A DNA stretch of 64,000 bases, from NCBI GenBank assembly GCA_040768125.1, contig JAXGNG010000001.1, positions 1,351,318 to 1,415,317 on the forward strand. The letters run 5' to 3'. The position numbers were made by a program, and so were the translations under genes. The stretch comes from Spirochaetota bacterium. Its GTDB lineage: Bacteria; Spirochaetota; UBA4802; UBA5550. Numbering within the stretch: position 1 is the stretch's first letter; every line of letters starts with the position of its first letter. Of this stretch, positions 1 through 64,000 are shown piece by piece. Under the pieces are notes generated by a model, which saw only the letters and a program-made list of their open reading frames with translations, was not told the DNA's origin and did not search any database.

Positions 1-2
1 TA

Positions 3-251
3 ACGGGCATTCTGAACAAGATCAATCTGTCAGGCGCGATATTCCTGGCGCTGATAGCTATAGTACCCGACATGGTGCTGCGTATTTGGCCGGAGCAGGT
101 GTCGGTTGAGATGGCACACCTATTCGGAGGCACATCTCTCCTGATCATCGTCGGTGTTGCCCTTGATACGCTTCAGCAGATCGAGTCGCAGCTCCTGATG
201 AGGCATTATGACGGATTCCTGAAGGGAGTACATATGCGGGGCCGCCATTGA
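3..251 (+). CDS. secY: Preprotein translocase SecY, C-terminal fragment (gene starts upstream of window)
   Basis: Frame-3 translation ...IFLALIAIVPDMVLRIWPEQVSVEMAHLFGGTSLLIIVGVALDTLQQIESQLLMRHYDGFLKG matches the conserved SecY C-terminus; sits directly upstream of infA-rpmJ-rpsM as in spc/alpha operons. Confidence 0.8.
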   Translation, partial: TGILNKINLSGAIFLALIAIVPDMVLRIWPEQVSVEMAHLFGGTSLLIIVGVALDTLQQIESQLLMRHYDGFLKGVHMRGRH

Positions 252-298
252 TACGGTCATGATGGCGGAGAAACCATGAAAGGGCGGCACACGGGACA

Positions 299-520
299 AT
301 GGCCAAAGAAGAACCGATAGAAGTCGAAGGGGTGGTCGTGGAACCTCTTCCCAACGCGATGTTTCGCGTGAAGCTGGACAACGGCCATGTGGTGCTGGCC
401 CATATTTCGGGAAAAATGAGGATGCATTACATACGGATCCTGTCGGGTGACCGCGTAACCGTTGAATTGTCGCCCTACGACCTGAGCAGGGGCCGGATTA
501 CATACCGTTCGAAGAATTGA
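299..520 (+). CDS. infA: Translation initiation factor IF-1
   Basis: 72 aa; [13 protein letters not shown]...[31 protein letters not shown] is the canonical IF-1 S1-like fold sequence. Confidence 0.92.
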
Positions 521-572
521 GTTCTTCCGTGGCGGCCCCGGGTTTTCCCCGGCGGACTTGAAGAGGTACGAA

Positions 573-707
573 ATGAAAGTGAGAGTGTCGGTCAAAAAGA
601 TATGCAATGACTGCAAGGTCATAAAGCGTCATGGCGTCGTGCGGGTTATATGCAAGAATCCGCGTCACAAGCAGCGCCAGAAGGTGAGGACCGTTAAAAA
701 ACATTAA
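573..707 (+). CDS. rpmJ: 50S ribosomal protein L36
   Basis: Small ORF not in the track: [36 protein letters not shown]... with the L36 zinc-ribbon C-x2-C...C motif; position between infA and rpsM. Confidence 0.75.
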
Positions 708-733
708 TCGCGAAACAGGATTAAGGGGAAAAT

Positions 734-1114
734 ATGGCACGTATAGCTGGCGTTGATTTACCGAACAATAAAAGGGTTGAGGTAGCCCTGACGTACATCT
801 ACGGTATAGGACCGTCGACGTCCAAGAAAATCGTAAGAGAAGCGAAGGTAGACCCGGACAAGAGGGTAAAAGACCTTGCCGATGAAGAGATCAATGATAT
901 CCGTAAAATGATCGAAAAGCTTACGAAGGTCGAGGGAGATCTCAGGACCGAGGTGGCGATGAACATCAAGCGCCTCATGGACATCGGGTGTTACCGCGGG
1001 ATCCGCCACAGGAGGGGCCTGCCGGTCAGGGGCCAGAACACCAAAAACAACGCCAGGACGAGAAAGGGCAAGCGGGGCGCCCCGGTGGGCGGGAAGAAGA
1101 AATCCCAGAAGTAA
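734..1114 (+). CDS. rpsM: 30S ribosomal protein S13
   Basis: [26 protein letters not shown]... canonical S13 N-terminus; 126 aa. Confidence 0.95.
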
Positions 1115-1124
1115 GGAGTAGAGC

Positions 1125-1517
1125 GTGAAAGGCAAGAAAACCAAAACCCGGAAAAAGGAAAAAAGGGTGGTCCCCGTCGGTAAGGCGTTTGTACAGGCAA
1201 CCTATAACAATACCATTATAACCCTCACCGATATGCAGGGGAACGTGATCGCCTGGGCATCCGCAGGCGGCGAGGGTTTCAAGGGGTCAAGGAAATCGAC
1301 TCCCTTCGCTGCGCAGATGGCGGCGAAAACCGCGGTGAAAAACGCCATCGACAATGCCGGTCTTCAGACCGTTGAAGTATTCGTAAAGGGCCCCGGCATC
1401 GGCCGGGAGGCGGCCGTGAGGTCACTGTTCCAGTCCGGCCTGAACGTGACAAGGATCAAGGACGTGACCCCGGTGCCGCACAACGGGTGCAGGCCCAAGA
1501 AGAGAAGAAGAGTATAA
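1125..1517 (+). CDS. rpsK: 30S ribosomal protein S11
   Basis: ...[42 protein letters not shown]... canonical S11. Confidence 0.95.
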
Positions 1518-1531
1518 CGGAGTAAGATATT

Positions 1532-2164
1532 ATGGGAAGATATACCGGACCTCGGTGTAAATTATGCAGACGTGAAATGACGCCTCTCATGCTCAAGGGG
1601 CAGCGATGCCTGACGGACAAATGTCCCCTGAAGGGTAAAAAGAAGTATCCTCCGGGACCGCCCAGGAAAAGACGCGCGAAGATGTCCGATTATGCCGTTC
1701 AGCTCAGGGAAAAGCAGAAGATCAGGAGAAGCTACGGGCTGCTTGAAAAGCAGTTCAGGCTTCTCTTCCAGGATGCCCTCCAGAAAAAGGGCGTCACGGG
1801 GGACAACCTGATGTCGCTTCTTGAGCGCCGTCTTGACAACGTGGTTTTCAGGATGGGCTTTGCCTCGTCAAGGTCACAGGCGCGGCAGCTGGTAAGGCAC
1901 AAGCACGTGCTGGTGGACGGTAAATCCGTCGATATCCCGTCGTTCAGGGTGAAGGAAAACAATGTCATCAGCGTCAGGGAAAAGTACGCGACGAACGCTA
2001 TGATAGACGACTCGATCAAGCTTGCCAAGGCGATAGACTCGGTACCCGGCTGGATGGAGGTCGATTTCGAAAAGAGGAGCGGTAAAATCGTGCGACTCCC
2101 CGTTCGGGAGGATCTCACGACAAGCTTCAATGATCAGCTTGTCATCGAGCTCTATTCGAAGTAA
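1532..2164 (+). CDS. rpsD: 30S ribosomal protein S4
   Basis: MGRYTGPRCKLCRREM...QLREKQKIRRSYGLLEKQFR... S4 zinc-ribbon N-terminus and S4 RNA-binding domain. Confidence 0.95.
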   Translation: MGRYTGPRCKLCRREMTPLMLKGQRCLTDKCPLKGKKKYPPGPPRKRRAKMSDYAVQLREKQKIRRSYGLLEKQFRLLFQDALQKKGVTGDNLMSLLERRLDNVVFRMGFASSRSQARQLVRHKHVLVDGKSVDIPSFRVKENNVISVREKYATNAMIDDSIKLAKAIDSVPGWMEVDFEKRSGKIVRLPVREDLTTSFNDQLVIELYSK

Positions 2165-2196
2165 TCCCGAATTTCTGTGCCGCATTATTAACGGAG

Positions 2197-3168
2197 GTGG
2201 AAATGGCTCCACGAAACCTGCTCAAGGGCTTTAAGAGACCGAGTAAAATAACGTTTGAACATGATGAGTTGAAGCCGGACTACGGGCGATTCATCGCTGA
2301 GCCCTTTGAAAAAGGCTATGGTTTGACGATCGGTAATTCCCTGCGCCGCGTGCTCCTTTCGTCGATCGAGGGCGTGGCGATAACGGCCATCAAGATCGAA
2401 GGGATACCCCACGAGTTCGACAGCATACCCGGCGTGTACGAGGACGTCACCCGCGTCATACTCAACCTGAAGAAGCTGAGATTTAAGTATTCCGGTGAAC
2501 TGCAGAAAGTTCTTCATATAAAGAAGACTGGACCAGGAGAGCTCCGGGGCGAAGATTTCAACGTGGATTCGGAAGTCGAGGTCATGAACAAAGACCTTGT
2601 CATCGCCACGATGAACGAGACGGCCGCTATTGACATGGAAGTGCAGATCGAGCGGGGAAGGGGTTACGTCCCCGCCGAGGTCAACAAGTCAAACACAGAG
2701 GCGGTGGGGGTCATCCCCATTGATTCGATATTTTCTCCGATCAAAAAAGTCAACGTCAAGGTCGAGGACACCCGTGTCGGCCAGAGGACGGATTTCGACA
2801 AGCTCATCATGGAGATCTGGACCGATGGATCGATATCCCCCGAGGACGCCATCGCCATCGCGGCGAAGATAATAAAAGAGCACATGACCATTTTCATCAA
2901 TTTCGAGGAGGAGCTCGAGGAAGAGGTCGAGGAAGTCGATGAAAGCATCGAGAAAATGAGGACCCTCCTGGCCAAGTCGATTGATGAGATTGAACTTTCC
3001 GTCAGAGCGTACAACACCCTGAAGAGCCAGGATGTTTCCACCCTCGAACAGCTCGTCAAGAAAACCGAGGACGAGCTGAAGAAGTCGAAGCACTACAGCG
3101 ATTTAGTGCTGGGTGAGATCAAGTCAAAACTTGATTCGTTGCACCTGAGCTTGGGATTAAAGGATTAA
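2197..3168 (+). CDS. rpoA: DNA-directed RNA polymerase subunit alpha
   Basis: 323 aa; GYGLTIGNSLRRVLLSSIEGVAITAIKIEG... alpha NTD motifs and C-terminal alpha-CTD (ELSVRAYNTLK). Confidence 0.95.
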   Translation: MEMAPRNLLKGFKRPSKITFEHDELKPDYGRFIAEPFEKGYGLTIGNSLRRVLLSSIEGVAITAIKIEGIPHEFDSIPGVYEDVTRVILNLKKLRFKYSGELQKVLHIKKTGPGELRGEDFNVDSEVEVMNKDLVIATMNETAAIDMEVQIERGRGYVPAEVNKSNTEAVGVIPIDSIFSPIKKVNVKVEDTRVGQRTDFDKLIMEIWTDGSISPEDAIAIAAKIIKEHMTIFINFEEELEEEVEEVDESIEKMRTLLAKSIDEIELSVRAYNTLKSQDVSTLEQLVKKTEDELKKSKHYSDLVLGEIKSKLDSLHLSLGLKD

Positions 3169-3179
3169 CGAGGTCGCAG

Positions 3180-3791
3180 ATGAGGCACAGGAACAGCGTA
3201 AAACAGCTCGGAAGGACGCATTCTCACCGGAAGGCGATGTTCGCCAACATGGTGACGTCTCTGTTCCGGCATGAAAGGATAGTAACCACCCGCGTCAAGG
3301 GGAAAGAACTGAAAAGGATATCCGAGAGGCTGATCACCCGCGCGAAGAGGAATATCGCCATGGGCGGGTCCGATGAAGCGAGGCAGTTGCACAACAAGCG
3401 CGAGGTGATGAAGGTCATCAAGGACAGGGACATCGTGAAGAAGCTTTTCGAGGATATCGCCCCTCGCTTCATGGAGCGCAAGGGCGGATATACGAGGATG
3501 TATCTTCTCGGCAGGAGGCCCGGCGACGCGGCTGAAATGTCGATCGTGGAGCTCGTGGAAAAGAAGGCCCTGCCCAAAAAGACAGAAGACAAGGGGAAAG
3601 AGGCCGGCAAGGAAACACGGAAGGAAAAGAAGGTAAAGCCGAAAGCCGGGGCTAAGAAGGAAGAGCCGAAGGAAGCGAAAAAGGAAACGCCGAAAAAAAC
3701 AAAGGCAAGTGCTGAAAAGGAAAAAAAGGTAAAGCCCGCTGAAAAGAAAAAAAGCGGCGAGAAGCCCGATAAAGCGAAAAAGGATAAATGA
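3180..3791 (+). CDS. rplQ: 50S ribosomal protein L17 with about 80-aa lysine-rich C-terminal extension
   Basis: MRHRNSVKQLGRTHSHRKAMFANMVTSLFRHERIVTT... canonical L17 core (about 120 aa) followed by a KKEKKVKP-type low-complexity tail. Confidence 0.9.
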   Translation: MRHRNSVKQLGRTHSHRKAMFANMVTSLFRHERIVTTRVKGKELKRISERLITRAKRNIAMGGSDEARQLHNKREVMKVIKDRDIVKKLFEDIAPRFMERKGGYTRMYLLGRRPGDAAEMSIVELVEKKALPKKTEDKGKEAGKETRKEKKVKPKAGAKKEEPKEAKKETPKKTKASAEKEKKVKPAEKKKSGEKPDKAKKDK

Positions 3792-3815
3792 ACCTTTGTG
3801 CCGGGGTGCATTAAA

Positions 3816-3846
3816 AAAGCCGGATGTGAATATCCGGCTTTTTTAG
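3816..3846. terminator. Rho-independent terminator ending the ribosomal/rpoA/rplQ operon (could act bidirectionally for the convergent minus-strand gene)
   Basis: GCCGGAT-GTGAAT-ATCCGGC hairpin flanked by A-run 5' and T-run 3'. Confidence 0.7.
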
Positions 3847-3865
3847 TGACCGCGTTACAGGGTGC

Positions 3866-4735
3866 TCACCCCCCCGCCGTGCCCCCGGGGACTTTCCCCA
3901 GCTTCTTTAATTCCACGCTGTGAATGAGGCCGAGATTGTCGTTGGCGTCCACCTTGTACTCCTCGGGGATCCTGTCGTCATACACGGGGATGATCGAACC
4001 GTGATGGATGTTGTACTTGACAAGGCTTTTACCAAGTTCGTTGATGTTTTTCGTCCTGTGTATTTCGATGCCGTTCTGCTTGGCTTCCCTGCAGATCATC
4101 ACGACGCTCGTGAACCTCGAGATAATGAAATTGATGTTGTTCGGAGTGAGATTCTTCCTCTTCCTGAGCATGGCGATTTCGGGGTCTTCCATGATCTTCT
4201 TCGCCTGGTGGTATTTTTTATAACCCTGGCGGAGATATGATTCGATGCGCTGTCGATCATGGAAGAGATGATATTTCTCAGGGTCATAGGGCTTCACGTC
4301 CCTCAGAGGGTCATAGGGCTTCCTGAAATATTCACCGAAGCCGCTCTTCTTGCTGTACTCGATCAGAATGTTGAACGAGTCCTTGGATGTCGAGTCGAGG
4401 ATTTCCTTGGTGCGCTTCAGGTACATGTTACCGATGGATTCAAGAAGGAGGATGAGGTCCATCTTAACCTTGCCGAACTTGAGGGTGGAGTCGGTGAAGT
4501 TCTGCCCGTAATAATTTTCCCCGGCTTCCTGGAAAAGGGCGGTGATTTCGGCGTATCTCTTTTTAAGTTCGTCATCTCCGAAATTTTCAATCATTATCCT
4601 TACGCTTCTCAGCGTGTCAAGGGTGAAGGTGAAATCCTGGGAGGATTTGACCGCCGGTGAAATCGCGAATGCCGAGAAGACCGGGAAGAGGGTCGCCATC
4701 AGTATGAATAACCCGAGGATCGTTGTCCGTTTCAT
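3866..4735 (-). CDS. Hypothetical secreted protein (signal peptide), lower-GC than surroundings
   Basis: ORF 3866..4813 trimmed to the MKRTTILGLFILMATLFPVFSAFA signal-peptide start at 4735; K/E-rich, no recognisable domain. Confidence 0.55.
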   Translation of the reverse strand: MKRTTILGLFILMATLFPVFSAFAISPAVKSSQDFTFTLDTLRSVRIMIENFGDDELKKRYAEITALFQEAGENYYGQNFTDSTLKFGKVKMDLILLLESIGNMYLKRTKEILDSTSKDSFNILIEYSKKSGFGEYFRKPYDPLRDVKPYDPEKYHLFHDRQRIESYLRQGYKKYHQAKKIMEDPEIAMLRKRKNLTPNNINFIISRFTSVVMICREAKQNGIEIHRTKNINELGKSLVKYNIHHGSIIPVYDDRIPEEYKVDANDNLGLIHSVELKKLGKVPGGTAGG

Positions 4736-4942
4736 GTCGAAATCCTTGCGGTTGATTGTCGCGCCCCGGTGTGCCGACGAGACGGGGCGGCGCACGTTCG
4801 GCGCAGGGAGCAAACATGATAGATGCCCCCTTACTATTTCGGCATCATGCCTGATCTTCTTTATAATAATATGGAAAGATCACGGCGCCGGCAAGCCATT
4901 ATTCGTCATTTGGCCGGGGATAAAATTGAGGGGATGCCGTGA

Positions 4943-5923
4943 ATGAAAAGAAACCAGAGAAAAAAGGTTATTGCATTTTTTGATATTGGTTTTAAGGTTA
5001 GCTGTTGCAATAAGCGCTGGCAAGGGAGTTTTGAAGGGATTATGGACAAGGATCTGAAAATATCGTACCGCCAGAAAAACCAGACGGTGTGCCCGGTGTG
5101 CTCGTTTGAGTTCCATCGAGAGGAGATGTTTTCGGGGGGAGGGAGGCTGATCGCGGGAAGGTTGACCGATGAATTGCGGCGCAATTACGAAGTGAGCAAG
5201 AAATACGGCAAGGTATATCCCCTGGCCTACGTTCTTACCGTGTGTCCCGCATGCCTCTACTCATCTTTCCACAGGGACTTCGAGGCGCTGGACGCGAGTG
5301 AGACGATAAGGATCCGGGACCTGGGCAGCGCCCGGAAAAACGCCGTGGCCAAGTTCTTCGGCTCGCTTGATTTCAACGCCGACAGGGGCCTACCATCGGG
5401 CGCGGCCTCCTACATGCTAGCCGTTGATTGCTACAGCTATCGCGGGAAAAAGGTTGCGCCGACCTTCAAGATCGCCCTTTCGTCGATACGGGCCGCATGG
5501 CTCTTCACTGACCTGGCGAGGGAAAATCCCGAGGGGCATTTTGCGAAGATCGCGGCATTTTTTTACAAGAAAGCCTACCAGTCGTACGTGCAGCTTCTCG
5601 ACATAATGCAGACGGGCGCCGAGCCCATGGACGCGGTCGGCAACATGGGGCCCGACACTGATAAGAACTGGGGATACGAGGGAGTACTCTACCTCACCGC
5701 GGTCCTGACGGTGAAGGTGGGCATAAAGGAAACCGATCCTGAAAAACGCATGGAGAATTTCGCGAAATGCAAGCGTTATCTCAGCCGCCTCTTCGGCTCG
5801 GGAAAGACCTCGAAGTCGAAGCCGAGCGAGCTCCTCGATAAAACCAAGGACCTCTATGATAAAATAAACGAGATGATCGATGAATGGAACAGGGAAACGG
5901 CGTCGAATGCACCGGGAGAATAG
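4943..5923 (+). CDS. Zinc-ribbon/TPR-like protein, DUF2225-like (start may be the internal MDKDL)
   Basis: Two CxxC pairs (CPVCSFEF...CPACLYS) about 45 aa apart followed by an alpha-helical domain; architecture recalled for DUF2225; overlaps truA start by 40 nt. Confidence 0.45.
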   Translation: MKRNQRKKVIAFFDIGFKVSCCNKRWQGSFEGIMDKDLKISYRQKNQTVCPVCSFEFHREEMFSGGGRLIAGRLTDELRRNYEVSKKYGKVYPLAYVLTVCPACLYSSFHRDFEALDASETIRIRDLGSARKNAVAKFFGSLDFNADRGLPSGAASYMLAVDCYSYRGKKVAPTFKIALSSIRAAWLFTDLARENPEGHFAKIAAFFYKKAYQSYVQLLDIMQTGAEPMDAVGNMGPDTDKNWGYEGVLYLTAVLTVKVGIKETDPEKRMENFAKCKRYLSRLFGSGKTSKSKPSELLDKTKDLYDKINEMIDEWNRETASNAPGE

Positions 5924-6681
5924 CCCTCACGATCCAGTACGACGGCACGAAATTCAACGGCTGGCAGATACAGAACGGCGGGGTTACGGTCCAGGGAGAA
6001 ATTGAAAAAGCCCTCCGCATTTTTTTCAGGCAAGAACTGCGCGTCATGGGATCCGGCAGGACGGACGCGGGGGTCCACGCGCTGGGCCAGGTCGCGCATT
6101 TCGACGCGCCCGAACCGGTATCGCTCCGCCGCCTCTGCATAGCCCTGAACGGCATCCTTCCAAGGGAGGTGGCGATTACAAACGCGTACCGGGTGAAAAG
6201 CGATTTCCATTCGCGTTTCGGCGCAGTCGCCCGGGAGTACCGCTACGTTATTTATAACCATCCCCTGAAGTCGCCCTTCACCGCGTACCGTGCCATGTGG
6301 CTCCATGACAGGCTGGATCCCGATTATCTTCGCGCGGCGAGCGCGCATCTCCTGGGGGAAAAGGATTTTGCGTCTTTCTGCAAAAAGAGTGAGTCGAAGG
6401 GAATAAGTACCGTGCGGCGCATCACCTCGATTGATATCCGGAAGAAGGGGGACTGGATATTTTTCGAGATCAAGGGGAGCGGTTTCCTTCACCACATGGT
6501 GCGGATCATAATCGGGACCCTCGTCGATATGAGCAGGAAGCGAGCCGAACCATCGATGATGGCGGATATCATGGAGAGGAGGGACCGCGTCTTCGGCGGT
6601 TTTACGGCCCCCGCTTACGGACTGTATCTGAAAAGGGTCTTCTACTATCCACCGCTTGAATCGATGGAATCGGCCTTTTAA
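5884..6681 (+). CDS. truA: tRNA pseudouridine(38-40) synthase TruA
   Basis: RIALTIQYDGTKFNGWQIQ...GSGRTDAGVHALGQVAHFD catalytic Asp motif; 265 aa. Confidence 0.85.
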   Translation: MEQGNGVECTGRIALTIQYDGTKFNGWQIQNGGVTVQGEIEKALRIFFRQELRVMGSGRTDAGVHALGQVAHFDAPEPVSLRRLCIALNGILPREVAITNAYRVKSDFHSRFGAVAREYRYVIYNHPLKSPFTAYRAMWLHDRLDPDYLRAASAHLLGEKDFASFCKKSESKGISTVRRITSIDIRKKGDWIFFEIKGSGFLHHMVRIIIGTLVDMSRKRAEPSMMADIMERRDRVFGGFTAPAYGLYLKRVFYYPPLESMESAF

Positions 6682-6789
6682 TTCCCCTGGGCAAGGTTAT
6701 TTAATTGACAATAATCGCCTCATCGTGAGTAGTACCGTTGAATTCTGTAACATAACGCCACGGCAGATCACAGACAACGTAAACAGAAT

Positions 6790-7353
6790 ATGAAACGTGG
6801 AATCATCTTCCTGGCCGCTGTAGCGGCATTCATTGTAAGCGCGCTCCCAGCCCAGGCCTACCGGGAGCGCAAGGATCATTTTTCCCGGCCGCAGATCGGG
6901 GGATGGTTCGGTCCTGTCACGCCCCTGGGCGAAATAGCCAAGAAGGTGGAGACGAACCTCGGGGGCGGCGCCTTTGTGAGGATGACGCTCCCCTACCGCT
7001 ATCTCAAGCTGGGAGTCGATTCCTCGTATCAGAAGTTCAAATCGCAGGGCGTATCGGAACTGCAGTTCGTTCCGGTGTACGGGAACGTGCTCTTCCAGAT
7101 ACCGGTCGATTTCGCGGTGCGGTTCCAGTTCAAGGGGGGCATGGGCGCCGGCTATCTCCATCTCAAGCCGGACAACTCTGATCTCTGGGACCCGATCTTC
7201 ATGGCGGGCTTCGAGGTCTCGTTCCCCGCAGGCAGGATCGTCAACATCGGGCTCAGGATCGACTACATCTACATATACGAGGGGCACCTGAAGGGCTCGA
7301 AACATGGCGGGCATATCCTGAACACCGGCATTCAGCTCTATTTCAACATATGA
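6790..7353 (+). CDS. Putative small outer-membrane beta-barrel protein (signal peptide)
   Basis: MKRGIIFLAAVAAFIVSALPAQA signal peptide, alternating amphipathic beta-strand pattern, aromatic-rich C-terminus; preferred over the longer antisense ORF 6697..7497. Confidence 0.55.
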   Translation: MKRGIIFLAAVAAFIVSALPAQAYRERKDHFSRPQIGGWFGPVTPLGEIAKKVETNLGGGAFVRMTLPYRYLKLGVDSSYQKFKSQGVSELQFVPVYGNVLFQIPVDFAVRFQFKGGMGAGYLHLKPDNSDLWDPIFMAGFEVSFPAGRIVNIGLRIDYIYIYEGHLKGSKHGGHILNTGIQLYFNI

Positions 7354-7369
7354 ACACCGGGGATGTCTC

Positions 7370-8767
7370 ATGAAGACTGCAACGCATATCAGGACATGTA
7401 TCATTCTATTTTTCACGGCACTCGCCGCAGGGTGCGGTGACAGGCCCCTCCTCACGGAAATGGGCACCAACCGCCTGATGGTGGTCCTGAAGGGCACCTA
7501 CGAATCGGACAGCCCCATGCCCTGGTCCATGCCGGATCCGGATCCGCTTGACCTGGACTATAATACATTGCTGCTGGACGATTCCGTGGACGACTGCGAC
7601 GGGGTGGGACCGAATCCATCATTTTTAATGATGGACATCGCTGAGTTGAAGCTATTAGACTCGAAGGGTAAACAGTATCGTTTCGCGAACTACCGGCAGA
7701 CCTTTGCGTTTCCCTTTTCCGACCTGGAGCCGTTTTTTAGCGGCATCGGGGTGGTCCTCGAAAACGACGATGTTCCCTTCAAGAAAGAGCCCTACGTGGC
7801 AGTGGGACTGTATATACGCAAGATGCTGACGGACAACGCGATAAGGTTTTATCCCAGCGAAGATGGATGGAAATCCCTTTACATGTGGGACAGCTTCGAC
7901 AGCGAGGACCTTCCGAGCTTTAACTTTAACAAGTTCCAGATCCATTCATTCTACGATACCCTCAGGTTCGAGAAAGCCTACATCAACAGGGTATATCCAC
8001 TGATCGTTCCTATCACGGACCTTGACACGGGGAATCTCGGTTTCTTTTTCAACAAGACGCCCCCCCTTACCGTGCTTGAGATACGGATGGTGGTGAAGAA
8101 TTTCGTGAAGAAATACGAGTACGAATCATATCCGAACCAGGTGCACTACTTCGCCCTCTCGGACTGGCTCCAGAACGTGGAGCCCGAAGAGATGAATATC
8201 GGCGGCAACATTATTACCGTCGTAAGGACCTACGTCCCCGGGATGACGGGGACGATACGCGGTTCGAATGGACCGGAAGCGCGCCATATCATCGCCGTTC
8301 CGCACGGGGCTGATATAAGCCTGTACACACTAAATACCGATCCATATGGGACCAGTTTTGGAGACGACGTGAGGACAAATAACCCCTGCAACCTTCCCAT
8401 GGGTCCTGGCTTGTATCTCGGAACCAGCATATCGCTGGCCCTGGATTATTATTTGGAAGTTGAAAAAAATAAAAAAACATGGAATGACCGGGTCCCAGAT
8501 CGATGCGGTGATTTCGCCACCTATCAACAGAACTGGAACACCTTCGCGCGGGAAGTCGGCAGTGATTTCAGGCTCCCCCCCCTTGCGGTGTATGCCGAGG
8601 AAAATATGGATTTCACTATTAGCAACGTTCCTCCCGGGCGCTACGATCTCTACCGTGCCAACGTGGATCCGGTATACGGTCGGCTCTACGAGGACGGCGA
8701 ATTCACCCCGTACGGATCCAATCCCGTCACCGTAAGCATCGGATCGGTAACTGACGTCTCTTTTTAA
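7370..8767 (+). CDS. Hypothetical lipoprotein (465 aa)
   Basis: Lipobox LAAGC after signal peptide MKTATHIRTCIILFFTA; no recognised domain. Confidence 0.6.
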   Translation: MKTATHIRTCIILFFTALAAGCGDRPLLTEMGTNRLMVVLKGTYESDSPMPWSMPDPDPLDLDYNTLLLDDSVDDCDGVGPNPSFLMMDIAELKLLDSKGKQYRFANYRQTFAFPFSDLEPFFSGIGVVLENDDVPFKKEPYVAVGLYIRKMLTDNAIRFYPSEDGWKSLYMWDSFDSEDLPSFNFNKFQIHSFYDTLRFEKAYINRVYPLIVPITDLDTGNLGFFFNKTPPLTVLEIRMVVKNFVKKYEYESYPNQVHYFALSDWLQNVEPEEMNIGGNIITVVRTYVPGMTGTIRGSNGPEARHIIAVPHGADISLYTLNTDPYGTSFGDDVRTNNPCNLPMGPGLYLGTSISLALDYYLEVEKNKKTWNDRVPDRCGDFATYQQNWNTFAREVGSDFRLPPLAVYAEENMDFTISNVPPGRYDLYRANVDPVYGRLYEDGEFTPYGSNPVTVSIGSVTDVSF

Positions 8768-8988
8768 CGGACCACCAAAAACTCCCGCTGTTTTCACTTT
8801 CGGCCCCTGATGGAATGCCGACATTGTTGTGCACAATGCGTTTATCCTGTGGGTGTTCCATCCTACGTTTCGAAATTTTTTCTTCCTCCCAATATTGTAA
8901 TTGACCCTTCCGCTCGGCCCCGGTACTCAAGTCCTTCAAACCGTTCCTGAAGCGAACCGGGCCGGGGGACGTTATACCGGGGAAAGCC

Positions 8989-10215
8989 ATGTCAGATTCA
9001 CAGATAATCGTACAAAAATACGGGGGCACGAGCGTCGGTTCCGCCGAGCGGATCAGGGCCGTGGCGGAGCGAATCAGGGGATACGTGGAAAGAGGTCGTT
9101 CTGTCGTGGTGGTCGTCTCGGCCATGGGCAAGACCACGGATGAGCTGGTTTCCCTGGCGGCCCAGGTGGCGAGCAGGCCCAGCAGCAGGGAGATGGACAT
9201 GCTCCTCTCAACGGGGGAGCAGGTATCAATCGCACTCCTGGCCATGGCGCTCCACGACATCGGCGTGGACGCCATATCCTACACGGGCTCACAGATCCGC
9301 ATGGTGACGGACGGCAATTTCAGCAGGGCGAAGATCGAAAGCATCTCGACCGAAAGGATCATGAAATCTCTCAACGGGGGGAAGGTCGTGATCGTGGCGG
9401 GGTTCCAGGGGATCGACGCCGATGACAACATCACCACCCTGGGAAGGGGCGGTTCCGACACCTCGGCCGTCGCGCTGGCGGCGGTCCTCGGGACGCGCGA
9501 CTGCGAAATATACACGGACGTAGACGGCGTCTACACGGCGGACCCCCGCATCATAAGCCGTCCTCTCAAACTCGGAGAAATAAGCTATGACGAGATGCTT
9601 GAGCTGGCCAGGCTCGGCGCCGCGGTCCTTCACTCGCGTTCAGTTGAATTCGCGAAGAAGTATGGCATCAGGTTGCATGTCCGGTCGAGTTTCAATTTCG
9701 AAGCGGGCACCATTGTAATGCCCAAGGAGGAAATGGTGGAAAAGTTTGTGATCAGCGGCGTGACCGCCAAGCGTGACGAGGCGAAAATCACCATCAGGGA
9801 TATTCCGGACAGGCCCGGAATCGCGGCGCGCGTCTTCGGGCATCTCGGTGCGAACAGGATATACGTAAACATGATCGTCCAGTCCACGGGAAGGGACAAC
9901 AGGGCGTCCATATCCTTCACCGTGCTGAAGAACGATCTTGACCGGGCCATGGAGCTCTGTGGAGACCTCAAGCAGGAACTGGGCGCCTCAGAGGTCGATT
10001 CAAAGCCGGATATCGCGATCGTTTCCGCCGTGGGGGTGGGCATGCTTTCCTCCTACGGCGTCGCGGGCAAGATATTCTCCATGCTCTCCGAGCAGAACAT
10101 CAATATCGAGATGATATCCACGTCGGAAATTGGCATCTCCTGCGTCATAGATGACATGTACGCGGAACTGGCGCAGAAAGTGATACACAAGGCCTTTATC
10201 GAGGCGGAGGGCTGA
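8989..10215 (+). CDS. lysC: Aspartate kinase (monofunctional, with ACT domains)
   Basis: IVQKYGGTSVGSAERI...VVVVSAMGKTTDEL kinase N-terminus; C-terminal tandem ACT domains. Confidence 0.9.
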   Translation: MSDSQIIVQKYGGTSVGSAERIRAVAERIRGYVERGRSVVVVVSAMGKTTDELVSLAAQVASRPSSREMDMLLSTGEQVSIALLAMALHDIGVDAISYTGSQIRMVTDGNFSRAKIESISTERIMKSLNGGKVVIVAGFQGIDADDNITTLGRGGSDTSAVALAAVLGTRDCEIYTDVDGVYTADPRIISRPLKLGEISYDEMLELARLGAAVLHSRSVEFAKKYGIRLHVRSSFNFEAGTIVMPKEEMVEKFVISGVTAKRDEAKITIRDIPDRPGIAARVFGHLGANRIYVNMIVQSTGRDNRASISFTVLKNDLDRAMELCGDLKQELGASEVDSKPDIAIVSAVGVGMLSSYGVAGKIFSMLSEQNINIEMISTSEIGISCVIDDMYAELAQKVIHKAFIEAEG

Positions 10216-11315
10216 TGCGGACCGTGGGGGTCCTCTTCGGGGGGAGGTCGGGGGAGCATGACGTGTCACTCTGCTCCGCCGCGTCGGTCGTGTCGGCCCT
10301 TGATCCTGAGAAGTATCGCGTCGTGGCGATCGGAATCGACCGTTACGGGAAATGGTACGTCCAAAAAAGCCCCGAGATAGTCGAGCATCCTGACTTCGGT
10401 CGGATCCTGAAAATGGAAAAGTCCGGCGCCTGGTACGTCAATCATTATGATGAGGAAAACCGCCTCGTCCTGCGCAACGCCCATGACGGCGCCCGGGTCG
10501 CCGTCGACGTGGTGTTTCCCGCGGTGCATGGGACCTACTGCGAGGACGGCACCCTCCAGGGGCTCCTGGAACTGGCTATGGTGCCTTACGTCGGCGCCGA
10601 TACCGTCGGTTCTTCCATCGGCATTGACAAGGACGTGGCGAAGCGCCTGCTTCGTGACGGGGGAATTCCCGTGGTCCCCTGGGCAACCGTCACGGCCGAC
10701 GAGTGGAGGGCCAATCCCGCTGCCATTCTCGAAAGAATACGGAGGGACCTTCCGTTCCCGCTTTTTATCAAGCCGGCCAGGACCGGTTCTTCCGTGGGAG
10801 TCATCAAGGCCCGTGATTACGGCTCGCTTCCCGGAGGGATCGACGAGGCATTCCGCTATGACGCGAAGATCCTTGTCGAGAAGGGGATCGACGCGAGGGA
10901 GATTGAATGCGCGGTTATCGGGAATGCCGATCCCGAGGCATCGGTCCTCGGCGAGGTGGTGCCGCGCCATGAATTCTATTCATACGAATCGAAGTATATC
11001 GATCCCGACGGCGCCGAGCTGCTGATTCCCGCGCCCCTTGACGGAGCCGTCGCTGAGGGCATCCGCGACGCCGCGGTAAAAGGGTACCGTCTGCTCTGCT
11101 GCAGCGGAATGGCCCGGGTCGATTTTTTTCTCGACAGGCGGGGCGGAGAATTCTACCTCAACGAGGTGAACACCCTGCCAGGGTTCACCGGGATCAGCAT
11201 GTATCCCCGCCTCTGGGAGCATTCCGGTCTTTCCTATCCTGCCCTGATCGATCGCCTCATCGATCTCGCCTTCGAGCGCCATCGCGCACGCGCGGCGGTT
11301 CGAACGGACCGGTGA
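10215..11315 (+). CDS. ddl: D-alanine--D-alanine ligase
   Basis: MRTVGVLFGGRSGEHDVSLCSAASVVSAL... ATP-grasp fold; ATGA stop/start overlap with lysC. Confidence 0.88.
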   Translation: MRTVGVLFGGRSGEHDVSLCSAASVVSALDPEKYRVVAIGIDRYGKWYVQKSPEIVEHPDFGRILKMEKSGAWYVNHYDEENRLVLRNAHDGARVAVDVVFPAVHGTYCEDGTLQGLLELAMVPYVGADTVGSSIGIDKDVAKRLLRDGGIPVVPWATVTADEWRANPAAILERIRRDLPFPLFIKPARTGSSVGVIKARDYGSLPGGIDEAFRYDAKILVEKGIDAREIECAVIGNADPEASVLGEVVPRHEFYSYESKYIDPDGAELLIPAPLDGAVAEGIRDAAVKGYRLLCCSGMARVDFFLDRRGGEFYLNEVNTLPGFTGISMYPRLWEHSGLSYPALIDRLIDLAFERHRARAAVRTDR

Positions 11316-11621
11316 CACGTCGTTTTATTCCATCGGGTGACACGCGTTGGCGCAGCCGGCCGCATTCAAACAGGGCATGCGGCGCATGGAGTTTTTTAAT
11401 TGACACGCCTTCTTTTCCGGTCATGGTGGAGGGGGTGGGGCTTTCAACATAATCATCAAGCGGGTGCGGGTATGGGCATGAAGGGATCGGAAAAGCGAAT
11501 CATGAGGCGGGCGGAGAAGGAGCGTTCTCGCAGCGAGAAGGTGGGGCGCCCCGGGAGGTCGGGAAAGACGAGGCGCGCAATAGGGAGTTTCATCGTCGAG
11601 AAGCGATCGATCGTCCCCAAC

Positions 11622-12353
11622 ATGATCACCATGTCAAACATGACCATGGGGTTCTTCGCCATCATACTCGCGAGTAAGGGGGACCACCGGTCCCTCGCAA
11701 TGGCGGGGATACTGGTATGCGTGGGCACGTTTTTTGACGCTATCGACGGCGCCGTCGCCCGCGCCATGCACGTGGCCAGTCCCGTGGGGGTGCAGCTTGA
11801 TTCACTCGCCGATGGCATCGCCTACGGCATCGCCCCGGCGGTAATCGCCTACCAGGCCTACCTTTCCGAGCTTCCGAAGAGCGGCTTTTTCGTGGATACC
11901 GGCATGCTGATCGCCCTGATCTATCCGATCTGCGCCATATACCGCCTCGCGCGTTTCAATATCGGCGCTCTTGAAGAGGAGCAGAAGGGATTCACCGGAC
12001 TTCCCTCGCCGGCCGCGGGGATACTGATCGCGGTTATTCCCGCCCTGGAAATTCCCGACTTCATGTTCCTGATCAAATTCACGGTGAGGTTTCCCCTCTG
12101 GGTATTCGTGCCCGTCTATGTTGTCGCGGGCCTTCTTATGGTTTCGCGGATAGACTACGGCAAGACCTTTGCCACCATTTTCCGAAAGGGTCGCGTCGCG
12201 CTGGTCCTGACCATCATAGCGATGATCCTTCTGCTCAGCCTATTCAGCATGTGGTGCATTTTCGGCGTGATCGCGGGCTATATCCTGATAGGGATCATCC
12301 AGTACACGGTCAAACTTTTCAAAAGGCGTCCGGCGTCACCCGCAACGAAGTAA
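11622..12353 (+). CDS. pssA: CDP-diacylglycerol--serine O-phosphatidyltransferase (CDP-alcohol phosphatidyltransferase family)
   Basis: FDAIDGAVARAMHVASPVGVQLDSLADGIAYGIAPA = D-G-x2-A-R...G-x3-D-x3-D motif. Track ORF runs from 11400 with a basic K/R-rich N-extension; conserved start is taken at MITMSNMTMGFFAIIL (11622), but an earlier start is possible. Confidence 0.7.
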   Translation: MITMSNMTMGFFAIILASKGDHRSLAMAGILVCVGTFFDAIDGAVARAMHVASPVGVQLDSLADGIAYGIAPAVIAYQAYLSELPKSGFFVDTGMLIALIYPICAIYRLARFNIGALEEEQKGFTGLPSPAAGILIAVIPALEIPDFMFLIKFTVRFPLWVFVPVYVVAGLLMVSRIDYGKTFATIFRKGRVALVLTIIAMILLLSLFSMWCIFGVIAGYILIGIIQYTVKLFKRRPASPATK

Positions 12354-12361
12354 AGGACACA

Positions 12362-13543
12362 GTGAAATCAGGTGATATACTCATTATAGGGGCGTCAGCC
12401 GCAGGGGTCTCGGCGGCCAGGGAGATCAGGGCGGTCGATCCAACCGTTCCCGTGAGACTTTTTTCTGAGGAGCCGGTATTTCCCTATTACCGTCCCTTCC
12501 TGACGGAGGCGATCGGCGACGAGGCAGTGGAGGAACGATCCGGGTTCTTTCTCAACGCGGAAGGGTGGTATGAGAAGAACGGCATCGAAGTGAGGCGCGG
12601 TGAGAAGGTGGCCCATATCGATACCGGGGCACGGGAAATCGTAACGGCCCGGGGCGACCGGCATTCCTACGGCAGGTGCATCATCGCCACGGGCAGCCAT
12701 CCCTTCGTTCCGTTCCCGAACGCGTGTGAGCGGGAAAACGTCTTCGCGGTGAGAACGCTGCGGGACGCAGCGGACGTGAGGGAGTGCGCGAAGCGGTCGT
12801 CCAGCGCGATCGTTGTCGGTGGAGGACTCCTGGGGCTTGAGGCGGCGCACTTCCTTTCGGCGCGGGGACTCAGGGTGACCGTTCTCGAGGCGAGTGACAG
12901 GATCCTCCCGCGGCAGCTCGACGAGGAATGCGCTGAGATCGCCTGCCGCATCATCGAAAAAAACAGCGTTGAGCTTATCCTGGGCGTTACGGCCGATTCC
13001 ATACTGGGGGAGGGCAGGGCGACGGGCCTGAAACTCTCAACGGGGGCCGAGCTATCGGCCGACATGATCGTTTTTTCGATCGGCGTGAGACCCTCAGTTG
13101 AGCTCGCGCGGGAATGCGGCATCCGCGTTGACCGCGCAATCGTCGTCAATGAAATGATGGAGACCTCTGAACCGGGGATATACGCCTGCGGTGATGCCGC
13201 GGAATTCATGGGTAAGACCATGGCCCTCTGGATGCCGGCGGTGAAGCAGGGAAAAATCGCGGGATCCAACGCAGCGGGACGCGCCGCCAGGTTCGAGGAC
13301 GAGGTGTACCCCGCGGTCCTGAATCTTTTCGGCACGAGGCTTTTCTCGGCCGGCTCCCTCTGCCAGGACATGTCCGATGGGGAATACCGGCCCTGTATGG
13401 ATAAGGACGAGGAGAAGGGTCATTACCGGAAGACCTTTTACATTGATGACAGGCTGGCGGGTTTCATCCTGATCGGGAACGTGAGCGAATCGAAAAGGCT
13501 CCTTGATGAGTTCAGGAATGGCGCCCCGCCTGGGCCCAGGTGA
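12362..13543 (+). CDS. FAD/NAD(P)-dependent pyridine nucleotide-disulfide oxidoreductase (NADH oxidase/CoA-disulfide reductase-like)
   Basis: GTG start after AAGGA RBS right after the pssA stop; ILIIGASAAGVSAA and VVGGGLLGLEAA Rossmann motifs. Track ORF 12251..13543 has a spurious N-extension overlapping pssA. Confidence 0.7.
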   Translation: MKSGDILIIGASAAGVSAAREIRAVDPTVPVRLFSEEPVFPYYRPFLTEAIGDEAVEERSGFFLNAEGWYEKNGIEVRRGEKVAHIDTGAREIVTARGDRHSYGRCIIATGSHPFVPFPNACERENVFAVRTLRDAADVRECAKRSSSAIVVGGGLLGLEAAHFLSARGLRVTVLEASDRILPRQLDEECAEIACRIIEKNSVELILGVTADSILGEGRATGLKLSTGAELSADMIVFSIGVRPSVELARECGIRVDRAIVVNEMMETSEPGIYACGDAAEFMGKTMALWMPAVKQGKIAGSNAAGRAARFEDEVYPAVLNLFGTRLFSAGSLCQDMSDGEYRPCMDKDEEKGHYRKTFYIDDRLAGFILIGNVSESKRLLDEFRNGAPPGPR

Positions 13544-13550
13544 GGCTGGT

Positions 13551-14039
13551 ATGGCTGATTTTTCACACTATTCAGATGAGGGCGCCCCGGTAATGGTGGA
13601 CATATCGTCAAAAAAGACCACCATGCGATCGGCCAGGGCGACGGGATTCGTGCGAGTAGGCGCGTCGACCCTGGAGTTGATCGAGAAGCGCCTTCTGCCG
13701 AAGGGGGACCTCTTTCAGATCGCCAAAGTCGCCGGTATCATGGCGGCGAAACGGAACGCGGAACTTATCCCGATGTGCCATCCCCTTCCCCTGAGCTTTG
13801 TCGATGTCATGATCGACCTTGATCATGCAAATACGGGCGTGCGCATCAGTTCCGAGGTCCGCCTGGAGGGGAAGACCGGCGCTGAAATGGAGGCATTGAT
13901 GGCGGTTTCCGTGGCAGCCCTCACCGTGTATGACATGTGCAAGGCCGTGGATAAAACCATGGTTATCGGTGATATTACCCTGGTAGAAAAAAGGGGCGGA
14001 AAATCCGACATGACGGATGGAAGAATTTCAGGGAAATAA
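13551..14039 (+). CDS. moaC: Cyclic pyranopterin monophosphate synthase MoaC
   Basis: MVDISSKKTTMRSARATGFV...ELIPMCHPLPLSFVDV conserved MoaC motifs; start trimmed to MADFSHY at 13551. Confidence 0.85.
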   Translation: MADFSHYSDEGAPVMVDISSKKTTMRSARATGFVRVGASTLELIEKRLLPKGDLFQIAKVAGIMAAKRNAELIPMCHPLPLSFVDVMIDLDHANTGVRISSEVRLEGKTGAEMEALMAVSVAALTVYDMCKAVDKTMVIGDITLVEKRGGKSDMTDGRISGK

Positions 14040-14132
14040 CCAAGGAAATTTGCGTGAAGGTAAAAAATCATAAAAAACAGCCGTATTTTTTTATAATTCC
14101 TTATAATTAGCTGTAAATATTGAAAATTAGAC

Positions 14133-14161
14133 TTGCTAAAAAAGGGATATGTTTATATTAA
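14133..14161 (+). promoter_or_regulatory. Candidate sigma70 promoter of groESL (TTGCTA-N17-TATTAA)
   Basis: -35/-10-like hexamers with 17-nt spacer, 8 nt upstream of the CIRCE operator, in an AT-rich intergenic island. Confidence 0.4.
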
Positions 14162-14168
14162 TGAATTG

Positions 14169-14194
14169 TTAGCACTCAATTTAATGAGTGCTAA
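14169..14194 (+). promoter_or_regulatory. CIRCE-type HrcA operator (TTAGCACTC-N8-GAGTGCTAA)
   Basis: Near-perfect match to the CIRCE inverted repeat directly upstream of groES; a larger dyad AATTGTTAGCACTCA/TGAGTGCTAACAATT is visible. Confidence 0.78.
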
Positions 14195-14219
14195 CAATTT
14201 TCTTAAATTTTTCTTGTTC

Positions 14220-14255
14220 AAAATAAATATATATATTTCTATATATATTTATTTT
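14220..14255 (+). repeat. Perfect 16-bp-arm all-A/T inverted repeat (AAAATAAATATATATA-tttc-TATATATATTTATTTT) between CIRCE and the groES RBS
   Basis: Seen directly; reverse complement of the right arm equals the left arm. Confidence 0.6.
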
Positions 14256-14323
14256 AATAATAACCCAGCAATTTCTTCTACCAATAGAGGAAACCAATTC
14301 ATTTTTTTTTAAGGAGGATGGAA

Positions 14324-14608
14324 GTGGCTCTAAAACCTATAGGCGATCGTGTCGTCGTTGAGTTGCTTGATCAGGAAGAGGAGAAAGTCGGATCTATCTA
14401 CGTGCCTGATACCGCGAAAGAAAAACCCCAGCAGGGTAAGGTTGTGGCGGTTGGCCAGGGCAAACGTGACGGCAAGGACCTTGTGCCGATGACGGTCAAG
14501 GCGGGAGATACGGTAATTTTCAGCAAGTACGGCGGGATGGAAGTCAAGCATGGCGGAAAAGATCTTCTCATCCTTTCCGAAGGAGACATACTGGCGATTA
14601 TCGAGTAG
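14324..14608 (+). CDS. groES: Co-chaperonin GroES
   Basis: (M)[12 protein letters not shown]...GKVVAVG... canonical GroES; a GTG start at 14324 gives proper spacing from the AAGGAGG RBS (track ORF uses ATG 14318, abutting the RBS). Confidence 0.9.
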
Positions 14609-14760
14609 ATGCGGGAAGGGCCATGGCAGCCGGTCACGCCGCTACCCGGCATGCCGGTTCGGGCCGCGGGGGAAACGCGGAACACCGGCACCTGGTCGCC
14701 TTCCCTTCACCTGAACTGCGGATAATCATTTTTCACAACGACAACCAAATATTCTGATGA

Positions 14761-16407
<1,647 letters not shown>

Positions 16408-16439
16408 CGCGCGAAAGCTCAATAATTCGGCAAAAGGAA

Positions 16440-16471
16440 AGGGTCGGGATAGTATCCCGGCCCTTTTTTTA
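16440..16471 (+). terminator. Rho-independent terminator after groEL
   Basis: GGGUCGGGAUA-gu-AUCCCGGCCC hairpin followed by TTTTTTTAT. Confidence 0.65.
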
Positions 16472-16604
16472 TTCCACCTGGTGCCGGTGAGGGTAAAAAA
16501 AGAATATATTCAGCTTGCCGCCCCGTTGTCCGATGATTGAACGGGGGAGGCGCCGCGTGAGGCACGGAATCCGACGCCCGTTTCCCCGGTGAGACCGACG
16601 GGAT

Positions 16605-17501
16605 GTGCGGTGGTACATGGACAACAGCGCGACAGTGACATTGCCGAACAGGTTCCGGGATCCCTACGATTTCGAGTATGTCATAGATCTCCGCGAGGCG
16701 ATCATGGGCGGCGCGCGGAGCCTGGACCTGTCCCGTATCTCCTTCATCGAGCCCTATTCAATGCTTTCGCTCCTCCTGATGGGGAGGGAGTACCTGAGAA
16801 AAACGGGCACCAAGCTTCACCTCGTGGGGATTCCACTCTCCATACACCAGTATCTTCACCGCATGGATTTTTTCAAGGCGGGTATCTTTGACGTGGCCGA
16901 CAGGCTGGACGACAAGCTTCTCCTCAAGCGCAGTTCATTCAGCCGACGGGTCATCGAGATCACCGAGATACCCAACAAGGAGAGGGAGAGCGTCCGCGTC
17001 ATATCCTCCATCGTGGGGGTCTTCAGGAAGCGCGCGGCGCACATCCTCAAACACTGGCTCACGGACAGGGTGGTTGACTATTTCGTCACCGTTATTTCAG
17101 AAATATGCCAGAACGTCTTCGAGCACAGCCTCGACTCCGGTTACCTCGCTATGCAGACCTACACGGCGGGCAAGGAGCAGGTAGTGAGGCTCTGCATAAG
17201 CGATTCGGGGATAGGCATCGAAAAAAGTTTCGAGAACAGCGGCGTGCGGTATGATTCACCGGCAAACCTTATAGAGCTCGCGCTCACGACTCCCATTTCC
17301 AGCAAGAGGGAGTTCGGGTACGGTCTGAGCCAGGTACACGCGATCGTGGAAAGGCTGAAGGGAAGCATCTACTTTCGTTCCGGCGCGGCGTCGGTTTCGA
17401 CGCTGTACCACAGGAAGAACCCGGGTTCGTCGTACCTCTTCCTCAAGAACGACCTGAGCGCATTCTGCGGGACCCAGATATCGATTTCACTGATGGGATA
17501 G
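16605..17501 (+). CDS. Fusion protein: N-terminal STAS-like (anti-sigma-antagonist-like) domain + C-terminal GHKL/HATPase_c domain (RsbW/SpoIIAB-like kinase)
   Basis: N-terminus LDLSRISFIEPYSMLSLLLMGREYL..KLHLVGIP resembles SpoIIAA/STAS; C-terminus has N-box EICQNVFEHS, G1 ISDSGIGI and G2 GYGLSQ of HATPase_c. Confidence 0.6.
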   Translation: MRWYMDNSATVTLPNRFRDPYDFEYVIDLREAIMGGARSLDLSRISFIEPYSMLSLLLMGREYLRKTGTKLHLVGIPLSIHQYLHRMDFFKAGIFDVADRLDDKLLLKRSSFSRRVIEITEIPNKERESVRVISSIVGVFRKRAAHILKHWLTDRVVDYFVTVISEICQNVFEHSLDSGYLAMQTYTAGKEQVVRLCISDSGIGIEKSFENSGVRYDSPANLIELALTTPISSKREFGYGLSQVHAIVERLKGSIYFRSGAASVSTLYHRKNPGSSYLFLKNDLSAFCGTQISISLMG

Positions 17502-17512
17502 AACGAAGGGAT

Positions 17513-18064
17513 ATGGTCATCAAGGTAAAAAAGAAAGCCGAGGAGCTGAAGCTGAGGTCTCCGGACCTGATCACGCGGCATATGGGGCGGGCGCTCTACG
17601 GGGCCGTGATGTCCCTCGTGGAAGCCATGGGGGACGACGAGACACTGGTGCTGGACTTCGAGGGGGTCAAGGTCATCGATTCGTCCTTCGTGGACGAGTT
17701 CATCGTGAGGCTGATTCTCGACTCCGTGCGTTCCGAAGGGCCGTTTTACGTGAAGCTGAAGAATCTTTCGGAAATCTCCGAGATGAACATTGACATGGTG
17801 CTTCGCTTTCATTCGAAGTACAAAAACAAAAAAATTGTTGTAATAACCGAAAACATCTGTCAGAATAATGCCTTCTTCATCGGTCCCCTCTCGGACCGTG
17901 AGCGGGAATTCATTGAGTTTATCCGCGTCAACAGGTCGGTCATGACGGGCGATATCGCCAGGTTCACGGGTGGGCAGGGGGAGGACGTGGAAAAGATGAT
18001 GGATGAATGCCATTCCATGAGGATCGTTAAGAAGGACGGTAAGGGCGTTTACAGCGCGGTTTGA
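17513..18064 (+). CDS. DUF4325-type STAS-like domain protein with C-terminal winged-HTH-like region
   Basis: TLVLDFEGVKVIDSSFVDEFIVRLI matches the STAS-like DUF4325 signature (recalled); C-terminal REREFIEFIRVNRSVMTGDIARFTG looks HTH-like; 11 nt after previous gene. Confidence 0.5.
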   Translation: MVIKVKKKAEELKLRSPDLITRHMGRALYGAVMSLVEAMGDDETLVLDFEGVKVIDSSFVDEFIVRLILDSVRSEGPFYVKLKNLSEISEMNIDMVLRFHSKYKNKKIVVITENICQNNAFFIGPLSDREREFIEFIRVNRSVMTGDIARFTGGQGEDVEKMMDECHSMRIVKKDGKGVYSAV

Positions 18065-18576
18065 AGACCGGGAGGACACGTCGGGGTCGCATAACGGATC
18101 GGACGGTTATGAAAGCCGTATCAAAAAAAATCAAAAAAGAGAGGGATGACAGCCTCTACGGCCTCCTCTCGTCATACAAATCCAGTACCACGTACCTCCG
18201 CATCCTCGAATCCGAGGAGGAAGATTCGGTGGTGGTCCAGCTGACGGACAACCCGGGTAATTTTCAGTCGATCCCCCAGGAGCAATTCAGGGGCTACAGG
18301 GCCCTCCGCCGGCTCGAGATGGGTGTGCAGCGCATGTCCCTCAAGTACGTGCTCCCGGAGTATCTCATCGACGTGCTGGGGCCCATGCTCGAGTTCAACA
18401 TCCCCTTCGATAAGGCGGTTATAATCGACGGTATCCAGAAGGACGGGTTATACAGCATAATGACCAAGTTGAAGTACAGGATGAAGGTAATCCAGGGAGC
18501 GAGGAAGATCCTTAACCTGAGCCCCCAGAAACGGTACGAGATCCTGGAAAAATATTTTTCCGCGAACGGGGAATGA
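18061..18576 (+). CDS. Hypothetical protein (171 aa), translationally coupled (ATGA overlap)
   Basis: ORF with coding-like composition, 4-nt overlap with upstream gene; no recognised domain. Confidence 0.5.
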   Translation: MKTGRTRRGRITDRTVMKAVSKKIKKERDDSLYGLLSSYKSSTTYLRILESEEEDSVVVQLTDNPGNFQSIPQEQFRGYRALRRLEMGVQRMSLKYVLPEYLIDVLGPMLEFNIPFDKAVIIDGIQKDGLYSIMTKLKYRMKVIQGARKILNLSPQKRYEILEKYFSANGE

Positions 18577-18582
18577 ACGGCG

Positions 18583-19602
18583 ATGCAGGAATACAATTCA
18601 TTGCAGGAAAAGGCGAAACTGGTGGACATCGCCCTGAAGTACACGAGGGGCGACATCATAAAGGCCAAGGAAATGGCCTCCGGGCAGTACATGGACATCA
18701 TGGCGGTGAAGGGGAAATTTTACGTCGATAAGAAGAACGTCGCCGGGGTGTTCATCGCTTTTTTCAATTTCATACAGGAATACGTCGCCAACGTGGCCTG
18801 CCTCCTTTCATCGGAGCCGGGTCTATTCGAAAAAACGCGCGTTTTCGACGACTGGAAATCGCTCTACCGTGACATCGGTGCCGGCAGGAAGGGACCGGGG
18901 GTCATCGATTCCCAGAATTTCACCTACTATCTCCTCGACTCCTTCGTGAGCTACGATGTCTTTCCCGACGTACAGGAAAAAAACCTCGTTGAACTGACCG
19001 AGGCGGTGAAGGATATCCTCGCAAAATCATTCGGTGCCGGCTCCGTACGGTGCCAGATTGAGCTTGAACCCGCGTCCTCAGTCGCCCTCGATATCGCGGG
19101 TGTGGCCATCGACGTCCCCTCCGGCACTTCAAAGGAGGTCAATGAGGTCGCCAATGAGGATGAGCGCATCACGAAGCTTGAAAGCGAGGCGCGCTACATC
19201 GTCGAGGGGAGCGCGGTCCTCGCGCCGGTGAAGGGAAAGAACATCAGCGATCTGAATCCCGGGGATAAGATACGCGTGATGCTCACAGGGAAGGATGCCG
19301 TGTCCGAAAAGATACTCAGGCTGGTAAATGCCTATGGCCCCGACGGCAGCCGGTCGTCGGTGACGGGAAGGGTCAAGGCGAAGATCCCCTTCGAAAAGGG
19401 CGGGATCATGCTTTATGCCTTTGTCGCAAAGGGGGTCCTGGCGAAGATGTTCGAGGAGGAGAACGTCAGGATCATGCTCGACGTGCCCTCGCAGGAGGCC
19501 CCGGCGGAAAGCCATTTCATGGAGAATCGCGCGACTTATCTCATCGCGCTGGTCCTGGGCCTTGTCGTCCTCGCGGGGCTCATCCTGCTCCAGCTGTTAT
19601 GA
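18583..19602 (+). CDS. Hypothetical protein (339 aa) with C-terminal transmembrane anchor
   Basis: 6 nt after previous gene; N-terminal helical UBA/NAC-like stretch; C-terminal ATYLIALVLGLVVLAGLILLQLL TM helix. Confidence 0.5.
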   Translation: MQEYNSLQEKAKLVDIALKYTRGDIIKAKEMASGQYMDIMAVKGKFYVDKKNVAGVFIAFFNFIQEYVANVACLLSSEPGLFEKTRVFDDWKSLYRDIGAGRKGPGVIDSQNFTYYLLDSFVSYDVFPDVQEKNLVELTEAVKDILAKSFGAGSVRCQIELEPASSVALDIAGVAIDVPSGTSKEVNEVANEDERITKLESEARYIVEGSAVLAPVKGKNISDLNPGDKIRVMLTGKDAVSEKILRLVNAYGPDGSRSSVTGRVKAKIPFEKGGIMLYAFVAKGVLAKMFEEENVRIMLDVPSQEAPAESHFMENRATYLIALVLGLVVLAGLILLQLL

Positions 19603-20468
19603 CCATGCGGTCAACACCGATCCGCATTCTCTTTTTCCTTGCCGCGGTATTTCTTTCAGGACAGATGCCCGACTGGAAGCACTTCAGGGACAGGGAGGGG
19701 AATTCCTATTTCATCGACAGGGCGGGGAGAATCCGGATAACCTCGTCCGATGCTCCCGCCTATCGGCCGGTCTCCTCCCGCGCCATCGACTACCACCTTC
19801 ATTACGGCGAAACCCTCATCAAGGAGCGCCGCTACGCAGAGGCGCTCACGGTGCTCAAGTCAATCTGCGCCCTTCCCGCCGGGAATAACCGGGTCTACGA
19901 GGCCCAGGTGCGGGCGAGGGAGGCACTGGGAGATTTGCGCAGGCGGAACGGCGCGCGTTTTGACCGGATGAACGAATCCGCCTCGCTCCTGCTCTATATG
20001 GACGGATCGGACATTGTCGTTATCAATGATTTCATGCGTTACTCCTTTCGGGGGCCCCCGGGCATGCGCGTCATCAGGAGGAGGGAACGGGGCGGCAGGG
20101 ATTATCGCTATTCAGGCACGCTTCTGGGGATAACCCGCGGCGCGGATAAGGAGGACTACTATGCCTACCTCGTGGCCGTGGACAGCGAGATAATCGGGAA
20201 CCCCTTCAGGGATGTCGAGCAGGCCCGGGAAAAATGGCGGGGATATCTCGGTTTCGACACGCTCGCGCGCGAACTCGTGCTGCGCGGGGAAGACCGGATT
20301 GTCCATCGGTTCAGGAGCGGGTCCCCGCCGGTGTACGCGGGCTATGAGGCTGTTTTTCTTAACGGGAAAATCACGCACTGTGTCCGCGTCATCGCCTCGG
20401 AGGCCGGTTTCACGGCAGACGGCGAGGCGATGAAACGGATCGTCGAGGGATTTTCCCTCGTGCGATGA
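19599..20468 (+). CDS. Hypothetical secreted protein (289 aa), ATGA-coupled to upstream gene
   Basis: N-terminal signal peptide RILFFLAAVFLSGQ; TPR-like helical segment; no assignable family. Confidence 0.5.
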   Translation: MTMRSTPIRILFFLAAVFLSGQMPDWKHFRDREGNSYFIDRAGRIRITSSDAPAYRPVSSRAIDYHLHYGETLIKERRYAEALTVLKSICALPAGNNRVYEAQVRAREALGDLRRRNGARFDRMNESASLLLYMDGSDIVVINDFMRYSFRGPPGMRVIRRRERGGRDYRYSGTLLGITRGADKEDYYAYLVAVDSEIIGNPFRDVEQAREKWRGYLGFDTLARELVLRGEDRIVHRFRSGSPPVYAGYEAVFLNGKITHCVRVIASEAGFTADGEAMKRIVEGFSLVR

Positions 20469-20483
20469 GCGGGCAGGCGGAAC

Positions 20484-20954
20484 CTATCCCGTGTAGACGA
20501 GGGCGGTTTCGGTGCAGTTCAGCCGGTTGGGGCAGCCCGCGCAATCCTTCCATATTTTTTCCGGGAGATCGTTCCTGTCGATTGCAGTAAACCCGTTCTT
20601 CTCGAAAAAAAGAGGGGCGTAGGTGAGCACGAATATCCTGGGGTGCCCGTCCCCACGGGACAGGGCGGTGATGAGGGTCCGCAGAAGCGCCGTGCCGATA
20701 CCCCTCCGGAGATGCTCCTTGTGCACCGCCAGGGAGCGCACTTCCTTGAGATGGTCGCCGTAATCGTAAAACGTGACCACCCCGGTAATGGCGTCATTCT
20801 CCTCCGTCACGAAGAACTTGTTTATGTCGGCGCCGATGTCATCGGGGCTCCGCGCAAGGAGTATCCCCTCCGATGCGTAGGATGATATGATGGCGTGGAT
20901 TTTGCCGATCTCATCTGTCCTTGCTTTTCGAACGATCGCCTCGGTTTTCACCAT
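20484..20954 (-). CDS. GNAT N-acetyltransferase, ArgA-like short N-acetylglutamate synthase type with C-terminal Cys cluster
   Basis: RRGIGTALLRTLI acetyl-CoA motif; C-terminal KIWKDCAGCPNRLNCTE cysteine motif typical of short ArgA-like GNATs. Confidence 0.78.
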   Translation of the reverse strand: MVKTEAIVRKARTDEIGKIHAIISSYASEGILLARSPDDIGADINKFFVTEENDAITGVVTFYDYGDHLKEVRSLAVHKEHLRRGIGTALLRTLITALSRGDGHPRIFVLTYAPLFFEKNGFTAIDRNDLPEKIWKDCAGCPNRLNCTETALVYTG

Positions 20955-21080
20955 GCGCCCCTTCCTTTCACGTGAGTGTTAGGGCACGCGTTCTCCTCAT
21001 AAAGAACTGCGAAGTGACGTACCCGCGGCGCTACCCATGGGCAACGTGCGATCCATTCGGGAAGAACTGCCGCCGCAGGG

Positions 21081-21659
21081 TTACCTTTTGATAACGCGCG
21101 TGTTTTCGGCAAGCGAATATTTTGGATGGGCGGAAATTTTTTTGAGGGCTTCAAGGGCGTCGTCGTGTTTACGGTATGGCCCGATGAATATCCGGAAGCG
21201 GTCGTTATGCTTTGACAGTATGACGGTGTGACCGAGCCCGCTGATGTAGGAGGCCATATTCTGCGACGTGGCGTGGTCATAATCGCCCTTTACCGAGAGC
21301 ACGTAGGGATAACTCTCGCGGGGAAACGCGTTTTTTCCGGGGACGGCCGCCTTTGTTTCGTTGCCGACCATGAAGGGTATTCTTTTCCCGAAATCCGCCA
21401 TGGCGTTGAAGGTCCTGGCGTCGACTATCTCCTTGTCGGTCCCCCCTGAGAACTTTATTCCCACGACGATTCCGACCGTGAAGGAGATAATGCAGAGGGC
21501 GGTAATGGTGAAGAATATCCTGCTCGCCCTCTTCCTGACCCGCTCGATTTCCCGCGGCGTGGTCTGGGTCACGCGGGGATAATACTCCGGGTCAAAATCG
21601 GAGAATTGCGGATGGACCATGCGGGGACTTCTTTTTTCGTAAAAATCGATATTTTGCAT
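21081..21659 (-). CDS. SPOR domain-containing membrane protein
   Basis: N-terminal cytoplasmic region, TM helix IFFTITALCIISFTVGIVVGI, C-terminal SPOR-like fold (YVLSVKGDYDHATSQN...FRIFIGPYRKHDDALEALKKI). Confidence 0.65.
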   Translation of the reverse strand: MQNIDFYEKRSPRMVHPQFSDFDPEYYPRVTQTTPREIERVRKRASRIFFTITALCIISFTVGIVVGIKFSGGTDKEIVDARTFNAMADFGKRIPFMVGNETKAAVPGKNAFPRESYPYVLSVKGDYDHATSQNMASYISGLGHTVILSKHNDRFRIFIGPYRKHDDALEALKKISAHPKYSLAENTRVIKR

Positions 21660-21835
21660 GCCTGGTTCCCTGGATCACACATCATTCCGGGAGACGGACA
21701 CGCCAGGTGCCGCGCATCTCGTTTCCGGGACTCATTATATGAATTCGACATTGTTTGAACGGCGCATAAGAAATTAATTCCGCGCCGGGAAGGGCGGGTT
21801 GAATAAAAAAATGGGCATCCGGCGAGGAATTATAC

Positions 21836-21864
21836 TTGCCAGCATTCATTTGCCGGGTTATAAT
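21836..21864 (+). promoter_or_regulatory. Near-consensus sigma70 promoter TTGCCA-N17-TATAAT upstream of the STAS gene
   Basis: Perfect -10 TATAAT, 17-nt spacer, 5/6 -35. Confidence 0.5.
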
Positions 21865-21939
21865 CTTAGTCATCCAGGTATCCAGAGGCATTCACACGGC
21901 CAATCCAGGGATGTTTCGGAGACGGCGGGGGCCGTACGG

Positions 21940-22320
21940 ATGAAGGAGAAATTCCACGCCATGCGCGGCATCGAGTTCACACAGTACGATTCATATTCAG
22001 TTATTACCCTGCCCGTGGAGGAGATGGATTTCATCAAAACCCCGAAAATATCCGCGGCGATTCAGCGGGAGATCGAGGGCGCGGGGTTCCCGAACATCGT
22101 GCTGGAATTGCCCAACCTCTACTACATCGACTCGACCGGCATGAGCAGCATCGTCAACCTGAGCAGGGCGATGAAGGAAAAGGGAAGCGAAATGGTGCTG
22201 GTTTGTGGAAGCCCGAGGATCATCCAGATCTTCGGCATCGCGAAAATCGGCGCGCATATCAGGATCTTCGGCTCCCTCGAGGACGCCGAGCGTTATTTTA
22301 TCTCCAGGCCCTCATCGTAA
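21940..22320 (+). CDS. STAS domain anti-sigma factor antagonist (SpoIIAA/RsbV-like)
   Basis: MKEKFHAMRGIEFTQYDSYSVITLPVEEMDF...LELPNLYYIDSTGMSSIVNLSRAMKEKGSEMVLVCGSPRI; start trimmed from track ORF 21799. Confidence 0.75.
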   Translation: MKEKFHAMRGIEFTQYDSYSVITLPVEEMDFIKTPKISAAIQREIEGAGFPNIVLELPNLYYIDSTGMSSIVNLSRAMKEKGSEMVLVCGSPRIIQIFGIAKIGAHIRIFGSLEDAERYFISRPSS

Positions 22321-22329
22321 GACTTTTTC

Positions 22330-23088
22330 CTAATCATCCAGGCCCACCATTTTCCTGAGCTCGCGTATCTCCTTCATGGACAGGGGCCGCAACGAGCCCT
22401 TTTTGACGCGCCTGATGGTCAGGGGGCCGTAGGCGGTTCGTTCCAGTCCCCTGACCTTGTAGCCCAGGTTGCCCAGGGTGTAGCGCAATTGCCTTTTTTT
22501 CCCCTCGGACAGTACGATCGTTACCCGCTGCCTGTTGTCGGGGTCACAGTGCACGCGGGCGGGCCTGGTCTTTATTCCGAGCTGGGGGAGATAGACGCCC
22601 TCGCGGATCCTGGTTTCGTCCCCGGGCGCGAGGGGACGGTCAATTTCCAGGCGATATTCCTTGGGCACATGAAACCGCGGGCCCGTAAGCCTGTGGGCGA
22701 GCTCGCCGTCGTTGGTAAGCAGGAGGAGCCCCTCGGAATCACGGTCAAGGCGTCCCACGGGACGCACGCCCCGGCGACGGTATTTTTCCGGAACCAGGTC
22801 CATGACCGTGGGGCGCTTCAGTTCGTCGCTCATCGTGGTGATGTATCCGCGGGGCTTGTTAAGGACCAGTATCTCCGGCTGATCCGCGGGGTGGAGGGGA
22901 ATGCCGTCCATGGTGACACTGTCCCCCGGGGCGATGACGGTTCCGAGGAGCGTCGTTCGAGCGCCGTTGACGGCAATTCTCCCCGAGGATATCAGTGTTT
23001 CCGTTTTGCGGCGGGAACCGAGGCCGCACTGGGCGAGAAATTTATTGAGGCGTATTCCCCCGTGGGGAGGGCGCGGTTTGTTTCGAAT
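22330..23088 (-). CDS. rRNA pseudouridine synthase (RsuA/RluB family) with N-terminal S4 domain; apparent non-canonical (ATT/ATA) start
   Basis: Track ORF 22330..22911 begins at an internal Met. The same frame upstream encodes an S4 domain (IRLNKFLAQCGLGSRRKTETLISSGRIAVNG) up to an in-frame TAA at 23104-23106, with AGGAG RBS and only ATA/ATT as possible starts. Confidence 0.7.
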   Translation of the reverse strand: MRNKPRPPHGGIRLNKFLAQCGLGSRRKTETLISSGRIAVNGARTTLLGTVIAPGDSVTMDGIPLHPADQPEILVLNKPRGYITTMSDELKRPTVMDLVPEKYRRRGVRPVGRLDRDSEGLLLLTNDGELAHRLTGPRFHVPKEYRLEIDRPLAPGDETRIREGVYLPQLGIKTRPARVHCDPDNRQRVTIVLSEGKKRQLRYTLGNLGYKVRGLERTAYGPLTIRRVKKGSLRPLSMKEIRELRKMVGLDD

Positions 23089-23788
23089 TATTTTTCTCCT
23101 TGATTACCGGTTCGGGTCCGGTTTCGATCGAAATCTTCTTGAAGCGGAGCTCAAAATCCTTCATTTCCCTTTTTATGATATAGTCCGCCCCCCGCTTTTC
23201 CAGGTCAAGGTTGCTCTTGAACGAGGTGCCCTCGGAGAACAGTATTTCATTCCTGTCGAAATCGATCGTGAAGGTGCCGACAATGGGTTTTTGCTCGTTT
23301 CCCTTCTGGAAGGAGCGGTATTTCTGCGACTCGTAAAGTTCAAGGCAGTGGTCGGTGAAGTCTCCGAACTCGTTGATGGTCCACCATTTCCCCGCGAGAT
23401 ACTGCTTTACCCTCGCCCGTTCCGCCTCCATGAAGCCGGTGACGATCTTTTCCATGGCGCCTGAATCGGATGAGGAATGGATCGAGACGCCGGTCCCGAA
23501 GACCCACCCGGTGATGCCGTCCCCTGTTTTTACCCTGTACCAGCTGTCATGGGACCGCCCAACCCATGATTTTTCAGCGGAGGTGTCGATAATCCGCACC
23601 GTTTCCCCCTTTCTCAGTTCCGCAACTATTCCGGAAAAGACAAAGGGGTCGATCCTGAGGGGGGTGTAGGCCTGCAGTATTATTCCGTATGATCCCTCGG
23701 GAATTCTCTTCCCGTCTCCGCAGTATGCGAGGAGAAGCGATGCGAGAAGTACGGGTGCGATGATGGATCTGCGTGTCAATTGAGTCAT
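23042..23788 (-). CDS. Lipoprotein with SH3b-like domain
   Basis: Lipobox LLAYC; WYRVKTGDGITGWVFGTGV SH3b-like segment. Confidence 0.55.
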   Translation of the reverse strand: MTQLTRRSIIAPVLLASLLLAYCGDGKRIPEGSYGIILQAYTPLRIDPFVFSGIVAELRKGETVRIIDTSAEKSWVGRSHDSWYRVKTGDGITGWVFGTGVSIHSSSDSGAMEKIVTGFMEAERARVKQYLAGKWWTINEFGDFTDHCLELYESQKYRSFQKGNEQKPIVGTFTIDFDRNEILFSEGTSFKSNLDLEKRGADYIIKREMKDFELRFKKISIETGPEPVIKEKNNSKQTAPSPRGNTPQ

Positions 23789-24036
23789 CCCCTGGATTCC
23801 CTGCCGGGAGCGGTATGCGGTTAATCAGATTCCGGCGGCGCCATTTTTCAAGTATTTTCTTCCCCTCGCCGGGAAAATACTAAATGCGGGGGTGAGGGTT
23901 TTACCGGAAATTATCTTGACGGGGATGGGTATTGCTGGAAGAATATTTACGGATCGGGCAGGGGAAAGGACTTCGCCTCGGTGAATTCCCCTGAAGGACC
24001 GGGTACCACTTCAGTGCATCGGCAGGCGTGTGGATT

Positions 24037-24628
24037 CATGAGACCTCGAGAAATTTTTCAGGACAAAATACTTACGCTGTCCAACGTGCTCACCCTGGTC
24101 AGAATAATGGCCGGTCCCGTTCTGGGCTATTTCATCTACCTCGAACACCGGACCGGCGACGCGTCCTATGTCGCGCACCAGATGGCCGTCGTGGTGGTGA
24201 TCATCCTCTCGGATTTTTTCGACGGTTTTCTTGCCCGCCTGATGAACCAGGTTACGCGGCTCGGACAGTTTCTCGATCCCGTGGCGGACAAGTTCGCGGT
24301 TATCGTTGCCATGGTTTTTCTCGCGCTTTTCAAGGGCTTTCCCCTCTGGGTCCTTGTCCTGGTGCTCGTCAGGGAGGCGGTTGCCGTCGTCGCCGGGGTA
24401 ATCCTCTACACGAAAAAAGATATCGATGTGAAGCCGAACATTTTCGGAAAGCTCTGTGCCGCCAGCATGGCACTGAGCGGCATTATCTACGTGATGTCGA
24501 TTGACTACACCGTCATGGGGATCACCGTAAAGGACGGGTCAGTTTTCCTGGTTATTCTATTCTACGTTCTCGGCGGGATACTCTACGCCAGGTCGTACCT
24601 GAGGGGCGGTCTTGAAAAGAAGGCTTAG
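24037..24628 (+). CDS. pgsA: CDP-diacylglycerol--glycerol-3-phosphate 3-phosphatidyltransferase
   Basis: DFFDGFLARLMNQVTRLGQFLDPVADKF CDP-alcohol phosphatidyltransferase motif; start trimmed to MRPREIF. Confidence 0.8.
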
Positions 24629-25781
24629 CTTTCTTCTGGTCCCGCACCTGGTCGTCCTCCTCGCCGTGTCGCCCCTCCCTTCCCCGGAAGGTGTCTCGAT
24701 CGTCAGGATCGACGGCGCCGAATACATCCCCCTCGATGAGTTGATTGACCGCTTCAGGCTCGATCATGCCTTCGACATGGTGGCCAGGAAGGGCCGGCTG
24801 TATCGCGGTGGCCATCAGGCGGTGTACGCCGTGGGGATATCCGTCATGGTGGTGGACGGCGGACTCTTCAGGGCGTCGTGCGGTGTGCGGCGGAGCAGGG
24901 GACGGGTTTTCCTGCCCCGCGAGGCGGGGGAGCATCTCATCGGGCGTTTTTTCCCGGGACTGCGCCTCGCGGCGAGGGGGGGAAGGCTCGTCGCCGAAAA
25001 GCGCGGGGAAAGCGCGAAGGACGATCCCGAACGAACACCTGACCGACCGGGAGCGGGGGACCGCATCACCTTCATCGTGATCGATCCCGGTCACGGAGGG
25101 AGGGACCCCGGCGCCGTGGGGAAAGGGGGGCTCCATGAAAAGGCAATCACCCTCAAGGTGTCCCGCCTTCTTGAAGGGAAGCTGGCCGCCGGCCTTCCCG
25201 GCGTGCGTATCGTCATGACCCGGAAGGACGACCGGTTCATCGAGCTCTCGCGCCGCACGGAGATCGCGAACCGGCTCCTGAAGAAAGGGCATAACGGTAT
25301 TTTCCTCAGCATCCACGTGAACGCCTCGATCACGAGCAAGGTTTCCGGCTACGAGACCTATTTTCTCTCCCAGAACCCGTCAAACGAGGATGCCCGCTCC
25401 ACGGCGGCCCTCGAGAACAACGTCATCGTCCTCGAGCATAAGACCGGCCGGAAATCATCGTACGACGACGTCGATTACATCGAGGCCATGATGATCACCA
25501 CCCAGATTCAGAAAGAGAGTTCCGCCCTGGCCGATTCGATACAGCGGGGGATGGCGAAGAAAAACCGGGTCTTCTCCTCCAGGGGGGTCAGGAAGGCGGA
25601 TTTTTTCGTCCTTCGCGGGGTGCTGATGCCCGCGGCGCTGGTCGAGATGGGGTATATTTCCAATTCCCGCGAGGCGAAATACCTTAACACGAAATCCCAC
25701 CAGGAGGCGATAGCCGAAGGGATCGCCGAAGGCGTGAAATCATTCATCAGCCGGTACCATCGCCTGATCAGGCTTAATTGA
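24612..25781 (+). CDS. N-acetylmuramoyl-L-alanine amidase (Amidase_3, AmiC-like with N-terminal AMIN-like domain)
   Basis: ITFIVIDPGHGGRDPGAVG...ETYFLSQNP...ADFFVLRGVLMPAALVEMGYISN Amidase_3 motifs. Confidence 0.85.
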   Translation: MKRRLSFLLVPHLVVLLAVSPLPSPEGVSIVRIDGAEYIPLDELIDRFRLDHAFDMVARKGRLYRGGHQAVYAVGISVMVVDGGLFRASCGVRRSRGRVFLPREAGEHLIGRFFPGLRLAARGGRLVAEKRGESAKDDPERTPDRPGAGDRITFIVIDPGHGGRDPGAVGKGGLHEKAITLKVSRLLEGKLAAGLPGVRIVMTRKDDRFIELSRRTEIANRLLKKGHNGIFLSIHVNASITSKVSGYETYFLSQNPSNEDARSTAALENNVIVLEHKTGRKSSYDDVDYIEAMMITTQIQKESSALADSIQRGMAKKNRVFSSRGVRKADFFVLRGVLMPAALVEMGYISNSREAKYLNTKSHQEAIAEGIAEGVKSFISRYHRLIRLN

Positions 25782-25797
25782 CACGGAGCATGAAAAA

Positions 25798-26511
25798 ATG
25801 GTTGCCGGCCCGGGGGCCATTTCCTACTCTACACGCAAGATGGAGCGGAGGGCCATGCAGGCGCTACTGAAAAGAATATCCACTTTTACCGCGGCCCTCA
25901 GGGAAGGCGCGGCGGCATTCATGCGGGGAGCGGGATGGGACTGTTCCCCGGTCAGGCGAATCCGCGCGGAGCTTGTCGACTATCCGGAAGGAAAGGAGAG
26001 GAACCGCCGCCTGATCATCTTCTTCGCGGCGCTCTGCGTCTTCGATTACATGGCCTATTCGTACCATACGGACAAGAACCTGTTCGACATCTTCCCCTCC
26101 ATCCCCTCACTCGGCAGCCAGGTGAGCGCGCCGGTATTTTTCCCCTCCCTCGACGGCACAACGATCGTCGAGGAAATGCGGACGATTCCCCTCTTCGAGG
26201 AAGAGGAAAAGACCGCGCGCTCCCTCTTTGAAGCCGTTGTCCAGGGAAGGAGGTTTGCCAACACGGCGGCGGCGGTTCCCGTCGAGATGATACTGCGAAA
26301 TGTCTGGATACGCCGGGGGCCGAAGGGCGCCCCGTCGGTGTGCGTCTTCGACATCGAGCCTGTCATGGCCCCCCCCGGCACCGGGGTCGTTAGAAACTCC
26401 GAGGCGCTCTTCAGGCAGGCCCTGGAGAAGACGGTCAAGAGAAACATACCCGGCGTGGAACGCGTCCTGGTGCTCGAAAAGGGCGCGGAGTCCCGGCTCT
26501 GGGAGTTCTGA
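25798..26511 (+). CDS. Hypothetical membrane-anchored protein, GerMN-like (often paired with amidases)
   Basis: TM helix LIIFFAALCVFDYMAY then a domain resembling the GerMN/lipoprotein LpqB fold; weak. Confidence 0.4.
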   Translation: MVAGPGAISYSTRKMERRAMQALLKRISTFTAALREGAAAFMRGAGWDCSPVRRIRAELVDYPEGKERNRRLIIFFAALCVFDYMAYSYHTDKNLFDIFPSIPSLGSQVSAPVFFPSLDGTTIVEEMRTIPLFEEEEKTARSLFEAVVQGRRFANTAAAVPVEMILRNVWIRRGPKGAPSVCVFDIEPVMAPPGTGVVRNSEALFRQALEKTVKRNIPGVERVLVLEKGAESRLWEF

Positions 26512-26530
26512 TCGCGCCCGGTTTCGGGTA

Positions 26531-27370
26531 TCAGTAATCCCATTCTCCCCTGAACACCTCGACGGCGGGACCCGAGAGGTAAATACAGTTATCGTCCTCG
26601 CGCCATTCGGTCCGGAGGTCTCCGCCTTTCACGTGCACCAGGATCTTTCTTTCCGTCAGCCTGTTCAGTATGCACGCCGCCGTAACCGCGGAGGCGCCGG
26701 TGCCGCACGACAGGGTTTCGCCGGTTCCCCTCTCCCATGTCCTCTGGACCACCTCTTTTTCGTTGAGTACCTTGACGAATTCCACGTTCGTGCGTTCGGG
26801 GAAAAAAGAGTGATTTTCCACCTGGGGGCCGTATTTTTCGATGGGGAACATCTCGATCTCTTCAACGAAGATGACGACGTGGGGGTTCCCCATCGAGAGG
26901 GCGGTGATTTTAAAGCGCGTGCCGTCATCAAGCGGGAGGGTCTCGTCTATCACCATCCCGGGATCACCCACCATGGGGATGCGCTCCCGCTGGAGAATCG
27001 GTTCACCCATGTTGACGACGACGCTCTCGACCTTCTTGTTTTTCACGGCGAGCTTGAGCCTTTTCACCCCGGCGATCGTCTCGATGCCCACCTCGGGGGC
27101 AGAGATGATGCGGCGGTCGTAGAGATATTTCGCGAAGGACCGGATGCCGTTGCCGCACATTTCAGCCTCGCTCCCGTCGGGATTGAATATCCGCATGCGG
27201 TATTCGGCTTCCTCGGAATCGAGGAGTATAAGAATGCCGTCGGCCCCGACGCCGTAGTGGCGGTCGCAGATGGCGCGCGAAAGCTTCGACAGATCGGGTA
27301 GCCTGTCTTTCCTGCCGTCGATGATGAGGTAGTCGTTGCCGGTACCCTGCATTTTCGTGAACCTGATCAT
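26531..27370 (-). CDS. dapF: Diaminopimelate epimerase
   Basis: MIRFTKMQGTGNDYLIIDG...CGNGIRSFAKYL...GTGASAVTAA catalytic Cys motifs. Confidence 0.9.
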   Translation of the reverse strand: MIRFTKMQGTGNDYLIIDGRKDRLPDLSKLSRAICDRHYGVGADGILILLDSEEAEYRMRIFNPDGSEAEMCGNGIRSFAKYLYDRRIISAPEVGIETIAGVKRLKLAVKNKKVESVVVNMGEPILQRERIPMVGDPGMVIDETLPLDDGTRFKITALSMGNPHVVIFVEEIEMFPIEKYGPQVENHSFFPERTNVEFVKVLNEKEVVQRTWERGTGETLSCGTGASAVTAACILNRLTERKILVHVKGGDLRTEWREDDNCIYLSGPAVEVFRGEWDY

Positions 27371-27580
27371 GGCACGTTCCCCCGCCTGCCGCGCCCGGGG
27401 ACGCGGCGAATCTCATCTGGTGTGGCTCATTCCTACCACGGACGCCCGGAAATGTAAAGCCATAAATTGTTGCCCGCGAGCCCCCGGGGACAGCCGCGCG
27501 TGAATCATCAGGAAGTGAATCAAAAATGTTCTTTTCAAGGAGGGGGATATGTACGATAGCTTGCATGGGGGTATTCCATC

Positions 27581-28393
27581 ATGAACCACATGCGCGCCGC
27601 CGCACTGCCCCTGGGACTTTCCCTCATGTTCGCCCTCTTTTTCATTTTGTTCGAGGGGGGGATTTTCTCAGGGGCGCGGATGACATGGCATCACAGGGGC
27701 GAAGAGATGGCGTCCCGCCTCCTGGCGGTGCCGATTCTCCTCTATCATAACATTGACGGGCGCGGTCCTTTCTCCATAGATTCGGACTCCCTGAGGGAAC
27801 ATTTCTCGCTATTCAGGGAGCGGGGCCTCAGGGTCATTCCCCTGAAGGATCTGATAAGACGACTGGATCGACCCTCGGCCTTTGCCGACCGCGCCATGGT
27901 GGTCACCTTCGACGACGGGTATCCCTCGATGTACTGGAAACTTCTTCCCCTTGCGGGTGAATACGGCTACCCCGTCACCCTCTTCGTCTACGCGGACACG
28001 ATTTCAACGGGACCAGGGCGGGGACTCACCTGGGAGCGGCTGCGGGAGATGGACGGGAAGGGGATTGACATTCAGTCACACAGCATATCCCATCCCGATC
28101 TTACCCGCGTACGCAAGAGGGGGGGGAAGGACGCGTCGAGGAGGCTGTACGAGGAGATCTTCCTTTCGAAAAGGATCATTGAAATGAGGCTCGGAAAGAC
28201 CGTCGAGTATTTCGCCTTCCCCTACGGGCGCTATGATGCCGTCCTCGTGAGCCTCGCCATGGACGCGGGATACCGGCGCGTGTTTTCCACGGATTACGGT
28301 TCAAACGTTATCACGCGGAACAACGCGTGCCTGAGAAGGCAGCACGTGAAAAGCGATTATTCCCCGGGCTATATTGAATCCCTTATACGCTAG
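27581..28393 (+). CDS. Polysaccharide deacetylase family protein (NodB homology domain)
   Basis: VVTFDDGYPSMY...DIQSHSISHPDL...FAFPYGRYD NodB motifs. Confidence 0.8.
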   Translation: MNHMRAAALPLGLSLMFALFFILFEGGIFSGARMTWHHRGEEMASRLLAVPILLYHNIDGRGPFSIDSDSLREHFSLFRERGLRVIPLKDLIRRLDRPSAFADRAMVVTFDDGYPSMYWKLLPLAGEYGYPVTLFVYADTISTGPGRGLTWERLREMDGKGIDIQSHSISHPDLTRVRKRGGKDASRRLYEEIFLSKRIIEMRLGKTVEYFAFPYGRYDAVLVSLAMDAGYRRVFSTDYGSNVITRNNACLRRQHVKSDYSPGYIESLIR

Positions 28394-28558
28394 GCGGGCG
28401 GAACTATTCAGAAGACGTGAAAGTGTATGATATTTTGCATGCCGGACGGTTTTTTTATTGACAATTCTAACAAGTGTTAATTAATGGACACTTCTTCGTC
28501 AAATTTTTCTTCGTTGTTTCGTGCACTTTTTTTACAATCATTGGGAGCGGATTCCGGC

Positions 28559-29290
28559 ATGATCAAAAGGATTTTATTTACTCTCATTATCGCCTCGACG
28601 CTTGGCGCCGGGTATTCCCGGGCGGAGAGCGTTACGTACCTGGACAACCGGCACATCCAGGAGTACAACGGGCGGCTTGGCCTGTGGATGCTCGTGGAGT
28701 CCCAGGGCAGGCTCAACCAGGCGCTGGAATGCTACTCCTCCACCATTGAGGATGTCCGCACGGTGAACGGATCTTTCTCCTGGGGTTCTTACATTTTCGT
28801 GCCCTATTCGAAGAAGTACCTCCAGGAACTGGAGGCGCGCGGGATCAAGCGTGATACGGTGAAAAGCTCGAAGAGCGACTTCATCTGGCCCATCTTCGAT
28901 GTGCAGAACATCTCCTCCCCCTTCGGGCAGCGTGGCAGGAGGTTCCACACAGGGGCCGACATGCCCGCCACGCGCGGCACCCCCGTCGTCGCGGTAATGG
29001 ACGGCCGCGTTCTCGCGGCGCGCTACGAGGGCGGATTCGGCAATACCATCAGCATCGAGCACCGTGACGGCTTTCTCTCCCGCTACGCCCACAACTCGAC
29101 TCATTTCGTCAAGCCGGGGGACTACGTGAAAAAAGGACAGATCATCGCCCTCGTGGGAAGCACGGGCAATTCAACGGGGAACCATCTCCATTTCGAGATC
29201 CGTTACAACGACATTCCCCTCAACCCCCTTGATTTCCTCCCCTACAGGGAGGAGGTCATGAAACCCCATATGCTCAGAAACTGGAAATAG
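28559..29290 (+). CDS. M23 family metallopeptidase
   Basis: HTGADMPATRGTPVVAVMDGRV...GSTGNSTGNHLHFEIRYN (HxxxD / HxH motifs); signal peptide start MIKRILFTLIIAST. Confidence 0.85.
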   Translation: MIKRILFTLIIASTLGAGYSRAESVTYLDNRHIQEYNGRLGLWMLVESQGRLNQALECYSSTIEDVRTVNGSFSWGSYIFVPYSKKYLQELEARGIKRDTVKSSKSDFIWPIFDVQNISSPFGQRGRRFHTGADMPATRGTPVVAVMDGRVLAARYEGGFGNTISIEHRDGFLSRYAHNSTHFVKPGDYVKKGQIIALVGSTGNSTGNHLHFEIRYNDIPLNPLDFLPYREEVMKPHMLRNWK

Positions 29291-29387
29291 CGGTCAGGCA
29301 GGATCGCGGCAGGGCCGGGGATGAAACGAAAAGCGGCGCGTGATGGCGCCGCTTTTCCTGTTTATTCCAGGGACGGGGTTCCCAGGA

Positions 29388-30344
29388 TTACTTGACCTGG
29401 GCCTTCTTGTCGACCTCCGCTTCAAGGTCTATGTTTTTCTTCTTCATGAAGGTCCTGGTTTCAGAGTCGATATAGTAAATGTCGTCGATCATCTCCCCCA
29501 CGGTGGATGTCGTGGGGAAGGTCTTCTTGATCAGCTCGTCCTCGACGGGGGAGCCGGAGTAGGCGCTAGTGGCGAGCCATCCGATTATGGCCTCGATCTC
29601 CTTTCGGGTGTTGTTCTGTATGTTGATCAGGTTGGGGCCGGTTTTAAATCCCCACTGGAACCCGTCGCTGGAATGTACCATGAAGGTCTCGGTTATCCCG
29701 TCCCCGTCGGCATCCTCGGCGTAGTAGACCGTTCCGCCGTCGCTCGTCCTCGCCGAAACCCAGGTGGAGTATTTGACGGCGTCGCCCTCGTATATCTTCC
29801 TGGGTATGCGCTTCCGTTCCACGGCGATCTCGATGTCCTTCCGGTTGACGATCAGGGAGAGGAAGATGGCGGCGTGCTTTTTCAGGAAGCGGTCGCGCAC
29901 GTCAACGTAGAAGTCCTTGTAGTTGCTGGCGACGAATTCCTTCGTGGTGTTCTTCTGCAGTTCGATTTTCCGGTCGGTTATCGTGACGAAGTTGGGCACG
30001 CTCTCGATTTTGTTCGGCCACAGGTCGGGGAGAAACTGGTTTCCCCGGTCATGGAGCAGCCTGTTCGCCAGCACGGCCTCGGTATCGTCATAGCCGTCCT
30101 TGAAGAGGTACACGTTCTTGTCCTTGATGACCATGAGGGCCGCGATCGAGTTATCCTTCGCGTCGGGGGAGAACTCGTTGTAGGGTTTTTCAAAGTGCTG
30201 GTAGAGTATCCTGTCTTCGTCGTACCTGTTGAGTTTCTGTATGTCGATCAGCGTGAAGTCCTTCGACCGCGCGAGGAGCATGCCGGGGAACAGGACCGAA
30301 ATGATGAGGGCGAGTATCGTCATGGTGGCCGTGGGTCGTCGCAT
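29388..30344 (-). CDS. Hypothetical secreted protein (318 aa)
   Basis: Signal peptide MRRPTATMTILALIISVLFPGMLLA; coding-like composition; antisense ORF 29340..30476 rejected. Confidence 0.55.
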   Translation of the reverse strand: MRRPTATMTILALIISVLFPGMLLARSKDFTLIDIQKLNRYDEDRILYQHFEKPYNEFSPDAKDNSIAALMVIKDKNVYLFKDGYDDTEAVLANRLLHDRGNQFLPDLWPNKIESVPNFVTITDRKIELQKNTTKEFVASNYKDFYVDVRDRFLKKHAAIFLSLIVNRKDIEIAVERKRIPRKIYEGDAVKYSTWVSARTSDGGTVYYAEDADGDGITETFMVHSSDGFQWGFKTGPNLINIQNNTRKEIEAIIGWLATSAYSGSPVEDELIKKTFPTTSTVGEMIDDIYYIDSETRTFMKKKNIDLEAEVDKKAQVK

Positions 30345-30441
30345 TGCATTCCTCCAGGGTTAAGGCGGTCCCGCCGATGTCCGTTGGGCCTGTATCAGCT
30401 TTCGGTAGCCTATAGGTTCTTCGCAATTTGTCAAATATTTT

Positions 30442-31722
30442 TCAGGATTCATCATCCGGTCCCTTCCTTTTTGTAAGCCGTTTCTCGCGCCTCCACCGGG
30501 ACCTGTCGAGCTTCGTCCAGCTCTCCACGACGTGGCGTGAAAGGGCCGCCTCGCGGGCGGGTCCGGAAACCTTCGGCGCGGGCGCCGGTTTTCCCCCGTG
30601 CCTGCACCGCGCCGCGCGCTCTTCCATTTCTTTGGCGGTGAGGGATGCCTCGGCAAGGATAAACTCACCGGCCAGGGACGGGGATACGCGGCGCCTTTCA
30701 AGGGCCTCCGCAAGGGATTGGACACGTTTCCTGTTCACCATTGATCGCGTCAGGCTTTGGGGCACTACCCCGGCCCCGTGCCGGGCCGCGGAGAGCGCGC
30801 CGGTCATTGCCCCGAGGGCGGAAGTGGCGCCGCCCCTGGAAACGGCGCGAAAGAGCGCGTCGGATCCGCCGCCCCGGGAGCTTATCGCGACGGCAAGGGG
30901 AAGAAGGGCGCCGGGGATATCGACGGTTGCCCGGGCGATGGGCGTTTTCAGGCGGGGCGCCGTGATCCGGACGATGATCTTCTCGGAATCGTCGATGTCG
31001 GTCGCGACGCCGAGGGCCGAGAAGGTCTCCACGAGGTGCCGAAGGGCGTTCTGGAGCGCGTCGGGGTTGACGCCGCCTTCAAAGACCTCGGCGGGGTCCT
31101 GTCCGACCGCCACGGCGATGCGCGACGCCGTTTCCGCCGCGTCCTCAATCAGACCTGCAGCGAAAGACTCTTCACGTGCCTCCTGGCGGAGAAGGAAAAC
31201 GTAGACCAGCCCGGCGGCGAGTGTGCCGTGGTCCGTGGTGAAGAGACGGAGGTAGGCGAGAACATCCTTCATACGGCGCGTGGCATCCGTTTCCCGAAAC
31301 GCCAGGGGAGCCAGGGCGGGGATGATTCTCCCGCCGGGATCATTCGGTGGGGCGTTCCCGCCGGGGCGCTTCCCGGCGTCGTTGATGAAGCGACGCTCCG
31401 TGCTTCCGGCACCGCGGAAAATGCCCCCGGGTGCGCCGGGAAGGTTGGGCGCCTCGCGGACCGTGGTAATAAACTGATCGAGGAAGGCCCCACGCCCCAG
31501 GGCGTGGACTCCCAGGATGATCATGAACTGGGATATGGAAGAGTAGAGCCCGGGCATTCTCCAGCGATGGAGCTTTCCCCTGAGCGCGGGTGCCGGATCG
31601 GCGTAGTCATCGATCTCCCCGAAGCGGGCCCGTATGTGGCCCCCCCCCATGCCCTCGAGGGTATACCCGAGGGCGTCGCCGATGACCGTCGCGAGGATGA
31701 TGTCACGCAGGGGTGCGTCCAT
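30442..31722 (-). CDS. ADP-ribosylglycohydrolase family protein (DraG/ARH-like) with about 100-aa basic C-terminal extension
   Basis: ILATVIGDALGYTLEG N-terminal ARH signature; 426 aa with R/K-rich tail. Confidence 0.72.
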   Translation of the reverse strand: MDAPLRDIILATVIGDALGYTLEGMGGGHIRARFGEIDDYADPAPALRGKLHRWRMPGLYSSISQFMIILGVHALGRGAFLDQFITTVREAPNLPGAPGGIFRGAGSTERRFINDAGKRPGGNAPPNDPGGRIIPALAPLAFRETDATRRMKDVLAYLRLFTTDHGTLAAGLVYVFLLRQEAREESFAAGLIEDAAETASRIAVAVGQDPAEVFEGGVNPDALQNALRHLVETFSALGVATDIDDSEKIIVRITAPRLKTPIARATVDIPGALLPLAVAISSRGGGSDALFRAVSRGGATSALGAMTGALSAARHGAGVVPQSLTRSMVNRKRVQSLAEALERRRVSPSLAGEFILAEASLTAKEMEERAARCRHGGKPAPAPKVSGPAREAALSRHVVESWTKLDRSRWRREKRLTKRKGPDDES

Positions 31723-31738
31723 GGCTTTACCTGCGGGG

Positions 31739-32872
31739 TCAGCGCGAAGAATCTATTATCGAGAGCACCAGTTTCGCGCCGTTCACCAGGTCGCGGATCA
31801 TGATGTATTCCCTCGTGGTGTGGACGTTGCGCATCCCCGCCGAGAGGTTGATCGCCCGTATCCCGGCCCTGTTGAAAATGTTCGTGTCGCTCCCGCCGCC
31901 GGAAACCTCGAAGTGAGGTGTGATGCCAGCCCGCTCCATGGCGCGGACCGCGGTCCTGGCCACGGGCGCTCCGGGGCGGATGGTGAACCCGGAGTACTCG
32001 AGTTCGCTTGTCACGGCGCAGCGGGCACCCATTTTCGATGCGGTTTCCCGCGCGGTGGAACGGACCAGCGATTCCTGGAGACGGAGTTTTTTCCGGTCAA
32101 GGGAGCGCGTCTCGAGGAGGCAGGTCGCGGATTCGGCGACGATGTTAGTGGCGCGGCCCCCGGAGATGGTCCCCACGTTTATCGTGGTCTCGTGGTCGAC
32201 GCGGCCCGATGGGAGCCTCGTGATGATCTCGGAAAGGACATTGATCGCGTTGATCCCCTTTTCCGGCTCCATGCCGGCGTGGGCGGCCTTCCCGGTCACG
32301 GTAATCCCCATGGTCAGCTGGTAGGGCGCCTGGAGAATGATTTTTCCGATCGGCCCGTCGCAGTCGAAGACGAAGGCCCGCCTCGACCGGAGGCGCGACA
32401 TGTCGAAGGCCTTGGCGCCCTTCAGGCCCACCTCCTCGGCGCAGGTGAGGAGAAACTCCACGGGGCCGTGGGACATGCCGGTTTCAGCGATGCACCGTGC
32501 CGCCTCGAGGAACATCGCGATGGCGGCCTTGTCGTCGCTTCCCAGTATCGTGTCGCCGGCCGAGGTTATCCTGGTGCCCGACACGACGGGCCTGACCCCT
32601 TCGCAGGGAGTCACCGTGTCGAGGTGCGCGGAAAAGAGCATGGGAGTTCCCTTCCTGTTCCCCTTCATCTCAAGGAGGAGATTGTGCGATCCGCCGCAGG
32701 GGAATTTTTTTGCACCGAGGCCTATTGATTTTGCGTTCCTGAGAACGTAATCGATCATACCCCGCTCGTTCCAGGAAGGGGAAGATATGCTGGCCATGTC
32801 GGTGAATGTTCTGACCAGCCGTTTTTCGTTTACCCGGTACATGTGGCTCCGCCTTGATTCTGTTTCAATCAC
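31739..32872 (-). CDS. M20 family metallopeptidase (PepT-like tripeptidase)
   Basis: LFSAHLDTVTPCEG...; M20 catalytic/dimerisation domain layout, 377 aa. Confidence 0.78.
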   Translation of the reverse strand: MIETESRRSHMYRVNEKRLVRTFTDMASISSPSWNERGMIDYVLRNAKSIGLGAKKFPCGGSHNLLLEMKGNRKGTPMLFSAHLDTVTPCEGVRPVVSGTRITSAGDTILGSDDKAAIAMFLEAARCIAETGMSHGPVEFLLTCAEEVGLKGAKAFDMSRLRSRRAFVFDCDGPIGKIILQAPYQLTMGITVTGKAAHAGMEPEKGINAINVLSEIITRLPSGRVDHETTINVGTISGGRATNIVAESATCLLETRSLDRKKLRLQESLVRSTARETASKMGARCAVTSELEYSGFTIRPGAPVARTAVRAMERAGITPHFEVSGGGSDTNIFNRAGIRAINLSAGMRNVHTTREYIMIRDLVNGAKLVLSIIDSSR

Positions 32873-32896
32873 CCGGTTAGTCCTCCTGCCGCAGCG

Positions 32897-33412
32897 TCAA
32901 TACGCGTGGACCAGCCTGCCGATGATACGGTCTTCGGGAACGACCCCGAGGGTCCTGCTGTCATGGCCGCGGTCAAGGTTGTCGCAGAGGACGAAGTAGT
33001 GCTTTCGTTCGATCTTGACGGCCGGCATGTTGTCCCGCGAGGAGAAGCTCATGGGAAAGACGCGATTGTCGGAAGCGCGCGTTTTCCACGGGAAGGAATA
33101 CGCGTTTCCGTTCAGGTAGAAGACCCTGTCGCGAATTTCCACGGTGTCTCCCTCGGCGGCCGCAACGCGCCTCAGCATCACCCGTCCGGAGGCGACGCTG
33201 TTTTCAACCAGCACGATGTCGCCCCTCGCCTGCGCGCCCGGCTTGAGGATGAAGCCGATGCTCCCGCTGCGGAGAGAGGGCTCCATCGAGTCGTCGGGAA
33301 CTCTGAAGGGCACGATAATGATCCGGATGATCACGAAGCCTGCGATTATGCCTCCGACGATCATGATCAGCTTTAATATGATTTTCTTTTCCTGTTTTTC
33401 CCGGTAGTACAT
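32897..33412 (-). CDS. lepB: Signal peptidase I
   Basis: VPDDSMEPSLRSGS (catalytic Ser box), RVAAAEGDTVEI, HYFVLCDNLDRGHDSR (box E). Confidence 0.85.
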   Translation of the reverse strand: MYYREKQEKKIILKLIMIVGGIIAGFVIIRIIIVPFRVPDDSMEPSLRSGSIGFILKPGAQARGDIVLVENSVASGRVMLRRVAAAEGDTVEIRDRVFYLNGNAYSFPWKTRASDNRVFPMSFSSRDNMPAVKIERKHYFVLCDNLDRGHDSRTLGVVPEDRIIGRLVHAY

Positions 33413-33733
33413 GGCGCCTGCCGAATTCTGTTTCTCATTAAGTCACACGCGGTTAATCGTTGACGACGGGGATAAATTAATCAATTAAAAATCATGACGG
33501 CGTTATGTCCCGGAGTGGACGCGCCGGCTGGGTAAGATTCCGCGCCATCCCGCATTAATTTCTTGACAAGTACGCTTGTTGGCTTAACATTTATACGGTT
33601 ACAGGGGCTGATTTCATGCGTGAGGGAGGGATCGATACCCTCGCGACGGGAAGGCGCCACGAAGGCCCATGATCCCCCGTGGCGGGCGCCATGCCAATTA
33701 CTGCCGTACCAGAGGCGAAGGGAGATTTTATAT

Positions 33734-33761
33734 TAAATTTTTTATAGCCCGGCGCCGATAT
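33734..33761 (+). promoter_or_regulatory. Candidate sigma28 (FliA)-type promoter TAAA-N16-GCCGATAT upstream of the flaA-like pair
   Basis: Match to TAAA-N15-GCCGATAA with one extra spacer nt, about 75 nt upstream of the first FlaA-like start with AAGGAG RBS. Confidence 0.3.
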
Positions 33762-33836
33762 TGTAAAAGCATGAGACCGTATTTATCATAACGATACGCC
33801 AGAGCGCCGGGAATACCATTTTCAAAGGAGTATGCG

Positions 33837-34586
33837 ATGAAAAGGATGACAAGAATCTTCACATTGTCGTTCGCCATAGGCATCATGATGCTTTTTTTCG
33901 GCAACGGTACCAACCATCTTACGGCCCAGGAGGAAGCGGGGAAGAAGAAGCAGGACGGGCTGGTGGTGGACTGGGTAAATGATTTTGAGAATTCTGAGGA
34001 CTGGCGCGCAGTGGCGACCTGCCCCCTCGGCGATACCAAGACGAGAAAAATCCCCGGCAAGCCCCGACCGGTGAACGACCAGGGCCAGCCGGTTAATGAA
34101 GAGGGCCAGCCCGGCGAGTTTAAAGGCGAGATCACCGATGAAAACGGAATAACCCGCAAGAATGAATACGTGCTCGGCGTAAAGACCTACTTTTACGACA
34201 GGGGCTTCGACCGTGTCGAGGTCTTCCCGCCCAATGAGTATATCATCAGGGGCAAGGCGCGGGAACTCAAGTTCTGGGCCCTGGGAAGGAAGTTCCGTCA
34301 CACGATCTGGGTCAAGTTGAGGGACTACCGGGGACGCATCCACAAGCTCAAAGTGGGCCGCCTTGATTTCTGGGGCTGGAAAGAGATGTCGGTCATTGTT
34401 CCCGGATGGCTTCCCCAGTCGTCAAGCTACGCGCTCCTCGACAAGAACCTTCATTTCGTTTCATTTTTCATCCAGAGCGACATGTACGAGGTGCCCGGAA
34501 CGTTTTACACGTATCTTGACCAGTTCAGGGTCGTAACAGACCTTTCTGAATTCACGGGTGACGAGACGATCAAGGATACCTGGTAA
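33837..34586 (+). CDS. Flagellar filament outer-layer (sheath) protein FlaA-like, paralog 1 (249 aa)
   Basis: Signal peptide; architecture and size match the spirochete FlaA family (recalled); paired with a second paralog as in Leptospira flaA1/flaA2. Confidence 0.45.
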   Translation: MKRMTRIFTLSFAIGIMMLFFGNGTNHLTAQEEAGKKKQDGLVVDWVNDFENSEDWRAVATCPLGDTKTRKIPGKPRPVNDQGQPVNEEGQPGEFKGEITDENGITRKNEYVLGVKTYFYDRGFDRVEVFPPNEYIIRGKARELKFWALGRKFRHTIWVKLRDYRGRIHKLKVGRLDFWGWKEMSVIVPGWLPQSSSYALLDKNLHFVSFFIQSDMYEVPGTFYTYLDQFRVVTDLSEFTGDETIKDTW

Positions 34587-34617
34587 AATCGATACAGGCC
34601 AAGAAGGGAGGCTTTTA

Positions 34618-35499
34618 ATGAGAGCATATAGTTCAAGAATCATGGCAATTGCAATGTGTTCGCTCATGGCGCTGGTCCTCGGCCTTGTGGCGGTGGAACC
34701 GGCTCAGTCCAGGATCATCACCAACGTGCCCGCCGATGTCAGCGGCGACGAGGAGCTTGCCGTGGTCATCGAGGATTTCGAGGCCGCCGAGGTAAGCGAC
34801 AAGGGCTGGAAGATCGAATCAATGCCGAAGCAGTTCACCAAGGCGGAAACGGAGGAGCGGTTGAAGATGAAGAATCCCGTTCCCCTCCTCGAGATAAAGG
34901 TGGTCCCCGGCGCGCCCAATGACATGAACGTGGAGGAATGGTCCCTCACCGGGCTCGGCAAGAAAAAGGAAAAAATCCTCGGCATGAGCTACCGGTTCCG
35001 GTATCCCGGGACCAACGAGATCCATGTACTCCCGCCCCTTGAAGTTGACTGGAAAGACCGTCAGCCGGTCATGTCGTACAACGCCAGCACGGGGAAGGAG
35101 GAGCAGGAGCGCGCCATCCAGCTTCCGGGACAGGCGAAGGCGATATCCATGTGGGTGCATGGCAGGGGGCACCCCTACGACCTGGAGCTCTGGCTCAAGG
35201 ATTATACCGGCGCGACGCACGTGCTGAAGTTCGGATCGGTCAATTTCGTGGGATGGCGCCCCATGTCGGTGGAGATTCCCGGCAACATCCCCCAGACCTA
35301 CATGTCGTACCCGCAGACGAGGGTCACCAAGATCACGCGTTTCGTCCTCAGGGCGGTTCCGAACGCCCCTCGCGCGGAGTTGATGGAAAAGGCCTATTTC
35401 TTTTTTGACCAGCTGAAGGTCCTGACCAGCACCTACGAGGTCAATTTCGACGGTGCGGATCTTCACAAGATTTTCGACGGCGGAGAAAAAAAGCAGTAA
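34618..35499 (+). CDS. Flagellar filament outer-layer protein FlaA-like, paralog 2 (293 aa)
   Basis: Start trimmed to MRAYSSRIMAIAMCSLMALV after AAGAAGGGAGG RBS; shares the pattern ...LKFGSVNFVGWRPMSVEIPG / KLKVGRLDFWGWKEMSVIVPG with the upstream paralog. Confidence 0.45.
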   Translation: MRAYSSRIMAIAMCSLMALVLGLVAVEPAQSRIITNVPADVSGDEELAVVIEDFEAAEVSDKGWKIESMPKQFTKAETEERLKMKNPVPLLEIKVVPGAPNDMNVEEWSLTGLGKKKEKILGMSYRFRYPGTNEIHVLPPLEVDWKDRQPVMSYNASTGKEEQERAIQLPGQAKAISMWVHGRGHPYDLELWLKDYTGATHVLKFGSVNFVGWRPMSVEIPGNIPQTYMSYPQTRVTKITRFVLRAVPNAPRAELMEKAYFFFDQLKVLTSTYEVNFDGADLHKIFDGGEKKQ

Positions 35500-35689
35500 C
35501 GAGCGTCAGCGAAACCGACAGACACGTACAGGTTCTTTTCTTCGCCAGAAATACCCATCGAGAAGAGTGATGGGTATTTTCTATTTTTCAAATATTGATT
35601 TTTTTCGTCCCTCCGGGCGGCGCGGCGGGGGGATGCGAGGCTCGACGAAAACGGGAGCGCGTCTCCACTTCATATAACGGGTTGGTGAT

Positions 35690-38392
35690 ATGGCTAAGGA
35701 AAAATTAATGGAGAAGCTCGATTCCATTTTCAAAGAGGAACTATGGGGAAGGATCGAGCCCAAGGATATCGGAATATCCAAGTTCAAAATACTTGACGAC
35801 CTCTTCAACGCCGTCGTGTCCGAGGGCGCCGTGGAAGAAACCCTTGATGCGTGCAGGAAGCACCTGGAGGAGCATCCCGACTCCATCACCTCGATGTACC
35901 TCATCGGGCTGATCGGTCACGACCGCGACAGGATCGAGGACGCGATGCAGCTGCGGCGCCTCATCGAGCTTTTCACGGGGTACCACAAGTGGGCCGTGGT
36001 GGAGCTCCTCTCGGAAAAGATCCTCGAGTACGGCGAATCAAGCGTGGCCCTGCGTTCCCTCGCCCTGAGCCTGGAGCGTCTCGGCAGGAGCAAGGAGGCG
36101 ATTCCCGTCCTGGAGAGCCTCATGAAGATCGACCGTTTCGACGCGGAGCTTTCGAAGAAGCTCGCCTTCGCCCTGATCGACGAGGATTCTGTCAAGAGCA
36201 TCCATTACATGAAACTCTCGATCGAGGGGTTCATCAAGAACAGGAAGTACGAGGAAGTGACCGCCCTCTGGACCAAGCTGGTTTCCGTTTCGTGGGAGGA
36301 CATCCCCTTCTTCGAGAGGATCGAGCGGTTTCTCGTCGAGGCCAAGCAGTTCGAGCTCACGGCCAACCTGATAAAGATCCTCCTCCAGAAGTACCGCGAC
36401 GACGAGAACCCCGATCTCTCGATCGAGCTGACCAAGAAGGTGCTCAAGTACCGGCCCGATGACGCACATGCCCGGCGCGATCTCGTGGGCTATTACAGGG
36501 CCAAGTACGGAGAGCATTCCCAGTTCGAGCAGTTCCTGAAGCTTTCAAAGCTCACGAACCACAAGACCCCCGTGAAGTACGCGATCCAGGACTTTGAGAA
36601 GAACATCATCTTCGACGTGGGGAACTACGCGTACCACAACACCTGGAAGCTCGGCAAGATCATGGAAATGGACAGCGAGGGCATCGTCATAAGCTTCAGC
36701 GGCAAGCCCGACCACCGCATGTCCATCCAGATGGCCCTTCAATCCCTCATGCCCGTGACGAAGGACCATATCTACGTGCTTCAATACGAGGACCCGGAGT
36801 ACGTAAAAAAGCTCTTCAAGGATGAGTTCATCCAGTTTTTCGAGATACTGGTCAAGTCCTACGGCGGTACGATCCTCCTCGAGGACATCAAGCGGGAGCT
36901 TATCCCCGCCTATATATCCGAGAAGGGCTGGTCGAAATGGTGGAGCAAGGCGCGAACGAAGATAAAGAGAAATCCGCATTTCGGCTTTTCAGACAAGAAA
37001 AAGGACCTCGTCTACATGCGGGACAAGCCGGTGACCTTCGCCGAGGAACTCCTTGAAAGCTTCATCGAGAGCGATTCCTTCAGCGTCAAGCTCGATGCCG
37101 CGATTGAATTCGTCAACAACATCGAAAAGGACGAGGGCCTCGGAGTGGTCCAGTACTTCATCGATTATTTCACGGACCAGATGAAGGGCGATTCCGCCAC
37201 CAGGCAGGTGCTCTCCTACATGCTGTTGAAGGACATGGCCAAGTTCGTGGATCCCTCGAAGCTCAAGCTCGACGCGCACCGGGAGCGGGTCGTCGCCTTC
37301 ATAAAAGAGAGCAGGGAGCTCCCGATCCTCTCGATGAAGATAACCTCCTACGACTACAAGAAGGACCTGGTGAACATCATCGAGGAGTGCAGGGAGGACT
37401 GGCCCCAGGTGCTCATGGAACTCCTCTTCGAGACACCGGTCAGGATACACAAGTACATCGTCAATATCCTGATAAGGGCCCACGCCTACAACGTCATCAA
37501 CACCTTCATTGACCGCGTCATCACCGGGATGAAGCAGTATCCGGAGATATTCATCTGGGTGAGCCGGAACCTGATCGGGGGCCAGTGGAACTACGACTGG
37601 CTCGATTACCCGCGGGAGCGCCTCACGGTATCATTCTTCAGGCTCCTGAACGAGCTGAAGAAGATCGAGCTCGAGGGGAACCGCCTTAAGAACATGGTCG
37701 TGGACTTCCTCATGGACAACAACGCCGCGGCCATGAAGAATATCGTGAAGCAGTTCGATCGGGGCTTCCTCGGCAAACTGTACGATCTCTTCGTCAACGT
37801 GTCCTACGTGGAGGAGGCCCAGAAGGAGGCATTCCTGTCGGCGATACGATCTGTTCACCCCGATTTCCAGCCCGTGTCGACGCAGCCTGACGAATCCTGG
37901 GAACTGGACGAGGAAAAGCTTATCACCTCCCGGGAAGGCTATGAGAAAATGAAGTCTGAATTGGATCGCCTGGTGAGCGTGGAACTGGTGAATATTTCCC
38001 GCGAGCTCGCGAAGGTAGCGGACGTATCCGCGGACATACGGGAGAACGTGGAGTACAACGCCCTGATGGAGAAACAGGCGACCCTGGAGCTTACGATTTC
38101 GAAGCTTGACGACGAGATGAAGAAGGCGAAGGTTCTCAGCCGGGAAGAGATCTCCACCGACTCCGTGGGCGTGGGCACCCGGGTCATTCTCAGGGACGCG
38201 GCGTCCGGGGACGAGCGGGATTATACGATACTCGGCCCCTGGGACGCGGATTTCGAGAAACGAATACTCTCGTACCGCTCCCCCATAGCCAAGTCCCTCC
38301 TCGGAGCGAAGAAGGGTGAAACGATCCATCTTGACAGCGAGGAAGGGAGGAAAGATTACATCGTGGGTGACATACGGAAGTACGAGGCATAA
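35690..38392 (+). CDS. greA: Transcription elongation factor GreA, long form (900 aa)
   Basis: C-terminal about 160 aa is a canonical GreA coiled-coil + FKBP-like domain (GYEKMKSELDRL...GVGTRVILRDAASGDERDYTILGPWDAD); about 740-aa N-terminal domain of unknown function, as in spirochete GreA. Confidence 0.8.
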   Translation: MAKEKLMEKLDSIFKEELWGRIEPKDIGISKFKILDDLFNAVVSEGAVEETLDACRKHLEEHPDSITSMYLIGLIGHDRDRIEDAMQLRRLIELFTGYHKWAVVELLSEKILEYGESSVALRSLALSLERLGRSKEAIPVLESLMKIDRFDAELSKKLAFALIDEDSVKSIHYMKLSIEGFIKNRKYEEVTALWTKLVSVSWEDIPFFERIERFLVEAKQFELTANLIKILLQKYRDDENPDLSIELTKKVLKYRPDDAHARRDLVGYYRAKYGEHSQFEQFLKLSKLTNHKTPVKYAIQDFEKNIIFDVGNYAYHNTWKLGKIMEMDSEGIVISFSGKPDHRMSIQMALQSLMPVTKDHIYVLQYEDPEYVKKLFKDEFIQFFEILVKSYGGTILLEDIKRELIPAYISEKGWSKWWSKARTKIKRNPHFGFSDKKKDLVYMRDKPVTFAEELLESFIESDSFSVKLDAAIEFVNNIEKDEGLGVVQYFIDYFTDQMKGDSATRQVLSYMLLKDMAKFVDPSKLKLDAHRERVVAFIKESRELPILSMKITSYDYKKDLVNIIEECREDWPQVLMELLFETPVRIHKYIVNILIRAHAYNVINTFIDRVITGMKQYPEIFIWVSRNLIGGQWNYDWLDYPRERLTVSFFRLLNELKKIELEGNRLKNMVVDFLMDNNAAAMKNIVKQFDRGFLGKLYDLFVNVSYVEEAQKEAFLSAIRSVHPDFQPVSTQPDESWELDEEKLITSREGYEKMKSELDRLVSVELVNISRELAKVADVSADIRENVEYNALMEKQATLELTISKLDDEMKKAKVLSREEISTDSVGVGTRVILRDAASGDERDYTILGPWDADFEKRILSYRSPIAKSLLGAKKGETIHLDSEEGRKDYIVGDIRKYEA

Positions 38393-38457
38393 TCGGAGGA
38401 CCGTAAAGAATTGTGTTGACAAATGCACCCCCGCGTCGATAAGGGTTTACAGGATTC

Positions 38458-38542
38458 GCCGCGATGGTGGAATTGGCAGACACGCTAGATTCAGGATCTA
38501 GTGGGCATTACGCCTGTGAGGGTTCAAATCCCTCTCGCGGCA
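38458..38542 (+). tRNA. tRNA-Leu (anticodon CAG)
   Basis: GCCGCGA acceptor stem paired with TCGCGGC+A, D-arm GTGGAATTGGCAGAC, anticodon loop TTCAGGA, long variable arm, T-arm GAGGGTTCAAATCCCTC. Confidence 0.85.
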
Positions 38543-38552
38543 GATTGAAGGG

Positions 38553-38580
38553 GCGCGTGACATCACGCCCTTTTTTTTTG
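38553..38580 (+). terminator. Rho-independent terminator after tRNA-Leu
   Basis: GGGCGCGTGA-CA-TCACGCCC hairpin + T9. Confidence 0.55.
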
Positions 38581-38649
38581 AAAAAATATTTTAGAGTATT
38601 CCCGCCTGTTTCGTATGCCCCGTGAGACCAGATTTTTTCGGGGGGCACC

Positions 38650-39501
38650 ATGAGAATGTTCAGACTGTTGCTGGCGGCGATACCCCATCTTATCCTCCCC
38701 GCCTGCTCCTTTCCCGCGGAACATAATCCGCTCCTGGATCCGCGTCCTCCCGGCGTGACGGGTATCGATGTCGTGATGCCGGCGTCGATCTGCGAGAACG
38801 AGACCGTCATTGCGCGGGCCCTGGCGATACACCGGGATGGAACGAAACGCCCCGCGGAAGGCGTCGCCTGGGAGAGTCTCGCGCCGGGGGTGGTCTCCAT
38901 CGACGGCACGGGGGCGTGCCGGGGCATTTCCCCGGGGCATGGCAACGTGCGGGCCATCCTGGGGGAAATGTCCGGAACGGCGGAGCTCGAGGTCCGTCGG
39001 CGGGTCGATTACCGGAATATCATAATCAGCGAGGTGTTCTACGACGCCGCGGGGTCCGATACAGGGTATGAGTATATTGAGCTCTACAACGCGAATCCCT
39101 ACCCGTGCGATCTCGAGGGGCTCGGCGTGGTCGACGGGGCGTCCTCCAGCGCGCCATGGGTAGGTATCCGGGGGTGCGTCGTGGGGGCGGAATCCTACCT
39201 GGTCCTGGCGGCTTCAGCCGAAGGGTTCGAAAGGCTTTTCGGCCGGGCCCCGGATTGCGCGGGTTTCACTTTCTCACTGAATAACAGCGGGGAAACGGTG
39301 ACGCTTACGGGGCCCCGTGATGGAGAGACACTCGATCGTGTCTTCATCGAGGGCGGTTCCGCCGAATACCCGGCTCCGGCTGAATGGGGATCCGGAGCGC
39401 TTCCCGGCGCAGGGGAGGGAAACTCGGTCTACCGCCTCGATCTCACCGACACTGATACCCATTCCGACTGGGGCCCCGGCAGTCCCACGCCGGGATGGTA
39501 G
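38650..39501 (+). CDS. Lipoprotein with bacterial Ig-like (Big_2-like) and lamin-tail-like (LTD) domains
   Basis: Lipobox ILPAC; segment IIISEVFYDAAGSDTGYEYIELYN resembles the lamin tail domain signature. Confidence 0.5.
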   Translation: MRMFRLLLAAIPHLILPACSFPAEHNPLLDPRPPGVTGIDVVMPASICENETVIARALAIHRDGTKRPAEGVAWESLAPGVVSIDGTGACRGISPGHGNVRAILGEMSGTAELEVRRRVDYRNIIISEVFYDAAGSDTGYEYIELYNANPYPCDLEGLGVVDGASSSAPWVGIRGCVVGAESYLVLAASAEGFERLFGRAPDCAGFTFSLNNSGETVTLTGPRDGETLDRVFIEGGSAEYPAPAEWGSGALPGAGEGNSVYRLDLTDTDTHSDWGPGSPTPGW

Positions 39502-39600
39502 AACCCGACCGGCCGGTGAAAAATATTATGTGGAGACATGGGCGGGGTGTTCCGAAAATAGAATTAGCATCACAATGATTGATGATCCGGAGCGCGTCCA

Positions 39601-40046
39601 TGCCGAAGACCAGTGAAGCCCTCGATATCGTCGAAAAAGCGAGGAGGGAGATCCTTTTCGCCATTAAAGAGCGGATACGGCATCTCACGGAGGGAACCGG
39701 CGCGCCGGTGCGCCTGAAGCGCGTCGTGGTAAGGGGCGCTCCCGACGGAGAGCCCGACTCGCTTCGCTATTATGAGATACACAACACCTACCTTGACGAC
39801 GACGGGCGTCTCTGCGCCGACATGGCCGGCCGGGACGACCGCTTCAACGACGGCATACTCTTCGGGAGGGAGATCGAGGACCTGGATGCCGGGGACCTCA
39901 AGTATATCCTCGACGCGCTCTACGGCGATGAATGGGGCCTCGAATACGACAGGAAATTTGCCGCGCCTCTCCGCAGGGCAGGAATACACGCCTTCATCAT
40001 GGACACCCGTGCCAATATTTCCCGGGCCCTCCGGAGGGGCGCCTGA
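39601..40046 (+). CDS. Hypothetical protein (about 148 aa)
   Basis: Coding-like composition (RYYEIHNTYLDDDGRLCADMAG...); no domain recognised. Confidence 0.4.
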
Positions 40047-40065
40047 GGAACTCCGGAGGCCAGGC

Positions 40066-40425
40066 ATGAGGGAACCCTTTCCCGGACCCGCCGGCAATGA
40101 CCTTGACGGGATGCTGGTCGATGTTGATACCGCCCTCTTCGGGCTCAGGATGAAACTCGCCGCCCTTGTCGCGACCCTCCTTGGCGACGTTCCCGGCCGC
40201 ACCCACGACGTTGACGCTGATTTCGCGCGCTGGAGCGATGATGGCTGCCGGCCCTGCCGGTGCCTGGGGATCGCCATCGATGAGGGCGGCGCCATCATGC
40301 TTTCAGTCGCCGGGGAGGAGGCCCCCCTTGACTGGGAGGATCTCGACGTCGCCGCCCAGTACCGGGTGGCACAGGGCCTTCACGCCCGTCGCTACGCAGG
40401 TGGCCTTTACCGCTCGCTCTCCTGA
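40066..40425 (+). CDS. Possible small hypothetical protein (about 119 aa); may be spurious
   Basis: ATG inside track ORF 39772..40425; converges on and overlaps the PFK 3' end by about 19 nt; weak. Confidence 0.25.
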   Translation: MREPFPGPAGNDLDGMLVDVDTALFGLRMKLAALVATLLGDVPGRTHDVDADFARWSDDGCRPCRCLGIAIDEGGAIMLSVAGEEAPLDWEDLDVAAQYRVAQGLHARRYAGGLYRSLS

Positions 40426-41741
40426 GGCGAAGGGTTCTTCAGCGAGACGGGCTGCCCCGTGGCGCCGGTCACCATGTGCCAGAAGCGCGATTTCGGGTCC
40501 ATGACCTTTCTCTTCGAAACGGCAAGCTCGATGGGCACGTGGGTGTACGCCCCGTTCCAATGGCCGATCACCATGTCGGTCTTGCCCGCCATGGCCGCGT
40601 GGACGGCATTCTGCCCGAGCTGGGCGCAGAAGATCGAGTCGTTGGGCACCGCCGGGGCGCTCCGTATGATGTAGCTCGGGTCGATATACTTCAGGCTGAT
40701 TTCGATTTCCTCTTCGCGGAAATACTCTTCTATTTCTTTCCTGAGAAACGTCCCGATGTCGCCTAGGACGACATTGCCCGAGGCGTCTTTTTTCCGGGAG
40801 GCCGCGTCCTTCTCCAGGAGGTCCTGTCCCGCTCCCTCGGCGACGCAGATGACCGCGTGGCTCCTGTTGATGATCCGTTCCTTCAGGTGGGGGAGAAGTC
40901 CGTTCTCTCCGCGGAGGTCGAAGGGGACCTCGGGGAGGAGGACGTAGTTCACGTCGCTCATGGCAAGGCAGGCGTGGGCGGCGATGAAGCCGGAATGCCG
41001 CCCCATGAGCTTCACCAGGCCGATGCAGTTCGGGGCGCCCTTCGATTCCACGTGGGCCGCGTAGATCGAATCAACGGCCTTGGAAAAGGCGGTTTCAAAG
41101 CCGAAGGAGCGGTCGATGAAGCTGATGTCGTTGTCGATCGTTTTCGGAACGCCCACCACGGCGAGCCTGATTCCCTTCCCGCGCGCCGTTTCGTCAATGG
41201 CGTGGGCGCCCTTCAGCGTGCCGTCCCCGCCGATGGTGTAGAGAATGTTCACCTTGAGGCGGGCGAGGGTGTCCACGAGGACCTCCATGTCCTCGGTACC
41301 TCCCCGCGAGGAACCCAGGATGGTGCCTCCCAGGAGGTGGATGTCGTCGACCGCACCGGGGTTCAGCTCGACGGGGGCGAAGCCGTTTTGGGGATCCAGC
41401 CCGCGATAGCCGTACCTGATGCCGATGATCGATCGCACGTCGTAGCGATGGTACGATTCCATCACGATGGAGCGGATCACGTTGTTGATGCCCGGGCAGA
41501 GGCCCCCGCACGTCACGATGGCCGCCCTGACATCACGGGACCTGAAGAAGACCTTCTCCCGGGGGCCCGCCTTCTCAAAACTCTGCGTGGGATCAACGGG
41601 GGAAGGGGGGTCTCCATGGACAACCGGATCGAGAATGATCCTCACGTCGTCGCTGATGAACGAGGTGTCCATGACCGAGTATTTTTCCAGCATCGGGGAG
41701 GCTATGGTGCAGGGGCCGAGGCTTTTTATGGTGAAATCCAT
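40407..41741 (-). CDS. 6-phosphofructokinase, long (about 444 aa) PPi/ATP-PFK type
   Basis: KAAIVTCGGLCPGINNVIRSIV, MGRHSGFIA, TIDNDI PFK-family motifs. Confidence 0.88.
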   Translation of the reverse strand: MDFTIKSLGPCTIASPMLEKYSVMDTSFISDDVRIILDPVVHGDPPSPVDPTQSFEKAGPREKVFFRSRDVRAAIVTCGGLCPGINNVIRSIVMESYHRYDVRSIIGIRYGYRGLDPQNGFAPVELNPGAVDDIHLLGGTILGSSRGGTEDMEVLVDTLARLKVNILYTIGGDGTLKGAHAIDETARGKGIRLAVVGVPKTIDNDISFIDRSFGFETAFSKAVDSIYAAHVESKGAPNCIGLVKLMGRHSGFIAAHACLAMSDVNYVLLPEVPFDLRGENGLLPHLKERIINRSHAVICVAEGAGQDLLEKDAASRKKDASGNVVLGDIGTFLRKEIEEYFREEEIEISLKYIDPSYIIRSAPAVPNDSIFCAQLGQNAVHAAMAGKTDMVIGHWNGAYTHVPIELAVSKRKVMDPKSRFWHMVTGATGQPVSLKNPSPQESER

Positions 41742-42050
41742 GTCGATCTCCGGAATGGTTTTTCAGGTGGCCGCTGGAAGACCGGCGGGGCCTCGCGGCA
41801 CCGGATGAACGCCGATTCAAACGGACTATTGATCGTAGCGGTGAAGGATAAATAATCAAGAAAAAAACATGGCGGGGAGTGCGCGGAAAATTGTGTGAAT
41901 ATGCTTGACAATCGCGATTTTCTGTTCGATGGTACACCCTGTTTTTCCCGGGAACCTTCCTCCCTGCCGTAATGTACAGTTCCGGGAAGAAGCCGGGATG
42001 GAGGTAAATGGTCGGGGCGTCCCGAACAACAAGGCGGGCATGGTGGGGCA

Positions 42051-43244
42051 ATGAAACCAAAATTCAACAGGGTGGGCGTGCTTTTTTCCGGGGGGCCGGC
42101 GCCCAGCGCGAATGCGGTGATATCCTCCGTGGCCCTTAATTTCCTCGATCATAATGTTCCGGTAATCGGCATCATGCGGGGCTACGAGTTCATCCAGGAC
42201 TTCAACAGGAACTACCCGAAGCTCCGCAAGGAAGTGCACTACGGAAACATCACCTATGAGATCACCAAGGCCCGAAACCGGAGCGGGATATTCCTCCGTA
42301 CCTCCAGGGCGAACCCGGGCAAGGACATCAAGACCATGGAGGACCTGAACAACCCGGAAAAGAACGCCCGGCTCAGGAACATCCTGGACGCCTTCGAGTA
42401 CCTCGAGATCGGCGCCCTTATCTCGATCGGGGGCGACGACACCCTGAAGACCGCCAACTACCTCTGGCTTATGGGTTTCCCGGTGATCCACATACCCAAG
42501 ACGATCGACAACGATTACTACGGCATCCCCTGGACCTTCGGCTACTGGACCGCCGTGGACGTGGCCCAGAAGATCATCCTCAACCTCAAGGCCGACGCCC
42601 AGGCAACGGACAGCTTTTTCGTCGTCGAGCTGATGGGAAGGAAATCGGGATGGATTACCTACGCTTCGGGTATCGCCGCCGAGGCGATCATCATGATTTC
42701 CGCCGAGGACATCCCGGGGGAAACCCTGAACCTCGACCAGATGGTCGAAGGCATCACCGATGTCATCATATCCCGGGAGAACGACAAGAAGCCCTACGGA
42801 GTGATTCTCATCTCCGAGGGTATCGTGGACAAGCTGCCTGACGAGCTGAAGCCGAAGGAGACCGACAAGCACGGCAATATCCGGCTCGGCGAGGCGAAGA
42901 TATCAAGCATCATCTCCGAGTCCGTCAAGCACCGTTATCGCGAAAAGACGGGCCTCGAGGTGAAAATCACCCCGAAGCAGGTGGGCTACGAGATACGCTC
43001 GGCGACCCCCACCGCCTTCGACGTGGTCATGGGGAGCATGCTCGGGTACGGCGCCGCGCGTTTCTACCTTGAAGGAACCTTCGGCGTCATGACTTCGGTG
43101 ACGGATAATTTTGACCTCAAGGCCGTGCCCTTTTCGGACCTCATCGACAGCGACACCCTCCTCACCAGGCTTCGCGACGTTCCGCGGGGCAGCGATTTCT
43201 ATAACCTGAAGAACCGGCTGCAGTATGCGAACATCTTCGAGTAG
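42051..43244 (+). CDS. Phosphofructokinase paralog (397 aa; diphosphate--fructose-6-phosphate 1-phosphotransferase-like)
   Basis: RVGVLFSGGPAPSANAVISSVA..., GGDDTLKTAN, IPKTIDNDY, MGRKSGWITY motifs. Confidence 0.85.
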   Translation: MKPKFNRVGVLFSGGPAPSANAVISSVALNFLDHNVPVIGIMRGYEFIQDFNRNYPKLRKEVHYGNITYEITKARNRSGIFLRTSRANPGKDIKTMEDLNNPEKNARLRNILDAFEYLEIGALISIGGDDTLKTANYLWLMGFPVIHIPKTIDNDYYGIPWTFGYWTAVDVAQKIILNLKADAQATDSFFVVELMGRKSGWITYASGIAAEAIIMISAEDIPGETLNLDQMVEGITDVIISRENDKKPYGVILISEGIVDKLPDELKPKETDKHGNIRLGEAKISSIISESVKHRYREKTGLEVKITPKQVGYEIRSATPTAFDVVMGSMLGYGAARFYLEGTFGVMTSVTDNFDLKAVPFSDLIDSDTLLTRLRDVPRGSDFYNLKNRLQYANIFE

Positions 43245-43710
43245 GTTCCGGCGCGGCGGCACCGCCATCCTCGCCGCGGCACTGGCCTTCGGGCTTTCCG
43301 CCTGTTCGGGGCGGGACGGCGCCGCGAGCTTCGACGGGGTGTTCGAAAAGCTGGCCAGGGCGCGCGATTTCAACGAGGCGAAGCGCTACTACACCGACGG
43401 AACCGTGAAGGCCCTGGAAGAGGCCGGGGGCGGGTCGGGGAAGGCGGCGCTGCGACTACTTCCCCTTTTCGACGAACGGACGAAGTGGGAGGAGGTGTCG
43501 AAGCGGGTCGAGGGCCCCCGGGGGGTCATCCGGATTCGTTATTCCGCCCATCCCGTTGAGAACATGGTGGGGTTCGAGATGGAGTTCCAGGTCAGGAAGA
43601 TCGGCGATTCATGGAAGATAGACCTTGAAAACGAGGTGCGCGGGGCGATCGAGGCGCGGGGGAAAGGAAGCGCCGCCGAGTACATTCGCGGCGTTACCAG
43701 GGGGTATTGA
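43225..43710 (+). CDS. Hypothetical lipoprotein (161 aa)
   Basis: Lipobox GLSAC after signal peptide; 20-nt overlap with the PFK paralog end. Confidence 0.5.
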   Translation: MRTSSSRFRRGGTAILAAALAFGLSACSGRDGAASFDGVFEKLARARDFNEAKRYYTDGTVKALEEAGGGSGKAALRLLPLFDERTKWEEVSKRVEGPRGVIRIRYSAHPVENMVGFEMEFQVRKIGDSWKIDLENEVRGAIEARGKGSAAEYIRGVTRGY

Positions 43711-43734
43711 ATAAATCGGCCCGGAGGCGTCACC

Positions 43735-44316
43735 TCAGTACATCGAGATGGCGAGGTTCAGGACGATCTCATTGAGAAGTTCCCGGGCTTCCTCGTCCTC
43801 GGGGAAGCGCGACAGGAAATTGACGCAGGAAATATACGCCATGTAGAGGGACCCCGTTTCGATATAGAGGTTGATGAGGTTGAAATGGATCTCCTCGATG
43901 TCGGGGTTGTTTTCCAGGGACCGGGTGTAGTGGTAGATGGCCTGGTCCGGGTATCCCATCTCCCAGCACACCCCGGCGAGATTGGCCAGGGTGACTGCGT
44001 CGTTGGGATTGAGCCGGATGGAGCGTTCCAGTATCCGCCTGGATCGCTCGTAGTCCCCCATCTCGCAGAGTGTGATCCCCAGGCCGTTCAGGATGTCGGG
44101 GTCCCCGTTGTCCATCGTCGCGGCGAAGGTGAAGAGCGCCAGGGCATGCTCGTAATCGCCCCTTTCGACATATTCATACCCGGTGTCGACCAGAAGCGTG
44201 GGATTGTCACGCAGCTCGCAGAGCTCTTCAAGGCCGATCTGCATCTCCTTCAGGACGAGGGAGGCGTTCTTCTTCGGTGAACGCTGGTTCGGTCTCTGCT
44301 TTTCCGTGATGCTCAC
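43735..44316 (-). CDS. Tetratricopeptide (TPR) repeat protein
   Basis: Repeated A/Y/L TPR helix pattern (ALALFTFAATMDNGDPDILNGLGITL..., AIYHYTRSLENNPD...). Confidence 0.7.
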   Translation of the reverse strand: MSITEKQRPNQRSPKKNASLVLKEMQIGLEELCELRDNPTLLVDTGYEYVERGDYEHALALFTFAATMDNGDPDILNGLGITLCEMGDYERSRRILERSIRLNPNDAVTLANLAGVCWEMGYPDQAIYHYTRSLENNPDIEEIHFNLINLYIETGSLYMAYISCVNFLSRFPEDEEARELLNEIVLNLAISMY

Positions 44317-44633
44317 GATACTATGTCACTTCCCCATTTTTTTTGACACTATTCCCGATGATGGTATATGTCAATAAAAATAATCGCCATGGCCCCCCGG
44401 GGTGCCGGCACCTACCGGATGCCGCTTCCGCCGAGGAACCGGAAAAAATCTACTTGACGGTTCATCATGTATAATTCTTATTGAAAAATTCCGGCAGGCC
44501 GGCGTGATTGTCGCGTGTCCAATTGACGCGCCGGGTTGATGCGCATCCCGGCCTCCCGGGGCGGACGCCCGCCCGCGAAAGCCTGCGGAAACAACGGCGA
44601 CCATACGGCCAGCTACTTTCAAGGAGTCATCTC

Positions 44634-44915
44634 ATGCCGAAAGAAAAAATATTCTGCGCGAACTGCCAGCACTGCATCGTCATCCGGCAGTATGAATCCG
44701 AACCCGACCGCTACGTGCTGCGCGTCAAGTGCCTCAAGAAAAAATGGGTAAAGCGCTCCGGGGAGGAAAAACTCTACAAGTTCTTCACCGTGGCGCGACG
44801 CATCATGGATGACTGTGAATACTACACCGAATCGGGCGACCTGTTCCCCTATATCAAGAACCTCCGCAAGGAGCTGCCGATCAAGGACGAGATATATTCC
44901 ACCAGGGACGTCTAG
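44634..44915 (+). CDS. Small cysteine-containing protein (93 aa) immediately upstream of rnfC
   Basis: AAGGAG RBS 8 nt upstream; FCANCQHCIVIRQ ... DDCEYY; stop 2 nt before rnfC start. Confidence 0.45.
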   Translation: MPKEKIFCANCQHCIVIRQYESEPDRYVLRVKCLKKKWVKRSGEEKLYKFFTVARRIMDDCEYYTESGDLFPYIKNLRKELPIKDEIYSTRDV

Positions 44916-44917
44916 GA

Positions 44918-46234
44918 ATGGGTTCGAGTTTTCCCGGGGGGATTCATCCGCCTGAGCACAAGGGCGCGACGAGGGACCTGGAATTCATCAATCTCCCCGT
45001 GCCCCATACCTGTTATATCCCGCTCCAGCAGCACATCGGTGCGCCCGCGAAACCCGTTGTCCAGCCGGGCGACGGGGTATCCGAGGGGCAACTCATCGGC
45101 GCCGCGGACGGCTTTATCAGCGCCAACGTCCACTCCTCCATCCCCGGGAAGGTACTCGACATAGCGCCGATGCCGACGGCGGGGGGCATGCAGCCCACGG
45201 TCATCATCGAGGCCGAGGGGTCCTTCGCGGCCTCCGCGGGCGGGCAGGAGCCCGCCGACTGGAGGGTCATCGACGCCGGAGCGATTCTGAACGCGATCAG
45301 GGAGGCGGGCATCGTGGGCCTCGGGGGCGCCGCCTTCCCCACGTCAGTGAAGCTTTCCCCCCCGCCCGCGAAACCAATCGACACCCTGGTCATCAACGGC
45401 GCCGAGTGCGAACCCTATCTCACCGTTGACGACATGCTCATGAAGACCTTTCCCGCGGCCATAATCGAAGGCACGCTGATCACCATGAAGGCCCTGGGCA
45501 TCGAAAAGGCGGTCATTGGCCTCGAGGACAACAAGAAGGGCGCCTACAGGGCCCTCTGCGAAGCACGCCCCGCCTCGGACCCGGAGGGGCGCATCAGGGT
45601 GAGGAAACTCAGGACCAAGTATCCCCAGGGAGCGGAAAAGCAGATGATCCGGGCCCTCCTGCGGCGCGTTGTTCCCTCGGGGGGATTGCCCATGGACGTG
45701 GGAGTTGTTGTGCAGAACGTGGGTACGGTGTTCGCGATACGGGAGGCGATCCTTTACGGGAGGCCCCTCTTCGCGCGCTACCTGACCGTGGGCGGCGGCG
45801 CCATCGGGCGGCCGGGAAACTACAAGGTGCGGATCGGCACGAGGATCGCGGACATCGTTGAGGAATGCGGCGGCCTGACGGAGCGACCCGCGCGGATCGT
45901 CATCGGGGGGCCGATGTGCGGCGTGAGCGTCCCCGCCATGGACATCCCCGTGGTGAAGGGCACCTCGGGAATCCTGTTCCTCACGGAGAAGGAGGTCTCC
46001 CTGGCCGACTACGGGCCCTGCATCAGGTGCGCGAAGTGCGTCCTGGCCTGCCCCGTGGGCCTTCTCCCATGCGATCTCGGTTCGGCCGTGGAGAAGGGAA
46101 GGCTCGATCTCGTCGAGAAACTGAACCCCTTCGACTGCATCATGTGCGGCTCCTGCTCCTACGTCTGCCCGGCCCGCCGGCCCCTGAGTCATTTCATCAA
46201 GCTGGGCCAGCAGAGGCTCAGGGCCAAGAAATAA
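44918..46234 (+). CDS. rnfC: Rnf electron transport complex subunit C
   Basis: GGIHPPEHK...PLQQHIGAP N-terminus; two 4Fe-4S motifs CIRCAKCVLACP and CIMCGSCSYVCP (distinguishes RnfC from NqrA). Confidence 0.9.
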   Translation: MGSSFPGGIHPPEHKGATRDLEFINLPVPHTCYIPLQQHIGAPAKPVVQPGDGVSEGQLIGAADGFISANVHSSIPGKVLDIAPMPTAGGMQPTVIIEAEGSFAASAGGQEPADWRVIDAGAILNAIREAGIVGLGGAAFPTSVKLSPPPAKPIDTLVINGAECEPYLTVDDMLMKTFPAAIIEGTLITMKALGIEKAVIGLEDNKKGAYRALCEARPASDPEGRIRVRKLRTKYPQGAEKQMIRALLRRVVPSGGLPMDVGVVVQNVGTVFAIREAILYGRPLFARYLTVGGGAIGRPGNYKVRIGTRIADIVEECGGLTERPARIVIGGPMCGVSVPAMDIPVVKGTSGILFLTEKEVSLADYGPCIRCAKCVLACPVGLLPCDLGSAVEKGRLDLVEKLNPFDCIMCGSCSYVCPARRPLSHFIKLGQQRLRAKK

Positions 46235-46247
46235 GCGTGGTGGTGCC

Positions 46248-47345
46248 ATGGCAGAGAAAGAACGGAAACAAGAGCTGCTGCAGATAACGAACCCCCCCCA
46301 TATCCGTTCCGGGGAATCGGTGCCGAAGGTCATGTGGACCGTTGTCGCGGCCCTGGTTCCCGCCACCGCGTTTTCCTTCTACCTCTATGGCCTGAACGCC
46401 CTCATTCTCGTCGGGGTGGGCATCGCGGCGGCGGTCGTCGGCGAGGCGGCGATCCAGCTTTTTCTCAGGCGCCCCGTCGCGATATCCGACGGCTCCGCCG
46501 TCATCACGGGCCTCCTCCTGGCGATGAACGTGCCCCCCATGGCGCCATGGTGGACCGTGGCGATAGGATCGCTCTTTTCTGTTATTATCGTGAAACAGCT
46601 ATTCGGAGGACTGGGATTCAACATCTTTAACCCGGCACTGGCGGGGCGGGCCTTCCTCATGGCCTCCTGGCCCATCCATATGACTACGGCGTGGTACCGC
46701 TTTTCCGGGGGGAACGTCCTCTCCCCGTCGATACGGAACGTCGGGGGCCTGCCCGACGCGCTCTTCGACACCATGACGGGGGCAACCCCCATGGGCCTTC
46801 TGAAAGAGGGGCCCAGGATGGCGGCGGAGAGCGGTGTGGACCCCTCCCGGATCTACGACGTGATCCTGTCCCCCGGTTTCCTGAAGTCCCTCTCCATCGG
46901 CACCGTGGGAGGCTGCATCGGCGAAACCTCGGCGATCTTTCTCCTCGCCGGGGCGCTCTTCCTCCTCGCCCGGAGGATCATTACCTGGCATATTCCCGTT
47001 TCCTACATCGGCACCGTGGCGCTTCTCGCCGCGGCCTACTATTACGCGACGGGGTTCCCGGCGCCCCACTATTTTGTCCTCTTTCATATTCTTTCCGGGG
47101 GCCTTATCCTGGGGGCCTTTTTCATGGCCACCGACATGGTCACCTCCCCGGTGTCGCCAAGGGGGATGATCATCTTCGGCGCCGGGTGCGGAATACTCGC
47201 CTTCGTGATCAGGATCTGGGGCGGGTACCCCGAGGGGGTGTCCTATTCGATCCTGATCATGAACGCCTTCGTTCCCCTCATCGACCGCTACACCAGGCCC
47301 GGGGTGTTCGGCGCCGCGAAGCGGAAAGGCGGGGGGTCGAAATGA
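46248..47345 (+). CDS. rnfD: Rnf complex subunit D (NqrB/RnfD family)
   Basis: Polytopic membrane protein; GFNIFNPALAGRAFL and SGGLILGAFFMATDMVTSP conserved motifs. Confidence 0.9.
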   Translation: MAEKERKQELLQITNPPHIRSGESVPKVMWTVVAALVPATAFSFYLYGLNALILVGVGIAAAVVGEAAIQLFLRRPVAISDGSAVITGLLLAMNVPPMAPWWTVAIGSLFSVIIVKQLFGGLGFNIFNPALAGRAFLMASWPIHMTTAWYRFSGGNVLSPSIRNVGGLPDALFDTMTGATPMGLLKEGPRMAAESGVDPSRIYDVILSPGFLKSLSIGTVGGCIGETSAIFLLAGALFLLARRIITWHIPVSYIGTVALLAAAYYYATGFPAPHYFVLFHILSGGLILGAFFMATDMVTSPVSPRGMIIFGAGCGILAFVIRIWGGYPEGVSYSILIMNAFVPLIDRYTRPGVFGAAKRKGGGSK

Positions 47346-48046
47346 TATTCAGGAATATTATCAGGCCGATACTCGTCATGGTGGCGATCGCCTTCGCCTG
47401 CACCTACGCCCTGACCCATATCAACAGGCTCACTGAGCCACGCATCAAGGAGCAGGCGCGCCAGAAGCGGATGCGGGCCCTGGCCCTCGTGCTTCCCGGC
47501 TACACAGTGGGAGAGGAGATCAGGGAGACCATCGAGGGGCGGGAGTTCGGCTACTGGGAAGGCGTCAGGGAGCTCGAAGAGAACGGGGTGAAGCGGAACG
47601 CCCGGGGTTTCGCCTTCATCGCCACGGCACCGGGCTACGCGGAACGGATCGACACCATGGTGGGGGTCGACGAGGCCGGAGTGATACTGGGCATATCGAT
47701 TATAGGGCAGTCGGAAACGCCGGGCCTCGGCGCCCGCTGCGTCGAGGTGGCCGCGACCGAGACTCTCTGGGATGTTCTCAGCGGCGTCCCGGAGAAGGGC
47801 GGGGAGGTCACCCCCTGGTTCCAGGAGCAGTTCCGCGGTTTGAGTGCCGTTTCGAGAATTTCCATACTCAAGATGGGGGACTGGGGCCCCGCCATTGCCG
47901 GAGAACTCAGGGAGAAGAACGCCATCACGGCCCTGACGGGGGCGACCATCACCTCCGAGGCCGTGGTGAAAAGCATACGGGGCGGCATCGACCTGCTGGT
48001 AACGGCGGGGAAGATCGCCCCCCCGGATGAGGAGGCCGCGCGATGA
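47342..48046 (+). CDS. rnfG: Rnf complex subunit G (FMN-binding)
   Basis: ATGA overlap with rnfD; LTGATITSEAVVKSI FMN-attachment motif; track ORF 46691..48046 is an over-extension in the same frame. Confidence 0.85.
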   Translation: MIFRNIIRPILVMVAIAFACTYALTHINRLTEPRIKEQARQKRMRALALVLPGYTVGEEIRETIEGREFGYWEGVRELEENGVKRNARGFAFIATAPGYAERIDTMVGVDEAGVILGISIIGQSETPGLGARCVEVAATETLWDVLSGVPEKGGEVTPWFQEQFRGLSAVSRISILKMGDWGPAIAGELREKNAITALTGATITSEAVVKSIRGGIDLLVTAGKIAPPDEEAAR

Positions 48047-48639
48047 GTAACTGGAAAACCTTCGCGAAGGGAATATGGGAGAAAAATCCGCCCCTTATCC
48101 TGGGGCTCGGGTTCTGTCCCCTCCTGGCGGTCTCCACCTCGGTTTCAAACGCCCTCTGGATGACTATGGCGGCCACCTTCGTCCTGGTCTGCTCGAACCT
48201 CCTGGTGTCGAGCATCCGTAAAATCGTGCCGCCGCATCTCCGGATCCCGATCTTCATCACCATCATCGCCACCTTCGTCATCGTGGTGGACCTTTTACTC
48301 AACGCCTTCCAGCCCGAGGTCTACAGGTCCCTGGGCATCTTCATTCCCCTCATCGTGGTGAACTGCATCATCCTCGGCCGCGCCGAGGAGTTCGCCCAGA
48401 AGAACGGCCTCTTCGCCTCGCTGCTGGACGCCCTGGGCATGGGCGCCGGTTTCGGCCTGGCCATCGTGGTCCTGGCGTCGGTGAGGGAGGCCCTGGGGGC
48501 GAACAAGCTGTTCGGCTACACCCTGGTGCCCGGCATGGAGCCGGCCACGGTGATGGCCCTTGCCCCGGGCGCCTTTTTCACCCTGGCGTTCATGCTCTGG
48601 GGGATGAACGCGATCAATTCAAGGAAAAAGGGGAAATAA
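48043..48639 (+). CDS. rnfE: Rnf complex subunit E
   Basis: NqrD/RnfE family; NPPLILGLGFCPLLAVSTS...GIFIPLIVVNCIILGRAE. Confidence 0.9.
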   Translation: MSNWKTFAKGIWEKNPPLILGLGFCPLLAVSTSVSNALWMTMAATFVLVCSNLLVSSIRKIVPPHLRIPIFITIIATFVIVVDLLLNAFQPEVYRSLGIFIPLIVVNCIILGRAEEFAQKNGLFASLLDALGMGAGFGLAIVVLASVREALGANKLFGYTLVPGMEPATVMALAPGAFFTLAFMLWGMNAINSRKKGK

Positions 48640-48642
48640 ACG

Positions 48643-49248
48643 ATGGAAATCAAGGTCTTCGTCGCCATCCTCCTCAGCACGATCCTCATCAACAACTACG
48701 TGCTGTCGAGGATCCTGGGCATCTGCCCCTTCCTGGGGGTCTCGAAGAAGCTCGATTCCGCCGTCGGCATGGGCCTGGCGGTCATCTTCGTCATGACCAT
48801 GACCTCCTTTATCACCTACCCGGTGTATAAATACATACTGGTCCCCTTCAAGATACAGTTCCTCCAGACCATCGTATTCATTCTTGTCATCGCCTCACTG
48901 GTCCAGCTGGTCGAGATGGTCATCGAAAAGCTCTCGCCCTCGCTCTACCAGTCCCTGGGCATCTTCCTTCCCCTCATCACGACCAACTGCGCCGTTTTGG
49001 GCGTGGCGGTGCTGAACATCACCGCGGGTTTCGCGGGACCCGGCGAGAGCATGGGCCTCCTGAAAAGCGTGGTCCAGGGCGTCGGGGCCGGCGTCGGCTT
49101 CACCCTGGCCCTGGTGATCATGTCGGGCATACGGGAGCGCCTGGAACTGGCCGACGTTCCGGAGAACCTGAAGGGCGTGCCGATCACCTTCATCACCGCG
49201 GGGCTCCTCGCCATCGCCTTCTACGGATTCTCGGGGATGAAGATATAG
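48643..49248 (+). CDS. rnfA: Rnf complex subunit A
   Basis: NqrE/RnfA family; NNYVLSRILGICPFLGVS...GIFLPLITTNCAVLG. Confidence 0.9.
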   Translation: MEIKVFVAILLSTILINNYVLSRILGICPFLGVSKKLDSAVGMGLAVIFVMTMTSFITYPVYKYILVPFKIQFLQTIVFILVIASLVQLVEMVIEKLSPSLYQSLGIFLPLITTNCAVLGVAVLNITAGFAGPGESMGLLKSVVQGVGAGVGFTLALVIMSGIRERLELADVPENLKGVPITFITAGLLAIAFYGFSGMKI

Positions 49249-49264
49249 GGACGGACCCGATCGC

Positions 49265-49900
49265 ATGGAACTGACCAGGCCGAAAGTGACGCTCCTGGCG
49301 ATTACCCCCGGGGCGGAAAAGCTGATCGAGGAGGCGGGGCGCACCTGCTACCTTTCCCTCGACCGGATCGCCGAGGGCACGGAAAAGGGCTTCATCGGGA
49401 ACTGCATACGGCGGGGGCACCTCTCCATCCTGGAACACGCGTCGGCGTCGTTCCGGATCACCGGGGCCTCGCGGTCGTTCACCCACCAGCTGGTGCGCCA
49501 CCGCCTGGCGAGCTTTTCACAGCAGTCCCAGCGCTACGTCGACGAGACCGGATTCAACTACGTGATACCCGATACGATCCTCGCCGACCCCGAGGCGGCA
49601 ACGGTGTTCCGCGGCTTCATGGCACGCGCCGAGGAGGCGTACCGGGAGCTCCGGGAGCGCGGCATCCGCAAGGAGGACGCGCGGTTCGTCCTCCCGAATG
49701 CCCTGGAGAGCCAGATCGTCTTCTCCGCGAATTTCAGGGAATTGCGCACTATCTTCCATCTCCGCCTCGACCGAAGCGCCCAGTGGGAGATCAGGAAGGT
49801 CTGCATGGAAATGTTGAAAATGCTCCAGGGGGAGGCGCCTTCGGTGTTCGGCGATTTCATCATCGACGAAGGATCTATGACGGCACGGTCGGAACTATGA
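49265..49900 (+). CDS. thyX: FAD-dependent thymidylate synthase ThyX
   Basis: ThyX motif HQLVRHRLASFSQQSQRY (RHRxxSxxxxSQRY). Confidence 0.85.
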   Translation: MELTRPKVTLLAITPGAEKLIEEAGRTCYLSLDRIAEGTEKGFIGNCIRRGHLSILEHASASFRITGASRSFTHQLVRHRLASFSQQSQRYVDETGFNYVIPDTILADPEAATVFRGFMARAEEAYRELRERGIRKEDARFVLPNALESQIVFSANFRELRTIFHLRLDRSAQWEIRKVCMEMLKMLQGEAPSVFGDFIIDEGSMTARSEL

Positions 49901-49912
49901 GGGACCCGGCGG

Positions 49913-50380
49913 CTACTTGAGGGCCACGTTCATCTCGAGCTGGCCCATGGGGCTGTAAAGGTTGATGCCCAGTGTTGTCTGCTTGATGAGGGTAATGGTG
50001 AAATCCTTTCCCTCCACCACCGTGGGGGTGGTCATGTTGATCCGTTTCCCCGTCGTGGCGAAGAGGTTCATGGCGTTTCCCGTGATCATGTTCGCCATTT
50101 CGCCAATGATGTCCTTGTACTCGCTCTTGATCTGCTCCTCGCTGAGCCCCGGGGCAAGCGCCTCGGCGATCTTGAACACCATGTTGTAGCCCATGCTGTA
50201 GACCACCTCGCCCGCCACGCCCCCGGTGATGCCGATGATGATGGCGACGTCCATCGAGGGGATGGGGCTCTCCTTGATCACCAGCTTTCCCCTTCGGAGA
50301 TCCACCTTCAGGATTGATTTGAAGACCGCGCTCGCGGCCTCGAGGAAAGGATTGACGAATTCGGCGTTGATGTTGACCAT
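49913..50380 (-). CDS. cheX: Chemotaxis protein CheX (CheC/CheX phosphatase family)
   Basis: MVNINAEFVNPFLEAASAVFKS...GEMANMITGNAMNLF family pattern; start trimmed from track ORF 50458. Confidence 0.65.
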   Translation of the reverse strand: MVNINAEFVNPFLEAASAVFKSILKVDLRRGKLVIKESPIPSMDVAIIIGITGGVAGEVVYSMGYNMVFKIAEALAPGLSEEQIKSEYKDIIGEMANMITGNAMNLFATTGKRINMTTPTVVEGKDFTITLIKQTTLGINLYSPMGQLEMNVALK

Positions 50381-50454
50381 TCGAAGACCGGACCTCTTAC
50401 GATGAATCTGCGCGTGACTACCTGTGCTATTGTTATCGCACGGGCGGATATAGA

Positions 50455-51585
50455 TCAATCAGTTTTTATATTTTTTACTATTTTTGCGTTTTCATACACT
50501 TTCTGCATGAGATTGCCGGTCATCATTCGCAGGCTTTCCTCCTGGAGGGCCGTGGCGAGGGCCTCGCGCTCCCTCTCCGACGGGGCGGCGCGCGAGATGT
50601 CCTTCATCACCGGCGTGAAGATATAGAGCCCGGCGTCGGATGAAATGACGCGGGAGGTCCTGTTCATTTCAATCTGCATGAATTCCTCGAGAAAAACCGG
50701 GGAACCGTTGATGGCGGCGATCGTCTGGCCGCGCTCGTCCGCGACGCGGTCGCCGATGGCGAACACCCCCGATATGGCCACGGTTCCCTTGAGGACTCCC
50801 TGGGCCTCGTCGAAGGTGCCCCCGCGTAGGGCGATGGCGTTTACCCTGTCGACGATGTCCTTCCTCACGCGCTCGGCCCCGGCCGACTCGAGCTTTTTCC
50901 TGATGCGCTCCCGGTCCGTCACGGGGTCCTTCATTTCACCCCTGTTCTTTTCCATTTCGGCGGTAATATCCTGCTCCGTCACGGGGGCGAGGTTACCGAC
51001 GCGCCTGCCGAGGTCCATGGCGCTGACGAAGGAATACTTGATCCGCAGGCGCGAAGTGGCGGCCACGTGCTCGTCCCGTATGTCGGCGGAAGGAGCGGCA
51101 ATCCCCATCCTGATAAACGTCAGGAACCGGTCGCGGAGAAGGTCTTTGCGGATCGCCTTCTGGAGGTCGTTGAAGGTCATGTTAAGGCGCTGGAGAAAGA
51201 GATCGAGGCGCTCCCCGTCAAAGTCGCCGGTTTCGGGATTGCGAAGGCCCGGGATCGCCCTTATGTAGTCCTTGACGCTCTCGTCCGTGACGTAGAGGCC
51301 GGTCTTCCGCGCCTCCTGGAGGAAGAGGACCTCGTTTATGTAGTAGGAGAGAATCATCGCGTCCATCTTCTCGTCCCGGGGCATTTCCCCGAAGCGGGAA
51401 TCCCGATAGCGCAGGTAATCATAGCGGCTCACCCGCTCTCCGTTTACCACCGCCACGGCGGACTGGTCGAGGCCCAGGCGGGAAACGAAGTCGGGCATGC
51501 CGAAGGAGATTACGATAATCAGCACGAAGAAGCCGGTCACCGCGTAGCTGACGATTTTTACCAGGGGCGATTTGGAGTCGAACAT
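50455..51585 (-). CDS. SurA N-terminal domain / PpiD-like periplasmic chaperone (membrane anchored)
   Basis: N-terminal TM helix then SurA_N-like helical domain; 376 aa; a parvulin domain is not evident. Confidence 0.55.
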   Translation of the reverse strand: MFDSKSPLVKIVSYAVTGFFVLIIVISFGMPDFVSRLGLDQSAVAVVNGERVSRYDYLRYRDSRFGEMPRDEKMDAMILSYYINEVLFLQEARKTGLYVTDESVKDYIRAIPGLRNPETGDFDGERLDLFLQRLNMTFNDLQKAIRKDLLRDRFLTFIRMGIAAPSADIRDEHVAATSRLRIKYSFVSAMDLGRRVGNLAPVTEQDITAEMEKNRGEMKDPVTDRERIRKKLESAGAERVRKDIVDRVNAIALRGGTFDEAQGVLKGTVAISGVFAIGDRVADERGQTIAAINGSPVFLEEFMQIEMNRTSRVISSDAGLYIFTPVMKDISRAAPSEREREALATALQEESLRMMTGNLMQKVYENAKIVKNIKTD

Positions 51586-51723
51586 GACGCATTTCCTTCC
51601 GGGCGGACGGCGGGTCCGCCATTGTTGTTCCCCGGCGGCCGCACGTAACCGGCCGCCACGGCGGGGGAGCGATTAAAGGTAGAAATTCCCGTTATTTTGT
51701 CAATGAGAATAAGGGGTCCGGCG

Positions 51724-51894
51724 CTATTCCGGGGGCCGCTCCGCCTCGTCAACCAGCATGACGGGAATACCGTCCCTTACCGGGTAGCGGAGGCCGCAAT
51801 CCGTGCAGATGATTTTTTCATCCTTGGTGTTGTACTCGACGTCTCCCCGGCAGGCGGGGCAGGCAAGGATTTCGAGGAGCTTCGTGTCGATCAT
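51724..51894 (-). CDS. Trm112-family small zinc-ribbon protein (56 aa)
   Basis: Not in the track (<60 aa): MIDTKLLEILACPACRGDVEYNTKDEKIICTDCGLRYPVRDGIPVMLVDEAERPPE matches the Trm112/YcaR pattern. Confidence 0.6.
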   Translation of the reverse strand: MIDTKLLEILACPACRGDVEYNTKDEKIICTDCGLRYPVRDGIPVMLVDEAERPPE

Positions 51895-52008
51895 ACCATA
51901 CCTCGTTTATTCGGATGCATGTTTATTCAGCGTGAGATCTATTACGTCAATAAAAAAATATCGCCCTGTCTCGCATTGGGCCGCGGCTGGTCCGGGCCCG
52001 GGCGGAGG

Positions 52009-53817
52009 CTACCTGATGAGCACCGTCAACCGCACGTTTGACTTCATCTTAATGTTCCAGGCGCGCGTGCCGGTAAGGCCCGCCGCGGCGCGGTAGTAGA
52101 TTGTGGACGCGGGCTGCATCGGCATCGCGGGCATGACGGTGTAGATGTAGGGGCCCGTGTGGTTCCTTGCCGTGTAGGTGTACCGGTAGAGGTCGATCGA
52201 TCCGATATTGTATGCCAGGGCGTCCATGAAGCTCTCGAACCAGGTGTCCTCGTTGTTGTAGCGGTAATCGGGCATGTCGATGCGGGCGTCGGAGAGCATG
52301 TTTGCCACGGCCCACTTGCGAAGGATCGTGCCGAAGGCATCGGCCGAGCCCCCCCGCTCCAGGGCGTATTCAACCGCCCCCTCGTCCGTGTAGGGGTTCC
52401 ATACCACGTCGCGGAAGAAGGTGGCGCCGCCGAAATTGCGCGCGAGGTAGGAGCCCAGGGCGTAATTCAGGGCGTAGCTTACCAGGACGTTCGAACCGTC
52501 GTACCAGCGCGTCACGGAGTACTCGTTGTAGTAGTTGTAGAGGGGAATCCTCCCTTTGGAAATTTTACCGTCAAAACGCGTGGGGTCTGAATCATCGGGC
52601 ACGCAGTCCGCCGAGGAGTGGAGGGCCCCGCGGGGGCCGTTCACGGCCATGCGCCGTGACACCAGGTCCTCGGCGGAGAGGGAGCACATCTCGTCGATCC
52701 AGGTCTCCGTGCCGGCGCCCCCGGCGCGGAGAATGCTCTTCTGGTGGAAGTGGATCATGTGCTGGAGCTCGTGGGCCAGGGCGGAGATGATTTCCGCGGG
52801 CCACCGGTCACCGATGTCCCAGGCGCCTTCCGGGGTGGCCAGGAGGAGGGCGTCCATGTAGAACATGATCCGCTCGTTTGAATAGGACACGGCGGATTTC
52901 TTGAAGTTGTCCTTTGCCCAGAAATAGCCGAGGATCCCGCCGCTCGTCGAGTTGTCGTCGTCGATGTCGTAGAGGAGAATCGTGATCTCGTCGTTCTCGG
53001 GTATTACCAGTTCCGCGGCGAAGGGGGGGATGGCGCCGCCCCACTCTTCGCCAAAGATGCCCGTTACCCAGTCATAGATGTCGTTGTCGTCGCCGTCGAC
53101 GAGGAACGCGTCGGCCATGGCTTCGACCATCAACGGGGTGACCTTCGGTGTCTTGGTGCCTCCGATATGCCAGCAGTTGTCCGCCACCCATATATTCAGG
53201 GTTTTCTGGCCATGGGCCGTGTCCACCGGGCGCACGAGCCTGCATGTGGCGGCAAGCAAGGCGGGGGAATTGATCGCGAAGCTCTTCTTGTCCCCCGACT
53301 CGTCCAGCCTCGGTTCAGGGGGAGGCACGATTCCCAGCAGGAGGGTGACAGGATTGATCCGCGAGAGAAAGCCGAAGGGGTTCCGGTTGAACTCCCTCGC
53401 CTCCGGCTTTCCCCGTATCCCCGTATCATTCTCCTCGGGTCCGGCTTTTTTCTCGACGGCTTCCGGAACGGTTCCCTGCATGAGGCTTTCCGTTGAATTA
53501 CCGATCGACGGGTACGACGTATCGGAGGAGGCGTTGACATTGGTGAAAAGGAAATACACGTCCCGGGGTGTGCCGCCCAGTTCGAGGGTATAGCTCAGGT
53601 CGACATTTGATATGTTTTCGTAGTCGGCGGGCTCGTACATCCTGAAGTCATAGGTGAGCGAGTCATCGAGCCCGTTCTCGACGATGGCGTACGGCTCATA
53701 CCGATCCGAAAGAAGGAGGTATTTCGCGCCGTCATCGGAGCCGGGGGCGCAGCTCCCAAGGAGGAGCAGGGCGATCAGCGCACCACGCGCGGGGATGTTC
53801 CTGGTGAAAACGGCCAT
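52009..53817 (-). CDS. Lipoprotein with HExxH zinc-metalloprotease motif (602 aa)
   Basis: Lipobox LLLGSCA; ISALAHELQHMIHFH contains HELQH. Confidence 0.6.
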   Translation of the reverse strand: MAVFTRNIPARGALIALLLLGSCAPGSDDGAKYLLLSDRYEPYAIVENGLDDSLTYDFRMYEPADYENISNVDLSYTLELGGTPRDVYFLFTNVNASSDTSYPSIGNSTESLMQGTVPEAVEKKAGPEENDTGIRGKPEAREFNRNPFGFLSRINPVTLLLGIVPPPEPRLDESGDKKSFAINSPALLAATCRLVRPVDTAHGQKTLNIWVADNCWHIGGTKTPKVTPLMVEAMADAFLVDGDDNDIYDWVTGIFGEEWGGAIPPFAAELVIPENDEITILLYDIDDDNSTSGGILGYFWAKDNFKKSAVSYSNERIMFYMDALLLATPEGAWDIGDRWPAEIISALAHELQHMIHFHQKSILRAGGAGTETWIDEMCSLSAEDLVSRRMAVNGPRGALHSSADCVPDDSDPTRFDGKISKGRIPLYNYYNEYSVTRWYDGSNVLVSYALNYALGSYLARNFGGATFFRDVVWNPYTDEGAVEYALERGGSADAFGTILRKWAVANMLSDARIDMPDYRYNNEDTWFESFMDALAYNIGSIDLYRYTYTARNHTGPYIYTVMPAMPMQPASTIYYRAAAGLTGTRAWNIKMKSNVRLTVLIR

Positions 53818-54167
53818 GATGGTAACGATCTGGAACCCGCCTCCGATGTCAATAAAAGGGAACCTCTAAAAATCAGATTTGGAAGTTCCCTTGTGGGCAC
53901 TTTCAAGGTAAAAATTAGATTTTTCTGTTGGTTTTATAATGAAAAATCTAATTTTTCGAGGTGCCCATAACACAATGATAGAAAGATACAATGTTATTCC
54001 AAGGGATTCAACAGGCAAACGGAATTTACCCTGTAAATCGACCAGCAATAATAAAAAAATGGAAGTAGTATCCGTCATGGAATCCGGGGGATCACGGGGG
54101 CAGGTCTGGGCGGTTCGCCTCGAAGAAAATGCCCCGGGGAGGCTTCGTTCCCCGGGGCGGCCTTCGC

Positions 54168-55802
54168 TCACTTCTTTAACAGCGCGCAGGTTTCCACCAT
54201 CCTGATGAACTCACCTCGATCGCCCTCGGGATCCTTGCCCTTCGCCCCCCTTGCCATGGCTATGACATCCTTGAAGGAGAGGTCGCCGGCATGCTTCGAG
54301 TCCCGCAGTATCATGCCGAAGCCCGCCACGGCGGCGGAGAAGCGGAAATTCTCCGACGACGCGGCCAGGCCCGACCTGCCGTCCTTCAGGGGCGAGGTGA
54401 TGAGCCTGCTCGCCTCCTCGCCGGGAATCTTGTAGCGGAGCTTCAGGGTGAGGAGCTCGTCGTTCCCCGGGGAAACCTCGGGGACGGTGCGCTGGTACTT
54501 GAGGGGATCGGTGCCGCGCACCTCGCGGGAGGAGCCGGCGGGGATGATCTCGTAGAGCGCCGTGACGGTGTGCCCGGCACCGAGCTCGCCGGCGTCCTTG
54601 AGGTCATCGTTGAAGTCCTCGTTGGCCATGACGCGGTTTTCATACCCCACGAGGCGGTATCCCTTCACCGTGGCGGGGTTGAACTCCACCTGGATCTTCA
54701 CGTCCTTCGCGATGGTGTACATGTTGGCCCGCATCTCCCTCACGAAGACCTTCTCCGCCTCGCGGATGCCGTCGATGTAGAAGTAGTTGCCGTTCCCGGC
54801 CTTGCTGATCCTCTCCATGCGGCCGTCCTTGTAGTTGCCCATGCCGAAGCCGCAGATGGTGAGATAGATGTCGGTCTTCCGATATTCGTCCATCATGCGC
54901 ACCAGCTCTCCCGTGGAGGACACGCCGACGTTGAAATCGCCGTCGGTGCAGAGGATCACGCGGTTGTTGCCCCCCGGGATGAGGCTTCCCCTTGCCGTTG
55001 CATAGGCGAGCTGTATCCCCGCCCCGCCGGCCGTGCTGCCCCCCGCCTGGAGCCCCTCCAGTGCCGCCATGATCTTCCTGCGAGAAGACGCCGGGGTGGG
55101 GGGGAGGACCAGCCCGGCGGACCCCGCGTAGGCCACGATGGCGACACGGTCTTTCGCCGAGAGCCGGCCCAGAAGCAGGCCGAGGGATTTTTTCAACAGG
55201 GGGAGCTTGTCCTCGCTCTGCATGGAGCCCGAGGAGTCGACGAGAAAGACCAGGTTGCTCGGCCTGAGGTTTTCGTAGTCCATGGACCTGCCGCGAATCC
55301 CGATATGGACGAGGCGGTTCCCGGGGCTCCAAGGGGAGGCGGAGACCTCCGTGGTGACGGAAAAGGGGTGCGCCGATCCGGGTTCAGGGTAATCGTAGTC
55401 GAAATAATTTATCAGCTCTTCGATCCTCACGGAATCTGCCGGGGGCGCCTGGCTCCGGGCGATGAAGCGCCGGACGTTGGAATAGGACGCGGTGTCAACG
55501 TCGATGGAAAAGGTGGAGAGGGGATTCTGCGCCGCGGCCCTGAACTCGTTTTCGGTGATTGGGTCGTACTCTTCTGTGTTGAACGGGGGAATAGTATCGC
55601 CGTCGTATGGCGCGGCATGGGGGAGGGTCATGACGGCCCCGCTGTCCCTGCTCCTCAGGGCCTCTTCGCATTTCCTTTCCCCTCCGGTGAATTTTTCGAT
55701 GGTCGCTGTCTGCGTTCCCGTGGTGCCGCAGGCGGCGATACATGATCCGATCGCTATCGCCGCGAACAGGGCGAGGACGGGTCCGGGCATTATTCTTTTC
55801 AT
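54168..55802 (-). CDS. von Willebrand factor A (VWA) domain lipoprotein, YfbK-like
   Basis: Start trimmed to MKRIMPGPVLALFAAIAIGSCIAAC lipobox (track ORF has a 195-aa low-complexity extension); VWA MIDAS region LVFLVDSSGSMQSEDKLPLLK...VAIVAYAGSAGLV. Confidence 0.75.
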   Translation of the reverse strand: MKRIMPGPVLALFAAIAIGSCIAACGTTGTQTATIEKFTGGERKCEEALRSRDSGAVMTLPHAAPYDGDTIPPFNTEEYDPITENEFRAAAQNPLSTFSIDVDTASYSNVRRFIARSQAPPADSVRIEELINYFDYDYPEPGSAHPFSVTTEVSASPWSPGNRLVHIGIRGRSMDYENLRPSNLVFLVDSSGSMQSEDKLPLLKKSLGLLLGRLSAKDRVAIVAYAGSAGLVLPPTPASSRRKIMAALEGLQAGGSTAGGAGIQLAYATARGSLIPGGNNRVILCTDGDFNVGVSSTGELVRMMDEYRKTDIYLTICGFGMGNYKDGRMERISKAGNGNYFYIDGIREAEKVFVREMRANMYTIAKDVKIQVEFNPATVKGYRLVGYENRVMANEDFNDDLKDAGELGAGHTVTALYEIIPAGSSREVRGTDPLKYQRTVPEVSPGNDELLTLKLRYKIPGEEASRLITSPLKDGRSGLAASSENFRFSAAVAGFGMILRDSKHAGDLSFKDVIAMARGAKGKDPEGDRGEFIRMVETCALLKK

Positions 55803-55941
55803 GGCTGCGCTCCTTGTCGATGATGATGCCACGCCTGGCGTGTTCGTTCTATAGACAGGTCGGGCATGATTAAGTTCTTGTTTTTTATAATCCGCTTGAC
55901 GGAAGGGGAAAATTATGGGTAGATAGATCGCGTGCCGGGGG

Positions 55942-58887
55942 ATGGACATGCCGGCACGCAATCCCGTAACCGGGGAGCGACATGCCATGGCAGGGGGACT
56001 CGAGGATCTAAGAAAAAGAATCGACGCCCTGGAGCGGGAGCTCAGGGCCGTCAGGGCCGAGCTTGAACGGGCCATGGGCGGGGCGATAGTGGAGGCGCCG
56101 CGCCCGGCCGCCGCCGAGCGGAAGCGCTCCGCCGCCGGCGATGCGATGAGGAGGGTTTTCGGCGACAACGCGGAGATATCCATCGGCGGCATAGTCATCG
56201 GGTTGGTCGGGGCCGTCGCCTTCCTGCTCGGCGCCGGGTGGTTTATCAAGCTCGCGATCGAGCGGTACTGGCTCAACGAGTCTGCCCGGGTGCTCATCGG
56301 CCTCGTCGCGGGGTTCGGGGCGATCGCCGCGTCCCTGCGCCTGGCGATGATGCGATTCCGTGTGATCCCCCACGCCCTGGCCGGCACGGGATACGCCGTG
56401 TGCTACTTCGCCGTTTTCAGCGCTTATTATTTCTACGGCCTCCTCGGTTTGAAGGAGTCATTCTGTTTCATGGTGGCGATTTCCCTGGTCTCGGCGTTCA
56501 TGGCCCGCAGGGGCTCGAGCCAGATACTCTATCTCTTCAGCCTCATCGGCGCGTTCCTGGCGCCCATTCTCATGTCCCAGGGAGAAAACTCCTACCGCTT
56601 CCTCTTCGCGTACATGACCCTCTTCAACCTGGTATTCCTTTTCATGAGCCGCTCCTTCCCATGGAAGGTTTCGGCGTACGCCGTCCTGATCCTGAACAGC
56701 GCCGTCTACGCCGGGTGGATGGGTGAGAGCTTGGAGGAAAGCAGTTTTACCGTTCCCTTTCTCTTCATCACCCTGCTGCTCCATATTTTCATGGTGAGGC
56801 GGCTTTTTACCGCGCACGCTTCGGGCCGTTCCGCCCTCTGGGAGGACATTCTCTTTATCCTCGCGGTGGCGTCCCATGTCGTCCTCGGGCACCTGACCGT
56901 GGCGCAGTTTCATCCCTCCCTGCTTCCGCACTATTATCTTTTCGTCTCCCTCTCCCTGGCGCTGTGGCAGATGGCCTATTCCGGGGCGTCCGGGGAAGCC
57001 TTCAGGAGAAGGTCCGCGGCGGCAACACTCCTGGTCCTGGTTCCTCTCATGATGGCCTCCCTCTCGATCTTTGCCGGCGCCCCCTGGAAGGTGACGGCCC
57101 TGGTGGCGGCAACGGGGACCTTCTCCATCATCGCCCTTCGCGAGGACAGGAAGGAAATAATCGTCGCGGCGATACCCCTCTGGACGGTCACGGTCATGGT
57201 GCTCCTTCTCACCCAGCGGGGCCTCCCAGAGGGGGCATGGCCCCTGCTGAACAGCAGGTTCTATCATTACCTTCTCGCCGCGATCTTTCTCTCCGCCATG
57301 TTCTACCTTCGTCGGAGCGAAACAGCCTTCCGGGTGTACGGCTTCCTGGCCCTCTTCCTCGTCATCGTGGCGAGCCTCATGGAGAACCGCGACTTCGTCA
57401 CCGGGGACGTCAGCTTCCGCAGGCTCAGTTATTCCTACGTGCTTCTTTTTTATGCCCTGGCGCTCATCGTGCCCGGGTTCAGGCTCGGGAGGCCCCTCCT
57501 CCGGATCACGGGGCTCTCCCTTATCGGGATCGTGATACTCAAGTTTTACGCCTACGACATGTGGGTCCTCGACCTCGTCGTGCGGATCGCCGCGGGCCTC
57601 ACCCTGGGGGTATTCCTCATCGTTACCGCTCTCTTCTACCAAAGGTTCAAGGAGAAACTCGTGAAAACCATGGCGCCGACAAAATGCATCTTCGTTCTCA
57701 TCATCGCCCTGGCGGCAACGGCCGTTTCGGCCGAGCCGGTCAGGGTGGAGTCCTTTAAGTATTACCAGGAGATCAGGGGTGATCTCTCCATCGGCGGGGA
57801 CGTGATATACGGGACGATCGACCTGGACGAGGAGGTGTACCGGAACTCGTGGCGCAATGACCTGAGGATACTTCACCGGGGAAGGGAACTGCCCTACCTC
57901 CTCGCCCGGGCGCTGGACCGGGGAAGGAGCGAGTGGAAGAAACCGAAGGTGATATTCGAGCGCCTCACCAGGGAGGGACGCATCTATGTCCTGGATCTTC
58001 CCCCTCTCCCGGAAGGGGCCGAATACGCGCGCCTTGCCGTGGAGGCGCCGGGGACCTACGAGATGAACATACAGGTGAGCGAGTCGCCCGAGCCCGGGGA
58101 CTGGAATATCGTGGGATACTACTTTATACATCGCTATGACGATGAATCGGCGAGGAAGGTGATTCCCCTGGGCCTCTCGGGGAAGCGTTACCTGCGCCTG
58201 GAATCAAACAGGACCGGCGCCCTCGCGTTTCCGGCGATCGAGATCCGTTCCGGGGGCGCCCTGGAATTTCATGAAAAGGCGGACCCCGCCGCGATCGAAA
58301 CGGGCGCCGAGCCTGACCTCGAGGGCACGGCCTACTATTTCCCCAACGAGAAGCGCGCCCTTGTCTCGCAGGTGATTCTCCGCTTCGGAGACGGGCGCTT
58401 TTCCCGGAGGTACGAGCTCTTCGAGAAGGAGGGAGGGCAGTACCGCGGCGTCACCGAGGGGACCTTCACCCAGCGCGAGCCGGCGCGGCAGATCATCACG
58501 CTTCCCGAGCCGAACCAGAACCCGCTGAAGCTGGTCGTTGTCAACGAAGACGACGCCCCACTGGCTCTGAAGGAATTCGGTGTAACGGGTCCGAAGGAGC
58601 GACTTATCTTCGAGCTTCCGAAGGAGAAGGACGTCGCCACGATGCGGCTCTACTACGGCAACAGGTACGCCCCGGCGCCCCGGTACGACATCGGGGACAC
58701 CTATGATGGGAATCTGAAACATGTTGCGTTTACCACGGGAAGGCACCAGAAGAACGGAGAGTTCGGCTACTCGATGCTTGAACCCCCCGTGTCGATATGG
58801 ATAATCAGGATTCTTTTTATCTGCGGATTCGCGGGCCTTGTATGGCCGACCTATCGCATCATTGCAAGGTACGCCGGGAACGAGTGA
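55942..58887 (+). CDS. 981-aa polytopic membrane protein: N-terminal coiled coil + about 18 TM helices (DUF2339-like) fused in frame to a signal-peptide-like segment and a C-terminally anchored soluble domain (DUF3999-like)
   Basis: LEDLRKRIDALERELRAVRAELERA coiled coil; long run of TM helices to about aa 570; at aa 574 MAPTKCIFVLIIALAATAVSAEPV resembles a signal peptide, followed by about 380 aa non-membrane domain and terminal TM WIIRILFICGFAGLVW. Family assignment from memory. Confidence 0.55.
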   Translation: MDMPARNPVTGERHAMAGGLEDLRKRIDALERELRAVRAELERAMGGAIVEAPRPAAAERKRSAAGDAMRRVFGDNAEISIGGIVIGLVGAVAFLLGAGWFIKLAIERYWLNESARVLIGLVAGFGAIAASLRLAMMRFRVIPHALAGTGYAVCYFAVFSAYYFYGLLGLKESFCFMVAISLVSAFMARRGSSQILYLFSLIGAFLAPILMSQGENSYRFLFAYMTLFNLVFLFMSRSFPWKVSAYAVLILNSAVYAGWMGESLEESSFTVPFLFITLLLHIFMVRRLFTAHASGRSALWEDILFILAVASHVVLGHLTVAQFHPSLLPHYYLFVSLSLALWQMAYSGASGEAFRRRSAAATLLVLVPLMMASLSIFAGAPWKVTALVAATGTFSIIALREDRKEIIVAAIPLWTVTVMVLLLTQRGLPEGAWPLLNSRFYHYLLAAIFLSAMFYLRRSETAFRVYGFLALFLVIVASLMENRDFVTGDVSFRRLSYSYVLLFYALALIVPGFRLGRPLLRITGLSLIGIVILKFYAYDMWVLDLVVRIAAGLTLGVFLIVTALFYQRFKEKLVKTMAPTKCIFVLIIALAATAVSAEPVRVESFKYYQEIRGDLSIGGDVIYGTIDLDEEVYRNSWRNDLRILHRGRELPYLLARALDRGRSEWKKPKVIFERLTREGRIYVLDLPPLPEGAEYARLAVEAPGTYEMNIQVSESPEPGDWNIVGYYFIHRYDDESARKVIPLGLSGKRYLRLESNRTGALAFPAIEIRSGGALEFHEKADPAAIETGAEPDLEGTAYYFPNEKRALVSQVILRFGDGRFSRRYELFEKEGGQYRGVTEGTFTQREPARQIITLPEPNQNPLKLVVVNEDDAPLALKEFGVTGPKERLIFELPKEKDVATMRLYYGNRYAPAPRYDIGDTYDGNLKHVAFTTGRHQKNGEFGYSMLEPPVSIWIIRILFICGFAGLVWPTYRIIARYAGNE

Positions 58888-58923
58888 GAATCCCCACAAA
58901 CCCCGGGAACCTGGCGGGCCATC

Positions 58924-59088
58924 CTATTTGCCGCTGCCCGGGTTCGACCATTCGCAGCGCGAGCACTTGTAGCCGTTATATTTCATTTTCCCCGACGGCT
59001 CGATTTCGACCCTGGCCATGACGATCGATTCGCAGTGAGGACAGTGCTTGGCGATAAGCTCATATTCCTCTTGGGTTTCCGTTTTCAT
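58924..59088 (-). CDS. Small zinc-ribbon protein (54 aa)
   Basis: Not in the track: MKTETQEEYELIAKHCPHCESIVMARVEIEPSGKMKYNGYKCSRCEWSNPGSGK with CPHC...CSRC. Confidence 0.4.
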   Translation of the reverse strand: MKTETQEEYELIAKHCPHCESIVMARVEIEPSGKMKYNGYKCSRCEWSNPGSGK

Positions 59089-59354
59089 CTTTCCCCCGTC
59101 TTTTGTCGTAAATCATGTAAATCGAAAAAGATACGACATATTTTACATATCGTCAATAGCGTCAAGAAAAAAAGTGAATAAAATCAGGATGTGTCCATTT
59201 TATCAGGGACACGACTGACTTGTAAGAGAGGAAAGACAGCAGTGGAAATGATTATCTATCGGCAGTGGTAGCATGGCCCTATACGGCATTCTGGATGGGT
59301 AAAAAAGGCCCTCGCGTTACAGCGGGGGCCCTGCGCTTGCAATAATCATGGGGT

Positions 59355-59840
59355 CTATTCACCCTGATAGATGTTGTCCTTCCAGAGGCCCTTGAGGGTC
59401 TTCCCGTCAACGTAGTACATCACGCCCTGGCCGTCCCTCTTGTCGTTTTTGAATTCACCCACATACCGGTCCCCGGACTTCCAGGTATAGGTCCCCTGGC
59501 CGTGCATCATCCCGTCTTTCCAGTCGCCCTCGTAGCGATCGCCGTTGGTCCAGGTATATACGCCCCTGCCGTCCTTGATGCTTTTAGTGTACACGCCGCT
59601 GTACACGTCGCCGGCCGCCCAGGTATAGGTCCCCTCGCCGTCCCGGAGGCCCTCCTTGTAGGGACCGACATAGCGGTCGCCGGATTTCCAGATATATTCC
59701 CCCTCGCCACTTCGAACCTTGTCGGAAGCCTTGCCGACGTATTTATCGCCGGAGGGATAGTCTATGGTGGTTTTGCATCCCGCGACGAGGAAGGCGGATG
59801 CGGATATGAGAGCCAACGCGAGCAGTATATTTTTCTTCAT
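59355..59840 (-). CDS. MORN-repeat lipoprotein
   Basis: Lipobox LVAGC; six or more YxGxxxxGxxxGxG MORN units (YVGKASDKVRSGEGEY, YVGPYKEGLRDGEGTY...). Confidence 0.75.
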   Translation of the reverse strand: MKKNILLALALISASAFLVAGCKTTIDYPSGDKYVGKASDKVRSGEGEYIWKSGDRYVGPYKEGLRDGEGTYTWAAGDVYSGVYTKSIKDGRGVYTWTNGDRYEGDWKDGMMHGQGTYTWKSGDRYVGEFKNDKRDGQGVMYYVDGKTLKGLWKDNIYQGE

Positions 59841-60195
59841 GGTGCACACTCCTTTTGTAATAATTGTATCATGAAGCATTATCTGAGAATAATCAATTTG
59901 TCAATAGATTATGAAAAAAACCGGGTTTTCATGAAGGATGTTCGAACAGGTGATTGAAGAACGTTTGCTTCTCTGGATGGCATCTGCCTGTTACTGCGAT
60001 GAAGTCCGTTCATTTGAGTTTTTAATAATAATGGGAAAAAATAAACATGTTATTATAATAAAGTTGTAATTATTATCATGTTCGATTTTCATGCCGTTAA
60101 TACTATCCGTTTTATTGCCGATACTATACCTGGCGGGGGTTTCGCATGATAAACCCCATCACCCGGGGTCACTCGATGAACTATCAGGAGACGCC

Positions 60196-60867
60196 ATGAG
60201 GATTTACCGTTCAGGCGCGATCACTTTGCTGCTACTCCTTGCCCTCGTTGCCGTGGTGGATGTGAGCTTTGCGCACGCGGCCTTCGAGATGCATGATCAC
60301 GTGAAGGTTGGGGCGCGGCCGGTCTACGGGATGGTCCTGGGTGAGTATCGCGCGGAATACCCCCATGCCCCGGGATTCTTACTGTACGCCCAGGGGGGCT
60401 ACCGGCTTAACGTGAAAAATAAATTGATGATCTATCCAGGCGTGAGCTGGGGATTCCTCTATTGCGCCCACGGGTCTGAAAGCGGCAGGAGACTGATGAT
60501 GTTTCCCTTCTCCCTCGATCTTTTTTTTGACGCGCCGCTCCTGAATTTCGACACGAAGGCGGGACTGTTCGCCCTGGTCCCTTCCGTCGGGCTGGGGGTG
60601 TACCTCAACGATTACCGGAGCGGGAGAACCTCCGCCACGGGGGGGGATTTCGGATACCGCGTCGGGGTGAACCTGGAATACCGACACGCGAAGATGCGGA
60701 ATGCCTACGTGGATCTGCGCATCGACCACCTGGGCACCACGAATTTCAAGGATTACCTGCCGGCCCTGGCCTTCGGCGTCGGGGCAGGTTACATGTTCCC
60801 GATCAGCGGGCTGGCGGGGCCGGGGAAGGGGCGCGCGGCGAATACCCGGGAAAGCGTTGAGCCGTGA
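60196..60867 (+). CDS. Hypothetical secreted protein, possibly outer-membrane beta-barrel
   Basis: Signal peptide MRIYRSGAITLLLLLALVAVVDVSFA; alternating hydrophobic pattern; start trimmed from 60091. Confidence 0.45.
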   Translation: MRIYRSGAITLLLLLALVAVVDVSFAHAAFEMHDHVKVGARPVYGMVLGEYRAEYPHAPGFLLYAQGGYRLNVKNKLMIYPGVSWGFLYCAHGSESGRRLMMFPFSLDLFFDAPLLNFDTKAGLFALVPSVGLGVYLNDYRSGRTSATGGDFGYRVGVNLEYRHAKMRNAYVDLRIDHLGTTNFKDYLPALAFGVGAGYMFPISGLAGPGKGRAANTRESVEP

Positions 60868-60885
60868 CGAAAAAGTCATCCTGGC

Positions 60886-61965
60886 ATGGGGAGTAGTGTA
60901 ATGCGGAATGTTCGTATCGCCACCAGGGGAAGGGCACTATGGCTGCCTCTTGTAATTGCCCTGCTGATTGCGGGCGCCTGCGCGAAGGACCCCCTTTCCC
61001 TCGCGCTCCGTGACCGCGATACTTCCCTGCTCTACCTTTTGTCGCCCGCCTCGCCGAATCCCTGCGAGGGCCTCACCGCCGAATGGAGTGAATATGGCGC
61101 CAATCCGATCATTCCCGGAGGCGGAACGGACGGCGTTGACCGGGCCTACTACCCGATGGTCCTCAAGGCGGGGAACCTCTACCATGTCTGGTATGGCGAC
61201 GGGACCAACACGCGCCATGCCGTGAGCGCATCCTACGATTTCAGCGACGCCGTTTTCCCCGCCGCGGTGGTGACGGGCCTCGACATCACCTACGAGCCTT
61301 ATCACCCCCGGATGCTCTATAGCGAGGCTGGGTGGAACATCGGCGGGAGTGACTACGCGGGGCCCTTCCTCATGTACTATACCGATGGGAACAACTGGAC
61401 CAATCCTCCCCGGGTCGCCCACTCCGCGGACGGCAGTTCCTGGACCGACATCGGCGCCTGCACGGGGGTCAACTCCTACGGCGGGAACACCACGGTCTAC
61501 AACCTGGCGGTGCTCCACGAGGGGGGGAGCGAATGGAAGGCCTACGCGGACAACGGCCTCGGCCACATACAGTACTACACCTCAAACGACGGGCTCGCCT
61601 GGACGGGGATTGCCATGGACATCGTAGTGCCCACCCAGCCGTGGGAGAATGCATTGCAGGGCACGATCGCGCCGTATATCATGAAGCTCGACGGCACCTA
61701 CCTGCTCTACTACAGCAGCGGTCTCACGGGGAATGATAAAGCCTTCGGCCTCGCGCTATCATCCGACGGCCAGACCTTCACCAAGTGGGCGGGCAACCCG
61801 ATCTATTCCATCGATGACGGCGTCCCCTGGCGGGACGTGCGTACCTACACGACGAGCATCGTGCAGGACGGTCCCATGTGGCTTCTCTATTACACCGGGA
61901 GGACGAATACCCCGGCTACCAGCTATTCCGTGGGCCTGGCCCGGAAGTGCGGGGACCTGTATTGA
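60886..61965 (+). CDS. Lipoprotein with predicted beta-propeller glycoside-hydrolase-like fold (GH43/GH130/GH32-like)
   Basis: Lipobox LIAGAC; repeated W/Y-rich blades (YHVWYGDG, LMYYTDGNNW, WLLYYTGR) typical of 5-bladed propeller glycosidases; tentative. Confidence 0.45.
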   Translation: MGSSVMRNVRIATRGRALWLPLVIALLIAGACAKDPLSLALRDRDTSLLYLLSPASPNPCEGLTAEWSEYGANPIIPGGGTDGVDRAYYPMVLKAGNLYHVWYGDGTNTRHAVSASYDFSDAVFPAAVVTGLDITYEPYHPRMLYSEAGWNIGGSDYAGPFLMYYTDGNNWTNPPRVAHSADGSSWTDIGACTGVNSYGGNTTVYNLAVLHEGGSEWKAYADNGLGHIQYYTSNDGLAWTGIAMDIVVPTQPWENALQGTIAPYIMKLDGTYLLYYSSGLTGNDKAFGLALSSDGQTFTKWAGNPIYSIDDGVPWRDVRTYTTSIVQDGPMWLLYYTGRTNTPATSYSVGLARKCGDLY

Positions 61966-62147
61966 TGCGCTTCCGGTCTGCGCGGCCTTCCTGCTCCGGG
62001 TATACCGTGCTTCGCCATTATTAATGGCTTGACATTCCTGCATCTGGGCATTTTCCTTTTTATCACATTCGGCTATTTCTTTACTCAACGTCCGGTTGAG
62101 TGACCGGCGCATGCCGGTCCTCATGATTCCTTTGAAGGTCGGCCATC

Positions 62148-62930
62148 ATGGAAACGCTCCTTTCGAAAGCGCCGGTATGGGCGCCCATACTTATCACCGT
62201 GGTCCTTGCCTGCGGCATCGCGGGCCTGGTTCACTTTCTCCTCCGGTGGAAATACCGCCATGAAACCCTTGAAAAAAATAACGAGGTGGCGGGTTTCAAC
62301 TACGCGGTGCTGGGGGTCATCTACAGCGTCCTTCTCGCCTTCATGACCCTTGCGGTGTACGAGGAATACAAGGAGGGAAGGAACGTGCTCCGGTACGAGG
62401 CCGGCACCATCATAAACCTCCACCAGATGACGGAGGGCCTCCCGGAACCCGCCAGGTCCCGCATAAAGGACCGTCTCATTGCCTATGCGGATTCAGTGGT
62501 GAAGGACGAGTGGCCCCTCATGGGGAACGGCACGGAGAGCCTGAAAACAAGATCGATCATGCGGGAGGTGCGCGCCATCTACATACTGGAGGTCCCGGAA
62601 AGCGCCAAGAACATGCCGCTCTATACCCTGTCACTCGCGAAGCTTGATGACCTCCAGGACATCCGACACCAGCGCGTCCTCAGCAGCCAGACGATGATTC
62701 CGGGCTTCATGTGGTTCGTCCTCATCGCCGGGGCCGTCATCACCGTGTCCTTCACCTTTTTTTTCGGCGCCCCCAACTTCAGCGCCCAGGTGATGATGAC
62801 GGCCATGCTGGCGGTTCTGGTTGTACTGGTCCTGCTCCTCATCGTCCACCTGGATAATCCCTTCATCGGACCCGTCTGTCTCGGGGCGGATCCCTATCTC
62901 AGGGCACTGAAGGATATGCGGGGCATGTAG
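62148..62930 (+). CDS. Membrane protein, DUF4239-like (TM helices at both ends)
   Basis: N-terminal and C-terminal TM segments flanking a soluble region; family recalled, not verified. Confidence 0.45.
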   Translation: METLLSKAPVWAPILITVVLACGIAGLVHFLLRWKYRHETLEKNNEVAGFNYAVLGVIYSVLLAFMTLAVYEEYKEGRNVLRYEAGTIINLHQMTEGLPEPARSRIKDRLIAYADSVVKDEWPLMGNGTESLKTRSIMREVRAIYILEVPESAKNMPLYTLSLAKLDDLQDIRHQRVLSSQTMIPGFMWFVLIAGAVITVSFTFFFGAPNFSAQVMMTAMLAVLVVLVLLLIVHLDNPFIGPVCLGADPYLRALKDMRGM

Positions 62931-63088
62931 GGGCGCGCCAGCGGCCCCGTTTCCTGCTTATTGGCGTCCCCGGTGTCAGAGTAAAAAAGTAAGGGCGGCT
63001 TTGTGCTTTACGTTTCACGATTTATGTTTATAAAAATCATAACCAGTCTGATCCTACCCTTGAATGCCGAAATAGCGCCGTCTCGATT

Positions 63089-63186
63089 CCGATAGTTATC
63101 GGTAGCGGAAGCAAAATTATACCGGGATAAGAGTGATAACTCGGCCCTGACGCGCAGTGAACTGGAATGGAACCGATAGTTATCGG
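63089..63186. repeat. Two copies of a 15-bp dyad-containing motif CCGATAGTTATCGGT, 84 nt apart, upstream of dnaE
   Basis: Seen directly at 63089-63103 and 63173-63187; arms CCGATA/TATCGG are inverted repeats; a degenerate half-site GATAACTCGG lies between them. Confidence 0.6.
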
Positions 63187-63262
63187 TGATTTCCAACCGG
63201 GAAAACAATATAATAGGAAAAATTGAGACCCCCATGCAAATTAATGCTTGAAATTATGTCCC

Positions 63263-64000
63263 ATGAAAAAAAAAATAAAGGGCATGGATTTCGTTCATCT
63301 GCACAACCACACTGACTATTCGATCCTCGATGGCGCGATAACGGTGGAAAAACTGGTCAAAAAGACCGTGGATCTCGGCATGCCCGCCGTGGCCCTCACT
63401 GACCATGGCAACATGTTCGGCGCCATCGAGTTTTATCAGGCCGCCCGGAAAGCGGGCATCACCCCAATCGTCGGGCAGGAATTCTACATGGCCCCCGGAT
63501 CGAGGAAGGTGAAGGAGTCGAGCAGGGGAGACGGCCAGGAGACCTCCTACCACCTGATCCTTCTCGCGAAAAACCTCGCGGGATACCGCAATCTGATGAA
63601 ACTTTCGTCCATCGGATACACCGAGGGGTTCTATTACAAGCCCCGTATCGATTTTGAAGTCCTGGAGCGCTACCGCGAAGGCCTCGTTTGCTCCTCCGCG
63701 TGCCTTGCGGGCCAGATTCCCCAGCTCATCCTGAAGGGAAGGGAACGCGACGCGGTCCGCCTCGCCGGGCGCTTCAAGGAGATATTCGGCCCGGATGACT
63801 TTTACCTGGAGCTCCAGTACCATGGCCTGAAAGAGCAGGAGAAGGTCAACGCCGCCCTCGTGAAAATGGCCGCGGATCACGGGATTCCACTCATCGCCAC
63901 CAACGACGCCCACTACCTCGAAAAGGAGGATTCACGCTCCCACGAGGTGCTCCTCTGCGTCCAGACGGGGAAGCTGATGCGGGACGGCGACCGGATGAAG
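63263..64000 (+). CDS. dnaE: DNA polymerase III alpha subunit, N-terminal PHP domain (continues beyond window)
   Basis: Not in the track (no stop in window): MKKKIKGMDFVHLHNHTDYSILDGAITVEKLVKKTVDLGMPAVALTDHGNMFGAIEFY... canonical DnaE PHP start. Confidence 0.88.
   Translation, partial: MKKKIKGMDFVHLHNHTDYSILDGAITVEKLVKKTVDLGMPAVALTDHGNMFGAIEFYQAARKAGITPIVGQEFYMAPGSRKVKESSRGDGQETSYHLILLAKNLAGYRNLMKLSSIGYTEGFYYKPRIDFEVLERYREGLVCSSACLAGQIPQLILKGRERDAVRLAGRFKEIFGPDDFYLELQYHGLKEQEKVNAALVKMAADHGIPLIATNDAHYLEKEDSRSHEVLLCVQTGKLMRDGDRMK

Follow-up and report, generated by a model that had tools for sequence, protein, structure and literature searches.

Within a 64,000-nucleotide stretch of Spirochaetota DNA (the window) lies a cluster of five genes, G1 to G5, the products of the first two of which are by profile comparison homologous, remotely but over their full length, to CapK and CapS, a kinase–repressor switch that controls phage-defence operons (Chambers, Rani, Min, Villa and Corbett, EMBO J 2026, PMC13373217). 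We lean towards the view that G1 and G2 form a kinase–substrate transcriptional switch of the CapK/CapS type, which would now act as a vertically inherited, core-genome regulator of envelope-associated cargo. In the published system, CapK has been shown experimentally to phosphorylate a conserved serine of CapS, upon which the repressor dimer breaks up and the adjacent operon is de-repressed (PMC13373217). By homology, an unphosphorylated G2 dimer would bind DNA through its winged helix and repress the adjacent genes, probably including its own operon; once activated, the GHKL kinase of G1 would phosphorylate G2 at the invariant Ser58 in its STAS domain, and dissociation of the dimer would de-repress G3, G4 and G5. 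An earlier, sequence-only reading of this DNA had proposed five same-strand genes, and all five open reading frames are present on the + strand where it placed them. The features of the locus are as follows.

16434–16470, + strand: Rho-independent terminator of groEL, a hairpin fold followed by a U-run
16501–16538, + strand: putative promoter, possibly an operator; conserved cis-element AGAATATATTCAGCTTGCCGCCCCGTTGTCCGATGATT 5′ of G1
16502–16511, + strand: 10-bp palindrome GAATATATTC inside the AGAATATATTCAGCTTGCCGCCCCGTTGTCCGATGATT element
16530–16537, + strand: sigma-28-like −10 box CCGATGAT inside the AGAATATATTCAGCTTGCCGCCCCGTTGTCCGATGATT element
16605–17501, likelier 16617–17501, + strand: G1, putative STAS–GHKL serine kinase, CapK/VapK-like
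17513–18064, + strand: G2, 183 aa, STAS-like (DUF4325) domain plus winged helix; putative CapS-like repressor and kinase substrate
18061–18576, likelier 18109–18576, + strand: G3, 155-aa cytoplasmic orphan protein
18583–19602, + strand: G4, 339 aa, tail-anchored membrane protein, distant LIC10486/DUF4899 relative
19599–20468, + strand: G5, 289 aa, secreted or periplasmic protein with a C-terminal PsbP/Mog1/DcrB-like domain

The G1–G2 pair and its known relatives

Domain searches of G1 return Pfam HATPase_c (E 3.6e-8) and a weak STAS match, in keeping with its earlier description as a STAS–GHKL fusion, and the N-box (SEICQNVFEHS), G1 box (DSGIGI) and G2 box (FGYGL) of the kinase show no variation in 47 homologues. 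Translation more likely starts at ATG 16617 (MDNS..., 294 aa) than at the alternative GTG 16605 (298 aa). When a G1 profile is compared by hhalign with the genuine CapK encoded at locus L083 of an E. roggenkampii plasmid, upstream of a Bub operon, residues 17–295 of G1 match residues 68–362 of CapK over 261 columns (probability 95.9%, E 5.9e-9), at a remote identity of about 24%. The catalytic asparagine of CapK, N218, pairs with N170 of G1, which is invariant both in the 47 homologues and in an 11-sequence cross-phylum alignment.

The evidence for G2 is similar in kind. Pfam assigns it to DUF4325 (E 1.9e-5), and its profile matches the CapS crystal structures 9z72 (E 2e-5) and 9z71 (E 1.4e-4) over nearly the full length, residues 24–176. 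An hhalign comparison with CapS aligns both domains (probability 90.7%, E 1.2e-6; about 17% identity, again remote), including the C-terminal winged helix-turn-helix (wHTH) of about 60 residues, and the earlier assignment of a STAS-like, DUF4325-type domain with a C-terminal HTH is thereby upheld. S54 of CapS pairs with S58 of G2, within a DSSF motif, and S58 is invariant in 62 sequences, two of them from other phyla. The wHTH half is far less conserved than the STAS half; the seven invariant residues all lie at or before G124, N-terminal to the wHTH.

The resemblance to CapK–CapS thus extends to gene order, with a STAS–GHKL kinase gene preceding one for a STAS–wHTH protein (11 nt apart in the window), to retention of the catalytic asparagine and of the putative phospho-acceptor serine on the STAS alpha-2 helix, and to a downstream operon as the presumptive regulatory target. 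Homology of the pair to CapK/CapS and VapK (PMC13373217) displaces the earlier impression that this was not a described system. It also recasts the role that had been given to genes 3–5 as direct partner-switching effectors, since under the CapK/CapS model the wHTH of G2 would be the output and G3–G5 the regulated cargo.

There are nonetheless clear differences, beginning with the low identity of only about 17–24%. G1 starts some 15 residues ahead of its STAS domain and CapK residues 1–67 are unmatched, so that G1 has no N-terminal HTH; deletion of the HTH from CapK gave no phenotype (PMC13373217). The activating ligand of CapK is single-stranded DNA (PMC13373217), and the residues that contact it, W68, K237 and K239, are not kept: W68 pairs with a variable, hydrophobic F/L/C/M position (where the alignment, at its N-terminal edge, is uncertain), and K237 and K239 pair with T187 and G189 of G1, with nearby Lys/Arg only partly conserved. 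For this reason sensing of single-stranded DNA by G1 is not supported, and its activating ligand may be a different one.

Gene junctions and the upstream region

The junctions that had been described for the cluster stand at G1/G2 (11 nt), at G3/G4 (6 nt) and at G4/G5 (an ATGA overlap, with a further ATG at 19605), whereas the ATGA overlap of 4 nt claimed for G2/G3 does not. The start codon there is TTG (TTGA), while alignment of 59–68 orthologues places the conserved start of G3 at ATG 18109, 44 nt beyond the end of G2; the longer G3 frame that opens at TTG 18061 is probably unused. The resulting G2–G3 spacer is the longest junction of the cluster, with a median of 49 nt across relatives. In about 28 relatives it measures 76–216 nt and carries a sigma-70-like TTGAT-N17-TATAAT, mirroring the promoter region between capS and its cargo. 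Since roughly half of the relatives have a promoter-bearing spacer ahead of G3–G5, it goes too far to describe the five genes as a single co-translated operon. In the window, where unlike in CapK–CapS loci the cargo follows only 44 nt after G2, and in about 27 relatives, the spacer has no room for a separate promoter, and a single upstream promoter would therefore have to carry the repression there.

These spacers bear on how the switch might act. One could suppose a protein-level mechanism of the VapKSC type, in which the STAS domain of G2 would bind G3, or else G4 by its cytoplasmic part, and keep it inactive until phosphorylation by G1 freed it, with the winged helix serving as a protein-interaction or accessory domain rather than as the output. 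G1 does have the HTH-less architecture, STAS plus GHKL only, by which VapK is defined (PMC13373217); its STAS partner has a conserved Ser/Thr and a profile that also matches VapS (9z7o, E 2.9e-4); G1–G4 are strictly linked; G2 varies a good deal around its recognition helix but not at all on the STAS face around S58; and a search for a palindrome common to the region upstream of G1 and the G2–G3 spacer, as expected of a shared operator, found none. Nevertheless, we regard this reading as unlikely: the alignment of G2 with CapS takes in both domains, and where VapS ends in no more than a short helix G2 has a full wHTH; no PIN (VapC) or other toxin domain and no sign of toxicity genes is found in G3–G5; and the long promoter-bearing spacers of many relatives are in line with control of transcription.

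Upstream, the cluster is separated from groESL by a strong terminator, a 17-bp hairpin with a U-run (dG −24.9 kcal/mol, z −5.3) whose stability was reached by none of 200 shuffled sequences, and groEL precedes the cluster in only 22 of 56 relatives. On these two grounds the adjacency to groESL, which the sequence-only reading had left as either meaningful or coincidental, is incidental and lineage-specific; among relatives the upstream flanks vary, including groESL, DUF327 and M18 peptidase genes. Transcription of the cluster would instead begin, independently of groESL, at the AGAATATATTCAGCTTGCCGCCCCGTTGTCCGATGATT element, which combines a −35-like TTCAG with the −10 box. Copies of this element were found 5′ of G1 at 52 of 67 loci by simple search and at most of the others with a position weight matrix (PWM), which scored just three non-G1 sites at 20 or above in 1.17 Mb of related DNA. 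Nearly all relatives keep a −10-like CCGATnAT before G1, with a −35 region of the form T[TC][AC]A[AG]. For comparison, the sigma-28 promoter of T. denticola has a −35 of TTAA and a −10 of CCGATAA (PMC9481697), and relative to the sigma-28 (FliA) consensus, TAAA-N15-GCCGATAA, the spacing of the G1-upstream element is one base longer. The cluster may depend on sigma-28. What the closest relatives of the window do have is a local palindrome, GAATATATTC. A better sigma-28 match in the window sits before flaA.

The sigma-28-like element is also consistent with classical partner switching, in which G1, as an RsbW/SpoIIAB-like anti-sigma kinase, would sequester a sigma factor whose gene lies outside the cluster, such as sigma-28, and the antagonist would be either G2 or the product of a canonical STAS gene 1.3 kb further downstream (21799–22320; Pfam STAS E 1.9e-14). 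The GHKL domain of CapK is said to resemble anti-sigma kinases (PMC13373217), JGI annotates G1 as an "anti-sigma regulatory factor", and SpoIIAB–SpoIIAA and RsbW–RsbV likewise pair a GHKL serine kinase with a STAS protein whose target serine belongs to a D-S-S motif where helix alpha-2 begins. We nevertheless judge this reading to be very unlikely. Domain searches of the five cluster proteins find no sigma factor or PP2C phosphatase, which agrees with the original proposal of a partner-switching-like pair whose output is not a sigma factor; G1 includes a STAS domain of its own and matches CapK over its full length, not the stand-alone anti-sigma kinases of 140–160 aa; outside the closest subclade of the window the downstream STAS gene is not detected; and the presumed substrate, G2, has a DNA-binding-type domain.

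The putative cargo and its inheritance

In the preferred reading, that of a CapK/CapS-type transcriptional switch, the regulated genes would encode an envelope-associated module. The first of them, G3, would be a cytoplasmic protein translationally coupled to G4, the two genes lying a median of 1 nt apart (at most 20 nt in 64 of 65 loci). No G3 orthologue has a Pfam, NCBIfam or PADLOC match, no PIN match is found in G3 or 59 orthologues, and a comparison of G3 with PDB sequences likewise gave none. G4 has a single C-terminal hydrophobic helix at residues 315–339, with the transmembrane helix spanning 311–338, confirming the membrane anchor proposed earlier, and its cytoplasmic part comprises N-terminal helices with an alpha/beta domain (1–175) and an SH3/KOW-like barrel (200–300). 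It aligns over its length with NCBIfam NF047678 (LIC10486), a family of similar size, residues 4–334 matching positions 6–360 of the 363-position model (E 3.5e-15), and 16 of 17 G4 family members match this model (best E 1.6e-22). The scores of G4 lie below both curated cutoffs, at 55.9 bits against the equivalog cutoff of 500 for NF047678 and at 13.4 bits against 25 for Pfam DUF4899. Judged by sequence, then, G4 is a distant LIC10486/DUF4899 homologue and not a member by curated threshold, and in the module it would be a tail-anchored inner-membrane protein of that superfamily. LIC10486 itself is a Leptospira hypothetical protein that is seroreactive in leptospirosis (PMC3798601).

G5, which is dispensable in one subclade, begins with a signal-like helix, consistent with the earlier view of it as secreted, followed by an invariant QMPDW motif that opens a WW-like beta-hairpin (QMPDW...GN.YY.D..GKI). 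A bundle of TPR-like helices comes next, and the C terminus forms a PsbP/Mog1/DcrB-like domain. G5 shares no sequence similarity with the PsbP/Mog1/DcrB/LpqN fold superfamily (3–11% identity) and differs from it in the additional N-terminal hairpin and bundle. In the module it would reside in the periplasm, where its PsbP/DcrB/LpqN-like fold would serve as a scaffold or bind a ligand. The statement that genes 3–5 have no recognisable domains accordingly survives for G3 and has to be given up for G4 and G5. Taken as a whole, these three genes look less like an immune system than like a module associated with the envelope.

G1–G4 follow one another in the same order in 66 of 70 related, species-level Spirochaetota genomes, far more than chance would give, at a constant syntenic position with GNAT and SPOR neighbours, and the cluster is thus conserved as a unit, a property whose absence the sequence-only reading had named as grounds for its refutation. 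Median identities (GroEL 88%, G1 61%, G2 43%, G3 44%, G4 39%, G5 34%) fall in step with GroEL, and the GC content of the cluster equals that of its flanks. The cluster is vertically inherited and belongs to the core genome in this lineage of uncultured, Leptospira-related spirochaetes; it is not island-borne, and in place of the immune operons that follow CapK–CapS (Bub, CBASS, Thoeris and others) it holds three lineage-specific envelope-associated genes. Remote G1 homologues of likewise about 290 aa occur in other phyla (E 1e-22 to 1e-38); the genes that come after them are G2-like (hmmsearch E 9e-21 and 5e-10), these pairs adjoin E1/E2/JAB and patatin, NACHT/TIR or NurA–HerA genes, and the G1/G2-type pair is a portable module. 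That the cluster is itself an undescribed anti-phage defence system, its CapK/CapS-like pair controlling a membrane-acting abortive-infection effector made up of G3–G5, is extremely improbable: 348 of 443 known CapK/CapS pairs precede immune operons (PMC13373217), the remote pairs have defence-island-like contexts and a tail-anchored membrane protein could serve as effector, but PADLOC matches none of the five proteins, G3–G5 have no Pfam or NCBIfam defence match, the fixed position is the opposite of a patchy, mobile defence distribution, divergence and GC content follow the host, and G4 relatives lacking G1–G3 adjoin ksgA, bactofilin and fliS genes.

What is new here is a CapK/CapS-like switch in a core genome beside three envelope genes and not immune genes; no role has so far been known for a CapK/CapS-type pair other than to sense DNA damage and control mobile immune operons. 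It is tempting to go further and to speculate, at odds that we consider decidedly long, that a spirochaete lineage has domesticated such a pair, re-tuned it to another ligand, as the loss of the single-stranded-DNA-contact residues would suggest, and placed it under a sigma-28-like, motility-regulon promoter to control a hitherto unknown envelope-spanning G3–G4–G5 module. If so, signals from the cytoplasm would reach the cell envelope of these spirochaetes, or the compartment of their periplasmic flagella, by a new route.

Layout and conservation of the cluster

The five plus-strand reading frames that the sequence-only reading had placed downstream of groESL were all recovered, and their GC content (0.53–0.60) is like that of the remainder of the window. 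We refer to them as G1 (the kinase), G2 (the STAS/wHTH protein) and the “cargo” genes G3–G5:

14318–14608, groES, upstream of the cluster
14773–16407, groEL, upstream of the cluster
16501–16538, plus strand, window copy of the element upstream of G1, with the -10-like box CCGATGAT
16605–17501, plus strand, G1 open reading frame; start more likely ATG 16617 by alignment
17513–18064, plus strand, G2 open reading frame
18061–18576, plus strand, G3 open reading frame; conserved N-terminus from ATG 18109
18583–19602, plus strand, G4 open reading frame
19599–20468, plus strand, G5 open reading frame

From the alignments, G1 most likely starts at ATG 16617. Four tight junctions (11, -4, 6 and -4 nt) had been proposed, and reading the sequence bears out the 11-nt gap of G1/G2, the 6-nt gap of G3/G4 and the ATGA of G4/G5. 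In contrast, the ATGA overlap of G2/G3 fails, as it needs a TTG start (TTGA), whereas the N-terminus of G3 in alignments of 59–68 orthologues is conserved from ATG 18109; because of this, the actual G2–G3 spacer is most likely 44 nt.

The cluster is kept as a unit. G1 has 292 database relatives, and the best 120 of these 292, all from uncultured Spirochaetota, share 59% identity or more with it. A scan with a G4 alignment, covering a single genome for each species, gave 70 loci, every one in a metagenome-assembled genome (MAG) labelled Spirochaetota, Leptospirales or Leptospiraceae, and 66 of them keep G1-G2-G3-G4 colinear on one strand; three of the other four are contig ends and the fourth is L073, a locus holding a distant G4 relative. 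One related locus, L005, is 90–99% identical to the window over all five genes. Median identities to the window (GroEL 88, G1 61, G2 43, G3 44, G4 39 and G5 34%) drop in parallel with GroEL, indicating vertical descent. G5 was found in 50 of the 55 loci with room for it and is absent from one subclade, where ExbB/ExbD-like genes come next instead. Several relatives carry, between G4 and G5, a small ORF on the opposite strand that encodes a Fis-type HTH (Pfam HTH_8, E 8e-11; 9012–9272 in L056 and 9006–9314 in L050, both minus strand) and makes the spacer 360–740 nt long; in the L050 group this ORF comes after G4, with G5 absent.

Two minus-strand genes converge on the cluster, a GNAT acetyltransferase (20484–20954) and a SPOR-domain membrane protein (21081–21659), and as their positions are kept in 44/55 and 48/55 relatives, respectively, the synteny block exceeds the five genes. 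Further on, 1.3 kb downstream of the cluster, lies a canonical single-domain STAS gene of the anti-sigma-factor antagonist type (21799–22320, plus strand; Pfam STAS E 1.9e-14), conserved solely in the window's closest subclade (loci L003–L016); its product could be a further G1 substrate, or unrelated.

The position after the heat-shock operon had been called either meaningful or coincidental. In the window groEL is followed by a 17-bp hairpin with a U-run (16434–16470; dG -24.9 kcal/mol, z -5.3), and of the 56 loci whose upstream sequence extends for 3 kb or more, only 22 have groEL directly upstream, all 22 with G1 identity of at least 60%; in the other loci its place is taken by DUF327, an M18 aminopeptidase or a different gene. 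On the terminator and adjacency counts together we reject groESL co-transcription or a heat-shock link and read the adjacency as lineage-specific synteny, not an operon. The terminator scanner also listed a perfect CIRCE-type inverted repeat, TTAGCACTC-N9-GAGTGCTAA within GAATTGTTAGCACTCAATTTAATGAGTGCTAACAATTT, at 14163–14200 (plus strand), ~120 nt upstream of groES, which we take to be the HrcA operator that a heat-shock operon of this kind is expected to have.

Kinship of G1 and G2 with CapK and CapS

Although the cluster had not been recognised as a described system, profile alignments and PDB matches make G1 and G2 remote homologues of CapK and CapS, and the pair is thus of a kind already described in 2026 (Chambers et al., EMBO J 2026; PMC13373217), here as a variant. 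Of the domains first read from the sequence, Pfam found HATPase_c in G1 (E 3.6e-8, residues 160–261), alongside a weak STAS match, and the STAS-like DUF4325 in G2 (E 1.9e-5). The G1 alignment holds invariant GHKL motifs (N-box SE.CQN..EHS, DSGIGI and FGYGL) and a highly conserved STAS-like segment, LDLS..-FIEPYSM. When a profile of 62 G2 orthologues was searched against the PDB, it matched 9z72/9z73 (“MarR family regulator”, E 2e-5), 9z71 (“winged helix-turn-helix regulator”, E 1.4e-4) and 9z7o (“Escherichia VapS”, E 2.9e-4), all of them structures of that study (PMC13373217).

As described there, the kinase CapK has the domain order HTH-STAS-GHKL, and CapS is a STAS-wHTH repressor; capS always comes next after capK, upstream of immune operons in 348/443 cases. 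Single-stranded DNA (ssDNA) activates CapK, which phosphorylates CapS at Ser54, and the phosphorylated CapS dimer leaves TTAA palindromes, de-repressing the adjacent operon. VapK, a relative of CapK without the HTH, controls VapS, the STAS antitoxin of a PIN toxin, and a role of CapK/CapS in general stress responses was left open by the authors (PMC13373217).

For comparison we used a genuine capK-capS-Bub locus carried by a plasmid of E. roggenkampii. The G1 profile aligned to its CapK with a probability of 95.9% (E 5.9e-9; G1 17–295 to CapK 68–362), the catalytic N218 falling on the invariant N170 of G1. Likewise, the G2 profile aligned to CapS over both domains (probability 90.7%, E 1.2e-6), with S54 on G2 S58, a serine invariant in 62/62 sequences. 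Unlike CapK, G1 lacks an HTH; W68, a residue with which CapK contacts ssDNA, falls on a variable hydrophobic position, and K237 and K239 fall on T187 and G189. Residue conservation therefore does not support ssDNA as the putative G1 signal.

The family extends well beyond this lineage. An exhaustive G1 profile search returned 1,569 cluster representatives with E ≤ 1e-3, of which 366 reach E ≤ 1e-10; most have ~290 aa and match along their whole length, and the named ones come from Gemmatimonadota and Latescibacterota. STAS-GHKL proteins without an HTH are thus very widespread, far above the 443 + 289 catalogued loci. Three remote homologues were inspected, and in two a G2-like gene comes next: in one (E 9e-21, Pfam DUF4325) it is followed by a Prok-E2/ThiF/JAB gene and a patatin, with NACHT and TIR upstream, and in the other (E 5e-10) by NurA-HerA; beside the third, no G2-like neighbour was found. 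These neighbours place G1/G2 in a broad CapK/VapK-CapS/VapS superfamily.

The two G1-like and G2-like pairs, at L082 (2256–12104) and L079 (6001–12100), are from other phyla and stand in defence-island-like settings: the first has NACHT and TIR-UvrD_C on its upstream side and, downstream, patatin and a gene fusing E2, E1 and JAB, and the second is followed by NurA and HerA (HAS-barrel/DUF87); both look like unannotated capKS- or vapK-type loci. At L077 (6001–8471), the G1-like protein P0252 comes after a HisKA_3/GerE two-component pair, with no G2-like gene next; the genes behind it encode a Zn-ribbon/TM protein and an RNase H-like exonuclease-WYL fusion, an arrangement that may be another output type of the kinase family.

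The cargo proteins

Genes 3–5 had been read as lacking recognisable domains, and for G3 and G5 Pfam offers nothing convincing. G3 (155 aa, cytoplasmic) had zero Pfam matches among 59 orthologues, scans of all G5 orthologues gave nothing significant, and neither profile had a significant match among PDB sequences. G4, in contrast, matches the NCBIfam “LIC10486 family” model over its full length (E 3.5e-15, far under the curated cutoff), as do 16/17 divergent members of its family (best 1.6e-22). G3 and G5 are undescribed families, and G4 is only distantly related to LIC10486/DUF4899, a Leptospira family that is itself uncharacterised and whose L. interrogans member is a seroreactive antigen (PMC3798601); the literature found on LIC10483–10487 offers only serology and proteomics mentions. 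The exact G4 sequence has no record in the contig collection, the species-level G4 scan recovered only uncultured MAGs and no cultured Leptospira, and a search for the latter with a divergent alignment gained only four L073-like proteins.

The predicted structure of G4 (104 sequences, pLDDT 84.6) has N-terminal helices and an alpha/beta domain (residues 1–175) with no PDB counterpart, and a transmembrane helix at the extreme C-terminus, which agrees with the membrane anchor first proposed and makes G4 tail-anchored. That of G5 (43 sequences, pLDDT 85.1, pTM 0.81) has the signal helix expected of a secreted protein, a TPR-like helical bundle and a WW-like three-stranded motif holding an invariant QMPDW...GN. 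The most distant G4 relatives (27–28% identity; L075 7001–11077, L073 126–3106) have no G1–G3 and stand between a Cys-rich zinc-ribbon-like protein (~305 aa) and ksgA, then bactofilin and fliS, and protein P0230 has the same context (Zn-ribbon protein, G4-like gene, ksgA, bactofilin, fliS); the G4 family thus predates its link with the kinase pair. Overall, the cargo gives no hint of an enzyme or toxin and resembles a scaffold or binding module associated with the membrane and periplasm.

Putative control regions and the proposed switch

In nearly all relatives a 38-bp element (consensus aTAAT.TTCAg-N16/17-t.CCGAT.AT) lies 20–210 nt 5′ of G1, and its 3′ half is similar to the sigma-28 -10 box; a mapped T. 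denticola sigma-28 promoter has a -35 of TTAA and a -10 of CCGATAA (PMC9481697). Conservation is good in the element but poor in the recognition-helix region of G2, so we read the element as mainly a putative promoter rather than a G2 operator. The perfect palindrome GAATATATTC overlaps it in the window and L005, and no recurrent palindrome or k-mer shared by the G1-upstream region and G2–G3 spacer emerged as a common operator. A consensus promoter/terminator scanner picked up neither the groEL terminator nor this element, and the G1 5′ region gave no sign of a structured leader or riboswitch (z 0.08, no Rfam match); the sole Rfam gathering-threshold match in the 64-kb window is a tRNA gene (38458–38542, plus strand).

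A nearer sigma-28 match, TTAAA-N16-GCCGATAT at 33726–33763 (plus strand), lies 74 nt upstream of two tandem genes for the flagellar filament outer-layer protein FlaA (33837–35499, plus strand; Pfam FlaA E 1e-22 and 8e-22), and TAAA-N15-GCCGA(T/C)AAT occurs ~60 nt upstream of the SPOR gene in four relatives (L031, L034, L041 and L052).

Across relatives, the G3–G4 gap is nearly always within a few bases (median 1 nt), and G2–G3 is the most variable junction: 0–30 nt in ~27 loci, 44–62 nt in the window's clade and 76–216 nt in ~28 loci, the last with a sigma-70-like tACTTGAT-N17-TAtAAT. In many lineages the cargo is therefore transcribed as a unit of its own, like that of capKS loci.

We lean towards reading G1/G2 as a CapK/CapS-type repressor switch, controlled by phosphorylation and fixed in the core genome of the lineage, that would govern the envelope-associated module G3–G5, its mechanism resting on remote homology. 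The pair joins a VapK-type kinase with a CapS-type substrate, and a VapKSC-like switch, sequestering G3 or G4 by protein contact, strikes us as rather improbable. Classical anti-sigma partner switching, in which the canonical STAS protein at 21799–22320 might take part, seems unlikelier still. That G1–G5 are a new defence system is most improbable, and we reject it on distribution (the same syntenic position in 66/70 genomes), PADLOC returning zero matches for all five proteins.

The locus is clearly a non-immune case of the CapK/CapS-type module. It would carry CapKS-type control past immunity, being vertically inherited and tied to three lineage-specific envelope proteins, and so offers a test of the generality of the kinase-STAS-wHTH switch. 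With the ssDNA-sensing residues missing, it is also a natural variant in which to find a different activating ligand, and it gives functional work on the LIC10486/DUF4899 family a first point of entry.

Follow-up and report, generated by a model that had tools for sequence, protein, structure and literature searches.

The locus lies in a window of 64,000 nucleotides, the window being the whole stretch of DNA that was analysed. It comprises five co-oriented genes, referred to here as K, S, g3, g4 and g5, together with the features listed below.

16429..16475, + strand: hairpin with 23-nt inverted-repeat arms followed by T7, 3' of groEL, a probable intrinsic terminator
16605..17501, + strand: gene K, a STAS-GHKL protein, putative CapK/VapK-type serine kinase (ORF listing, hhalign)
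16626..16904, + strand: STAS-fold domain of K, residues ~8-100 (AlphaFold, Foldseek, Pfam matches of relatives)
16980..17498, + strand: GHKL (HATPase_c) kinase domain of K, residues ~126-298 (Pfam, invariant columns, fold)
17513..18064, + strand: gene S, a CapS-like protein of 183 aa (DUF4325, CapS profile matches)
17879-18040, + strand: C-terminal winged-helix domain of S, residues ~123-176 (profile alignment to CapS)
18061..18576, + strand: gene g3, a conserved protein of 171 aa from TTG 18061 or ~155 aa from ATG 18109
18583..19602, + strand: gene g4, 339 aa, with a hydrophobic segment at the C-terminus
19599..20468, + strand: gene g5, 289 aa, hydrophobic at the N-terminus and weakly TPR-like in one stretch
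20484..20954, − strand: GNAT acetyltransferase gene, convergent, next after g5

The gap between K and S is 11 nt, and g5, with which the co-oriented cluster ends, starts within the last 4 nt of g4. In a synteny comparison of 82 loci, S comes after K in 81 and g3 after S in 80, and g4 and g5 are syntenic in 78 and 68 of them, respectively. The S-g3 spacing is 0-60 nt in most genomes, and g3 is probably co-transcribed with S. The cluster headed by K and S is kept across uncultured Leptospirales, often just 3' of groESL, and its neighbours in the window are housekeeping genes; it is chromosomal and has been conserved vertically. A single-domain STAS gene is also present at 21799..22320, 1.3 kb beyond the downstream end of the cluster.

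The original prediction described K as a single polypeptide joining a STAS-like and a GHKL domain, and named an assembly error fusing two genes among the things that would overturn it. The ORF of K encodes 298 aa from GTG 16605 without an internal stop and 294 aa from ATG 16617; the latter is the likely start, because homologues begin at the fifth codon of K in the alignment of 38 orthologues. The peptide quoted for the STAS-like N-terminus, LDLSRISFIEPYSMLSLLLMG, corresponds to K residues 40-60. Database searches returned 292 proteins or clusters with 59-95% identity to K at ~98% coverage. A genome scan, which used an alignment of close homologues, found a K relative encoded in at least 99 species-level genomes, and each of the 80 loci kept gave a single contiguous K match. 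Since the same uninterrupted protein of ~295 aa recurs in so many genomes and independent assemblies, and the domain junction IEITEIPNKERE ranks with the most conserved parts of the alignment, the explanation that the ORF is a frameshift or assembly artefact joining two genes is effectively refuted. The fusion of a STAS-fold domain with a SpoIIAB-like GHKL domain in one ORF, as evident from Pfam, AlphaFold and Foldseek, is ancient and conserved. The AlphaFold model of K (pLDDT 80.8, pTM 0.83) also predicts the arrangement of the two domains confidently.

The predicted presence of a complete HATPase_c domain is borne out by a Pfam match at residues 160-261 (E=3.6e-8, 34.3 bits; gathering score 26.4) and by its motifs. 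The N box is E166-x3-N170-x3-H174 (17100-17126), the G1 box D200-S-G-I-G204 (17202-17216) and the G2 box G238-Y-G240-L241 (17316-17327), and the family further carries the signature Q184-x-Y186 and a C-terminal G-T-Q motif. Residues N170, D200, G202, G204 and G240 are invariant among 101 diverse relatives, in 92 of which Pfam finds HATPase_c. The C-terminal fold matches SpoIIAB, the CheA P4 domain and catalytic domains of histidine kinases, the best target-normalised TM-scores of the GHKL domain (0.66-0.72) all being to SpoIIAB. The ATP-binding and catalytic motifs of K are intact, and K is a putative kinase.

Several database records name K orthologues 'sensor histidine kinase', and the Pfam HATPase_c match as well as weak NCBIfam and PDB sequence matches to histidine-kinase catalytic domains could be taken in favour of a two-component function. 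This is highly improbable. The Pfam scans of K and its 101 relatives show no HisKA/DHp domain, no invariant histidine occurs in the helix preceding the GHKL domain, and the NCBIfam scores all fall far under their cut-offs. The cluster and the nearby genes contain no response regulator, and the layout of a single helix followed by the GHKL domain is that of SpoIIAB.

The STAS-like nature of the N-terminus, also predicted earlier, holds by fold and by relatives, but not by the sequence of K itself. Pfam STAS (PF01740) scores below threshold against K (E=0.047, 13.9 bits against 22.6), and a profile of the N-terminal region found no match among PDB sequences. As sequence alone does not identify the domain, it is assigned from its fold and from better-scoring relatives. 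STAS_2 is matched by 25 and STAS by 23 of the 101 diverse relatives (best E-values 3e-6 and 8.5e-6, respectively). The N-terminal model has a pLDDT of ~90 over residues 10-100, with the STAS fold beginning at about residue 8-10. For the model of residues 1-128, the top 50 PDB fold matches are all STAS domains (MlaB, SpoIIAA, RsbV, RsbS, SLC26). Their Foldseek probabilities range from 0.84 to 1.0, 48 of the 50 reaching 0.9 or above, and the target-normalised TM-scores go up to 0.74.

The residues of this domain do not resemble those of a phosphorylated antagonist. K residues P50-Y51-S52 (16752-16760) occupy the site of the antagonists' phospho-serine, and the position equivalent to the phospho-serine of SpoIIAA and CapS is Tyr in 50, Phe in 11 and Ser in only 9 of the 101 relatives. 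The adjacent Ser52 is invariant within the Leptospirales clade; as its column holds Gly in 77 of the 101 relatives, it is not a family-wide acceptor. The best explanation is that the STAS domain of K is regulatory and not phosphorylatable at the usual site.

The domain which looks like a substrate appears to be that of S, a separate protein. Pfam DUF4325 (STAS-like) matches S at residues ~14-110 above threshold (E=1.9e-5), and a MarR_2 match was recorded in the S orthologue of another locus (L001). The S motif V-I-D56-S57-S58-F-V-D-E places Ser58 (codon 17684-17686) where the STAS domain of K has P50-Y51, i.e. at the canonical phospho-serine position, and D56, S58 and E62 are invariant in all 80 orthologues. 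The two STAS domains do not match each other significantly in hhalign (E=0.069, Prob 0.8%) and are therefore not recent duplicates. The S profile matches the crystal-structure sequences of CapS (9z72/9z73 and 9z71, over both domains) and of VapS (9z7o). The modest direct match of S to CapS (hhalign E=6.2e-5, Prob 64.7%) covers 151 columns spanning the STAS and winged-helix domains and brings Ser58 opposite CapS Ser54, the experimentally demonstrated phospho-acceptor (PMC13373217).

These results bear on the proposal that the fused STAS is antagonist-like and regulated in cis by a phospho-switch. According to this explanation K would be a self-contained partner-switching unit, whose STAS antagonist is phosphorylated or bound in cis to control the release of a sigma factor. 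The similarity of the GHKL fold to the anti-sigma kinase SpoIIAB, the match of the N-terminal domain to SpoIIAA, RsbV and RsbS, the clade-wide Ser52 beside the canonical site, and the precedent of a fused kinase and STAS in Rv1364c are in line with it. It is nevertheless very unlikely, as Pro50-Tyr51 stands at the acceptor site and the neighbouring Ser52 is replaced by Gly in most relatives, whereas S, a STAS protein whose serine at the canonical position is invariant, adjoins K in 81 of 82 loci. In addition, a sigma-factor or PP2C/SpoIIE domain is absent from the annotated genes between 8989 and 25781, the cluster included, and the homologous CapK and VapK act on a separate STAS protein (PMC13373217). 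The related notion that the antagonist is no longer separate from its kinase is likewise not supported, given that the substrate-like STAS is encoded 11 nt downstream of K.

CapK and VapK have been described by Chambers, Rani, Min, Villa and Corbett (EMBO J 2026; PMC13373217). CapK is an ssDNA-activated HTH-STAS-GHKL kinase that phosphorylates the repressor CapS, a STAS-wHTH protein, and capKS precedes immune operons of the Bub, CBASS, Bil and Thoeris types; in 348 of 443 capKS loci an immune operon, known or predicted, follows directly (PMC13373217). VapK is a STAS-GHKL kinase without the HTH, and its substrate VapS is the antitoxin of the VapC PIN nuclease (PMC13373217). The fused STAS of CapK is proposed to form, together with the GHKL domain, the groove for the activating ssDNA and is not proposed as a substrate, while the N-terminal HTH was dispensable in the authors' assays (PMC13373217). 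Together with Rv1364c (PMC9138534), these proteins precede K, and the premise that such fusions were unknown does not stand.

Alignment of the K family profile to CapK of E. roggenkampii by hhalign gave Prob 99.2 and E=5.7e-20, starting at the STAS 'YLxRxxFF' helix, ending at the C-terminal 'GTQV' motif and pairing N170 of K with the active-site Asn218 of CapK. Alignment to Escherichia VapK (Prob 98.2, E=2.9e-14) covered 255 columns in both domains, with P50 and N170 of K opposite VapK P57 and the N-box Asn of VapK. The identity of K to CapK and VapK is only ~20%.

An aromatic residue is required for ssDNA activation in both kinases (CapK W68, VapK F54), and the basic residues K237 and K239 of CapK are proposed to contact ssDNA (PMC13373217). 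F47 of K (16743-16745) aligns with VapK F54 in a column that is F or W in 97 of the 101 relatives; as this column is hydrophobic in STAS domains generally, its conservation is no proof of ssDNA binding. CapK K237 and K239 align with T187 and G189 of K; a Lys or Arg occurs only at the neighbouring residue 190, in 25 of the 38 members of the clade.

A different use of the same pair would be mainly stoichiometric, with ATP-bound K acting as an anti-repressor that sequesters S or another partner, phosphotransfer being slow or dispensable. This would resemble the holding of sigma-F by SpoIIAB, and GHKL anti-sigma kinases (SpoIIAB, RsbW) act through binding as well as phosphorylation. The 11-nt spacing also suggests that K and S are translated from one transcript in similar amounts. 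We consider a mainly stoichiometric role unlikely, since even very divergent relatives of K retain, without exception, the catalytic Glu and Asn of the N box as well as both Gly-rich boxes, and Ser58 of S is strictly invariant. In the CapK/CapS system the complex could be purified, but phosphorylation itself is needed, as evident from mutants S54A and N218A, and the CapS variant S54E, a phosphomimetic, is enough for constitutive expression (PMC13373217).

The profile search with the K family yielded 356 clusters at 50% identity with E<1e-10; the representative relatives number 1,567. In an exhaustive profile search, distant relatives of K were found in typical capKS contexts, followed by partners of 185-199 aa. 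At L090 such a relative precedes a Bil operon, at L088 a Prok-E2/ThiF/JAB operon with TIR and NACHT genes on its flanks, and at L083 a KAP NTPase. The partners at L088, L089 and L090 match the S profile at E-values of 1e-23 to 2e-10 with the serine kept; the partner at L083, whose sequence was itself among those building the S profile, matches S of the window pairwise at E=8e-9, also with the serine kept. In the distant relative P0141 the next gene encodes a zinc-ribbon protein that is not CapS-like, so the K-S pairing is frequent, not universal, across the wider family.

For the genes downstream of S, searches of Pfam, NCBIfam and the PDB sequences produced only sub-threshold noise. For g3 there was no match in any of these or in PADLOC, for g4 and g5 none among the PDB sequences, and the TPR-like stretch of g5 reaches only E=0.03 with Pfam TPR_14. 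The PADLOC defence-system models gave no match for K, S, g3 or g4, and g3-g5 contain no recognisable immune gene (Pfam; PADLOC for g3 and g4) and no Pfam PIN match. The g4 product matches the NCBIfam family LIC10486_fam at E=3.5e-15, which suggests a distant relationship to this Leptospira family. Orthology of the cluster with LIC10483-LIC10487 of Leptospira interrogans, suggested by this weak match, was dropped because g4 scores only 55.9 bits against a cut-off of 500, and because a search with K from a MAG carrying the label 'Leptospira biflexa' gave, among its best 120 matches, metagenomic or MAG proteins only and none of cultured Leptospira.

As the probable terminator separates groESL from the K cluster, the promoter of K must fall within 16476-16604, a region with no sigma-70-like match on the + strand. 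No CIRCE operator was found near groESL at up to 3 mismatches. Among 82 regions upstream of K no palindrome was common to more than 5, and among the 9 longest S-g3 spacers none occurred in more than 2. No 8-9-mer was convincingly common upstream of K (82 loci) or in the longer S-g3 spacers, and these loci showed none of the TTAA-type palindromes known from CapS operators; the motif search ran on diverged sequences, and this negative outcome is compatible with an operator.

Taken together, K and S probably constitute a kinase-substrate pair of the CapK/CapS type that switches the genes controlled by S. K would be soluble and would join a regulatory STAS domain to a serine-kinase domain of the SpoIIAB kind, and S would be a dimeric winged-helix DNA-binding protein whose STAS-like domain supplies the acceptor Ser58. 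If K behaves like CapK, the kinase may be turned on by a ligand that binds where its STAS and GHKL domains meet, the ligand in the characterised systems being single-stranded DNA from DNA damage. Activated K would then phosphorylate Ser58, an event expected to break the S dimer, free S from its operator and de-repress the controlled genes. If S is a repressor like CapS, these genes would most likely be K-S-g3-g4-g5 itself, which are co-oriented and tightly packed.

It is conceivable, though doubtful, that in uncultured Leptospirales the module is a vertically inherited core regulator instead of a guard of mobile immune operons, that it controls the partly envelope-associated g3-g5, and that its signal is either damage-derived ssDNA or another ligand of the STAS-GHKL groove. 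If so, the clade would display a housekeeping and possibly ancestral use of the module, and the STAS-GHKL sensor family would be much larger and functionally broader than the ~730 immune-associated loci so far described. The apparent oddity of an antagonist fused to its kinase becomes a recognisable signalling module with a concrete candidate mechanism, and the CapK/CapS family is extended to a setting not reported for it, a conserved non-mobile cluster without immune context that spans a whole order-level spirochaete lineage. Confirmation would make the kinase-repressor switch a general bacterial stress-signalling device, not an accessory of immune islands, and would give g3-g5 their first regulatory handle.

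Among known systems, SpoIIAB/SpoIIAA and RsbW/RsbV share with K and S the GHKL serine-kinase fold, the same predicted chemistry and a STAS partner with the serine at the N-terminus of helix alpha-2. Unlike SpoIIAB and RsbW, K carries an additional N-terminal STAS of its own, its cluster has no sigma-factor or PP2C phosphatase gene, and the output presumably passes through a DNA-binding domain that is part of S, not through a sigma factor. Rv1364c of M. tuberculosis, with PAS, PP2C, kinase and STAS domains in one polypeptide (PMC9138534), is the earlier precedent for an anti-sigma-type kinase and a STAS in a single chain and is likened to K by architecture. It differs in that its STAS is C-terminal to the kinase, the reverse order, and is itself the phospho-substrate, in the additional PAS and PP2C domains, and in its output, sigma-F.

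The architecture of K is identical to that of VapK (STAS-GHKL, ~290 aa). VapS ends in a short C-terminal helix, whereas S bears a CapS-like winged-helix domain, and no PIN/VapC gene follows S. Unlike CapK, K is devoid of the N-terminal HTH, and the 130 nt upstream of it hold no ORF; the ssDNA-contact lysines of CapK are not kept in place. CapS recognises palindromic operators located both in its own and in the downstream promoter (PMC13373217), whereas here the 11 nt between K and S leave no intergenic promoter region and none was detected between S and g3. The pair is followed by the uncharacterised, partly membrane-associated g3-g5 and no known immune genes, and lies in a vertically conserved chromosomal cluster amid housekeeping genes. 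As in CapK/CapS, a STAS domain precedes the SpoIIAB-like GHKL domain in a kinase with profile homology, the kinase gene precedes the substrate gene, this next gene encodes a STAS and winged-helix protein of ~180 aa, and the serine of the D-S-S motif is strictly conserved (Ser58 of S, Ser54 of CapS). On these comparisons, K-S is judged to be a new, divergent member of the CapK/VapK-type systems.

The gene of the STAS-GHKL protein (K) opens a cluster with S, a CapS-like gene, and three further genes (g3, g4 and g5), which lies behind groES-groEL as follows.

14318..14608, groES, upstream of K
14773..16407, groEL, directly upstream of the K cluster
16429-16475, strong hairpin with a T-run, the end of groES-groEL (14318..16475)
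16605..17501 (+), K, open from a GTG, 298 aa
17513..18064 (+), S, 183 aa, after a gap of 11 nt
stop at 18576 (+), g3, about 155-171 aa
18583..19602 (+), g4, 339 aa, hydrophobic C-terminus
19599..20468 (+), g5, 289 aa, hydrophobic N-terminus

The genes S to g5 share the orientation of K and are tightly packed, and a convergent GNAT acetyltransferase gene marks the end of the cluster. K likely starts at the ATG at 16617, since the other orthologues begin at this fifth-codon position (38-orthologue alignment). The surroundings comprise genes for aspartokinase, Ddl, CDP-alcohol phosphatidyltransferases, MoaC, groESL, GNAT, a SPOR protein, pseudouridine synthase and amidase, and PADLOC models gave no match in K, S, g3 or g4; the context is not an immune island. 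A window-wide search for a CIRCE (HrcA) operator, allowing up to 3 mismatches, was negative. Searches of Pfam, NCBIfam and PDB sequences returned no informative matches for g3, g4 and g5. The weak but significant similarity of g4 to the NCBIfam 'LIC10486 family protein' (E=3.5e-15; 55.9 bits, cut-off 500) suggests a distant relative of this Leptospira family; LIC10486 of L. interrogans is uncharacterised and was reported as seroreactive in patients (PMC3798601).

Further features of the neighbourhood were recorded. At 21799..22320 (+), 1.3 kb past the cluster end, a 173-aa protein of the classical anti-sigma antagonist type has STAS (PF01740) as its sole Pfam match (E=1.9e-14, residues 63-163). 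An antisense ORF of 236 aa (17369..18079, -) spans almost all of S and is probably a side effect of G+C richness in the opposing coding strand. Two CDP-alcohol phosphatidyltransferase genes, 11400..12353 and 23981..24628 (+), are no more than 13 kb apart; the former is overlapped for ~100 nt by the ORF of a pyridine nucleotide-disulphide oxidoreductase with a rubredoxin-reductase C-terminal domain (12251..13543), the true start of which therefore probably lies further downstream.

That the K ORF is an assembly artefact joining two genes has a practically negligible probability. A search of 5.8 billion proteins yielded 292 homologues at 59-95% identity over ~98% of the length, all of ~295 aa, and 99 species encode a relative when genomes are scanned one per species; orthologues with the same fusion thus exist and the fusion is genuine. 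The domain junction, IEITEIPNKERE, is among the best-conserved stretches of K in the orthologue alignment. Of the 80 loci kept, all but two carry a Spirochaetota, Spirochaetes or Leptospirales MAG label, and in one the protein is 98% identical to K of the window. The cluster also occurs in MAGs deposited as 'Leptospira biflexa' (L070, DYLV01000013.1) and 'Leptospira sp.' (L052, CAZCYH010000001.1); the best 120 matches of the L070 K protein include none from cultured Leptospira, and both labels look too specific.

The original prediction of a STAS-like N-terminus and a complete HATPase_c in one polypeptide is borne out by motif and fold. The C-terminal half matches Pfam HATPase_c above the gathering threshold (E=3.6e-8) and retains the N box (E166, N170, H174), G1 (D200-x-G-x-G204) and G2 (G238-x-G240-L); N170, D200, G202, G204 and G240 are invariant among 101 relatives only 23-49% identical to K of the window. 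An AlphaFold model derived from 38 orthologues (pLDDT 80.8, pTM 0.83) matches CheA P4, histidine-kinase catalytic domains and the anti-sigma kinase SpoIIAB, the last with the best target-normalised TM-scores (0.66-0.72); this half is a bona fide GHKL domain. Some database records call K orthologues histidine kinases, but the lack of a DHp domain, a conserved histidine and a response regulator makes a two-component kinase very improbable.

By sequence, the STAS assignment is weak: the N-terminus, including the STAS-like peptide first noticed (K residues 40-60), stays below the Pfam STAS threshold (E=0.047; 13.9 bits against 22.6), and among PDB sequences nothing matched a profile made from its first 128 residues. 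It is nevertheless upheld by two independent lines, the Pfam matches of diverse relatives (STAS_2 in 25 of 101, best 3e-6; STAS in 23 of 101, best 8.5e-6) and a fold search. A separate model of residues 1-128 (pLDDT ~90 over residues 10-100) has only STAS domains among its best 50 PDB fold matches, including MlaB, SpoIIAA, RsbV, RsbS, TM1081 and SLC26 STAS, with Foldseek probabilities of 0.84-1.0 (at least 0.9 for 48/50) and target-normalised TM up to 0.74. The fold starts at about residue 8-10, and no HTH precedes it.

SpoIIAA and similar antagonists carry their acceptor serine as the second S of D-S-S-G, where helix alpha-2 begins. The counterpart in K is F47-I-E-P50-Y51-S52, a register fixed on both sides and consistent with the VapK profile alignment. 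Among the 101 relatives, the acceptor position (Y51) is mostly Y (50) or F (11), with S in 9; the preceding residue (P50) is P in 89 and the following one (S52) is G in 77, Ser52 being invariant in this clade and not family-wide. The STAS domain of the kinase family therefore generally lacks an acceptor serine, so that a switch by cis-phosphorylation is unlikely as a conserved mechanism. The fused, cis-regulated antagonist originally proposed is highly unlikely, given Pro50-Tyr51 at the acceptor site, a bona fide acceptor STAS in the adjacent S, and no sigma factor or PP2C gene in the cluster.

S scores above the Pfam threshold for DUF4325 ('STAS-like'; E=1.9e-5), and its orthologue in locus L001 has a MarR_2 match in the C-terminal third. 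The motif V-I-D56-S57-S58-F-I-D61-E62 is nearly unchanged among 80 orthologues, with D56, S58 and E62 present in 80/80. Against PDB sequences, the S profile matched four recent entries from Chambers et al. (EMBO J 2026, PMC13373217), namely 9z72/9z73 and 9z71, 'MarR family / winged helix-turn-helix transcriptional regulator', with both halves matched, and 9z7o, 'Escherichia VapS'.

Beyond the observed architecture, folds, intact motifs, homology, invariant serine and synteny, the most likely mechanism is one in which K would be a serine kinase with an N-terminal STAS for regulation or ligand sensing, and its substrate S would regulate by binding DNA; once phosphorylated at Ser58, S would change in oligomeric state and DNA binding, and expression of the cluster would change with it. 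Phosphotransfer from K to S and repression by S are suggested by analogy with the characterised homologues, and the kinase-substrate reading as a whole is considered fairly probable. An anti-repressor acting by sequestration only is improbable, as the catalytic residues and the serine are strictly conserved.

The order K-S-g3-g4-g5 is kept in nearly all loci with enough sequence; S accompanies K in 81, g3 in 80, g4 in 78 and g5 in 68 of 82 loci, and groEL lies immediately upstream in 32. Identities of the cluster proteins fall as those of GroEL do, a pattern indicating vertical inheritance. The S-g3 spacing is 0-60 nt in most genomes; neither a conserved palindrome (upstream of K or in longer S-g3 spacers) nor a sigma-70-like match (upstream of K) was found. 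The overlapping 8-mers GAAATAAT, AAATAATT, AATAATTC and ATAATTCA each recur upstream of K in ~12-15 of 82 loci (some 200 nt ahead of the start of K, L003-L082); combined, they form the non-palindromic GAAATAATTCA, which could be a promoter element or a clade-specific sequence.

When 1.84 billion representatives were searched exhaustively by profile, 1,567 K relatives were obtained at E<=1e-3 (356 at E<1e-10), most of 280-310 aa with both domains matched. The sampled contexts of distant relatives are as follows.

P0163, then a 185-aa partner, then BilA/BilB/BilD
P0137, then a 191-aa partner and a Prok-E2/ThiF/JAB operon; TIR and NACHT genes adjoin
P0134, then a partner, then a KAP NTPase
P0143, then a 199-aa partner
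P0141, then a zinc-ribbon protein, not CapS-like

Against the S profile of the window, the partners of P0137, P0143 and P0163 score E=1e-23 to 2e-10; that of P0134, itself a row of this profile, was compared pairwise with S (E=8e-9). All four also keep the serine, and the window pair is thus of one sequence family with the kinase-repressor pairs found in classic capKS settings. Pairing in the wider family is frequent and not universal, because P0141 lacks a CapS-like partner.

On the Logan SRR25419750 contig (L088:1-8876), P0137 has the textbook immune surroundings of capKS: with its partner it is flanked on one side by TIR-UvrD_C and NACHT genes in divergent orientation and on the downstream side by a Bub/Bil-like operon (Prok-E2/ThiF/JAB), although at only 291 aa it has no HTH. 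In GCA_030157145.1 (JASDBE010000007.1, L085:4001-6471), P0141 (306 aa) lies ahead of a 210-aa zinc-ribbon-like protein, beyond which come an RNase H-like/3'-5' exonuclease and a WYL protein next to priA; no CapS-like protein is present, and the sensor kinase may here serve another output.

CapK and VapK, described in 2026, already join a STAS domain to an anti-sigma-type kinase, so such a fusion is not novel any more; Rv1364c likewise unites PAS, PP2C, kinase and STAS domains (PMC9138534). CapK is an HTH-STAS-GHKL kinase activated in vitro by ssDNA, an effect abolished by W68A, and AlphaFold 3 places DNA in the groove between its STAS and GHKL domains; it phosphorylates Ser54 of the STAS-wHTH repressor CapS, whereupon the CapS dimer dissociates and the downstream immune operon (Bub, CBASS, Bil, Thoeris and others) is de-repressed (PMC13373217). 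VapK is an HTH-less relative, and VapS the antitoxin of the VapC nuclease; VapK was insoluble and could not itself be assayed, so phosphorylation of VapS was deduced from AlphaFold 3 models and mutant phenotypes (PMC13373217).

With E. roggenkampii CapK and CapS and Escherichia VapK sequences from the source files of that paper, the K-family profile matched CapK (Prob 99.2%, E=5.7e-20, 214 columns; N170 aligned with N218) and both domains of VapK (Prob 98.2%, E=2.9e-14, 255 columns; F47 with F54, P50 with P57), and the S profile matched the STAS and wHTH of CapS (Prob 64.7%, E=6.2e-5, 151 columns), aligning Ser58 with Ser54. The proposed ssDNA-contact lysines of CapK, K237 and K239, are however T187 and G189 in K, residue 190, often basic, being the only such position nearby; ssDNA as the signal for K is doubtful and the weakest link of the mechanism.

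A specialist familiar with the 2026 paper would find little surprise here; what is new is a divergent clade of uncultured Leptospirales, about 20% identical to CapK/VapK, in a vertically inherited cluster, which helps to map the reach of the CapK/CapS module beyond immunity. Its kinase resembles VapK in lacking the HTH and its partner resembles CapS; unlike CapK/CapS, the pair leaves no room for a separate capS promoter and sits in a non-immune context.
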